DNA from: Dictyostelium discoideum
Taxonomy: Eukaryota
Length of the DNA stretch: 64,000 bases
Reading direction: 5' to 3'
NCBI GenBank assembly: GCA_000004695.1
Contig: CM000153.2
Location: 160,001 to 224,000 of the forward strand
Positions 1 to 64,000 of the stretch are shown piece after piece. The notes under the pieces were generated by a model, which did not search any database, was not told where the DNA came from, and worked only from the letters and a program-made list of their open reading frames with translations. A program made the position numbers and the translations under genes. Positions within the stretch are counted from its first letter, which is position 1, and the number at the start of each line of letters is the position of its first letter.

Positions 1-2
1 GT

Positions 3-521
3 TCAAAATTATCATTAATATCAAATGATTCAAATTTAGATGACAATTTCATTTTCAATTGGATTTGGAATCAATTAAATAACAATCAATTTAATAATGA
101 TTCAAATATTATTGAACCAATCTTAAAATGGATACAAGATTCATTATTAACTTCAAAGAAACAATTCATTAATTGTTTATCAAAGAATCTCTCATTAAAT
201 GGTGCTGCTGGTGAAGTCAAATTATTCAATCAATTATTAATTAAAGTTTGTCAAATAGATATTAAACTTTTAAATCATCAAGATTACCATCTCGAGACGA
301 TTCAATTATTGCAATGTAAGAGATTAATTTGTAATATTATGATCTTATTAGCTCCACAACCACAAATAATGAATATCATTCAAAAGAAATATGATCAACA
401 TCATTTCTATCAATTGTTGAGTGAAATTCAATCACCAAATAATCAAAAAATTGAAGATTTGAAATTATACAAAAACCATGTCAATAATGTTATCCAATAT
501 TTAAAAGATTTATTTTTTTAA
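3..521 (+). CDS. 3' end of a gene that starts upstream of the window (C-terminal about 172 aa, ending ...KNHVNNVIQYLKDLFF*)
   Basis: The frame is open from nt 3 to a TAA at 519-521 with non-low-complexity composition. The listed ORF 309..521 is only its Met-initiated tail. I recognise no domain. Confidence 0.45.
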   Translation, partial: SKLSLISNDSNLDDNFIFNWIWNQLNNNQFNNDSNIIEPILKWIQDSLLTSKKQFINCLSKNLSLNGAAGEVKLFNQLLIKVCQIDIKLLNHQDYHLETIQLLQCKRLICNIMILLAPQPQIMNIIQKKYDQHHFYQLLSEIQSPNNQKIEDLKLYKNHVNNVIQYLKDLFF

Positions 522-758
522 ATAAATAAATAATTAAATAATTAAATAAATAATTAAATAAATAAAATTAAATAAACGTAACCTTAATTTTCTTTTTGAA
601 AAAAAAATATATAAATATATGTATCCCATTAACTCTAAATTTATACTTATATAAATGTTACAACTCTATTTTAATGGTTGTTTGTTTTTTTTTTTATTAT
701 TTACAATTATTATTTATTTTTTTAGGCTTTATAATATATGAAAACTTTTTTTTTTTTT

Positions 759-1341
759 TTAACCCCACGCCATTTGAAGGGAATAATTGATAATTAATTG
801 ATCATTATGACTAAAACATTTATATAATTCACCTAAAATTTCATCTGGGCTTGGTTGAAAAACTTGATTTATAAATAAAAACTAAAAAAGATTATATATA
901 TACGAATGAATTAGTATATGTATACATATTATATATATATACTAATAACCTGAATATTATATCATTTGGGGGTGTGATTTACTTACTAATGATTCATTTG
1001 ATTTTAATTTTAATTGCCCTCTTAATTTATCTATAACATTTTGAAATGAAACATTTGCCTGTATTTTAAATTTCTTTTGTTTTAATGGTTGTGCACCACC
1101 TGCATTCTTAAAATATACTATAACTGTTGTCAAAGAAAAATAAAAAAAAAATAATAAAAAATAAAAAAAAAAAAGAATTAGCACCAGCATTTCAATTATG
1201 CTAACTATTTTTTTAATGAATCTTACTTTTACTTTCGGATGTAATTTTAACTGGTAATTGAGGTTGCTGCTCTGTTGTTGATTCTGTATTTTGTTCTGTA
1301 GGTGATGCTACTTCATTATTATTTTTTTCTTCTTCCTCCAT
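759..1341 (-). CDS. atg12: Autophagy-related protein 12 (ubiquitin-like). Three exons: complement(1227..1341), complement(987..1123) and complement(759..881)
   Basis: Spliced product: MEEEEKNNNEVASPTEQ...SESK / IIVYFKNAGGAQPLKQKKFKIQANVSFQNVIDKLRGQLKLKSNESL / FLFINQVFQPSPDEILGELYKCFSHNDQLIINYSLQMAWG*. The C-terminal ...YxxSxAWG with a terminal Gly and the KxxxxxxxGGAPxLKQKKFKI block are the Atg12 signature. Donors are gtaaga at 1221-1226 and gtaagt at 981-986, with acceptors in AT-rich context. The exon-2 acceptor could instead lie 6 nt downstream (exon 987..1117), which is also in frame. Confidence 0.8.
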
Positions 1342-1721
1342 TCTCTATAAATGTATGTATTTGTTATAGTATGTATGTATTTATTCAATATGATTTTTTT
1401 TTTATGAAAAAATAAAAAAAAAAAATTTAATCTCACAAAAACAAAAAAAAAAAAATAAAAAAATAAAAAAAAAAAAATAAAAAAAAAAAAAAAATAAAAA
1501 TTAAAAAATCAAAAATGGACTGAATATTTAAGAATGAGTTTATAAATATCTTTTTTTTAATTCCTTACTTGAAATAATAGAAAATATTCAATTTTAATGT
1601 TTTTGAGTGATCACTTTTTTAAAATTAAAAAAAAAAAAAAAAGATTTCTATGGTTTTCCAATTAAATTGTAAATTTTTTTATTTACATAAATTCTTTTTT
1701 TTTCTTTTTTTTCTTTTTTTT

Positions 1722-3598
<1,877 letters not shown>

Positions 3599-4285
3599 GT
3601 AAATATTTAATGTGGTGGGTTGGTGGTGGGTGTCGTTTTGAAATTAGAGAAAAATAAAAATAAAAATAAAAAAATTAAAAAAAAATTAAAAATTTGAAAA
3701 AAAAAAAATTAAATTATATAATTTCTTGTTTGGTAAATGACAAAATGGGAATATTTGTTGATTTTTGGCAGTGGTGGTGTGATGACAGAAAAAAATAAAA
3801 AATTAAAAAAAAAAAAAAATAAAAAATTAAAAAATAAAATTTTTTGATAATAAAAAAAATAAAAAAAAAAAAAAAAAAAATTATTACTGGTTATTGGATT
3901 TTTGCATTTTCCCAATTGTGGCGCCTTTACAAATTTAAGGAAATATTTTTTTTATTTTAATTATCTGTTTTTTAAAAATTCATCATCATCATAATCAAAT
4001 TATAACATAATAATATAATAATAACAAATATAATAAAATATAAAAAAAAAAAAAAAAAAATTAAAAATAATTTATTCGTTCATTGCTTTTTTTTTTATAT
4101 TTTACTTTTTTTTATAATTTTTTCAATTTTTTTAATTTTTTTAAGAAAATGGGAAATTTATTTTCTTGTCAACATCCAGTCAGTAGTTTGTCATTAATTT
4201 CAAATAAAAAAAAGTTTTAGTATAAAAAGAAAAAAAAAAAAAAAAAAAATTAAAAAAAACTTTAAAAATTTAATAATAATAAAAC

Positions 4286-6961
<2,676 letters not shown>

Positions 6962-7135
6962 AATATGAAAATAATAAAAACAAAGCAAAAAAAAAACAAA
7001 AAAAAAGAATTTGTTTTATTAAAAAATTTAATTTCCATGGACCAACCTTTGTTAATTGTCCTTTTGTTGGTGATTATTCTTTTAATTTATTAACTCTTTA
7101 TTATTATTATTATTTACAATTTTATATTTATAGGT

Positions 7136-7543
7136 TTATTGAGTGTTCTCACGATCAACTTTAAAAGGTTGTTCTAATGTTGATAAAACTTGATTATAAT
7201 TATTTATGTCAATATCTTGTTGATGTTCAATATCAATTTTTGATTTTTCATTATTTAATGTTTCTTTTGATACTCTAATTGGTAAATTTGATGCAGTTTT
7301 AAAACCTGTGCTTTCTTTATTATCGAATTTATTTACTTTAAAGTTGTTGTTGTTGTTATTGTAATTTGATTGTATTGGTTCTGTATCAATGTTTTCATTA
7401 TCATTTCTACCTCTTTTAGTTGGTGGTGTTTTTTCAACTGATGATATTATTCCTTTAGCTTTCTCAATTGATTCTTCTGTAACTGTAATTGGTTCACCTT
7501 TACCACTTGTAAAATTTGTATTTTGGTTGTGACTTTCGCTCAT
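7136..7543 (-). CDS. Hypothetical small hydrophilic protein (135 aa)
   Basis: ORF MSESHNQNTNFTSGKGEPITVTEESIEKAK...VDRENTQ, charged and low in hydrophobicity, with no recognisable domain. The only support is ORF length and non-repetitive composition. Confidence 0.4.
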   Translation of the reverse strand: MSESHNQNTNFTSGKGEPITVTEESIEKAKGIISSVEKTPPTKRGRNDNENIDTEPIQSNYNNNNNNFKVNKFDNKESTGFKTASNLPIRVSKETLNNEKSKIDIEHQQDIDINNYNQVLSTLEQPFKVDRENTQ

Positions 7544-7773
7544 TTTTTGAAATTAATAACATATGTATTATTTTTTTTTGATTTTTTTTTTGATTTTTTT
7601 GATTTTTTTTTTTTTTTTTTTTTAAGCAATTACAAGAAAATGATTAAATTTTTGGAAAAAAAAAATAAATAAATCAAAAACGCTGTTGGATTTAATCACA
7701 AAAAATATTTTAAAAAGTTATTATTTAATTTTTATTTTTTTTATTTGTTTTTATTTTTTTTTTATTTATAATT

Positions 7774-9139
7774 TTATAAAATTAAAATAACAGAAATTAA
7801 AGAAGATAAAATCAAAACAAAGAATGGAGCGAGATAAGATGAAGTACCTGGTTGTGAAGTTTCGGTTGGAGTTGGAGTTGTTGATGGAGTTGGTGATGGT
7901 TCAATTGTTGATTCACCAGTGTAAGTACCATTTGAACAGATAACTTCGTATTTCCAATTAGATGGAACTTGATTTAAAGTTGTAGCAGCTTTTGGAATTA
8001 AAGCAACAACACCTTGAGCAACACGATCACCACCAACATAAGTGTTACCATCATCTCTAGCGGCATGAACAGCGAAACCTCTGCCAACTAAACCAGAGAA
8101 TGAAAAGTAACTAGTTGAGAGATAATAATAGGCATTTTTGAAATCGTTATCAAAGATGCAAAGATTACCTAAATCACCGAAATGTCTTGATGTATTCTCT
8201 GGGAAAGCATGGACTTGTGCGCCTGATAACCAGTGACCACCAATTGAAGCACCATCAACAGTGGTTAAATCACCAAATGCATGAATATGGAAACCATGTA
8301 CACTTTTAGCAACACCACTTACAATACCATTTACTGAAACTGAATTTGATGAAGATCTAAACAAGACGGAACCTCCAATAGCGGCAGATGGAGATTTGGT
8401 GGTATTTGCCAACAAAACCATTGCGTCATATTGAGTATTTGATAAGCTTGAGTAGGCACCAGCAGTATTTGCATTGCCAGTGGTTGTATTAACACCATTG
8501 GTGGCTGGCACATTTGCTGAATTACCAATACCAATAATACATGATGCAACAACGGTTGTCAATGGACCAACTGATGTTCCAACTGATGATTTCAATAAAT
8601 CACATGAATATGACTCTTGGAAAATTGCAATCGATCTTCCAATGATCGAATTTGGTGAGTCAACAATTGATACTGATGTCAAACTATCGAAATTGCTGCT
8701 AATTCTATTATCATTAACATAGAGATTATATAAATCACCTGCTCTGGAACCTCCTGATTGACATTGCTCTGTACCTTTTCCATCAACTTGGAAAACACCA
8801 CCTAAATCAGTATTATTTGATGGATTATAACCATATGTCATAATTGCAGTTGCATATGAACCAGTTGGTAAATTAATTGAACTTATATTATAAACTAAAT
8901 TAAGGGCACCCTTTTTAATAATAATAATAATATTAATAATTAATAAATTTACTTTTTTTTTTTTTTTTTTTATAAATTAAATATTTACTTACATCTTGTG
9001 CAGTTAATGTAACATAACCTGTAATATTTTGATTTACAGTACCAACAGAACCAAATTTACAATAACCATATTGGTAATCTGCTGAAATGATAGAGATTGC
9101 TGATAAAACAATTAATAAAGAGATAATTAATTTATTCAT
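7774..9139 (-). CDS. Extracellular GPI-anchored protein with two tandem Cu/Zn superoxide dismutase domains. Two exons: complement(8993..9139) and complement(7774..8910)
   Basis: Exon 1 gives a signal peptide, MNKLIISLLIVLSAISIISA, plus the start of SOD domain 1 and ends AQD|gtaagt. The acceptor aaaaag|GGTGCC at 8911-8912 keeps the frame, and the intron is 82 nt. Domain 2 keeps the metal-ligand motifs HGFHIHAFGD, RHFGDLGN and GRGFAVHAARDDG...GGDRVAQGVV. Domain 1 is SOD-like (AGDLYNL...IAIFQES...ASCIIGIG) but has lost most His ligands. The C-terminus is S/T/P-rich then hydrophobic (...SSYLAPFFVLILSSLISVILIL), a GPI-anchor signal. It may correspond to the dictyostelid membrane SOD sodC, but I am not sure enough to assign the name. 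Confidence 0.8.
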
Positions 9140-9489
9140 TTTTTTTTTGTTTTTTTAAAAAATTAGATTCTAAAAATAAAAATAAAAATAAAAAAAAAAA
9201 AAAAAAAAAAAGGTATCCACATTTTTGATTTTTATAAAATCATTAAAAAAATTAAAAAAAATAAATTAAAAAAAAAAAAAAAAATAGAAGTTACAAAAAA
9301 AAAAAAAATATCTTTTCCAGTTTTTTTAAACATTTTTTTCAATTTTTTTTTTTTTCAAAATGTAAAAACCATGATTATTTGAAAAAAAAAAAAAAATTTT
9401 AAAAAAATTAAAGAAATCGACGGATCTTTTGAAAAATCAAAATGTTTTTTTATGATTAATTTTCATATATTCATTGAAATTAATTAATA

Positions 9490-9526
<37 letters not shown>

Positions 9527-9532
9527 CAATAA

Positions 9533-9566
<34 letters not shown>

Positions 9567-10064
9567 TTAATTTTATAAAAAATCTCGGTAGGAAATTAGC
9601 TTTTTTTGGATTAGCTCAGGAAAAAATGATTTATTATTATAAAAATAATAGAAAAAAAAATAAATAATAAAAAAGAATAATTGATAATTTTATTATTTTT
9701 ATAATAAAGATTTTATTCCTTGAAAATTTATTAAAAAAAAAAAAAAAAAAAGGAAAAAAAGGAAAAAATTATTTTCAGTTACAGTTACTTGTTTCATTAT
9801 GGCTAATAATTTTTTTATTTTTTTTTTTTTATTTAAATTTATTAAATTCTTATTAGAATTATTTAGTAATTCTTTAAAATATGAATTTTATTGTTTTCTT
9901 TTTTTGGATACACATTTTTATTTGTTTTTTTATTTTTTTTTTTTTTCATTTATAAAAATGTTTATTAATACATGATAGTGGAAAAAGATTTGGTTTGATC
10001 TTTTTTTTTTTTTTTTTATTTCATTTTTCTATATTTTATAGATGTTTTTTTTTTTTTTTTTTTT

Positions 10065-10742
10065 TTAACTTTGTTGACCCTTATAACCAAATTTAAGTCT
10101 ATTTTCATAAAATTCAATTAATTGTAATGGTTCTTTATGTTTAAGGATTTCATTTAATACCCAAGATAATTTTTCTTGACCTCTCCATTTAACAAAGAAA
10201 AATAGTGTATTATCTTGACCAAAGGGTTTACAACCTATAATCTCCTCAACACAATGACCATTTTCAAAACCAATACCTTCAATATAGGGTACACCAAATT
10301 TTATATATTCATTTTTTATATATTCTTCATCATCAATTAAATGATTTGTTTTTTGCTGTGTTGATGTATTTGTTGTTGTTGATGTTGCTGCTTTTGTTGT
10401 TTTTGTTGATGATGATGATGATGAAGGTTTGGTGGTTGGTGGTGGTGATGATGATTCTACTGCAGTTTGATCATCATTAACTATAACATTTTTTCTTTTT
10501 CTACTTTTTTTTTTTTCTTGTTCTCTTGAACTTTCAAATTCTTTAACAAGTTCTGGACAACCTGCAACATTATCTTCATCTTCCCATGTATCATAATCTG
10601 CTGTGAATCCTTTCCATCTTATACTATATTGAATCCTTCCATGCTGAACCCTTTTATCTAAAATTTTTTCAACTTCAAAAACATCTCCTGCTTCCTCTGG
10701 TTCTTCTGGTTCTTCTATTATTCTCTTATCTCTTTTTCCCAT
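10065..10742 (-). CDS. Heterochromatin protein 1 (HP1)-like chromodomain plus chromo-shadow domain protein, 225 aa
   Basis: The N-terminal chromodomain is FEVEKILDKRVQHGRIQYSIRWKGFTADYDTWEDEDNV..CPELVKEFE. An acidic S/T hinge follows. The C-terminal chromo-shadow domain is GFENGHCVEEIIGCKPFGQDNTLFFFVKWRGQEKLSWVLNEILKHKEPLQLIEFYENRLKF. It is single-exon. It may be one of the dictyostelid hcp genes, but I have not assigned a name. Confidence 0.85.
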   Translation of the reverse strand: MGKRDKRIIEEPEEPEEAGDVFEVEKILDKRVQHGRIQYSIRWKGFTADYDTWEDEDNVAGCPELVKEFESSREQEKKKSRKRKNVIVNDDQTAVESSSPPPTTKPSSSSSSTKTTKAATSTTTNTSTQQKTNHLIDDEEYIKNEYIKFGVPYIEGIGFENGHCVEEIIGCKPFGQDNTLFFFVKWRGQEKLSWVLNEILKHKEPLQLIEFYENRLKFGYKGQQS

Positions 10743-11341
10743 TTTTTTACAATTTTATCCGTTATTTGAAATAATTAAAAAAATAAAAAAAAAAATAAAA
10801 AAATGAATTCAAAATTTCAAAAAAAAAAAATAAAAAAAATTAAAAAAAATAAATTTTTTTTTATATTGGCTATGAAGATGAAAAAATTAAAAAAAAAAAA
10901 AAAAAAAGAAAATAAAATTAAAATTAAATGTGTGTTTGTACAAACTCTCAAAGAGTTATATATATATAAAGGAATTCTAAAAATGTTTGAAAAAATAAAA
11001 AATTAAAACTGTAAAAAATTTATGCCTATTTTTATTTTCAAACCCAAAAACACAATTCCCGCTTTTTTTTTTTTTTTTTTTTTTTTCAAAAATAAAAATA
11101 TTATGACAACATTTCTTAAAATGGCAGAATGCAACTTTTCAACCAATTTATGTTATTAGAGTTTTAGACAATTTATCTCCAAAATTGCTTTTTTATTTTT
11201 TATTTTATTTATTTTTTTTTGGGTTAAGTTATTAAATTTTTTTTTTTTTTTGCAGGTTTATGACATATCACCAATAGAGTCAATTTCTTTATTTTGTTTA
11301 TTTTTTATTTTTTATTATATTTAAAACTCTAGATCTTATAG

Positions 11342-11373
<32 letters not shown>

Positions 11374-11884
11374 ATTCTTTTTAAAATTAAATTTCATAAA
11401 TAAACTTTCACAATGTCCAAAATAAAAAATATACATCGGGAATGAATATGGATATTAAAATTATTTTTTATTATTTTGTTTATATTTTTTAATTGTTTTT
11501 TTTCAGTAAGCACATAAATATTATTTAAGTTCAAATGAAATTGATTTTACAAATAATATGGATGGTTTAACATGTTTGGCGAATTCATTTATTAGTGAAA
11601 CATCAGGAGTATTAAATTTTCAATTAGGTTCATCATTATATAATTATGAAGTTAAAATTGAAGAAATTGAATTTTTTATTTCTCCATCACCATCTCCATC
11701 TCCATCCTCAACCCCATCCTCAACCCCTTCATTAACCCCATCGTTACCTCCAACTTTACCTCCAACTTTACCTCCAACATTACCTCCAACACAACCTCCA
11801 TCATTACCTCCATCTTCCTCATCTTCCTCATCACCCTCATCACCCTCATCACCCTCATCATTATCAAAAAGTGATAGAAATAAA

Positions 11885-14319
11885 TCAATCAATCAAAGTT
11901 TCATTTGGAAATAAACTGCATTGTAAATTACATTCAAGAGGTATAATATTATTATTTGAAGATCTTGTTAAACTTGCATTTTTAAAATCTTTTAAACTCA
12001 TTCCACCAATCTTTATTGAAATACCATTGTAAATATTATTTCTAACCATTGGAACAACTGTAATAATTGGTTCTAAATATTTAATAATAAAATTTGATAT
12101 TTTTAAATCTTTACCAATAAATACAGTTACATTGAGTGAACTCTCTTTACTGTTTGCTCTAACTATTAATACCCTTTCTTCTTGTTTGAATATTGTTGTA
12201 TTTTGATTATTTGCAAATACATTAACTTTGAATTCATCAGTCGTATTGAAATTTTTACCTGAAATTGTGATAAGACCTCCACAACTTAATGTTTTACTAT
12301 CTTTATTTATTATACCAAAAATAATAGGTGGTAATATTAAATAAAATGATGATTGCATTTTAAGGGCATTGACAGTAATATCAATTGGACCACTTTCATA
12401 TATATCTGCTCTAACAAGTGTAATTTGGTTATCTGTTAGTGATATAATATTTGATTTGATTTCTTCACCATTTAAATAAACTTTAATTAATGATATTGTA
12501 TTACCAAAATTATTACCATGAATTGTAATTAAATTACTATAACCTACTCTAGAGAATGAACATGATTTTACATTTGGTGGTTCATATGTAAAATATAATT
12601 GATCAAATACTTTAAAATTATATTTAAATGTAAATCTTTTATTCATACCAGTACCAAATGGTGTTGGACATATGGTTCGATAGTATCCTGATGTTGACAA
12701 TTGTAATGATGGTATTGAACATTCTTTAGCTGGTTCCTTACCGACTACCATAGTTGGTTTCATATCTAATGAATGAATTGGACACCTGACGTAATATAAT
12801 TCCATAACTATCGTCCCATTTGATACTGATGATGTTCCATTGATAACTTTAACTGATAATGATGCTGGAATTGAAATTGGATTAATCGAAATATCAGCAC
12901 GAGTGAAAATAATATTAAATGATGCACATTTTAAAAGTGGTATTTTAAATGTTACAGTCTTTTCATCAGGTGTTACATTAAATTGGGTAATATTAATTTT
13001 AGTTCCATCAGCAACATTTAATTGAATAGATGATTCTTTTGAACCAAGATTTGAGCCAGCCAATGTTACAATACCATTTAAATATGACCCACTTGAAATT
13101 TTGGGAATATTGTATGAAAATGTTACAGGACTAGAACTTGTTGAATTACAACCACCAAAATTAATATTAACAGGTAAATTTTTACCACCAGATTCATTGG
13201 AACTTAATTTACATTCTAATTCAGTTGATGTTGTTGATTTAATAAATTCACATTGTTGATCACCTATTGTAATTATTGGGATTAATGAAGTTGAAGATAG
13301 TTTTGAACCTTTAATTGTAACAATACCACCAATTAGATTTGATACTGATGATATTGATGTTATTATTGCTGGGAAACAATGGATAAATTTCTTTTCACTT
13401 GAAATTTCATCTACAGTAATATTTACAGACATTGGACCAACTTCAACTCTATTATAGTCATTTACCTCAATTCGTACATGTCTTTCTGTAATATTAAAAT
13501 TATTTTGTATAACACCATCGAAATAAACTTGAACTAATTTTTAATATAAAAGTTTTTACCATTAATTGTTATTATTTGTTTTGATGGATCTGAAATGATA
13601 CTTGATATTATTGGTGATGCATAAGAAAAAGGAAAATCTGCGGATAATCTGTTAAATCTAAAAGTAAATTTCCCAGAACCTATGTTAGCATAAACTGTAA
13701 TATTGTTACAGTTAGAGGAAGGATTAGACATATCAGTTCTAATATTAAAACCTTTTCCTGCACTTGTAAGAATATATTTATTTTCTTCATTGAAATATAA
13801 TAACTTTCCACTAATAAGAAATTCACCTCCATCTGTTGATGGATGTTTACTATACTTGACGCCAAGTGGTTTTGGAACACCATTTGATAAATGCAAACTA
13901 AAAGTGCAATCTTCTGTTGGATTTGAAACATCTCGTGCACAACCTTTATTACTTAAAGTGCCCCATAATCTTGTTAATGGTTCATCGGAATGGAAAACAC
14001 AATATCGGTATGTATCATCAACTTGGCTACAATTAAAATAATTTGGAGCCATATCAGTTCTTGGAACCATTAAATCATTATACATAATCAAGCTAGTAAA
14101 ATATGATTTATCTTTATTATAAACGTAAGTCAATGTATCATTTGCAAACCTAATGTCTAAAATTAAAAAATTTGAAAATTAATAATATATATTAAAAGTT
14201 AACTTTTTTAAATTATTACGAAACCAATAAATACCCAATACTTCTGGTGGACGCACAGAAAAAGTCTTTCCATAAAATGATATCGAAATGATCAAAAATA
14301 AAATTAATTTACTTTTCAT
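11885..14319 (-). CDS. Secreted multi-IPT/TIG-repeat protein, intact copy A of a tandem family, about 775 aa. Proposed structure: complement(14235..14319) signal peptide; complement(13560..14156) N-domain; complement(11885..13527) IPT repeats
   Basis: Exon 1 is [28 protein letters not shown] with donor G|gtattt. Exon 2 follows acceptor ttttag (14157-14162) and encodes ...[40 protein letters not shown]...[19 protein letters not shown]. The 515-aa ORF 11885..13432 then carries about five IPT/TIG-like repeats with the GG.VTI.G.N..., Cx.....C pattern and ends ...[11 protein letters not shown]. The IPT domain that begins [23 protein letters not shown] is split from its continuation [22 protein letters not shown] by TAG plus a frame shift. 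The two parts join in frame if 13528..13559 (gtaaaaac...ttcaag, 32 nt) is removed as an intron. The paralog shows the same interruption. I see no TM segment downstream, so it is secreted or has an undetected 3' exon. It resembles the dictyostelid Tgr-type IPT/TIG adhesion family, but I cannot assign a member. Confidence 0.6.
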
Positions 14320-14439
14320 TTGCTAATTAATAACAATCAAAAAATTAAAAAAAAAAAAAAAAAAAAAAAAATAAATAAATAAATAATCAAAAAAAAAAAA
14401 AAATTATAAATAGAATATAAAAATTAATTCTAAAAATAG

Positions 14440-14600
14440 AAGCCATAATCTGGTTTTTAAATACATTTGACCTGTGTTTGTGATTGTCAAATTTTTTTTT
14501 TGAAAGGGCTTTCTTAAAAACTTACACATTGCAATTTAAAAGGAAGTGCTATACATATTTAATCTCGAGATTTTCAATTTAAATATTCTTTCTCTATTAT
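14440..14600 (-). promoter_or_regulatory. Conserved upstream block of the IPT/TIG gene family (copy A promoter)
   Basis: The roughly 150-bp block upstream of the copy A ATG (including ...tttaaaaggaagtgctatacatatttaatctcgagattttcaatttaaat) recurs with few changes upstream of copy B (16640-16810). A shortened version sits upstream of the gene fragment (15120-15180). GC-containing islands in pure-AT spacer, conserved between paralogs, suggest shared promoter elements. Confidence 0.4.
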
Positions 14601-14699
14601 TGTTAATTATTCTCTTTTATTTTTTTTTTTTCTAATTAATTTTTTTTTTTTTTTTTTAGTGCAATAGTTATATTTAATTATAATTTTTAAATATCTAAA

Positions 14700-14978
14700 A
14701 AAATTGTTAACCATAACCTTTAATTGTGGCAATACCACCAATTAGATTTGATATTGATGATATTGATGTTATTATTGTTTGGAAACAATTGACAAAATGC
14801 TTTTTAATTGAAAGTTCATTTACAGTATTATTTACTGACATTGGACAAACCTCAACTCTATTAAATTAAAAAATTAAGAAACCAATAAATACCCAATACT
14901 TCTGGTCTGACCACAGAAAAAGCCCTTCCATAAAATGATACCAAAATGATCAAAAATAAAATTAATTCACTTTTCATT
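14700..14978 (-). pseudogene. Rearranged fragment of the IPT/TIG family gene: an IPT-repeat piece fused directly to a signal-peptide exon
   Basis: 14700-14860 matches 13300-13460 of copy A (…[23 protein letters not shown].../MSVNITVDE...) in minus orientation. It is joined directly to a copy of the signal-peptide exon at 14894-14978 (MKSELILFLIILVSFYGRAFSVVRPEVLG...). The approximately 1.2 kb N-domain in between is missing, and the reading frame is not maintained. Confidence 0.55.
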
Positions 14979-14994
14979 TGTTTATTAATTAAAG

Positions 14995-15040
<46 letters not shown>

Positions 15041-15399
15041 ATAACCCAAAAAAAAATAAAATAAATGGTAAAAAAAAATTATTAATGAATCTAAAAATAA
15101 ATTCTAAAAATAGAACCTATAAATCTGGTTAAAAAACATTTAACCTGTGCTTGATTGTGTCAATTTTTTTTTTTGATAACCATGTATATAGGTTTTAGTT
15201 TTATGTTTTTTTTAAACTGTGTGGTTATAGTTTCGAAATTATTATTTTATATATATATTATTATTTTATTTTATTATATTTTATTTTTAACATATCAGAT
15301 ATTTTAATTAGTTTTTTTTTCAGTAAAATTATTTAAAAAGAGTTTTTGGAGGGTAATTAATTTAAATTAAAGCAAAAAGAAGTAACTAAACCAATTGAA

Positions 15400-16462
15400 A
15401 TACCCGCAAATATATCACTTAATAATTTACAAGATTTATTTCCACCACATTTTGGTAATGAAGAGGCTGATGAGGATGATGAAGATGGTGATAAATATGG
15501 AGATGATGATGGAGAATTTTATGGAGATAATGATGGAGATAATGATGGAGATAATGATGGGGTTAACGATGGGGTTGGCGATGGACCACCTTCAACTCTA
15601 TTATAGTCCTTCACTTCAATTCGTACATGTTTTTGTGTAATATTAATATTATTTTGTTTAACACCATCGAAATAAACTTGAACCAATCAATTTTTAATAT
15701 AAAAGTTATTACCATTAATTGCTATTGTTTGTTTTGATGGATCTGAAATTATACTTGATATTATTGGTGGTGCATAAGAAAAATCAAACCATTGTTGAAA
15801 GTTAAATATAAATCTAAATTTCCCAGAACCTGCTGAAGCAGAAATAGTGAAATTGTTACAGTCAGAGGACGGTAGAGACATCAGTTTTAAATCTAAAATA
15901 ACCTACATTGGTTTGTACTTCTGGGAATCTTTCAGAGAAACATAAAAACTTTCCACCAATAAGAAATTCTCCTCCACTTGTTGGTGGATGTTTACTATAC
16001 TTGACGTCATATGGTATTGGAATAGCCCTTGATTGTGACAAACTATAACTGCAATCTTCTTTTGGCTCGTATTCTTCCCGTGCACAACCTTTACTATTTT
16101 GATATCCCCATAATCTTGTTAATGGTTCATCGTAATGGAAAACACAATATCGGAATTTATCATCAACTTGACTACAGTTAAAATAGTTTGGTGCCATATC
16201 AGTTCTGGGAACCTTATAATCTTTATACATAACCAAGCTAGTAAAATATGGTTTAAATTTATAATAAACGTAGATCAATGTATCATTTGCCAACCTAATA
16301 TCTAAAATTAAAAATTTTGAAAATTAAAAATTAATATATTTATAACTTTTTTAAAATATTAAGAAACCAATAAATACCCAATACTTCAGGCGGGAAAACA
16401 GAATAAGCCGTTCCATAAAACGATACCAAAATGATCAAATATAAATTTAATTTACTTTTCAT
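15400..16462 (-). pseudogene. Decayed, truncated paralog (copy B) of the IPT/TIG family gene
   Basis: The signal-peptide exon is at 16378..16462, and the acceptor ttttag lies at 16302-16307, the same position as in copy A. The N-domain at 15862..16293 is about 70% identical to copy A but carries a deletion and frameshift near 15881-15900 (ORFs 15862..16293 and 15687..15881 are in different frames). There is an in-frame TGA at 15687-15689 at the same IPT-domain position as the copy A interruption. The whole IPT-repeat block is absent, and the sequence runs straight into a Ser/Pro-rich stretch with further stops. Confidence 0.6.
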
Positions 16463-16519
16463 TTATTTATTTATTAATTAAAGATAACAAAAAAAAAAAA
16501 ACAAAAAAAAAAAAACCAA

Positions 16520-16555
<36 letters not shown>

Positions 16556-16990
16556 ACCGAAAAAAAAAAAGAAAATAAAAAATAATCAAAAAAAAAAAAT
16601 AATAATAATTATCGATAGAACCTAAAAATAAATTTTAAAAATAGAAAGCTATAATTCTGATTAAAAACCATTTGTCTGTGCTTGATAATGTTAAATTTTT
16701 TTTTTTTTTTTTTTGAAAGAAGTGTTTTTTAAAAACTTTTACTTTGAATTTTAAAGGAAGTGCTATACATTTTTAATCTCGAGATATCCAATTTAAATCT
16801 TTTTTCTGTGTTTCTATCTTTTTTTATCTTTTTTTTTTTTTTTATTCACAGTGTATTATTATAATTTTAATTCATTAATGAATTAAAGTAAATAAAGAAA
16901 TAAAGAAAAATACAAAAAAACAAGATAAACTTAATTTTGTGCAAAAAAAAAAAAAAGAAAAAGAAAAAAAGTTTTTTTTAAAAATATTAT

Positions 16991-17028
<38 letters not shown>

Positions 17029-17074
17029 AAAAAAAGAAAAAATCTATCAAATTTTTTTTTTTTTTTAAATTAAA

Positions 17075-18059
17075 ATGAAAAGTAACGGAAAACAATTAAC
17101 ATCAACAATATTTCCATACGTTGCACCATATTTAATAAATGAATTGAAGTTTTTAGAAATTTTAGAATTATCATTACTTTCAAAACAAAATTTTAAAATT
17201 ATTAGAAATTTAATAACTTATGAAAGTAAAGAATTAAATATTGTATTAGGAAAATTTGATCAATTAAAATTATATATTCAATTATCATTCATATATAATC
17301 TATCATATTCAAACTATGAATTTAAATTAATTCAATATAAAGATATTGAATATATTAATTTAAAAAGAGGAAATATAAAAATTGAAAATAACAATGATTA
17401 TCTACTTGAAAATAGTAATAATAATTGTAAAGATTATTTACTTTCACATTGTTCCAAATTAAAACATATTCATTGGGTAATGGATATTAATATATTGAAA
17501 TCCACAATTGGGAAATTAATAATTGATTATACTGATAACGGATTCACAAGTTTTGATAGGTTAATTTTAAATATTGATTTTAATAATCTACCATACTCAA
17601 ATACAAATGAAATTGAATCATTACAATTCATAAATACATATACTCTACAAACTGAAAATGTTTTTAATTTTAATTTTATTAATAATTTTAAACCAAGAAA
17701 ATTAATAATCCATGATGAAAATATTGGTTTACTTTATAACAATATTTTTAAAATAAATCATTTAAATTTAAAAGAATTAAAATGTTTTAGAAATATAATT
17801 GGTTCTTCAATTTTAATTAATTCAATTTTTAATTATTTAAATCAACAAACACAACATGTTCAACAAGAACATTACTCATCAATCACAAGTTTAAAATCAA
17901 TTCATATCAATATCAATACCACCTCAATTAATACTACCAACTTTATTGAATTTAAAAATGAAATTCAATTAATTAAGGAATTAATTAAAAATCAATCTCA
18001 TAATAATAATAATAATAATAATAATAAAACTTTAAATTATTTAAAGTTTAAAATTACAT

Positions 18060-18141
<82 letters not shown>

Positions 18142-18241
18142 TAATAATAATCAATACATAAATGAAATTAATTCATTTAAAAATTTTATAGATTTAATAA
18201 ATAATTTTAATTTTAATATTATAATTAAAATTAAAGATTAA
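17075..18241 (+). CDS. Hypothetical protein, 388 aa, Asn-rich C-terminus
   Basis: Single ORF MKSNGKQLTSTIFPYVAPYLINELKFLEILELSLLSKQNFKIIRNL.... The N-terminal 300 aa are non-repetitive and hydrophobic-periodic, possibly F-box or LRR-like, but I cannot assign a family. The C-terminus holds (AAT)n poly-N. Confidence 0.5.
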
Positions 18242-18284
18242 TAAAAAAACTATTATTTATTTTATTTTATTTTATTTTATTTTT

Positions 18285-20683
18285 TTAAATACCTTTTAAT
18301 TTTAAAACATAAGATAAAAATAAATTGAAATCAATTGAACCTAAACCAGTTACAGGATCCCAAGTATTTGAACTTGTTGACCAACCATAAAGACAACAAT
18401 ATGATCTACTACAACGATTACTTGAATCACCAGTGATATCATTGAAAATTCTTGGTTCATCAATTGCCATTTGATATAATAATGGATTTAAGAAACCTAA
18501 TTGAGTTTTACCATTTAAAAGTAATTGATCATTAATTAAACCAATTAAACCAGCTAATGTTGGACTTGAGCATGAGGTACCATCAACTGGTAAACTTTTA
18601 CAAGGACATTGATTGAAATCTTTATTATTACCATCACTTGAATAAATTTTATAATTATGACCAACCATTGAAATATCAGGCACACCTCTATTGGTTGGAC
18701 AGTATGAAAATGAAGGTGGTAGTGAATTGAAAGAGGTGTTGAAAAACTGCGAAATTGCATATTGCTGATACTTAGGTTGACTTTGGAATGAACTAAATCC
18801 ACCACCAGTTGTAATTTTAGCACCTTGTAAAATTGTACAACCAACTTCTGTTGTAATTTTCTCATCCCTTGATAAGAATTGAGTTGCACCAACACTTGTA
18901 ACAAATGGGCTTGAACTTGGATACTCAGCTACAAATAATGCACCATTATTCTCATTGAATTGATATTGAGTGAAATGATAATTTCTAAATGTCACATTCA
19001 CCAAATCTTTACATTCACATTCAGAATAAACATGTGGTAAATTAGTTCTATCATATTCAATTGCTAAATTACATTGTTTATTTTTCTCTGAGAATATTTT
19101 CATACCACTATCAAGTACACTTGGATCACCTAATATATTAGTACAACCACTACTTGCAATACCCATTGGAAAGAAACAATATGAATCACTACTACCACCA
19201 CTATCACTACCACCATTTAAATTATAAATTGTAAATTCTGGACACATTGTTTTTGTATGATTACAACCACCAGTTGGACAATAAACAGTACCATCAATTG
19301 GACAATTACCAGATGATCCACCCATTGAAGGTGCACCATCATCACCACTTGATACTAAAACTGATATACCTAATAAGGCCAATTTTTGAAATTCTGAATT
19401 TGTTCTATCTACATACTGTTTTGAATCATAACCAAATGTTGAACACCCATTTGAAACATCACATTGTAAAAGCTCAGCCCAACCATAACTTATAGATTGT
19501 ACTAATGGTGGTTTCTCCATTAGCAATACACTATGAAGATAATCTAATATCCATTGTGCATCATTGAATGATATGAAATCTGTTGAAATATTCTCACCCA
19601 TTGACCTAATATATTGAATATCTAAATCACTTTCATATTGATCACAACCTTTACCCAAACAATCATTACCAATTATCTTTAAATTATCTTTTGTAGTCGT
19701 TATATTAAACTTCTCATCAAATAATTCCAACGCACCCATTGAAAAATAATCATTAAATGCAATTACACCAATACTATTATTTTCAAATTTACCAATTAAT
19801 TCATTGGGTACATTATAATATGATTTTAAAACTTTTGGTGTAATTAAAATATCATCTAATCCACCATTATAACTATTACTACTACCACTACCACTACCAC
19901 TACCACTATCACTATCACTATCACCATTATTTTTGTTATTATTATTTAAATAATTTTCAATTTTAAAATTATTTTCAAAAAATTCTGATAAACCAGTAAC
20001 GAAATCAATTGAATTTAATAATTGTTTTGGTAAATAGGCTGGACCATTTAATCTATTTCTTGTATTACCATTATTTTTATTTTTATAATTTGAAAATTTT
20101 GAATTAAACATTGATGATACTTTTTCAATTGTAGTTTCAACAAGTATATAATCACTAAATACTTTAATTTCACTTCCATTTTCAATATTACCAATATTAA
20201 ATGATTTTAAATATTCTAAAACAACATTAAAATCACTTTCACTTGATTTAACTAATTCATTAATTTCATTTATACTTAAAAATTCACCATAAATTTTTGA
20301 TTTTGGATCACTAATTTCTTCAAATAAATAATTTAATTTATTTAAATTATTCTTTTTTTCAAAAAAAAAAAAAATAATAATAATAATTAGTGATTATAAT
20401 AAATTTAAAAAATAAAAAAATAAAAGAAAATAAAAAAAAAACTTACTTGTTTTAATAAAATTTTAAAAGAGATTAAATCATTTGGATTTGAAATTTCATT
20501 TTCAATTAACCAATATGGTGGAATTTTTGGATGGGCAATTATAACTTTTTCATTTCTATTATTATTATTATTATTTTCAATGATATTGAAATTGTGAAGT
20601 TGCTGTTGTTGTTGATAAGGTTTTAATGAAAAACTAATATTGATTAAATAAATAACAATGAAATAAATAAGTATTACTTTCAT
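18285..20683 (-). CDS. Sedolisin family (S53) serine peptidase, tripeptidyl-peptidase I-like. Two exons: complement(20447..20683) and complement(18285..20351)
   Basis: Exon 1 is MKVILIYFIVIYLINISFSLKP...IPPYWLIENEISNPNDLISFKILLKQ|gtaagt (signal peptide plus prodomain start). The acceptor is aaaaaaag at 20352-20353. Exon 2 continues the pro-kumamolisin activation domain (NNLNKLNYLFEEISDPKSKIYGEFLSINEINELVKSSESDFNVVLEYLKS). The catalytic domain has SGDDGA, VTSVGATQF and the GTSCSSPTLAGLIGLIN (Ser nucleophile) motifs. N/S/G-rich insertions lengthen it to about 767 aa. It is a paralog of dictyostelid tpp1-type genes. Confidence 0.85.
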
Positions 20684-21082
20684 TATTGTTTTTTTTTGAT
20701 ATAATTTATATGTTTTTTAAAAAAAATAAAAAAAAAAAAAAAAAGAATTTATAAAAAAAAAAATAAAATAATAAAAAAAAAATAATGAAAGTAATAAAAA
20801 AAAAAAATTGTGTAAAAATCATGTCAACAATTGAATACCTAACCCCCACATACTTTAACACACACTTTATTTTTAATTTAATTAACGCGCCACAGTGATT
20901 AATGTTTAATAAAAAAAAAATAAAATAAATATAAAGAAAAATTATTTAAAATATATTTAAAAATAAAAAAAAAATAAAAAATAAAAAATAAAATTAAACA
21001 TTTCTCTTCTTGGGATTTAAAGTAATTCCCAATTAAGATTTTTAATTATTAATGATTGGCAGTTTTATTTGAAAAAAAAAAA

Positions 21083-21123
<41 letters not shown>

Positions 21124-21321
21124 ATAAATTAAAAATAAAAACAATTGTGTGTTATTGATCAAAATTGTGGGAAGAAAAAAAAAAAAAAAAAAAAATTGGA
21201 AAAAAACCAAAAAAAAAAAAACAAAACAAAACAATCAAAAAAAAAAAAAAACAAAACAAAACAATCAAAAAAAAAAAAAAATAATAATAAATTCAACCAA
21301 TAACCAAATAAAAATAAAAAA

Positions 21322-21939
21322 ATGAATTTAATTTATTCACCAACTATAATTTTTCATGATAAATTTAAAATTACTTATAAAATTATTGAAAATAATAATT
21401 TTTTCTTAGAATTTATTGAATTGGATAAAAATGGTGGTGCTATAAATCAATATTCAAAAACCTTTTCACAAATTGATATTGATAAAATGGATACTGGTGT
21501 TTTCACTAATGCAGAATCATTTTCAAATACAATTAAAAGAGCATTCAATACAGAGAATTGTGGTAGTTTTGAAGTTAAAAGAATTAAACATGATAAAGAT
21601 AATAATAATTTAATAATTTCTTTAAAAATTATAGTTTTAGAAATTAATATAACATTACCAAGAAAATCAAATTATCAAAGTTTAGATGAACGTGTATCAA
21701 TTTTAGAATCTCAAAATTTAGAATTAAAACAAAAATTATTAATTTTAGAAAAATTCATTTTAACAAATTTTCCAAATAATAATAATATACTAAATAATAA
21801 TAATAATAATAATTCAAATAATTTAAATTTAAAATCAAGTAATAATAATTTATCATTATCACCACCACCACCATCAACATCACCTTATTTATCAATATCA
21901 CCAAATTTAATTTCTTCACCATATCCTTCCTCCCCTTAA
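21322..21939 (+). CDS. Hypothetical protein, 205 aa, with a coiled-coil segment and an N/S/P-rich tail
   Basis: ORF MNLIYSPTIIFHDKFKITYKIIENNNFFLEFIELDKNGGAINQYSKTFSQ...ERVSILESQNLELKQKLLILEKFILTNF.... The first 150 aa are non-repetitive. It is divergently oriented to the sedolisin gene across a 640-bp A/T spacer. Confidence 0.45.
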   Translation: MNLIYSPTIIFHDKFKITYKIIENNNFFLEFIELDKNGGAINQYSKTFSQIDIDKMDTGVFTNAESFSNTIKRAFNTENCGSFEVKRIKHDKDNNNLIISLKIIVLEINITLPRKSNYQSLDERVSILESQNLELKQKLLILEKFILTNFPNNNNILNNNNNNNSNNLNLKSSNNNLSLSPPPPSTSPYLSISPNLISSPYPSSP

Positions 21940-22062
21940 GGAATAATAAAAAAAAAAAAAATAAAAATAAAAAAATTATAATAATACCTTTTTTTGTAAA
22001 ATAAAATAAAATAAAACCTATTTAAATTAAAATATAATAATAATAAAAAATTAATTTTATTT

Positions 22063-22125
<63 letters not shown>

Positions 22126-22129
22126 TTAT

Positions 22130-24025
22130 TTAATTATTACTAATTTCTAAATTTTTTAAATCTGGATCTTGTTCTAAACCAAATGATAAATCTTCTAAAG
22201 GTAAATTTAATTTAATTTGATGATCCCAATTTATTGGTTTATCATCTTGAATGATTATAAATTTACAACCTAATAAATTACCAGCTAATTGAAATAATTG
22301 AGTTGGATTTGGACATGAAACATTGATTTTCTTTGTAATGATACGCATTCTAGTTGAAATTGTACCATATTTAACCTCTGGAACATTTGAAAATTGATTC
22401 TCTCTACAAATACATAATAGAAATAATTTTTCATAAAATGATAATTGATTTAATTTCTTTAAAAGTGGTGATGAGAATTGTTCAAAAACCTCCTCAATAT
22501 GATCTGCAGTGATCGGGCCTGGTATTGGTAATTTTTGACTACCACTCAATGATTTATTATTATTACTATTATTAAAAATTAATAATTTCTTTTGATATTC
22601 TTGATTTGCAATTGTTGCTGCCTTTCTACAAATTTCCAACGCCCTTCTAGCATCACCACAAACCGCAGCGACCCTTTTCGAACAAATTTGAATTGACTCC
22701 TCATCAAATGCATCTAAATCCTGTAACCTGTATTTAATGATAGTTTCCAACTGTTCGATATTGTATGGTGTGAATGGAACTTTCTGCAAGCCCATTCTAC
22801 TCTTTACACGTGGTAAAAGTGTGTCTGGTAAATTCATTGTGTTTGCAATTGCAATAATGATTAATTTCGAATTTGGTTTATTAGGCCACTCGAATAAGTT
22901 ATAAATTACCGTTTGTTTCTTTGTTATTAAACTATCGAATTCGTCCACTAGAATCACTCTAAATTGTTTTTTCTTATTCTTTAACTCGAAATTCCTTTGA
23001 ATTAATCTCAATGCATCCTGACTCGATATTTTCTTTGGTTCTAATGATTTTCTAGTTTTTTGCATTTTATTATACAGAATATGGTAAAGTTGATGTGGGT
23101 CTGATAATTGCATACCATTGATCTCTATGAATTGAAAATTCAAACCACCACCACCACCTTGTTGTTTTTTTTTAGCTTGTAACTCTTTGATGATCTCTTT
23201 TACAGTCGCGGTTTTACCAGTACCTGGCATACCTGCAATATAAAGACAGCCACCAGACTCATTTGCTTTTAATTTCGCTCTAATAAATGATGCAATAGTT
23301 GCTTTCTCTTTCTCTCTACCTGGTAATTTATCTGGTACTGCTGATAAATGTAATGCTTCTTTTGCTTTTGTATATATATTATCATTTGCATAATCATTAT
23401 CATTATCATTATCATTATCAAGATTTTGATGTTCAATTTGAAGTATTTCCACTTTATCTTGTGCATTTTCATCATCATCATCATCATCATCACCATCATC
23501 ATCATCTTCATAAAATTCATCATATTGATCTAAATTAAATTTGCCTTCTTCATCTTCTTCTTCTTCTTCTTCATATTCCTCTTCTTCTTCTTCTTCTTCA
23601 CTTTCAGATCCATTTACTGTAGATTTAAAACCTTCATCAAGATCTGTAGTATTTTTAGTATGGTTATTAAAATCTTCACTATTATCACTTTCATCTTTAA
23701 TTTTATGATTTTCATCTTCATCTTCATCTTCATAATCGTCATCATCTGTATCTTCATAATAAGTACTATTGTTATTATTTTCATCATTACTATCTTTAAA
23801 TGATGCTTTATGTTTATTTATTTTCTCATTTTCTGGATCTGAAAATCCTATTTTTTCATTATCACTACTTTCTTCATCTGTTGAATTAGGTTGCATTACT
23901 ATATCTCTATTATTATGATTATTATTATTTTTATTATTATTATTTGTATTATTATTTAATTTCAAAGATTTTTTATATTTTTTAATTGGAGGATATGAAA
24001 TTGATGAAGAAGATTCGTCGGTCAT
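22130..24025 (-). CDS. ORC1/Cdc6-family AAA+ ATPase (replication initiation), most like Cdc6, about 631 aa
   Basis: Walker A GMPGTGKTATV, Walker B RVILVDEFD, sensor and arginine-finger region and a C-terminal winged-helix region are present. The long acidic N-terminus (poly-D/E, DNDNDND) has no BAH domain, which favours Cdc6 over Orc1. The likely start is the internal ATG at 24023-24025 (MTDESSSSISYPP...), because the ORF-track start at 24082 reads through a poly-T tract (MRANFFFFNFFFFF). Confidence 0.75.
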   Translation of the reverse strand: MTDESSSSISYPPIKKYKKSLKLNNNTNNNNKNNNNHNNRDIVMQPNSTDEESSDNEKIGFSDPENEKINKHKASFKDSNDENNNNSTYYEDTDDDDYEDEDEDENHKIKDESDNSEDFNNHTKNTTDLDEGFKSTVNGSESEEEEEEEEYEEEEEEDEEGKFNLDQYDEFYEDDDDGDDDDDDDENAQDKVEILQIEHQNLDNDNDNDNDYANDNIYTKAKEALHLSAVPDKLPGREKEKATIASFIRAKLKANESGGCLYIAGMPGTGKTATVKEIIKELQAKKKQQGGGGGLNFQFIEINGMQLSDPHQLYHILYNKMQKTRKSLEPKKISSQDALRLIQRNFELKNKKKQFRVILVDEFDSLITKKQTVIYNLFEWPNKPNSKLIIIAIANTMNLPDTLLPRVKSRMGLQKVPFTPYNIEQLETIIKYRLQDLDAFDEESIQICSKRVAAVCGDARRALEICRKAATIANQEYQKKLLIFNNSNNNKSLSGSQKLPIPGPITADHIEEVFEQFSSPLLKKLNQLSFYEKLFLLCICRENQFSNVPEVKYGTISTRMRIITKKINVSCPNPTQLFQLAGNLLGCKFIIIQDDKPINWDHQIKLNLPLEDLSFGLEQDPDLKNLEISNN

Positions 24026-24226
24026 TTTAATTGGCGAGGTAAAAAAAAAAAAAAAATTAAAAAAAAAAAAATTTGCGCGCAATTTAAATTAATTATTATT
24101 ATTACTATAAATAATTGTATTATTCATATTATTTGTATATTTTGTATATTTATAACACACACACACCCACACCCATGAAATGAAAAAATAAAAACGAAAT
24201 TGAAAATTATTTTTTTTTTTTTTTTA

Positions 24227-24262
<36 letters not shown>

Positions 24263-24490
24263 AAAAAAACTAAAATATATTTATTGAATTAAATGATTTA
24301 TATATGTATATAATTGGTTGATTATGAGAAAGAAAGTGAAAGGAAGAATTTCTTGTAATATTTTTGTAATTTATGATTATTTTTTTTTTATTATTATTTG
24401 TTATTTATTATTAGTTGTTTTCTTTTTTATTTTTTTTTTATTTTTTTTTATTTTTTTTTTTTTTGAATCATTTCTAATAATATATTTTAA

Positions 24491-25655
24491 TTAATTACTA
24501 CCACTTGCAGCATCAGAAGCAGTACTACTTGTTGAATTTGAAACTGGAGCTAATGTTTGTGTTGATTTAAATTCCCAAATCTCTTTATCATCATTATATT
24601 TAAAGTAAGCTCTTTCTTTCTTTTCTTCCTCTTTGGTAATTTGTAATCTCTTTCTTTGTTCATCTTCAATTTCTTTTTTAATTTGATCTGCTGCTTGCAT
24701 ATCACCTGCAACAATTTGTTTTGTAACTTCTTTCCAAGTACTATTTAAATATATATTAAATAAAGTTAATAATAAATCTTTTGAAAAATATATTATATAT
24801 ATATGTTTATAATTTACCCTAATGAAGTAATTGGATCAGTTTGTTTTGGATATAAAGTTGAATTTGGTTCTAATTGTTTAGTATCCATTAAAATGGTATC
24901 AGATGGACTACATGTATGTTTTGAATGTTTTGCTTTCTTCTTTTCTTTCTTCTTTTCTTTTTTACTTGCAGAAGATGCTGGTGCAGCTTCAGATGATTTT
25001 GATTCTAAATAATCGATATTGACAACATCACTAATATATCCCTTTAAAGATGCTCTATGCTCTTCAACTTCTAATTCTGTATTATAAACTGAAACTTCAC
25101 CTTTAACATATTCCTAAAAATAATAAAAAATAAAGAATAAACATATATGTGTGTGTGTGTTTATGTGTATATGTGTTAATAATAATAATAATTTCAATTA
25201 TTCCCTCTCTCTCTCTCTCTCTCTTTTTTTAAATAAATTATTATTATTAATTATTTAAAGTTAATAATTTACATTCTTATCGAAATGAACAGTTGCAGAA
25301 GTTTTTGAATCTTCACACATTATATCAACAGAATCAGTCCAATAAATTGATCTAGTACCAAAAATTACATTCTTTACCAAAGCATCTGGTAAACCTTTAT
25401 CAATGATATATGTTTCTTTAATGATTTGATTACCAACTTTAACTGGAATACAAATTTTAACTGCACCAGTTGTAACAACTGATACTGAGTTCATATGGAA
25501 TTTAGCTGAAAATTGTACATTACACTGTTTAATTATTAATTTATTAATTAATTATTAATTTATTTTCATTAATTATTATTGTTGTTGAATAAATTTAAAA
25601 AAAAAAATAAAATAAAATAAAAAATAATGTTAATTTTAATCCCAATAAAAATAAT

Positions 25656-25749
<94 letters not shown>

Positions 25750-25949
25750 TAAAAATAGATAATTACATCTAAAGTAATTCCTTCTGAAGTAGTAATATTG
25801 AATGCTGTTAATGGTGGATGATGTGTAACTTGTTCACCTATAAATTGTGCAGTAGATGTTGATTGACCATCATATGATGGATATTTGACAAAACATTTAT
25901 GAACTTCTCCTAATAATGCATTATATGGTTTTTTTTGGAACTAAATTTG

Positions 25950-25981
<32 letters not shown>

Positions 25982-26125
25982 TTTGATTTGATTTGATTTG
26001 ATTTGATATTTGCAGAAATAAATTTATTTTTTATTTTTTTTTATTTTTTAATTTTGAAATTATAATAATCATCATTTATTATAACAATGGAAAAAAAAAA
26101 TTATTAGGTTATAATATTAGTTTTG

Positions 26126-26157
<32 letters not shown>

Positions 26158-26159
26158 CT

Positions 26160-26218
<59 letters not shown>

Positions 26219-26660
26219 CAAGGAGGTGTATTTTTATTTTTATTTTTATTTTTATTTTTATTTTTATTTTTATTTTTCTTTTAAAAATAAAAATAAAAAA
26301 AATGTGTCAAATTATTTATCTTAATATAATAATAACTTACATTTCCATCTCTAACACAAGAAAAAAAGTATTGAATAATAATTGCCATTCTTTTTAATGG
26401 ATCTTCTTCGTGTTGGGCTGAAATTAAAAGGTGTATATATTTAAGATGTCTTGATGCTGCTAACTCTAAAATTGAATATGGCATTAAAAAAATTGATGGC
26501 ATACTAACTCTGTAAGTTTTTTTATTAAAAAAAAAAATAAAAATAAAAAATTTAATTTAGTTTTGTCATTAGTAGGATGTAAATATAGTATATTATATTA
26601 TATTAAAGTTATATTATTTTATGGTCAATTAAAAAAAGAAAGAGAAAATATAATAATGAT

Positions 26661-26721
<61 letters not shown>

Positions 26722-26870
26722 TAAAATTTTTAACTAACTTACTTTGTCAACTCTTGACCAATTGATAATTGAGAAATAAAACTTTTTACAACACCAAAGA
26801 TTGAAATTTCACGAGTTTCCCATTCACCATGTTGGTCTGCATAAGAAACTAAGCTCGGATCGGCCTCCAT
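24491..26870 (-). CDS. Oxysterol-binding protein (OSBP/ORP) family, short ORD-only type, about 422 aa. Six exons: complement(26743..26870), complement(26341..26509), complement(25767..25940), complement(25273..25524), complement(24818..25113) and complement(24491..24740)
   Basis: Spliced product: MEADPSLVSYADQHGEWETREISIFGVVKSFISQLSIGQELT / KVSMPSIFLMPYSILELAASRHLKYIHLLISAQHEEDPLKRMAIIIQYFFSCVRDGN / FQKKPYNALLGEVHKCFVKYPSYDGQSTSTAQFIGEQVTHHPPLTAFNITTSEGITLD / CNVQFSAKFHMNSV...VHFDKN / EYVKGEV... / ...AGDMQAADQIKKE.... It has the OSBP fingerprint EQVTHHPP and the KPYNALLGE ligand-binding-loop motif. All donors are gtaagt or gtaaat or gtaatt, and phases are consistent. Introns 1 and 3 carry (ATA)n and (TAA)n microsatellites. 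Confidence 0.75.
25663..25746. repeat. (TAA)n microsatellite inside OSBP intron 3
   Basis: Perfect trinucleotide array. A second array, (ATA)n at 26662-26719, lies in OSBP intron 1. Confidence 0.9.
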
Positions 26871-26919
26871 TTATATATATATTTTATTTATTTAATCGAT
26901 TATTTACACGCGAGTGTGT

Positions 26920-26959
<40 letters not shown>

Positions 26960-27217
26960 GCTGTGTTCACCTAAAAAAAAAAAATTTGCTTCGGTTGGAA
27001 AAAAAAAAAAAATTTTGTTAATTTTTAAAATTATTTTATTTTTATTTTTTATTTATTTATTTTTTATTTTTTATTTTTTTTTTTTTTTTTTAATTTTTGC
27101 AATGTTGCGCATCACATCATGATGTGGGAAATTGAAAAAAATTTAGAAAATAAGAAAAATAAAAAAAAAAATAATAGTAAAGATATCTTTTATTTGTTTA
27201 ATTGAAATTATAATAAA

Positions 27218-27250
<33 letters not shown>

Positions 27251-28330
27251 TTTGGTAATTTGTTACACTATAGAATTATAGATACATACATATATATATA
27301 GTATATTACAACTTTAATTATTATTTAATTATTTAATTATTTATTTTTTTATTTTTTTATAGCTATAAATAAAATAAAATTTTTATAAAAATGGATGTAT
27401 AATGTATTGGAAATGAAAAAAAAAATAAAATAAAAAAAAAAAAATAAAAAAATTTATAATTTAAAATAAAAATTAAAAAAATTTTTTTCTATGATATTAT
27501 AATTTAATATTAAATTAAAAATTTTTTTTTTTTTTTTTTTATTTTCTAATTTGTGGTTTGGAATTAATAAAAACGATAACCCACACACACAAAAAAATAA
27601 AATAAAATAAAATAAAATAAAATAAAATAAAAAAAATAAAAAAAATCTTGTGTGTTGTTGCAATAAAGTAAGTGTGTGTGTGTTATTTTTATTTTTTCTT
27701 ATTTTTATTTTTATTTTTTTTTTAATTTTTCTTTTACATAAGATATTTTAATAATCATTATTACTTTTATAGTTTTTATTTTTTTTATTTATTTTTTATT
27801 TATTTTTTATTTTTTTAAATATTATTTGTTTATCTTAAATAATTCATCGCGATGGGTGGATTATCAATTTTCTTTTTTTTTTTTTTTTTTTTTCTGATTT
27901 CTTTTTTTTTTTCTTTTTATAAAAATTTGTGATATAATTAATTACCTTTATCGACTTTATAATTGTTTTTAAAAAATATCTTTTTTTTTTTTTTTTTTCA
28001 ATATCCTACATTTTAATTAAAATAAAAAAAAAGATATTTTTTTATTTTTATATTTTTATATTTTATTTTTAATTTTTTTTTTTTTTGGATATTTTTTTTT
28101 TTATTTTTATATTTTATTTTTTGGAATTAATTAAAAAAAAAAAAAAAAAAAAATAAAAAACTAAAAAAATATTATTTTATGGTATTTAGATTTAAAAAAA
28201 ATAAAAAATAAAAAATAAAAAATAAAAAATAAAGATTTAAATTCTATTAATAAACTTTTTTAATTTTTTAATTTTTTTTTTTTTTTTTTTTTAATTTTTT
28301 TTTTTCCACATACAATAATTAATTTTTATT

Positions 28331-29103
28331 TTAATTTGAGGAGGCAGCTTTTAAATAAGGAGAGGATGCAATGGTATACTCTTTTAAAAATAAGGTTGAA
28401 GAATTCTTTTCTAAATATTCCAAAACTATTTCAAAGGCATCTTTTAATTGAGTAATTGTTTTCTCTTCTAAATTTGATATTACTAATAATTGTGGTAATT
28501 TAACTAATATATATATAATATAATGGTATTTTCAAAAATATTGAAAATTGACATAAAATTGAATTTTTGTGTTAATTATTTTTTTATTTTTTTTTATTTT
28601 TTTTTATTTTTTTAATTTTTTTATCATTTTAAAACACATACCAAATAATCTTAACAAATGTTCAGCACCATAAATATCAGACATTGATTTCTTTGGATTA
28701 GTTTTTAAAATTGAATCATATTGGGGTCTTTCAAATTTGTACAATAACAAGGTGCCCAAAGCCTTATTAAAATATTGTTTTATACCATTAATTACTTCTT
28801 TACATTCTGATGATTTATCATTCTCTTCAATAATTTTATTTAATATATCTTTAACATTTGGTGATTTTGGTAATGACAATATCTTCAAAAAATTTATAAA
28901 TAATTAAAATTTGTTATTAATTATTTAAATTATAATAATAAATTGTAATAATAATACATACAGATTTTTCATTATTTATCGAATTCCAATCATCAACTAA
29001 TTTATTTTTTAAAGATAATGGAATTTCAATATCAATAAATTTTGTAGATTGAAAATGAGAAGATTTCGAATCATTTCTTTTTCTTTTATTATTATTATTA
29101 TTA

Positions 29104-29138
<35 letters not shown>

Positions 29139-30020
29139 GTTATTGTTGTTGTTATTATTGTTGTTGCTCTTTGAAGATGAGGATGAGGAGGAAGAACCTG
29201 TAGATCTTGGTGAAGTATTATTATCGTCTGCTTCTTCACCACCTGTATCATTATTATTATTATTTTCTTGATCTTCTATATCTTCACCACCTTCATCTGC
29301 ATCTTCACCACCTCCATCTTCTAATTCACTCTCATTTTCATCTTCATCAGAGTTTTCTGAATCATAAGCTATAGGTTGTTGTTGTTGTTGTTGTTGTTTA
29401 ACTTCTTTAGCTTTTTTTGTATTTTTTTTATTGTTTAATGATGTTGTTGATGCTTTAATATTGGTTCTTTTTTGTAATTCTCTATTTTTATCTGTATATT
29501 TTAATATTTTATTTGGTTCTATCCATTCATTCCATCTTTTATTTTATTTATTTATTTTTTTTTTTTTAAAAAAAAAAAGGAATATGTTAATAATTAAAAA
29601 AATAAAAATAATAAATATTAGATAAAAAAAAAAAAAACCAAATAAAACTTAATTAATTAAATTGATATAATTGTTTTTTTTTTTTTTTTTTTTTTTTCAA
29701 ATAAGTTTTTTATATATTATCCTTACTTTTCTTTCCAACCTAAGTAATGAATAAAATATAATGGTTTCTTTTTATCAGATTTACTTGTTTTTGGATCAAC
29801 TTTAATAATCTTTTTTTTTTTCCAATAAATCATTATTTTTTTTTTTTTTTAAAAAAAATATATTTTTAGGATATACAAATAATAATAATTGATATAATTA
29901 TATAAAAACAAATTGACAATGATAAATATTCAAATAAAATAGATTACATACCTTGGCTTCATATATTCTATTTTGATGATGTACTAATACCTTTTCATTC
30001 TCTTCATATGTTTCATCCAT
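28331..30020 (-). CDS. MRG15/Eaf3-like protein (chromo-barrel plus MRG domain), about 379 aa. Five exons: complement(29952..30020), complement(29727..29809), complement(28962..29535), complement(28642..28882) and complement(28331..28503)
   Basis: The N-terminal chromo barrel is MDETYEENEKVLVHHQNRIYEAK / IIKVDPKTSKSDKKKPLYFIHYLGWKEK / WNEWIEPNKILKYTDKNRELQKR... (compare MRG15 YEAKCVKV...YFIHYSGWNKNWDEWVPESRVLKY). After an acidic and poly-N linker the MRG domain follows: ...LKNKLVDDWNSINNEKS / ILSLPKSPNVKDILNKIIE...GIKQYFNKALGTLLLYKFERPQYDSILKTNPKKSMSDIYGAEHLLRLF / VKLPQLLV...EYLEKNSSTLFLKEYTIASSPYLKAAS*. The donors are gtatgt, gtaagg, gtatgt and gtatgt, with consistent phases. Confidence 0.8.
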
Positions 30021-30200
30021 CATTCATAAATACACAAACACACACAATTAAATTAGCTATGAATTAAAATTATATATATAAATATTTATAAATTATATAT
30101 ATATATATTCGACAAACTTTTTTGTTTAATTTTTAAATATGATAAAAATTTTTTTTTTTCCCACACCCTAAAAAAAAAAAAAAAAAATTAATAAAATAAA

Positions 30201-30260
<60 letters not shown>

Positions 30261-30345
30261 AAATATCCGATGTTTTATTTTTAATAATTAACTGATGAAG
30301 TTATTTATTTGAATTTTACAATTATTATTTTATTATTATTATTTA

Positions 30346-30881
30346 TTAATTTGAAACAGTTGTTGTTGTTGTTGTTGCTGCTGAAGTACTTTCTAATTTT
30401 AAAGTATTATTATTATCATTATTATTACTATTATTATTATTATCTTTTCCTCTTTTTAAATTAATTGATAATTTAACTTTTGCTAAACCACTATTTAAAT
30501 TCTTTAATAAATCACAAGCCATACAAATATCATTTGAACAAATATAACCACACTGAATACAATTTCTTTGAACTGGCATTTTATTTTCTTCTCTGAAATG
30601 AAAGTTTTCAGCGGAATGAATGATATCGATAATGATTGAGGGTCTGACTGCTTCTAAATCCTTTAAGAAATCTCTTGCATGTCCTCTGTATGCATTTGGT
30701 GCATAAATACACTCTGTTGAAAAATAATCTAATTTCTTAAAATATGCATACATTACAATCTCTTTTTGATATGTATATTTAAATGGTTTACTTCTTGGTA
30801 ATGCTCCTTCACTACCTGTTATAATATTTACACATCTTTGTAATCTTGGTATATCACCACGTAATACTTTTTTTTTTAAAA

Positions 30882-30917
<36 letters not shown>

Positions 30918-31610
30918 GATATTAATATTTATTTGATTATATGTTATACTACTACTACTACCACTACTACTTACAATTCATTAATACAGTTTCAGCTATA
31001 TCATCAGCGTTGTGACCAGTTACAATTTTATTTGCTTTTAACATTACAGCACCTCTATCAAGTGCTTGTCTTCTAAATACACCACAAAATGTACAATTAC
31101 CTTTTAATCCAATCTCTTTAACGATATCATCCATTGTCCAATTATATAATTCTTTATATGATAAAATCTTTAATGGAATTTGATATTGTTCTTGATTTCT
31201 TTTAACTGTCTATATATAATATAAATTATTATTAATTATTATTTTGTTATTTGTTATTTGTTATTTATTTATTTTTTACTTACTTCTAATGAATCATCTC
31301 TATAACCTGTAATACCTTCGTCGATTGATAAAAGGAATAAATCTAAACCATAATCATATTTTTTATTTAATAATGTCATAATTTCAGCTAAAACTGTGGA
31401 ATCTTTACCACCTGATGCACCAATTGCAACTCTATCACCTCTTTTAAATAAATTATTGGATATGATGGTATGATGAATTTCATCTTCAAATACTGTGTAG
31501 AAACATTCTTTACAAATCATTTCCCCAGTTTTTGGTCTTTTTAAAACTGGTCTTGATACATTACAAACTTCACATAATTTTGATTTCTTTTTTGTTGCTG
31601 TATTTTCCAT
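30346..31610 (-). CDS. ctu1: Cytoplasmic tRNA 2-thiolation protein 1 (Ctu1/Ncs6), about 360 aa. Three exons: complement(31284..31610), complement(30975..31209) and complement(30346..30866)
   Basis: The product carries the Ctu1 motifs [49 protein letters not shown]...[19 protein letters not shown] (PP-loop SGGKDS)...GYRDDSLE / [78 protein letters not shown] / [12 protein letters not shown]...[47 protein letters not shown].... Both donors are gtaagt, and the acceptors sit in poly-A/AT context. Confidence 0.85.
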
Positions 31611-31977
31611 TTTATTTATTTATTTGTTTGTTTTTTGGGAAATTAAAAATAAACAAAAAAAAAAAAAAAAAAAACGAATAATTTTTTTTAAAAAATTTTT
31701 CTTTTTTTTTTTATTTTGTTTTTTTAATTTTTTATTTTTTATTTTTTATTTTTTATTTTTTATTTTGGGAAAGAGTTAGTAAATTGTAATAATATATTTA
31801 ATTTTATAGAATTTTGAATACTTATTTTTATTATTACTTATTATAATAATAAAATTTTTTAAAATTTTTTTTTTTTTTTTATCTGATAAAAAGTTTTAAT
31901 TATCACTCATTTTTTTTATTTATCTAATTAATAGATAGACCCACTATTGCCAAGAAATTGTGTTAACATACAATAAT

Positions 31978-32095
31978 CAAGAAATAAAAATGTTGATAAA
32001 CAAACACGCCATCAAATATTAGTTCATTTTCTTTTTCGGAATGGATGTTAAGGTTGGTCAATCAACATCCATTCCAAAAAGTAAATAAACTATAT
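31978..32095. other. Nested inverted repeat (about 115 bp, two-level palindrome) in the spacer upstream of the esterase D gene
   Basis: Outer arms are aaacaaacacGCCatcaaatat (31981-32002) and atatttgatAGTgtgtttgtt (32074-32095). Inner arms are ctttttcggaatggatgtt (32029-32047) and aacatccattccaaaaag (32062-32079), around a short loop. It is GC-containing, whereas the surrounding spacer is nearly pure A/T. Confidence 0.5.
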
Positions 32096-32226
32096 TTGAT
32101 AGTGTGTTTGTTAATTAATATTTTTATTTGCCTAATTTTTTTGTTAATGACGCCCCCCTGTCTCCTCCCCCTTTGAATATTTGTTTAAAATTCATCTCAA
32201 TAATAATAAATATTACAGTGAAAATA

Positions 32227-32266
<40 letters not shown>

Positions 32267-32515
32267 TACAAAGACAAAAAAAAAATAAAGGGAGTATATT
32301 GCTTAATAATAAAATATATTTAGTAAAAGAAATGATTATTTAAAAGGAAATATTGGAAGATTTAATTTTTTTATAATTTTTTTATTTTTTATTTTTTAAT
32401 TTTTTTTATTTTCAAGGGGTGCTCCCTTCAAATGTTTTTTTATTTTTTTTATTTTTTTTTATTTTCATTTTTTTTTTTTTTCAAAAAGACACATTATTAA
32501 AAAAAATTAACAACA

Positions 32516-33525
32516 ATGACTAATATTTCATTATTATCAAAATCTAAATCATTCAATGGTGAAGTTAGAAGATATAGTCATAAATCAACATCATTATCAT
32601 GTGATATGAAATTTCATGTTTATGTACCATCAAAATCATCCACTCCATCATCAGTACTATGGTTCTTATCTGGTTTAACATGTACAGATGAAAATTTCAT
32701 TCAAAAAAGTGGTGCAATTCAATATGCTAGTCAAAATAATATATTCTTAGTTTGTCCTGATACTAGTCCAAGTAAGTTATTCTTAATAAAATTATTATTA
32801 AACTTTTTTTTTTATTCACTTTTTTTTTTTTTTTTCAAATTTAAAAAGGAGGTATTACAATTGAAAATGCAGAAGATAAATGGCAAGGACCAGGATTTGG
32901 AGCAGGATATTATTTAAATTCAACAACAGATAAATATAAAGCTCATTTCCAAATGTTTACATATATTACAAAAGAATTATTTGAATTAATTAATAAAGAA
33001 TTCACAGATACAATTAATATTAATAAACATTCAATTTTTGGTCATTCAATGGGTAATTATTATTTATTATTTATTATTTATTATTTATTATTTTATTATT
33101 AATATAAATATGTTATTTTTAAATTAGGTGGACTTGGAGCAATTTCATTATTTATTAAAACTAATGGTCAATATAAATCTGTTAGTGCATTTTCACCAAT
33201 TTCAAATCCAGTCAATTGCGATTGGTCTTTACATTCATTTAAAGAATATTTAGGTACAGAGAATAAAGAAGCTTGGTTACAATATGATCCTTGCCATCTT
33301 TTGAAAAATTATGATGGTAAACCATTCGATTTATTAGTTGACCAAGGTTCGGCTGATGAATTTTTTAATGATTTGAAATTTGATAATCTTGAATTAGCTT
33401 GTAAAGAAAATTCAAAAATTAATTTAATTGCAAGATTACAAGACGGTTATAATCATGGTTATTTCTATATCTCCACTTTTATTAAAGATCATATTGAATA
33501 TCATTCAAAACATTTAAATAAATAA
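32516..33525 (+). CDS. S-formylglutathione hydrolase / esterase D, about 285 aa. Three exons: 32516..32771, 32849..33052 and 33128..33525
   Basis: Spliced product: ...VLWFLSGLTCTDENFIQKSGAIQYASQNNIFLVCPDTSP / RGGITIENAEDKWQGPGFGAGYYLNSTTDKYKAHFQMFTYITKELFELINKEF...HSIFGHSMG / GLGAISLFIKTNGQYKSVSAFSPISNPVNCDWSLHSFKEYLGTENKEAWLQYDPCHLL...RLQDGYNHGYFYISTFIKDHIEYHSKHLNK*. It matches human ESD along the full length, including the GHSMGG nucleophile elbow. The donors are gtaagt and gtaatt. Confidence 0.85.
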
Positions 33526-33639
33526 AATTTAAAAAATTTTGTTTTATTAATTAATTTTATTTTAATTTAATTTATTTATTTTTTATTATTTTTATTATTT
33601 TTATTATTTTAATTAATTTATATATTAAAAAGGGTAATA

Positions 33640-33678
<39 letters not shown>

Positions 33679-33878
33679 ATTAAAGCCCAATATTGTAATA
33701 TACTATTATGATCAATATTATGTTTTTTTCTATTATTATTATTATTATTATTTTTATTTCAAATTCGTTCTTTATTAATATTAATCATTCATAAAAAATG
33801 AATTTAAAAAAAATAATAAAAATTGTATGTTACAATATTGGGCCAAATTATTGAATTTTTTTTTTTTTTTTTGTTGCC

Positions 33879-33918
<40 letters not shown>

Positions 33919-34446
33919 CCAAATACGTAGAAAAAAATTTTAAATTATTAATATTATAAATTTTTTTTTTTAAAGGGAATTATTTCATTGATAAATATCA
34001 TTCTAAATTAGTATATTTAAAAAAATTTTAATAAAAATTTGGTTATTTTATTACATACACAAAAACTTTACCCCTAAAAAATTTAATTATTTGTTTATTA
34101 TGAAATATCACAATTTTTATCATTTATTAACACCCCCCCCCTTACCCCCAAAAAAAAAAAAAAAAAAAAAATCTTAAATTTTAAATAGGTGGGGGTCATG
34201 GACTTCTTATATTAATTTTATATTAAAAGTTTGTTTTTAGACAAGTCCTAGTTTTTTTTTTTTAATTGGAATTAAAATTTGGGAAAAAAAATTTAAAAAA
34301 TTTAAATTTAAAAAAAAAAAAAAATTTAAAAAAAAAAAAAATTAAACATTAAGAGTTTTTTTTATTTCATTTTAATAACTATAATATAAAAAATATTTTT
34401 TAAAAAATTATTTCATATAATTTTTATTAAAATAAAACCCCTTAAA

Positions 34447-34482
<36 letters not shown>

Positions 34483-34548
34483 TTAATCTTATCGATTCCC
34501 AACCCAATCCAACCCAAAATCAAAATTATTTTTTTTTTTTTTTAGATC

Positions 34549-34592
<44 letters not shown>

Positions 34593-34596
34593 TATA

Positions 34597-34883
34597 ATGT
34601 TTTTTAAAATAATTATAATAATTTTTATTTTTATTTTTAGAATAAATGGTGTACCTGTTGAAAAAGAATTTAATTATTGTGAAGGTTTAAATAAAGCTTT
34701 AGGATTTTATAAAGTTCAAAGGGCAGGTATCGAAGATCCAAATTCTGAATATCCATGGCAACATGAAATTACAACAAAATATGATACATATTCAAATAAC
34801 AAAACAAATAAATATGGTAATGGATTTTTATCAAAAGGTTATTTTGATGCTGGTGATTATTTAAAAGTATAATAATTATTTAA

Positions 34884-34916
<33 letters not shown>

Positions 34917-36524
34917 TTTAATTTATTATTAATAAATTATATATTTTTTATTTTTTTTTATTTTTTTTATTTTTTTTTTTAATAATAGATAACATTTCCA
35001 TTAGCATTTTCAATGACAACTTTATCATGGTCATTTTTAGAATTTGAAGAAAATATAAAATTTTGTAATTTAACAGAAAACTATTTATCAACAATTAAAT
35101 GGGGAGTTGATTGGTTAATGGCAGCTCATCCAGAACCAAATGTGATTTATGCACAATGTGGTGGAGAAATTGATCATTTATCATGGAGTAGAGCCGATCA
35201 AATTTATAATAATCAAGTAACAGGCCCAAGAAATTGTTCAATGATAATTGATATAGATAATCCAAGTTCAGATATCGCGTTTGAAATGACAGCAGCAATG
35301 GCAGCAACTTCAATTGTTTTTGAAGAATTTGATGAACAATATTCAAAACAATGTAAAATACATGCAGATCAATTATGGGATTTTGGAATTAAATATCCAG
35401 GTATTTATTACAACCCACTTTATCCATCGAATGTCAGTAAAGATGAGCAAATCTGGGCATCGGCATGGATGTATTTAATGTACGGTCCAGAGTATTCATT
35501 CTTTCGTGGATTCTTTGACAATGGTAAAATCTCACATGATGATTTGTTCTTTAATAAATGGAGTCACGTTTTCTCATGGAATAATAAAATGAGTGGTGCT
35601 TGTATTTTAATTGCCAAGAATTTCAATATTTACATTGAAGAAGCAAATTATTTAATTCATTCATGGGATACTAGAATTAATAAAACTAAAGATGGTTTAT
35701 TCTTTTTAGATGAATGGGGTAACGCAAGATATTCAATGGGTGGTAGTTTTTTAGAGGCAGTTTGGAATTCAAATAAAAATCACACTGCAAAAACAACAAA
35801 TACCAATTTCGCGCAAACTCAAATCAATATTATTTTAGGTAATAATAGTAATCACCATTCCTATGTTTCCATGTATGGTTTTAAAGATGCTAAAGTGACA
35901 TTAAACATTCACCATAGGTCATCACATTCACCACCAAATGGTACAGATTTAAAATTCCATAATATCTTATCACCACCAAATAATAAATTTCCAGTTTATG
36001 GTGCACTATTACCTGGTCCAATTGATAGAAATGATCTATATTTTGAAGAAAGATCAAGATATGAAATGAATGAACCTGCATTAGATTATAATGCTGTATT
36101 TGTTGGTGTTTTATCTTCATTAATTAATTCATATTCAAAACCTGTTCAACCAATATCATCATTAACTTTATCATTTAATTCTGATGATTATAATAGAGAA
36201 TTAATTGATAACCATGAAGATGAAATTATACCAATTAATTATAAAAATAATAATAATAATAATGACAACGAAGATAGTTTAGAAAATTATTTACCAAAAC
36301 CACCAATTTTTAAAGATTCATTTGATCTTGAAATTGATGATGATAGTTATAATATAGAAGAAAACGATAATGATGACGATAAAGATGATGAAGATGATGA
36401 TGAAGATTCATCAAATTCAAATGTTTTAAAAGAAAATTTCTATTCAAATTCAAATAAATCGACAATAAATAATTATAGTGGTAAAACTATATTTAGTATT
36501 TTAATTTTAATTTTATTACTTTAA
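34597..36524 (+). CDS. Glycoside hydrolase family 9 endoglucanase (cellulase), about 601 aa. Two exons: 34597..34866 and 34989..36524
   Basis: The signal peptide is [19 protein letters not shown]. The GH9 N-terminal motif is YFDAGDYLK|gtataa, then the acceptor aataatag gives ITFPLAFSMTTLSWSFLEF.... Catalytic-domain motifs include LNIHHRSSHSPP and ERSRYEMNEPALDYNAVFVGVLS. The C-terminus is acidic and S/N-rich with a hydrophobic end (KTIFSILILILLL), which could be a GPI signal. The donor gtataa is non-canonical but is the only one that joins the two conserved halves in frame. Confidence 0.75.
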
Positions 36525-36662
36525 ATAAAATAAAATAATAAAAATAAAAGAATAAAAGAATAAAAGAATAAAAGAATAAAAGAATAAAAACAAGTTTTGT
36601 TTTTGTTTTTTTTTTTTTTTTTTTTGATTTTTATAAAATTAATATCCTTTTTTTTTTTTTTT

Positions 36663-38359
<1,697 letters not shown>

Positions 38360-38453
38360 TTTATTAAATTGGTTTTAAATTATACTGTTTTGTTTTTTTT
38401 TTGAAATAAAATAAAAAATAAAAAAAAATAAAAAAAAAAAAGTTGGCAATTTG

Positions 38454-38485
<32 letters not shown>

Positions 38486-38576
38486 ACCTTTTTCATGAAA
38501 ATAAAAATTGTCGTTTATTCGTTTAATCAAAAAGTTAACTTTTGTGATTTAATTATATTTTTAATTTTTAATTTTT

Positions 38577-38609
<33 letters not shown>

Positions 38610-38616
<7 letters not shown>

Positions 38617-39358
38617 GTTGTTGAATATAAATTTTTACCATCATTAGATTTTTGGCATTGGAATTCAGTGGTTGTGTTGATACATGATACATTTTCAGTA
38701 CAAACATATTCATATGGAATACCTTGTTCACAATCATAGGTAAAAGTTTGTAATGTATTCTTAAATGTTATACCATTTGTATAATAATAAGAGAACAATG
38801 GATTACCTTGACAGTCAGTATCATCCATTTGATATAATGTATAACGATATCCCTCTGGATTAACATATCCAGGATCTTCCACAATTGACATAACTGCATA
38901 ATTAACCACATTATAAAATGCTGGATCATAATACCATGCAACCTATTTAATTTTATTAATAAATTTTTTTTTTTTTATTATTTAAAAATTAATTAATTTT
39001 ATTTTATTTTAATTAAATGTTGTAATTTTTTTGAAAAAAAAAAAAAAAAAAAACTTACTTGATAACAATTACCAACTTCATAACTTCTTGAAACATTAGT
39101 TTCACCATGTCCACAATTTGAATTTGGATTATTAAAGAATAACATATTAACAGAGTTTTTATCATTTGGATCAATTGATACATAATATGAACCATCATAC
39201 AAATGTATACATGTATTGGTTTCCCATGAATATCCAATACCTGATTCTTGTTTATCTGTATCACATTTTGGGTGTGGTGTAAAATTAACATATGTTGCAC
39301 AATTTACAATAGCACTACTAATAATAATATTTAATAAAATAAAAATTGATATTCTCAT
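38610..39358 (-). CDS. Small secreted cysteine-rich protein, about 210 aa. Two exons: complement(39059..39358) and complement(38610..38942)
   Basis: The signal peptide is MRISIFILLNIIISSAIVNC. The mature part has 12+ Cys (…KCDTDKQESGIGYSWETNTCIHLYDGSYYVSIDPNDKNSVNMLFFNNPNSNCGHGETNVSRSYEVGNCYQ|gtaagt / VAWYYDPAFYNVVNYAVMSIVEDPGY...CTENVSCINTTTEFQCQKSNDGKNLYSTTC*). I chose the internal ATG as the start, because the ORF-track start at 39424 is a TTG extension without signal-peptide character. The family is unknown. Confidence 0.55.
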
Positions 39359-39919
39359 GATTTTTATTTCTTCTTTTTTTTTTTTTCCAAAGGACAAAAG
39401 CACTTCCACTATTTTAGAAAACAAAAAATAAAAAAAAAAAAAAAAAAATAATTATTCATCATCCCAAACAGCAAAAAAAAAAAAAAAAAAAATATCTAAT
39501 TTTTTTTTTTTTAAATTATTTTTAATTAAATTTTATTTAATTAAAAGACGTTACTATTTTCTTAGTTTTCTAAAAAAAAATAAAAAATAAAAAATAAAAA
39601 ATAATTTAAATTCTGTATAAAATAATCTGGAATCAAAATAATATCTGTATTTATATCTAAACCAAAATAATTATTAAATTTTAAAAAATGAAATTCATAA
39701 ATAAAACTGTTAATGGATAAAAAAAAAAAAAAAAAAAAAAAATATTGATATTCGTTTTTTTTTTACCTAAAAGCGGTGTTATTCCGAGCTTCGTTTTTTT
39801 TTTTTTTTTGATATAAATAAACTATTGTAGTATACAATTAGTATGTTATTTTTATTTATTTATTTTAGGTTTTTTAGTTTTTGTGAATTTAAAATAGTAT
39901 GTTATTTTAGATTAGGTAA

Positions 39920-41972
39920 TTAATAATTAATTGGTGGTGTAATTGTTGGAATTGGTTCATTTGTGTTTATGCTCCATTCTTTTTTAAATTTTTTGATGGT
40001 TTCGGACCATTGGGTTTCTTTTTGAGTTTTTGTGAGGTTGTTTTTAATTGAGTATTGGTTAAAGTTTGATAAAGTTCTTGAATATTCCAATCTTATTAGC
40101 TTGTGCCATTTTGATTTTAATATATCATAATCTAGTGTTGTGTTGTTTATTTGGTTGTTCCAATTATCAATTGATTGAGTTATATTGATGTCAAATAATG
40201 ATTTGCATAACCATATCCATATTTGTTGAATAACTAATGAGATTATGTTCCAATATGCATGTGTTCTGACTAGATCAAGATTTGTGTTTATATAATTCCA
40301 GTTGAACCTGTATTTTTTATATTGTGCGTTTTCTGCAAAATGAAAATTAATATTGATAGTTGGATCTGGTTTAAATGCTTTGTTGTTTGTTTGTGGTTTA
40401 TAAATGAGTGTGTATAATTTTGTTGTTTGGTTTTTTGTTAGTGACCAGTTTTTGTTTCCATTGCAATTTTTATATATAAAATATTTTAATTTGTCGTGGT
40501 TAATGAAGTTGATTGTGTGCTGACAATTGAAGAACAAATGACCATAGGGATCATTATTCATTTCATTGTTGCAAATGGGGCAAACTTTGTTGTGTAGATG
40601 ATTAATCGGAAGACATCTAGCATGGAATCTTTGCATTGTATCTCGGCCTTTTGGATCTTTTAATTTTTGAATTTTGACAAAAAGTTGGTCGTATGTGTAT
40701 TTCCATAATAGTTGTATTGATTGTTGGTGCGAAGTAAGAAGTAGATCTGAATATTTCTTGCCAATATAGTCTTTTGATTTGCATTGGTGATTGTTTAGTA
40801 TTGTCGAGTAGATTTCTTTGAGTGTTGGTGGTAGTGAAATATTATTTGTGTTTAATGTTTGAGAGGGTTGGTTTTTTGTTAATATTGGTTGTAGGATTTG
40901 AACTTTATCTTTTAGATGTCCAATTTGAGTTGCATAGTTTTCCCATTCTTTTTTGATTTTTATAAGGTATGGAGAAGAGATTGATTTGTTGATGATTTGA
41001 TCCATCCAACTTATCATGTATATTGAATTGTTTGCAGATTTATGCATTTGTAAAAATCTGTTGTATATCCAAATCTTTTGAGCAACTTGTCGTAATTGTA
41101 TATTCCACATACCCCAACCACCTTCTTTTAATGGTTTTAATGATCTATCATAACACATCAAAGGTATTTTTGCACGTGAATGGATGGTTGATGTGTTTTT
41201 TTCAATGGAATTGGTATCGAGAGTTGGTGATTCAGAATTTGCGGGAGAATTCATAAACCATGAGATTAATTTATTAATTTGAATTTCTTCATCTTTTGTA
41301 AATTCTTCAAGGTATGATAAATATGTTATTGGTGATAGTGAGTAGGTGTTTATGATGGTTGTTTTTGTTTTTAATGTTGTGCCACTAGTTTTCCATAGCA
41401 CTAATGATTTAATCAGTGTTTTCATTGTTTCTGGTAATTTCCTATGTAAACCATTATGATTAAAGAAATAGCCAAGAACTCTTTCTGATTGATCTTTTTT
41501 GGTTATTGGAATTCTTTTTGATTGTGGAATGTTGTTTATTATGTGTTTATCAGTGATTTTGTGGGGGTTGATTTCTATTATTGCACTTTTGTCAAAATTT
41601 AATGATGATGATGTTGAAGCGCAGAAATTATCGAAATGTTTGATTGATTGTTGTTGTTGTTCGTAGTTGATGTTGTATGTTGTAGAGTCGTCTGCAAATT
41701 GGGTAAATTTAATTTTAATTTGTGGATTGGGTGAAATTGGTAATCCAATTATTGAATTGTCTGCATTTATTGTTCTTGCTAATATTTCAATTACAATTAC
41801 AAATAAAGTGGCTGAGATTGGGTCACCTTGTTTTACACCTCTTTTAATATCGAATTTTCTGGTCGTTTTACCATTAATTGAAATTTTTGCTTGTGAGTCA
41901 GATAATAGCTTGTGGATTAAATTTATTAATTTTATTGGTATACCAATATGAATTAATGTTCTTTTAATGCTA
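39920..41972 (-). CDS. Retrotransposon ORF2 (reverse transcriptase plus C-terminal zinc-knuckle region), 5'-truncated by the assembly gap
   Basis: See the mobile element entry above. The frame stays open from 41972 to 39920, and the ORF track lists only the Met-initiated tail 39920..41425. Confidence 0.7.
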
Positions 41973-42072
41973 NNNNNNNNNNNNNNNNNNNNNNNNNNNN
42001 NNNNNNNNNNNNNNNNNNNNNNNNNNNNNNNNNNNNNNNNNNNNNNNNNNNNNNNNNNNNNNNNNNNNNNNN
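41973..42072. other. Assembly gap (100 N)
   Basis: A run of n characters. The true retrotransposon length, and whether ORF1 and ORF2 are intact, cannot be read from this sequence. Confidence 1.

Positions 42073-64000: not shown

What the first reader, a model, noticed from the sequence alone, without database searches (positions are those of the whole stretch)
7774..9139. GPI-anchored protein with two tandem Cu/Zn-SOD domains, the first catalytically degenerate
Domain 2 has the full set of Cu/Zn ligand motifs (HGFHIH, H.L.GAQVH, RHFGDLGN, AVHAARDDG). Domain 1 keeps the SOD fold signature (…AGDLYNL…IAIFQES…VASCIIGIG) but has replaced most metal-binding His. A signal peptide, an S/T/P stalk and a C-terminal hydrophobic GPI signal place it on the cell surface. 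A pseudo-SOD domain fused to an active one could act as a scaffold or metallochaperone-like module. It is worth checking whether this is the known membrane SOD or a new paralog.
Basis: partly seen in the sequence, partly recalled or inferred. Interest (0 to 1): 0.55.

Follow-up and report, generated by a model that had tools for sequence, protein, structure and literature searches.

The report
Dictyostelium sodB: half-dead tandem membrane SOD
This is the already-annotated Dictyostelium discoideum gene sodB, a cell-surface copper/zinc superoxide dismutase built from two fused SOD domains, in which the first domain has lost every metal-binding histidine and most likely survives as the built-in "partner subunit" of the active second domain.

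Summary
Minus-strand exons 9139-8993 and 8910-7774, with an 82-nt intron, encode a 427-aa protein. It is identical to D. discoideum XP_639320.1 / UniProt Q54RN1, "Extracellular superoxide dismutase [Cu-Zn] 2" (sodB, DDB_G0283021). So this is a known, named paralog of the characterised GPI-anchored SodC, not a new gene.

Pfam Sod_Cu matches both halves (35.5 and 90.4 bits; cut-off 28.9). Domain 2 keeps all seven Cu/Zn ligands, Asp124 and Arg143, but lacks the canonical disulfide and has a shortened electrostatic loop. Domain 1 has no histidine at all.

The dead domain is not decaying. It is present across Dictyostelia and has dN/dS of about 0.45, against about 0.1 for domain 2. Its conserved residues cluster on the SOD1 dimer-interface elements.

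Best reading: a single-chain pseudo-dimer with one active site. The scaffold idea is supported. The copper-chaperone idea is not. The gene is ordinary; the domain biology is mildly new.

The parts
8993..9139 (-). Exon 1 of sodB (codons 1-49): start codon, signal peptide and the first beta-strands of domain 1
   Evidence: Splicing exon 1 to exon 2 gives a 427-aa product identical to XP_639320.1/Q54RN1.
8911..8992 (-). Intron, 82 nt, GTAAGT...AAAAAG, phase 0, AT-rich
   Evidence: An intron sits at the same position in the D. citrinum, D. dimigraforme, D. cf. discoideum and D. firmibasis orthologs.
7774..8910 (-). Exon 2 (codons 50-427 plus stop at 7774-7776)
9083..9139 (-). Signal peptide, residues 1-19 (MNKLIISLLIVLSAISIIS)
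   Evidence: Kyte-Doolittle hydropathy reaches 3.1. The mature N-terminus motif ADYQY is conserved (invariant D21, Y22, Y24, C27).
8521..9082 (-). Domain 1 (residues 20-179; the range includes the intron): a SOD-fold domain with no metal ligands, predicted to be the pseudo-subunit
   Evidence: Pfam Sod_Cu 35.5 bits. Ligand string AMVTRDF. No His. dN/dS 0.41-0.51. Conservation is concentrated on the dimer-interface elements. pLDDT is mostly 80-95.
8434..8520 (-). Inter-domain linker, residues 180-208 (SANVPATNGVNTTTGNANTAGAYSSLSNT), with one N-x-T sequon
   Evidence: It lies between the two HMM envelopes. dN/dS 0.06-0.33.
7996..8433 (-). Domain 2 (residues 209-354): complete Cu/Zn-SOD catalytic domain. 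Cu ligands H257, H259, H275, H331; Zn ligands H275, H283, H292, D295; also D335 and R345
   Evidence: Pfam 90.4 bits. PDB SOD matches down to E=5e-21. Ligand string HHHHHDH|R. dN/dS 0.05-0.15. C57/C146 are replaced by G/Q, and 9 residues of the electrostatic loop are absent.
7918..7995 (-). C-terminal extension of domain 2 (residues 355-380) carrying the invariant Cys374
   Evidence: Invariant I373, C374 and G377 in the SodB/SodC alignment. dN/dS 0.05-0.31. A disulfide to the invariant Cys300 is inferred, not shown.
7849..7917 (-). Ser/Thr/Pro-rich stalk (residues 381-403)
   Evidence: Sequence ESTIEPSPTPSTTPTPTETSQP.
7777..7848 (-). GPI-attachment-type signal (residues 404-427): small-residue omega region G404-T-S406, a short spacer, then a hydrophobic tail running to the last residue
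   Evidence: Hydropathy 2.2-2.8 to the C-terminus with no cytosolic tail. S406 is invariant. The same layout occurs in P0013 (putative SodC) and in the corrected D. firmibasis ORF.

Best explanation
The gene is D. discoideum sodB (DDB_G0283021). It encodes a secreted, probably GPI-anchored, glycosylated cell-surface Cu/Zn superoxide dismutase.

It descends from an older family of tandem, two-or-more-domain extracellular Cu/Zn-SODs in which both domains were active. In the dictyostelid lineage the N-terminal domain lost all its metal ligands but was retained.

The two domains fold back on each other into an intramolecular pseudo-dimer with the geometry of the classical eukaryotic SOD1 homodimer. 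Domain 1 therefore acts as the structural partner subunit, stabilising and orienting the one catalytic domain. Domain 2 alone binds one Cu and one Zn and dismutates extracellular superoxide close to the membrane. Domain 2 is tethered through its own C-terminal extension, an S/T/P stalk and the GPI anchor.

Shown here: gene identity, the two Sod_Cu domains, the ligand status of each, purifying selection on domain 1, the distribution of the architecture, and a confident model with SOD1-dimer-like geometry.

Inferred: GPI anchoring of SodB itself, catalytic activity, one Cu/Zn per chain, the stabilising role of domain 1, and the disulfide pairings.
For: Identity: exact match to XP_639320.1/Q54RN1. 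sodB = DDB_G0283021, listed as plasma membrane (PMC12572271), and transcribed in growing cells (PMC5685611).

Domains and ligands.

Domain 1 is retained under selection. The dead-d1/live-d2 layout occurs in D. purpureum, Cavenderia fasciculata, Polysphondylium violaceum and Synstelium polycarpum. dN/dS of d1 is 0.41-0.51 (bootstrap 95% CIs between 0.27 and 0.81, P(>=1) <= 0.0025). dN/dS of d2 is 0.05-0.15.

Interface: conservation within d1 averages 0.63-0.68 on the segments homologous to SOD1 beta1, the early Zn loop, residues 111-115 and beta8, against 0.42-0.44 elsewhere (permutation P = 0.0006 and <0.0001). The former metal and electrostatic loops are the least conserved. The F50/G51 equivalents are kept in both domains: Y75-G76 and F261-G262.

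Ancestry: 64 non-dictyostelid two-domain relatives were compared, most with both domains HHHHHDH|R. SodB d1 is closer to their d1 (42/64, P=0.0017) and d2 to their d2 (48/64, P=3.7e-6). The four-Cys pattern of d1 is shared with theirs.
Against: No experiment on SodB was accessible. The primary SodC papers could not be read.

The pseudo-dimer rests on one AF2 model built from a 33-sequence alignment. I could not inspect its coordinates or PAE. AF2 may favour familiar SOD packing.

The interface residue set was defined from human SOD1 (review statement plus textbook knowledge), and it overlaps fold-critical glycines.

dN/dS of d1 is 4-6 times that of d2 and reaches 0.80 in the closest pair. So part of d1 may be nearly neutral, or under diversifying selection for some other function.

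No GPI predictor was run.
Confidence: 0.65

Rival explanations
1. Domain 1 has taken on a new, non-catalytic function at the cell surface, such as binding a ligand, a partner protein or a glycan, or coupling the SOD to Ras/PI3K signalling. Scaffolding would then be secondary.
For: dN/dS of d1 is much higher than that of d2 (0.41-0.80 against 0.05-0.15). That pattern is compatible with surface residues evolving under a different or diversifying regime. The former metal and electrostatic loops are free to vary. The paralog SodC has a signalling phenotype (Ras/PI3K; cited in PMC13081876). In CSRPs, Cu-less repeats are suspected of non-SOD roles.
Against: No new conserved motif or non-SOD Pfam domain appears in d1. 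What is conserved in d1 maps to the dimer-interface elements rather than to a new surface. No site-specific test for positive selection was run.
Confidence: 0.2
2. Domain 1 pairs with domain 2 of a second molecule, giving domain-swapped dimers or chains on the membrane, rather than pairing within one chain.
For: The same interface elements would be conserved in either case. Classical SOD1 dimerises between chains. The roughly 29-residue linker would allow either topology.
Against: AF2 predicts a compact intramolecular arrangement with pTM 0.88 from a single chain. That arrangement superposes on a tethered dimer. Intramolecular pairing is favoured by effective concentration (inference).
Confidence: 0.1
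3. Domain 1 is a CCS-like metallochaperone module that acquires copper and hands it to domain 2.
For: CCS domain II is also a SOD-like domain without a Cu site that docks on SOD1 through the dimer interface. CCS structures appear among the structural hits: 1do5 and 6fp6, 1jk9, 1ej8.
Against: Copper handling by CCS depends on the Atx1-like domain I (MxCxxC) and the CxC of domain III (established knowledge; review). SodB has neither. Pfam finds only Sod_Cu. Domain 1 has no His and one Met, and its four Cys match the pattern of the live first domains of relatives.
Confidence: 0.04
4. Domain 1 is a functionless relic of a duplicated SOD domain, drifting towards loss.
For: All metal ligands are gone, and d1 evolves 4-6 times faster than d2 at non-synonymous sites.
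Against: dN/dS is significantly below 1 in five species pairs. The domain is full-length, still scores above the Pfam cut-off and folds confidently. It is retained in both paralogs and in all the dictyostelid genera sampled. 27 columns are invariant in the SodB/SodC/D. purpureum alignment.
Confidence: 0.04

Closest known systems
Dictyostelium discoideum SodC, the GPI-anchored Cu/Zn-SOD that restrains basal Ras/PI3K activity (Veeranki, Kim & Kim 2008, J Cell Sci; cited)
   Same: Paralog about 11 gene numbers away, judging from locus tags. About 40% identity over 99% of the length. Same signal peptide, dead domain 1, live domain 2, C-terminal extension with a conserved Cys, and a small-residue plus hydrophobic GPI-type tail.
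   Different: It is a different gene (407 against 427 aa). SodC has no long S/T/P stalk. Only SodC has genetic and biochemical characterisation. In the accessible papers SodB appears only as a qPCR marker. That P0013 is SodC is my inference, from its length, its species and His245/His247 matching the published catalytic mutant as I recall it. I could not verify this.
CSRP, the Cu-only SOD repeat proteins of animals and Capsaspora (Peterson & Culotta 2026, PMC13017621)
   Same: Extracellular, GPI-anchored or secreted proteins built from tandem SOD-fold domains. [quoted passage not shown] A chaperone or structural role has been proposed for those dead repeats.
   Different: CSRP repeats are Cu-only: no Zn site and no electrostatic loop. 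They keep the canonical disulfide, number 4-12, and are described only from opisthokonts. Their modelled inter-repeat contacts are stated to be 'very different from' the SOD1 dimer interface. SodB domain 2 keeps the full Zn site, lacks the canonical disulfide, and is predicted to pack against domain 1 in SOD1-dimer geometry.
CCS domain II paired with SOD1 (the copper-chaperone heterodimer)
   Same: A SOD-fold domain without a functional Cu site that docks on an active SOD domain through the SOD1 dimer interface. CCS structures are among the structural matches.
   Different: CCS is a separate cytosolic protein with Cu-binding domains I and III, and it pairs only transiently. SodB domain 1 is covalently fused, extracellular and has no Cu-binding motif.
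Tandem Cu/Zn-SOD repeat proteins of Physarum, Thecamonas trahens, chytrids (Borealophlyctis, Obelidium) and many metagenomic eukaryotes
   Same: Same sub-family features: C57/C146 replaced by Gly/Ala and mostly Gln, Cys at hSOD1-equivalent positions 6, 73/74, 126 and 147, a signal peptide, often a hydrophobic C-terminus, and positional orthology of d1 and d2.
   Different: In most of them every domain keeps HHHHHDH|R, so all domains look live, and the repeat number ranges from 2 to 10 or more. The dictyostelid proteins are the two-domain branch with a fully dead first domain.
6dtk, an engineered single-chain tethered human SOD1 heterodimer
   Different: It is an artificial construct. Its sequence identity to SodB is only 22-24%.

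Membership tests
Cu/Zn superoxide dismutase (Pfam PF00080 Sod_Cu), domain 2 | Profile match above the curated cut-off | tested here: met
   90.4 bits against a cut-off of 28.9, covering profile positions 3-133 of 133. PDB SOD matches down to E=5e-21.
Cu/Zn superoxide dismutase, domain 2 | Four Cu ligands (H46, H48, H63, H120) and four Zn ligands (H63, H71, H80, D83), plus Arg143 and Asp124 | tested here: met
   H257, H259, H275, H331; H275, H283, H292, D295; R345; D335. All are invariant in the SodB/SodC/D. purpureum alignments.
Cu/Zn superoxide dismutase, domain 2 | Conserved intrasubunit disulfide C57-C146 | tested here: not met
   Gly and Gln occupy these columns in all dictyostelid sequences. 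Invariant Cys300 and Cys374 may form a substitute disulfide (inference).
Cu/Zn superoxide dismutase, domain 2 | Full-length electrostatic loop (loop VII) | tested here: not met
   hSOD1 positions 128-136 have no counterpart in domain 2.
Cu/Zn superoxide dismutase, domain 2 | Superoxide dismutase activity and Cu/Zn occupancy | not testable with these tools
   This needs a purified protein or an in-gel activity assay.
Cu/Zn superoxide dismutase, domain 1 | Profile match and SOD beta-barrel fold | tested here: met
   35.5 bits against 28.9, E=1.5e-8. Domain 1 of the confident model superposes on one half of the SOD1 dimer.
Cu/Zn superoxide dismutase, domain 1 | Metal ligands | tested here: not met
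   A/M/V/T/R/D/F at the seven positions. Only the D83 equivalent is kept, and even that is lost in D. purpureum. Domain 1 has no His.
CSRP (Cu-only SOD repeat protein) | Repeats lack the Zn site and loop VII but keep the Cu site and the canonical disulfide | tested here: not met
   The live domain keeps all Zn ligands and lacks the canonical disulfide. CSRP definition taken from PMC13017621.
CSRP | 4-12 tandem repeats separated by linkers of 5-9 residues | tested here: not met
   Two domains, with a linker of about 29 residues.
CSRP | N-terminal repeat(s) without a Cu site; extracellular, GPI-anchored or secreted | tested here: met
   This is a resemblance in design only.
CSRP | E110/D113 signature of Cu-only SODs | not tested
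   Not aligned to C. albicans SOD5 here.
CCS copper chaperone | Atx1-like domain I with MxCxxC, and a domain III CxC motif | tested here: not met
   Pfam finds only Sod_Cu. Cys occur only at 27, 99, 152, 173, 300 and 374, with no CxC or MxCxxC motif.
Dictyostelid SodB/SodC-type membrane SOD | Full-length homology to the SodC-type paralog with the same domain order | tested here: met
   39-41% identity over 99% of the length to P0011-P0014. Exact identity to Q54RN1.
Dictyostelid SodB/SodC-type membrane SOD | N-terminal signal peptide and C-terminal GPI-attachment signal | tested here: inconclusive
   The sequence features fit: a hydrophobic N-terminus, and G404-T-S406 followed by a spacer and a hydrophobic tail to the last residue, with S406 invariant. 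No SignalP or GPI predictor was available, and there is no experiment on SodB.

The most novel reading that the evidence does not exclude
Dictyostelid membrane SODs (SodB and SodC) are obligate single-chain pseudo-heterodimers, with one live and one dead subunit fused in SOD1-dimer geometry. They are the degenerate end of an unrecognised Amorphea-wide family of tandem, disulfide-shifted, Zn-retaining extracellular Cu/Zn-SOD repeat proteins (Amoebozoa, apusomonads, chytrids). That family parallels the opisthokont Cu-only CSRPs, and its N-terminal domain lost its metal site independently of theirs.
Probability: 0.5. Interest if true: 0.45.

Novelty: new variant of a known kind. Interest (0 to 1): 0.3.

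Why it matters
The gene itself is not new. sodB is annotated and its paralog SodC has been studied.

What the accessible literature does not describe is that these amoebal surface SODs are half-dead tandem enzymes predicted to form an intramolecular SOD1-type dimer. Nor does it describe that they belong to a wider family of tandem Cu/Zn-SODs outside animals, a family the recent CSRP review (PMC13017621) does not mention.

If confirmed, three things would follow:
- It would be a natural example of the tethered, one-active-site SOD dimers that have so far been engineered for ALS research.
- It would be a second, independent case of N-terminal SOD repeats becoming pseudo-enzyme partners.
- It would be a practical caution for sodC/sodB genetics: the roughly 180 N-terminal residues are a structural domain, not a dispensable leader.

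It does not open a long-standing question.

Tried and rejected
1. The first AlphaFold run, on the full-length protein with an 11-sequence alignment, gave pLDDT 37.7. I discarded it. The second run used the trimmed ectodomain and 33 sequences.

2. The first word-indexed homolog search returned only 13 proteins, probably because low-complexity words swamped it. A trimmed profile returned 30. The exhaustive HMM search with the domain-1 profile was the informative one.

So I could not list UniProt organisms with the same two-domain fold.

4. The primary SodC papers (Veeranki 2008; Castillo 2017) are not held, and a search for 'H245R' found nothing. I therefore cannot say whether those authors noted the N-terminal SOD-like domain. 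Equating P0013 with SodC remains an inference.

5. I looked for a second SOD gene in the window with tblastn. There is none.

6. I rejected the metallochaperone reading because domain 1 has no Cu-binding motif.

7. I rejected the neutral-relic reading because of dN/dS and phyletic retention.

8. I could not read the model's coordinates or PAE. The disulfide pairings (C27/C99/C152/C173 in domain 1; C300-C374 in domain 2) and the exact interface contacts therefore remain inferences.
Full report
**What is at the locus**

The window is AT-rich (about 20-25% G+C) and carries poly-N and poly-Q coding tracts, which is typical of a dictyostelid. On the minus strand, an ATG at 9139 opens a 49-codon exon that ends at 8993. 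It is followed by an 82-nt intron (8992-8911, GTAAGT...AAAAAG). A second exon runs in phase 0 from 8910 to the stop at 7776-7774.

The spliced 427-aa product is identical, residue for residue, to D. discoideum AX4 XP_639320.1 / EAL65954.1 / UniProt Q54RN1, "Extracellular superoxide dismutase [Cu-Zn] 2". A 2025 paper lists this gene as sodB, DDB_G0283021, plasma membrane (PMC12572271). It has been used as a qPCR marker in growing cells (PMC5685611). The gene is therefore already annotated and named. No other SOD gene lies in the window.

**Checking the observation**

Pfam Sod_Cu matches twice. The N-terminal half alone scores 35.5 bits (E=1.5e-8; curated cut-off 28.9). The C-terminal half scores 90.4 bits (E=1.7e-25) over the whole profile.

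I aligned both halves to human SOD1, together with the halves of six orthologs and paralogs:
- Domain 2 has every Cu ligand (H257, H259, H275, H331), every Zn ligand (H275, H283, H292, D295), Asp124 (D335) and Arg143 (R345).
- Domain 1 has Ala, Met, Val, Thr, Arg, Asp and Phe at the seven ligand positions.
- The protein contains only seven histidines, all in domain 2, so domain 1 has none.
- Residues 1-19 are a hydrophobic signal-type sequence.
- Residues 381-403 are a Ser/Thr/Pro stalk.
- The C-terminus is G404-T-S406, then a short spacer, then a hydrophobic run that continues to the last residue with no cytosolic tail. This is the pattern of a GPI-attachment signal rather than a transmembrane anchor.

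It is slightly understated, since domain 1 has lost all of the ligand histidines, not most of them.

**Two departures from a textbook SOD in domain 2**

- The canonical C57-C146 disulfide is absent. Gly and Gln occupy these positions in all dictyostelid sequences.
- Nine residues of the electrostatic loop (hSOD1 128-136) are missing.

Two other cysteines are invariant in the SodB/SodC alignment: Cys300, and Cys374 in a conserved 26-residue C-terminal extension. They may form a substitute disulfide. That is an inference.

**Is domain 1 a decaying relic?**

It is not.
- The same layout, a dead first domain and a live second domain, is found in the 407-aa D. discoideum paralog P0013. I take this to be SodC. 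It is about 40% identical over 99% of the length, and its HGFHVH motif puts His at 245 and 247.
- It is also found in four D. purpureum proteins, in Cavenderia fasciculata, in Polysphondylium violaceum and in Synstelium polycarpum.
- I fetched the orthologous loci from D. citrinum, D. dimigraforme, two D. cf. discoideum isolates and D. firmibasis. Synteny and intron position are conserved.
- Nei-Gojobori dN/dS is 0.41-0.51 for domain 1, and 0.80 in the closest pair. For domain 2 it is 0.05-0.15.
- Codon bootstraps give P(dN/dS >= 1) <= 0.0025 for domain 1 and P(d1 > d2) >= 0.999.

Domain 1 is thus several-fold less constrained than the catalytic domain, but it is clearly under purifying selection.

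**What is being preserved in domain 1**

I used twelve dictyostelid sequences mapped to hSOD1 numbering.
- Mean conservation in domain 1 is 0.63-0.68 on the segments homologous to beta-strand 1, the early Zn loop (49-54), residues 111-115 and beta-strand 8 with the C-terminus.
- Elsewhere in domain 1 it is 0.42-0.44 (permutation P = 0.0006 and < 0.0001).
- The former Zn loop and electrostatic loop are the least conserved parts.
- Domain 2 shows no such bias.

The review PMC13017621 names beta1, beta8 and the early Zn loop as the elements that form the SOD1 dimer interface. I added residues 111-115 from general knowledge of the interface. The Phe50-Gly51 pair is kept in both domains, as Y75-G76 and F261-G262. 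From general knowledge, replacing this pair monomerises human SOD1.

**Structure**

A first AlphaFold run with 11 sequences failed (pLDDT 37.7). A second run used the mature ectodomain (residues 20-383) and 33 sequences, including diverse two-domain relatives. It gave pLDDT 84.9 and pTM 0.88.

Against the PDB:
- Foldseek's top hits are the three chains of 6dtk, an engineered single-chain tethered SOD1 dimer. They align over 346-350 columns with TM 0.82-0.83 normalised to the target. Ordinary SOD monomers cover only about 150 columns, with TM of about 0.35 on the query.

A single rigid-body superposition that covers both halves means the model places domain 1 against domain 2 essentially as the two subunits sit in a classical Cu/Zn-SOD dimer. 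CCS domain II structures are also among the hits.

**Where the architecture came from**

An exhaustive HMM search of 1.84 billion representative proteins with a domain-1 profile found 507 hits at E <= 0.001. I scored the ligand columns of every SOD domain in the top 150.
- Dozens are proteins of 350-450 aa with a signal peptide, two SOD domains and a hydrophobic C-terminus. In most of them both domains are HHHHHDH|R and C57/C146 are replaced, usually by Gly or Ala and Gln.
- Others have 3-12 such repeats.
- Named sources include Physarum polycephalum (6 repeats), Thecamonas trahens (4), Clastostelium, Luapelamoeba, and the chytrids Borealophlyctis and Obelidium.
- SodB domain 1 is closer to the first domain of these relatives (42/64, Wilcoxon P=0.0017). 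Domain 2 is closer to their second domain (48/64, P=3.7e-6).
- Domain 1 keeps their four-Cys pattern at hSOD1-equivalent columns 6, 74, 126 and 147.

So the tandem arrangement came first. The dictyostelid lineage later lost the metal site of the first domain.

**Mechanism proposed**

SodB is a single-chain pseudo-dimer.
- Domain 2 binds one Cu and one Zn. It dismutates superoxide at the outer face of the plasma membrane, held there by its C-terminal extension, a probably O-glycosylated stalk and a GPI anchor.
- Domain 1 supplies the partner subunit that eukaryotic Cu/Zn-SODs normally obtain by homodimerisation.

Shown: gene identity, domain content, ligand status, selection, distribution, and the predicted geometry.

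Inferred: the anchor, the activity, the stoichiometry, the stabilising role of domain 1 and the disulfides.

**Rivals**
- Domain 1 may have an added binding or signalling function. This is compatible with its elevated dN/dS and is not excluded.
- Pairing could be intermolecular, by domain swapping. This is less likely given the compact single-chain model.
- The copper-chaperone role is unlikely. Domain 1 has no His, no CxC or MxCxxC motif and no Atx1 domain.
- The neutral-relic reading is rejected.

**Comparison with what is known**

The nearest characterised relative is SodC, the GPI-anchored SOD that regulates Ras and chemotaxis (cited). I could not read that paper, so I cannot say whether its authors noted the N-terminal SOD-like domain.

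In design, SodB resembles animal CSRPs, whose N-terminal repeats have always lost the Cu site and are suspected of a chaperone-like role. It fails the CSRP definition on four counts:
- the Zn site is retained;
- the canonical disulfide is absent;
- there are two domains rather than 4-12;
- it is not from an opisthokont.

CSRP inter-repeat contacts are also reported to differ from the SOD1 interface. SodB resembles the CCS domain II-SOD1 pair in geometry, but it has none of the Cu-handling parts of CCS.

**Verdict**

The finding is real and was accurately described, but the gene is already known. Three things are modestly new:
- the evidence that the dead domain is a selected structural partner;
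- the prediction that it sits in SOD1-dimer geometry;
- the recognition of a wider tandem Cu/Zn-SOD family around it.

I classify it as a new variant of a known kind, with interest about 0.3.

Noticed in passing
L005:1001-2938 (D. firmibasis, protein P0010 / RB653_001705): The deposited 549-aa gene model fuses sodB to the downstream small gene by splicing out the stop codon. Read through, the ORF is 431 aa and ends in the same GPI-type tail (...QPGASSYLSPLFALILSLISIILIL*).
   Followed up: yes
window 7136-7543 (-): This 135-aa ORF lies immediately downstream of sodB. It is the conserved neighbour in D. citrinum, D. dimigraforme and D. cf. discoideum, and the orthologs carry only a 'faint' PF00634 BRCA2-repeat hit. 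Its function is unclear.
   Followed up: partly
window 10065-10742 (-): This 225-aa ORF lies upstream of sodB. The neighbouring gene at the orthologous position in D. cf. discoideum has Chromo plus Chromo_shadow Pfam hits, so this is probably an HP1-like chromodomain protein.
   Followed up: partly
window 4286-6961 (+): This 891-aa ORF has a poly-Gln run of about 45 residues and a poly-Asn run of about 45 residues. It is conserved as an opposite-strand neighbour of 872-936 aa in the other species.
   Followed up: no
Proteins P0018-P0034, P0021 (Physarum), P0024 (Thecamonas), P0038/P0175 (chytrids): There is a large family of extracellular tandem Cu/Zn-SOD repeat proteins with 2 to 10 or more domains. 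They keep the Zn ligands and have C57/C146 replaced. The family occurs in Amoebozoa, an apusomonad, chytrids and many metagenomic eukaryotes. The 2026 CSRP review has no occurrence of 'Amoebozoa' or 'Dictyostelium'. A separate set (P0023, P0030, P0032, P0034, P0060, P0084) has HHH.E.H strings and looks like Cu-only CSRP-type repeats.
   Followed up: partly
Proteins P0016 and P0022 (D. purpureum DICPUDRAFT_149619 and DICPUDRAFT_149620): Two dead-d1/live-d2 paralogs have consecutive locus tags on one 115,666-bp contig. This suggests a local tandem gene duplication in D. purpureum, which has at least four such genes (with P0015 and P0165).
   Followed up: no
Protein P0014 (D. citrinum, SodC-type paralog), domain 2: The HMM-based ligand string reads HHHHDDH, i.e. 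Asp at the H80 (Zn-ligand) column. This could be a real substitution or a local misalignment.
   Followed up: no
Protein P0135 (Paradermamoeba levis transcriptome) and P0111 (metagenome): These are two-domain SODs outside Dictyostelia with a ligand-less first domain and a second domain that lacks only the H120 equivalent (HHHHHDK / HHHHHDN). They may represent independent domain decay in other amoebae.
   Followed up: no

Follow-up and report, generated by a model that had tools for sequence, protein, structure and literature searches.

The tgr genes of Dictyostelium discoideum evolve by birth and death, and some AX4 pseudogenes are intact in other strains (bioRxiv 10.1101/2025.10.22.684067). 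The published AX4 count is 38 genes and 26 pseudogenes. TgrC1 (LagC), the allorecognition ligand of TgrB1, ends in a transmembrane segment followed by a basic tail. Its polymorphism is reported to peak in the 5' Ig domains (bioRxiv 10.1101/2025.10.22.684067). TgrD1, which pairs with TgrE1, is intact and required in development (PMC3188802). Annotated tgr pseudogenes and partial copies, such as tgrC_ps1 and tgrB_ps of AX4, are clustered duplicates with stops, truncations and partial fragments, and the tgrBEJ and tgrCDK groups have undergone deletions, inversions and paralogue exchange, with AX4 pseudogenes open in other strains (PMC12745789; bioRxiv 10.1101/2025.10.22.684067).

The locus described here lies in a 64-kb window (the whole stretch of DNA analysed) and is a minus-strand, head-to-tail array of one gene module, consisting of a putative signal peptide, an N-domain and IPT/TIG repeats. 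We are confident that it represents tandem tgr genes of the TgrC/D/K clade that have decayed on an AX4/AX2-type D. discoideum chromosome. The cluster is the remains of two or three tandem copies, none of them intact in the AX4/AX2-type haplotype. Its features, in the order in which the minus strand is read, are as follows.

16463-16843, minus strand: copy B upstream region (16706-16843 common to copy A; 16660-16707 common to copy A and the middle fragment)
16378-16462, minus strand: copy B exon 1, signal peptide MKSKLNLYLIILVSFYGTAYSVFPPEVL, ending in phase 1
16302-16377, minus strand: copy B intron, GT...TTTTAG, 76 nt
15582-16301, minus strand: copy B exon 2 remnant, N-domain and start of IPT-1 (evidence including tblastn)
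15581-15582, minus strand: copy B internal deletion junction, IPT-1 GGTGGTCCA fused straight to the Ser/Pro stalk
15357-15581, minus strand: copy B tail remnant, Ser/Pro-rich stalk and C-terminal hydrophobic segment
14978-15176, minus strand: middle fragment, repeat of the upstream promoter block, 77-79% identical to the A and B upstream regions
14893-14977, minus strand: middle fragment, copy of exon 1 (signal peptide)
14715-14892, minus strand: middle fragment, intron stub (5' end, about 30 nt) joined near 14863 to 149 nt of IPT-1/IPT-2 coding sequence
14320-14714, minus strand: upstream region of copy A, which runs colinear to the spacer between B and A in other isolates
14235-14319, minus strand: copy A exon 1 (signal peptide)
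14157-14234, minus strand: copy A intron, 78 nt
13537-14156, minus strand: first part of copy A exon 2, with TgrC-type N-domain (Ig_TgrO1 match, residues 133-207) and start of IPT-1
13534-13536, minus strand: copy A disabling lesion, a TAG created by a 4-nt deletion that also shifts the frame
11898-13533, minus strand: copy A IPT/TIG block, some five repeats that stay open in the shifted frame as far as ...CSLFPNET
11887-11897, minus strand: 11-nt filler TTTGATTGATT at the inversion junction, holding the stop that ends the 515-aa ORF
11527-11886, plus strand: copy A inverted 3' piece, juxtamembrane region and Ser/Pro stalk, read as a 118-aa ORF at 11558..11914

The region is repetitive, with 22-27% GC, and no other Tgr-like sequence was found in the rest of the 64-kb window. 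An earlier interpretation made from the letters of the DNA (the sequence-only reading) had placed the array at 11400-16470; the repeat structure is real, and its extent, from 11527 to about 16843, runs slightly past those limits. Three head-to-tail copies of the 85-nt signal-peptide exon are present, as that reading had it, with the coordinates of the A and B exons exact and the middle exon at 14893-14977, one base away from the 14894-14978 it gave. A 34-nt degenerate pattern for this exon matched three times, against zero matches expected from 100 shuffles. Promoter blocks shared upstream of each exon copy were likewise borne out: a 48-nt block occurs before copy A, the middle fragment and copy B, and a 138-nt block is common to A and B only. 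The ttttag acceptor and N-domain proposed to follow every exon copy do so in A and B, whose N-domains are 78-93% identical in DNA, but not in the middle fragment. There, IPT sequence has indeed been fused to a signal-peptide exon, through the intron stub, and the 149-nt IPT piece is 89% identical to 13306-13454. This mosaic fragment of about 460 bp stops at 14715, where the copy A upstream region begins, and is the most diverged piece, at 83-92% identity to everything else compared. The copy B upstream region forms part of a divergent spacer of about 610 bp leading to a 388-aa gene at 17075 (17075..18241), whose product has no Pfam match and no TIG domain.

The likeness to Tgr proteins, which the sequence-only reading had offered as one of architecture, is closer than analogy, and the array genes are, by homology, members of the TgrC/D/K clade and no new family. 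The copy A protein is 55% identical to TgrC1/LagC, 53-54% to TgrC1 alleles and 53% to TgrD1, in matches that span 95-98% of the query (98% for TgrC1, 95% for TgrD1) with 769-798 bits and E-values down to 1e-251. The translation of 11885..13527, on which the presence of IPT/TIG repeats had been staked, matched Pfam TIG (PF01833) with E=2.6e-24 in five stretches; as claimed, copy A alone keeps this block, and copy B and the middle fragment carry IPT/TIG sequence only as fragments. The N-domain, said to match nothing known, is the TgrC1/LagC N-terminal domain (46% identity to TgrC1 residues 18-232, E=9e-51, including the HSDEP..RLWG motif), and residues 133-207 of copy A match Pfam PF24612 Ig_TgrO1 with E=3.3e-16. 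TgrC1 has both Pfam families with the same tool, giving it a Pfam content identical to that of the array protein. Description of the gene as lineage-specific holds only insofar as the whole Tgr family is dictyostelid-specific. In a neighbor-joining tree A and B branch together as a separate clade within the C/D/K group.

As far as the window shows, the layout is also that of TgrC1, including the PRT(D/E)MAPNYFNCS...HSDEP.SRLWG and juxtamembrane ETSGVL...KIEEI motifs, and the hydrophobic N-terminus, a putative signal peptide on a separate exon in all three copies, is positionally aligned with the TgrC1 leader. The inverted plus-strand ORF aligns with the TgrD1 juxtamembrane region DCLSCHS...ETSGVLYLQL...YDVKIEEI. 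The array N-domain evolves faster than the IPT block, in line with the 5' peak of TgrC1 polymorphism. Unlike TgrC1, the array forms a separate clade in a different chromosome region, among housekeeping genes (ORC1/Cdc6-like, sedolisin-like, chromo-domain and Cu/Zn SOD). A search of the 64-kb window found no head-to-head partner of the TgrB/E/J type, the copies being arranged head-to-tail, so that the array differs from TgrC1 in having no TgrB-type gene opposite it and from TgrD1 in being unpaired, as well as dead in the AX4/AX2-type strain. In intact array alleles the hydrophobic tail is the very end of the protein and no cytoplasmic residues follow it, in contrast to the basic tail of TgrC1, and all array copies in the AX4/AX2-type strain are pseudogenes. 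The array shows the traits given above for known tgr pseudogenes, but it is small, on one strand, outside the chromosome-3 tgrBC hotspot and within otherwise conserved synteny.

Lesions were read against the intact 953-aa allele of isolate L002 and, for the stop sites, against four copies from two isolates that are not of the AX4/AX2 type. Copy A, which had been taken for the one intact copy, is on this comparison a pseudogene. Its promoter blocks, exon 1, intron and N-domain ORF are undamaged to residue 235, after which the 4-nt deletion with its TAG breaks the reading frame; the same site is uninterrupted coding sequence in the four orthologous or paralogous copies. Its last 360 bp or so have been flipped, with 28 nt and about 100 nt deleted at the inversion junctions; the larger of these deletions took away the hydrophobic C-terminal tail (the membrane-anchor segment) together with the stop codon. 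Copy B is both frameshifted and devoid of its IPT block, as had been noted, and carries five lesions in all (two 2-nt frameshifts, two premature stops and one large deletion). In exon 2, 2 nt are lost between 15881 and 15880, and the codon at 15687-15689 has become a stop (TCA>TGA), a change absent from the four copies of other isolates; about 2.07 kb, comprising the entire IPT block, is gone relative to the L002 orthologue; and in the tail an in-frame TAA stands at 15519-15521 and 2 nt are missing at 15381/15380, within the hydrophobic segment. No C-terminal membrane anchor survives in the window copies: it is deleted from copy A along with the inversion and frameshifted in copy B. Judged on these lesions, the window copies are Tgr pseudogenes rather than functional Tgr genes, and they have probably lost function in the AX4/AX2-type haplotype.

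The structure of the locus differs between natural isolates, a comparison suggested by the sequence-only reading. At this site D. discoideum isolates L002 and L004 each have two full-length tandem copies, and the middle module is absent from both haplotypes. The A-orthologue of L002 is an unbroken 953-aa ORF with a putative signal peptide, the TIG and Ig_TgrO1 domains, a stalk and a hydrophobic tail (residues 934-953), and it is the only demonstrably intact allele; the full-length copies of L004 and copy B of L002 are interrupted, although these are long-read assemblies and some interruptions are possibly errors. The cryptic sister species D. cf. discoideum has a single, internally deleted B-like copy at the syntenic site. 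That reading had called the family young. Between copies A and B the N-domain protein is only 67% identical, A and B have separate orthologues in another isolate (85% and 88%), the middle piece has diverged to the extent given above, and the sister species has its B-like copy; together these argue that the duplication is old and that the variable part is its decay.

In pairwise comparisons resting on 4-36 synonymous differences, dN/dS of the N-domain was about 1, even between full-length alleles, which is compatible either with diversifying selection or with no constraint, and that of the flanking genes was 0.08-0.48. For the IPT block, on small counts, dN/dS was 0.34 between two full-length alleles and 0.60-0.68 between the window allele and these. 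This shift, pairwise and from small counts, is in the direction expected for relaxed constraint.

As the region is repetitive and AT-rich, and homopolymer errors are common in long-read assemblies of such DNA, the lesions and rearrangements might be assembly or sequencing artefacts. We give this next to no credence. A separate assembly, GCA_054883475.1 (probably AX2-214), has the same lesions across 6.1 kb, which excludes sequencing error as their source; the two are identical at all coding lesions and junctions, and differ by three homopolymer lengths and one substitution inside an intergenic poly-T run. Moreover, the lesions include a 4-nt non-homopolymer deletion, stop-making substitutions, the 2.07-kb deletion and an inversion with a unique junction. 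A working copy A is very improbable too; in that account the gene is undamaged and expressed, encodes about 775 aa and has the stop at 13534-13536 spliced out. A GT and an AG do border 26 nt whose removal restores the frame (ITIN|VQVYFDG), and an automated annotation, ACTFIT_006947, chose exactly such an intron. However, in four other copies the site is continuous coding sequence for a canonical IPT strand, from which the window allele has lost 4 nt. Normal Dictyostelium introns are far longer than 26 nt, and the real family intron at this locus measures 76-78 nt. ACTFIT_006947 also needs two more implausible splices and begins within the middle fragment, and, with the 3' end inverted, the bridged protein would still stop at ...FPNETLID and have neither stalk nor anchor.

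Function might instead reside in the truncated pieces, with copy A encoding a secreted 235-aa soluble ligand or decoy comparable to TgrB2, or with the array serving as a gene-conversion reservoir for tgrC. The undamaged 5' portion of copy A would permit the former, and TgrB2, truncated and without a transmembrane domain, reaches high expression in certain strains (bioRxiv 10.1101/2025.10.22.684067). As for the latter, partial tgr copies have been put forward as such a reservoir (PMC12745789), and exon 1 of L004 copy B was seemingly converted from the A lineage. Against this, the cut in copy A falls within IPT-1 and at no domain boundary, the independent lesions of B and the drift of the middle fragment are those of neutral decay, and an identity of about 55% to the active tgrC1 is too low for efficient conversion, with no near-identical tracts seen. 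According to the legend of Fig. S2 in the supplement to bioRxiv 10.1101/2025.10.22.684067, AX4 tgr genes except B1, C1 and M1 are mostly barely expressed. We consider functional remnants decidedly improbable. A broader version, in which the A/B cluster is a functional presence/absence polymorphism, is also unlikely: some isolates, such as L002, would express an extra TgrC-like ligand that has no partner, may be GPI-anchored and alters recognition or cheating, and that AX4/AX2 have lost, or else the 235-aa ORF of copy A would be a secreted soluble TgrC-like decoy.

Decay of a tandem tgr cluster is therefore the reading that we retain, and we propose the following history. The ancestral unit would have had two exons, an 85-nt exon 1 for the signal peptide and, after an intron of about 77 nt, one long exon. 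The encoded surface glycoprotein, of type I and about 950 aa long, would have carried an N-terminal Ig-like domain of TgrC type, some five IPT/TIG repeats, a stalk rich in Ser and Pro and, as deduced from the tail of the intact L002 allele, a hydrophobic anchor at the C-terminus. An old tandem duplication would have given rise to A and B as paralogues, with a third copy probable. Copy A would then have died through its 4-nt deletion, with TAG and frameshift, and an inversion of end-joining type, and copy B through two frameshifts, two nonsense codons and the microhomology-type loss of its IPT block; microhomology or templated end joining would fit these junctions. The middle piece is a mosaic, now diverged, in which promoter, exon 1 and intron stub lead into an IPT fragment; it may descend from the third copy.

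The array is an ordinary instance of the birth-and-death turnover already published for tgr genes. The AX2-type public models, ACTFIT_006947 (729 aa) and the adjoining 209-aa and 118-aa calls, are artefacts stitched over pseudogene lesions and should be kept out of comparative work on the Tgr family. The locus provides a small, fully resolved case of tgr copy death, by a 4-nt deletion, a microhomology-type deletion of about 2.07 kb and an inversion with filler, and otherwise matters little, as one further example of known turnover. By homology, an intact allele would encode a TgrC-like surface adhesion or recognition ligand, and the one found in another isolate may be useful for testing unpaired extra TgrC-like genes in allorecognition.

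The tandem array of the sequence-only reading is real in its repeat structure, and the observation was largely right. A degenerate 34-nt pattern representing the beginning of the signal-peptide exon matched the minus strand exactly three times, with none expected (100 shuffles), and the copies share upstream blocks. A 221-nt repeat family comprising exon 1 and its upstream sequence is present three times, as is a 48-nt upstream block, and a 138-nt upstream block is common to copies A and B only. The exon coordinates first proposed stand for copies A and B and were one base off for the middle exon, which is corrected here:

14235-14319, minus strand: signal-peptide exon of copy A, pattern match (ATG) at 14319
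14893-14977, minus strand: signal-peptide exon of the middle fragment, pattern match (ATG) at 14977
16378-16462, minus strand: signal-peptide exon of copy B, pattern match (ATG) at 16462
14715 to ~15176: middle fragment

The N-domains of copies A and B match at 78-93%, and a tblastn search of the whole 64 kb with repaired copy A found no further copies outside 11.5-16.5 kb. An inverted repeat (11734-11851 vs. 15459-15576, 78%), absent from the sequence-only reading, later proved important.

A database and Pfam search of the reconstructed protein, as that reading had proposed, found Tgr proteins and TIG. The query was a 785-aa conceptual protein built from exons 1 and 2 of copy A and the open frame that follows them, with the stop bridged. 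It matched Pfam TIG (E=2.6e-24, five stretches) and PF24612 Ig_TgrO1 (E=3.3e-16), the same two families that the same tool reports for TgrC1, and the database search returned only Dictyostelium Tgr proteins, with 95-98% of its length covered. The suspected Tgr resemblance is true family membership, as judged by these domain matches and by identities of 55% to LagC/TgrC1, 53-54% to TgrC1 alleles and 53% to TgrD1. The N-domain, which had been thought to match nothing familiar, is instead 46% identical to TgrC1 residues 18-232 (E=9e-51), in an alignment that takes in the motif singled out as novel and sets it against ...CLFHSDEPFSRLWG. In a neighbour-joining tree copies A and B group together as a separate clade inside the TgrC/D/K group, away from TgrC1, TgrD1 and the other AX4 members. 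A PDB sequence search detected no solved structure for the array protein, and no dictyBase names for the three array pieces were found in the published tgr-family literature or supplement. By homology, an intact allele would act as a TgrC-like surface ligand; the array has no adjacent TgrB-type partner.

One copy had been described as intact, which does not hold for copy A. Its frame stops at a TAG (13534-13536) and the IPT block goes on in another frame. In the alignment, both copies in each of two other D. discoideum isolates, L002 (GCA_054859385.1) and L004 (GCA_054859355.1), read through this site (4/4) as NG(K/S)NFYI(N/D)N(P/S/Q)LVQVYFDG, and relative to them a 4-nt deletion in copy A creates both the TAG and the frameshift. 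The 3′ end is also rearranged, copy A being colinear with the intact orthologue until ...CCAAATGAAAC (11898), where two further segments are found:

11887-11897, minus strand: filler of 11 nt, TTTGATTGATT
11527-11886: inverted piece, in which the juxtamembrane and Ser/Pro-stalk region is reverse-complemented

At the junctions of the inversion 28 nt and ~100 nt are missing, and the ~100 nt encodes the hydrophobic tail and stop codon. The filler repeats the GATT that opens the inverted segment and looks like an insertion templated during error-prone end joining. A plus-strand 118-aa ORF (11558..11914) is the inverted copy A piece, its sequence ...SETSGVLNFQLGSSLYNYEVKIEEIEF...SPSPS... matching the juxtamembrane region of TgrD1/TgrC1; we rejected it as an independent convergent gene, as it has no Pfam match and aligns as inverted copy A juxtamembrane/stalk.

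Scored against its L002 orthologue, copy B has five lesions:

15881/15880: 2-nt deletion
15687-15689: TGA, from TCA, two codons from the 4-nt deletion site of copy A in the alignment
15582/15581: ~2.07-kb deletion, which leaves IPT-1 (…GGTGGTCCA) abutting the stalk
15519-15521: TAA
Inside the hydrophobic tail: 2-nt deletion

In the middle fragment, exon 1 and ~30 nt of intron run straight into a 149-nt IPT piece, which matches 13306-13454 at 89% identity. The fragment is missing in L002 and L004, where the spacer from B to A is ~640-665 bp. Recent copying from A or B was rejected as its origin, the fragment being less like every copy than the A and B lineages are to each other: against all other copies, identity is 87-92% for its exon 1 and 83-90% for its IPT piece, and over that same IPT piece the A and B lineages share 95-97% identity with each other, except for the L004 B copy (89-93%). 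On these figures, the fragment is read most simply as the drifted relic of a third old copy cut down by two deletions, although it may be an old mosaic insertion.

Public gene models over the array obscure these lesions. ACTFIT_006947 (database protein P0001, 729 aa) begins inside the middle fragment, leaves out copy A exon 1, hides the copy A TAG with a 26-nt "intron" and is frameshifted near its end by a second short "intron"; we regard it as an annotation artefact. Of the adjoining calls, a 209-aa one corresponds to copy B and a 118-aa one to the inverted tail of copy A. The models of GCA_054883475.1 over L001, its array locus (8390-13284, equivalent to window 11558-16462), are stitched over the pseudogene lesions.

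Judging by the genome table of PMC12745789, GCA_054883475.1 is probably the AX2-214 lab strain. The 12 kb around the array align at 99.7% to its CM142510.1, and within the array the two assemblies have only three homopolymer-length differences and one substitution, all intergenic:

15029-15038: poly-T length difference, 10 nt
17021-17027: poly-T length difference, 7 nt
11371: poly-T length difference, 1 nt
15045: substitution inside a poly-T run

Errors in homopolymer length, or genuine variation in it, probably account for the length differences. The window has ~22% G+C and long A/T homopolymers. The array is flanked by ordinary single-copy genes, namely ORC1/Cdc6-like, sedolisin-like, a 388-aa protein, a chromo-domain protein (10065..10742, minus strand, identical to AX4 XP_639321.1 by exact-sequence look-up) and Cu/Zn SOD. 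Among the window ORFs looked up in this way, the chromo-domain protein alone gave an informative match. The 388-aa ORF (17075-18241, plus strand) is without a Pfam match and has a ~610-bp divergent spacer in common with copy B; its poly-Asn tract gives lengths of 388, 368, 357 and 372 aa in four genomes. The GC-richest part of the window (37%; 50212-52062, minus strand) is a 616-aa ORF whose N-terminus is hydrophobic, as is a C-terminal segment, and which has no Pfam match at E<=1e-5. A tRNA scan of the window found none.

The locus was also compared between isolates, as the sequence-only reading had suggested, and its structure in L002 and L004 differs from that in the window. L002 has two full-length tandem copies at the array site. 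In its A-orthologue a single frame of 953 aa runs without interruption through leader, N-domain, TIG repeats, a long (S/T)P stalk and, at residues 934-953, a hydrophobic tail. The L002 B-orthologue, which retains its IPT block, has lost 11 nt from exon 1 and is broken in mid-gene. In L004 both copies span the full length yet are interrupted, some interruptions possibly being long-read errors. In D. cf. discoideum (L006 7316-9637, GCA_054859205.1) the syntenic site is occupied by one copy, with a B-like N-domain, a direct-orientation tail, an internal deletion of ~110 residues of the IPT block and a truncated C-terminus. As the copies in L002, L004 and L006 lie at the same site, the cluster is older than the divergence within D. 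discoideum and has decayed along a different course in each lineage; the array is not young, as had been supposed, nor is the middle fragment a recent copy. Dating stops at the D. discoideum/cf. discoideum split because the candidates from D. dimigraforme and D. citrinum are not syntenic: P0033, the closest D. dimigraforme relative, lies at another locus, paired with a TIG gene, and P0072, a D. citrinum chromo-domain match, is likewise out of synteny.

Intact alleles of the A/B clade (L002 16650-16763; corresponding remnant in the window, 15357-15400) end in a hydrophobic tail (...SGGNKSCKLSRGTIAGISIGFVTALFALILY, then stop) with no cytoplasmic residues, which resembles a GPI-attachment signal and not a transmembrane segment. 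TgrC1 differs in having a transmembrane segment and basic tail. The AX4 paralogue P0014 (865 aa) has an end similar to the A/B-clade tail.

For the IPT block, dN/dS is 0.34 between the two full-length A alleles, compared with 0.60-0.68 for the window allele against either of them; for the N-domain it is ~1.0-1.4 in all comparisons, and values for flanking genes are 0.08-0.48, all from small counts. These ratios fit an IPT block constrained where the gene is whole and relaxed in the AX4/AX2 lineage, and an N-domain that is fast-evolving, as reported for TgrC1. The copy A IPT block (11898-13100) has a dS of 0.14-0.15 against L002/L004 (small counts), and the flanking 388-aa and chromo-domain genes about half that (0.06-0.07); the raised value may stem from locally faster mutation or from exchange with paralogues. 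For exon 1 in L004 copy B (L004 2883-2995 vs. window 14208-14320 and 16351-16463), identity is 94.7% with the A lineage and only 86.7% with window B, which suggests gene conversion between tandem paralogues in L004.

From the observed homology, lesions and isolate differences, we propose that tandem duplication was followed by independent decay of the copies. The ~2.07-kb deletion in copy B would be of microhomology-type origin (CCA), and the copy A inversion probably arose by end-joining or templated insertion, since the filler repeats GATT of the inverted end. Exchange between paralogues would have contributed, given the affinity of L004 copy B exon 1 to the A lineage. The Tgr family is well catalogued, and its tgrBEJ and tgrCDK subfamilies are published as duplicating at near-transposon frequency. 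The family is described as undergoing birth-and-death evolution, and AX4 pseudogene loci as sometimes open-framed in other strains (bioRxiv 10.1101/2025.10.22.684067). The array is an exact instance of this already known tgr birth-and-death turnover.

Follow-up and report, generated by a model that had tools for sequence, protein, structure and literature searches.

A long hairpin-forming palindrome between ctu1 and esterase D of Dictyostelium discoideum, probably a young lineage-specific insertion

Is a long palindrome that lies between two divergent housekeeping genes of Dictyostelium discoideum a gene for a hairpin RNA, the footprint of a DNA transposon, an element of the promoters around it, or a piece of DNA that arrived recently and is now decaying? 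The palindrome was noticed in a stretch of 64 kb (hereafter the window), which has a GC content of ~22% and many pseudo-palindromes made of A-runs and T-runs. The spacer that contains it, put at about 900 bp in the original prediction, measured 905 bp (31611-32515) and shared 99.8% identity with an AX4-type chromosome assembly (GCA_054883475.1). On the minus strand to its left is ctu1 (exons 31610-31284, 31209-30975 and 30866-30346), the spliced 360-aa product of which is the D. discoideum CTU1 protein, and on the plus strand to its right the esterase D gene (PF00756) runs from 32516 in three exons. Since the two genes are arranged head to head, the palindrome sits in an upstream region common to both; it is nearly central in the spacer, with ~371 bp separating it from the ATG of ctu1 and ~386 bp from that of esterase D. 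The GC content of the hairpin was 24%, compared to 14.5% for the remaining spacer, and it had been described as the most GC-containing thing between the two genes, a distinction that belongs instead to a C-rich tract around 32131-32180 with up to 50%.

The element is a single imperfect palindrome of 148 bp (31982-32129), which as a single strand gives a hairpin of 66 pairs with a continuous stem interrupted by six single-base mismatches or bulges. Its left arm (31982-32049) and right arm (32064-32129) are complex sequence and not homopolymer, and they enclose a non-palindromic centre of 14 nt, AAGGTTGGTCAATC (32050-32063), predicted to form a 4-bp apical extension and a 4-nt loop in plus-strand RNA. 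Two inverted repeats, one inside the other, had been reported here, and both were located. The outer repeat, AAACAAACACNNNATCAAATAT, occupies 31998-32019 in the left arm, with its reverse complement, bearing one mismatch, at 32092-32113 in the right arm; the inner repeat (32031-32049 and 32064-32081) has as its core an exact 12-mer, GGAATGGATGTT, at 32038-32049 and 32064-32075. Folding does not separate them into the two levels of different repeats that were proposed, however, but joins them in one unbroken imperfect stem of 66 pairs, and the extent first given, which ended at 32095, misses the right outer arm. Beyond 31982-32129 no inverted-repeat symmetry was found in the flanks. A 5' flank (31945-31981) was present or absent together with the hairpin: it was found in three D. 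discoideum-type assemblies, and no homolog was detectable in the sister species D. citrinum. Within this flank, just 5' of the hairpin, there is a GTTAAC-centred mini-palindrome, ATTGTGTTAACATACAAT (31957-31974), which was identical (100%) in all D. discoideum-type strains, of which there are three, and missing from D. citrinum.

Folded as an RNA of 151 nt, the plus strand reached -59.8 kcal/mol (z -13.2) and the minus strand -57.9 kcal/mol (z -12.1), where z-scores were computed against dinucleotide-preserving shuffles; none of 200 shuffles was as stable on either strand. The expectation of a long hairpin was borne out by these values, and the comparison with shuffled controls that had been suggested as a check clearly did not return the weak energy that would have spoken against it. 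With wider flanks the folds were -63.8 kcal/mol (plus) and -61.4 kcal/mol (minus) at 37 C and -85.2 kcal/mol at 22 C, and a fold with DNA parameters gave -41.7 kcal/mol (z -9.5). Such stability is exceptional for the region: among 5110 sliding 150-nt folds on both strands of the window (mean -17.0, sd 7.3 kcal/mol) the hairpin ranked first and second. The next-best fold (2601-2750) fell within a long (ATT/GTT)n trinucleotide repeat (2540-2960) that resembles a coding homopolymeric amino-acid tract and, with a z-score of only -3.9, is no structured RNA.

Loci for comparison were collected through the CTU1 protein cluster and comprised an AX4-like assembly (L001), two genomes labelled D. discoideum (L004, GCA_054859355.1, and L005, GCA_054859385.1), two of D. 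citrinum (L002 and L003) and one each of D. purpureum (L006) and Polysphondylium violaceum (L007); a search by the ctu1 exon-1 ORF found no further strains on record. The head-to-head order of ctu1 and the esterase gene was kept in D. discoideum and D. citrinum but not in D. purpureum and P. violaceum, which were rejected as outgroups for the spacer as the neighbours of ctu1 differ there. The base of the comparison is five genomes from two species, with no syntenic outgroup. L004 and L005 differed from AX4 by 10-12% in ctu1 introns and by 4-5% at third codon positions, a distance that is ~40% of that between AX4 and D. citrinum and large for a single species, and they may represent a cryptic lineage or be mislabelled.

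The palindrome was recovered in four sequences, namely the window, L001, L004 and L005. The hairpin is no assembly artefact, being found again in an independent assembly of AX4 type and, in diverged form, in two others. In L004 and L005 it was found at the same place with 14-16 substitutions, three 1-nt indels and an insertion of 8 nt in the centre (32050-32063), which is the most variable part of the palindrome; on the plus strand these versions folded at -63.4 kcal/mol (L004, z -12.3) and -58.8 kcal/mol (L005, z -10.6), compared to -63.8 kcal/mol in AX4. The D. citrinum spacers were 577 and 591 bp long, ~320 bp shorter than that of D. discoideum. Their ctu1-proximal motifs aligned well, while the hairpin and ~37 nt on its 5' side were missing, and both ctu1 and esterase D do without the palindrome in this species. 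By local alignment neither arm had a homolog above shuffled controls in the D. citrinum spacers, and no comparable 150-nt fold was found in the two 8-kb D. citrinum loci. Of the central spacer, only GCCTAATTTTTTTGTTAAT (32130-32148), directly 3' of the hairpin, could plausibly be matched to D. citrinum (CCTACTTTTTTTGTTAAT), and the match was marginal, its score being equalled by 3-7 of 200 shuffles.

Several other features of the spacer differed in their distribution. Two TTTTGGGAAA motifs upstream of ctu1 (31627-31643 and 31764-31775) were invariant in all D. discoideum and D. citrinum spacers, amid AT-rich DNA that was variable around both, and are likely to be ctu1 promoter elements. The C-rich tract GACGCCCCCCTGTCTCCTCCCCC (32149-32171, G-rich on the ctu1 strand), set in spacer of 14% GC, was present in all three D. 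discoideum-type strains with a C-run of varying length and absent in D. citrinum; it might be a G-box or C-rich promoter element. A small GC-rich mini-palindrome, CAAGGGGTGCTCCCTTC (32413-32429), constitutes a second small palindromic indel within the spacer, found in AX4 only, with a gap of 11 nt in its place in L004 and L005 and no counterpart in D. citrinum. Near the ctu1 ATG, a (TTTA)n/(TTTG)n microsatellite was ~70 nt longer in D. citrinum than in D. discoideum (3400-3500 of L002 and the equivalent in L003). No tRNA genes were found in the 64-kb window.

Selection on a hairpin can be sought both in the rate at which its sequence changes and in the way its pairs change. Between AX4 and L004/L005 the hairpin was 88-90% identical, as were the ctu1 introns, with other spacer segments at 82-95%. 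The immediate flanking blocks (31901-31985 and 32126-32200) were 93-95% identical, above the hairpin, and the first of these, which contains the 5' flank, was 94-95% identical between strains. Across the three sequences no constraint above the neutral rate was found, the divergence of the hairpin being that of the introns and flanking spacer. When the three sequences were aligned on the AX4 structure, 54 of the 66 pairs were invariant, 5 had changed on one side to a wobble and 7 were mismatched; compensatory changes on both sides were found in 0 of 66 pairs, a count that has low power with three sequences. Each substitution since the strain split added one more arm-to-arm difference. A transition in the stem appears as G.U on one strand and as A.C on the other, and ratios of G.U to A.C on the plus strand (3:3, 6:4 and 8:4 in the three strains) showed no significant strand bias. 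The plus strand was more stable than the minus strand in all three strains, the latter losing up to ~15 kcal/mol in the divergent strains, and this retention of plus-strand stability gives a weak hint of selection at the RNA level. Overall, the stem behaves like unconstrained DNA with a neutral substitution pattern, and nothing in the strains compared indicates selection on the sequence or the pairing of the palindrome.

The differences between the two arms also provide a clock. Arm-to-arm substitution divergence was 11.6% in AX4, 17.6% in L004 and 20.5% in L005 (identities of 88%, 82% and 80%), and at least four arm differences were common to all three strains. For ctu1 introns, divergence was 10-12% between AX4 and L004/L005 and 26-29% between D. 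discoideum and D. citrinum. Since arm divergence lies between these two intron distances and some differences are shared, we infer that the arms were last identical after the split from D. citrinum and before the strains diverged, which corresponds to ~1.1-2 times the age of the strain split and ~0.4-0.75 times that of the D. citrinum split, on the assumptions of a perfect palindrome at birth and no arm-to-arm gene conversion and with small numbers throughout. The palindrome was thus probably gained in the D. discoideum lineage after D. citrinum had split off, and an old element lost in D. citrinum would not fit this dating. Long palindromes are prone to deletion, though, and since the five genomes include no syntenic outgroup, an older palindrome that was deleted in D. 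citrinum is still conceivable.

With moderate confidence, we favour the explanation that the palindrome is a recent insertion, confined to the D. discoideum lineage, into a bidirectional promoter spacer, where it now decays neutrally. After the split from D. citrinum, a perfect or nearly perfect inverted repeat, its arms ~68 and 66 bp long, would have been inserted or generated in the spacer. Both arms have since gained point changes independently at the rate of the introns and neighbouring spacer, so that pairing slowly erodes. Its source may have been a foldback or MITE-like mobile element or, alternatively, inverted-repeat filler from repair or replication. The GC content of 24%, against 14.5% in its surroundings, suggests that it was imported and not made from local spacer. 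As the hairpin stands between two promoters that fire outwards, a read-through transcript would carry a hairpin that in size and stability is like those processed by DrnB, the Dicer-like enzyme of Dictyostelium. The palindrome may in this way be raw material for a new miRNA, and as a miRNA it is a candidate.

Such a candidate could already be a gene for a hairpin RNA or miRNA that annotation has missed, a young miRNA 'module'. Transcription by RNA polymerase II would begin ~90-100 nt upstream, at a G that follows the T-run, and continue through the palindrome, and the DrnB/RbdB microprocessor would cut the stem into ~21-nt duplexes for loading into Argonaute. Published D. discoideum miRNA hairpin loci are ~105-150 nt long and mostly intergenic (PMC6161686), and their normalised energies are ~-0.5 to -0.73 kcal/mol/nt, the criterion being a value below -0.2 (PMC6161686; PMC11014262 table). 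The palindrome agrees with these precursors in size and energy and is intergenic, as most ddi-miRNAs are. Normalised over 148 nt, its energy was -0.43 kcal/mol/nt at 37 C and -0.58 at 22 C, on the stable side of the published limit (PMC6161686); any 21-mer of the stem was >85% paired where at least 60% of the duplex is called for (PMC6161686), and unpaired runs within the stem did not exceed 1-2 nt. In published pri-miRNAs of D. discoideum the first nucleotide is a G that follows a T-rich run, and it lies ~100 nt upstream of the miRNA. On the plus strand here, a T16 run (31865-31880) is followed by a G at 31885/31893, ~90-97 nt upstream of the hairpin, and at the mirror position the minus strand has T31 (the A31 run at 32232-32262). 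However, T-runs and A-runs are ubiquitous in the genome, and the resemblance to a promoter is weak and applies to either strand. An AATAAA (32205-32210) precedes the A31 run by 21 nt, and T16 and A31 each lie ~100 nt from the hairpin; such a layout might represent promoter and poly(A) signals or the tail of a retroposed copy, but runs of this kind are common in the genome.

Evolutionary behaviour bears on the same possibility from both sides. Dictyostelium miRNAs are nearly all recent and mostly species-specific (PMC11014262), so that a lack of conservation does not exclude function, and some were gained or lost as whole intergenic modules, the spacer of the sister species being shorter (PMC11014262). 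The shorter D. citrinum spacer, which has no hairpin, matches this pattern of module gain and loss, and the better fold of the plus strand in all three strains would also suit a transcribed precursor. Against this, neither sequence nor pairing was constrained and no 21-nt block was significantly conserved. Extrapolated from one window, about one such hairpin per 64 kb would also imply hundreds genome-wide, compared to 27 known miRNA loci. Stem 10-mers covering most of both arms, in DNA or RNA letters, were absent from the supplements of Liao 2018 (PMC6161686) and Edelbroek 2024 (PMC11014262), the arm sequences had no match among the miRNAs in the portion of the Meier 2016 table (PMC4894637) that was compared, and the stem sequences had none in the main text of the Dictyostelium papers searched. 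Deep small-RNA-seq surveys with hairpin-aware callers do not report the locus, as far as the compared lists of 2016, 2018 and 2024 extend. The suggestion of a miRNA-like precursor therefore stands as to shape, size and energy, and fails to find selection on structure or a match in the portions of the published lists that were compared. Because the locus goes unreported in these surveys and lacks constraint, we consider a hairpin-RNA or miRNA gene possible but rather doubtful. A narrower version, in which a newborn locus is transcribed from the plus strand and diced by DrnB at a level too low or too imprecise for the published criteria, seems to us unlikely.

Compared with the known D. discoideum miRNA precursors (ddi-mir-1176/1177, 1178-1186 and 7095-7105, processed by DrnB and RbdB), the palindrome is alike in being intergenic and one long imperfect hairpin, in having comparable length and energy per nucleotide, and in being lineage-restricted with a shorter sister-species spacer and a T-rich run upstream. 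It differs in that its GC content is lower than that of the listed mature miRNAs, that its substitutions are as likely to break a pair as to keep it, and that it has no conserved miRNA/miRNA* block and does not occur in the published lists compared. None of 4227 Rfam models matched anywhere in the window at gathering thresholds; a permissive search brought up nothing but generic precursor models of plant miRNAs, all scoring below half of their cut-offs, the best being MIR2863 with 39.8 bits where the threshold is 94. In plants, inverted duplication gives rise to young MIR genes and hairpin-RNA loci, whose heterogeneous siRNA-like products precede precise dicing. The palindrome resembles them in its long near-perfect stem, recent origin and neutral drift, as well as in its generic sub-threshold matches to plant MIR covariance models, and differs in that no arm-like parent or target sequence occurs elsewhere in the 64-kb window.

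Two other kinds of gene were considered at the locus and rejected. A noncoding RNA gene might be driven by the DUSE, which we take to be [AT]CCCA[CT]AA located ~60 nt before the RNA start in Dictyostelium Class I RNAs, snRNAs and snoRNAs. The nearest candidate, ACCCACTA at 31939-31946, has one mismatch to this consensus and reads GCACACTA or ACACACTA in other strains, and the 11-nt motif of Class I RNAs, presumably CCTTACAGCAA, was absent from the ctu1/esterase D spacer. Across the hairpin, the frames that are open from stop to stop have 33 codons on the minus strand and 58 on the plus strand. Coding was rejected since these frames are short, have no ATG context and are broken by a 1-nt indel in other strains.

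Alternatively, the palindrome might be a copy of a miniature inverted-repeat or foldback DNA transposon, with the arms as terminal inverted repeats of a non-autonomous element. Such an origin is compatible with later neutral decay, and we consider it unlikely though far from negligible. It would account for the discrete presence or absence of the palindrome between close genomes (the window, L001, L004 and L005 have it, D. citrinum L002 and L003 do not), for a GC content above that of the surrounding spacer and for a compact palindrome of typical MITE size. There is also a precedent in D. discoideum, where miRNA hairpins derived from the transposon thug-S are already known (PMC6161686 and PMC4894637). 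Terminal inverted repeats are trivially present, since the whole unit is an inverted repeat, and do not discriminate. A transposon would be expected to leave other traces, however, and these were not seen: no further copy of either arm, nor a parent sequence, turned up in the 64-kb window or in ~57 kb of related sequence from seven Dictyostelid loci, and a scan of metagenome contigs with a 16-mer, too short a probe there, gave 120 chance matches, none of which extended beyond ~25 nt. The best flanking direct repeat was 6 bp, TGTTAA (31961-31966 and 32142-32147), a match of a kind that chance would be expected to produce ~2.4 times, and the junction on its right side also occurs in D. citrinum, which is without the hairpin. 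Moreover, the indel and the palindrome do not coincide exactly, as the block missing in D. citrinum takes in ~37 nt of non-palindromic sequence on the 5' side. Of the transposon footprint first proposed, what holds is an element present in the D. discoideum lineage and missing from the syntenic D. citrinum spacer; what does not is a second copy in the window or fetched loci, or a target-site duplication above chance. Set beside MITEs and foldback transposons, including thug-S, the palindrome is similar in being compact (~150 bp), present or absent among close relatives and of a composition unlike the local spacer, and different in being single-copy in the window and the seven Dictyostelid loci with no credible target-site duplication. 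At ~2.5 kb from ctu1 in D. purpureum is a gene (L006, 7176-7724) that encodes a dimerisation domain of the hAT family (PF05699), which shows that hAT-type DNA transposon sequences exist in group-4 dictyostelid genomes.

It is improbable, in our view, that the palindrome acts in cis as a DNA element within the divergent promoter of ctu1 and esterase D, for example through a cruciform that would bind proteins, insulate or have a role in replication. Negative supercoiling between two genes transcribed outwards would extrude the cruciform, and AT-rich palindromes with short centres extrude readily. The location of the palindrome almost exactly in the middle of the spacer and its stability with DNA parameters (-41.7 kcal/mol, z -9.5) would suit such an element. 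However, D. citrinum has the same head-to-head gene pair and no palindrome, the palindrome changes as fast as neutral DNA and is less conserved than its flanks, and the centre, at which extrusion would nucleate, is the most variable part with its 8-nt indel. A chance match in low-complexity AT-rich DNA or an artefact of assembly, which a window of ~22% GC rich in A-run and T-run pseudo-palindromes might bring to mind, can be dismissed given z-scores of -10 to -13, the best fold of 5110 windows, complex arms and four independent sequences.

Elements of this kind are already known, and a function for this one would be a candidate function only. If no small RNAs are made from it, the palindrome would be an ordinary lineage-specific insertion of little wider consequence, as well as a caution that an exceptional predicted folding energy alone is no sign of a functional RNA in this genome. 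As a young insertion, it offers a clean and datable case of how long hairpin-forming palindromes arise in AT-rich intergenic DNA and then decay neutrally, and such palindromes are thought to be the raw material of the fast-turnover miRNAs of Dictyostelium. If DrnB-dependent products were found, the locus would be an example of the 'gain of a module' by which new miRNAs have been proposed to arise in group-4 dictyostelids. Were it a true miRNA, it would offer both an internal clock, in the divergence of its arms, and an empty site in the sister species, and a newborn locus at this position would represent a datable de novo birth of a miRNA by module insertion in Amoebozoa.
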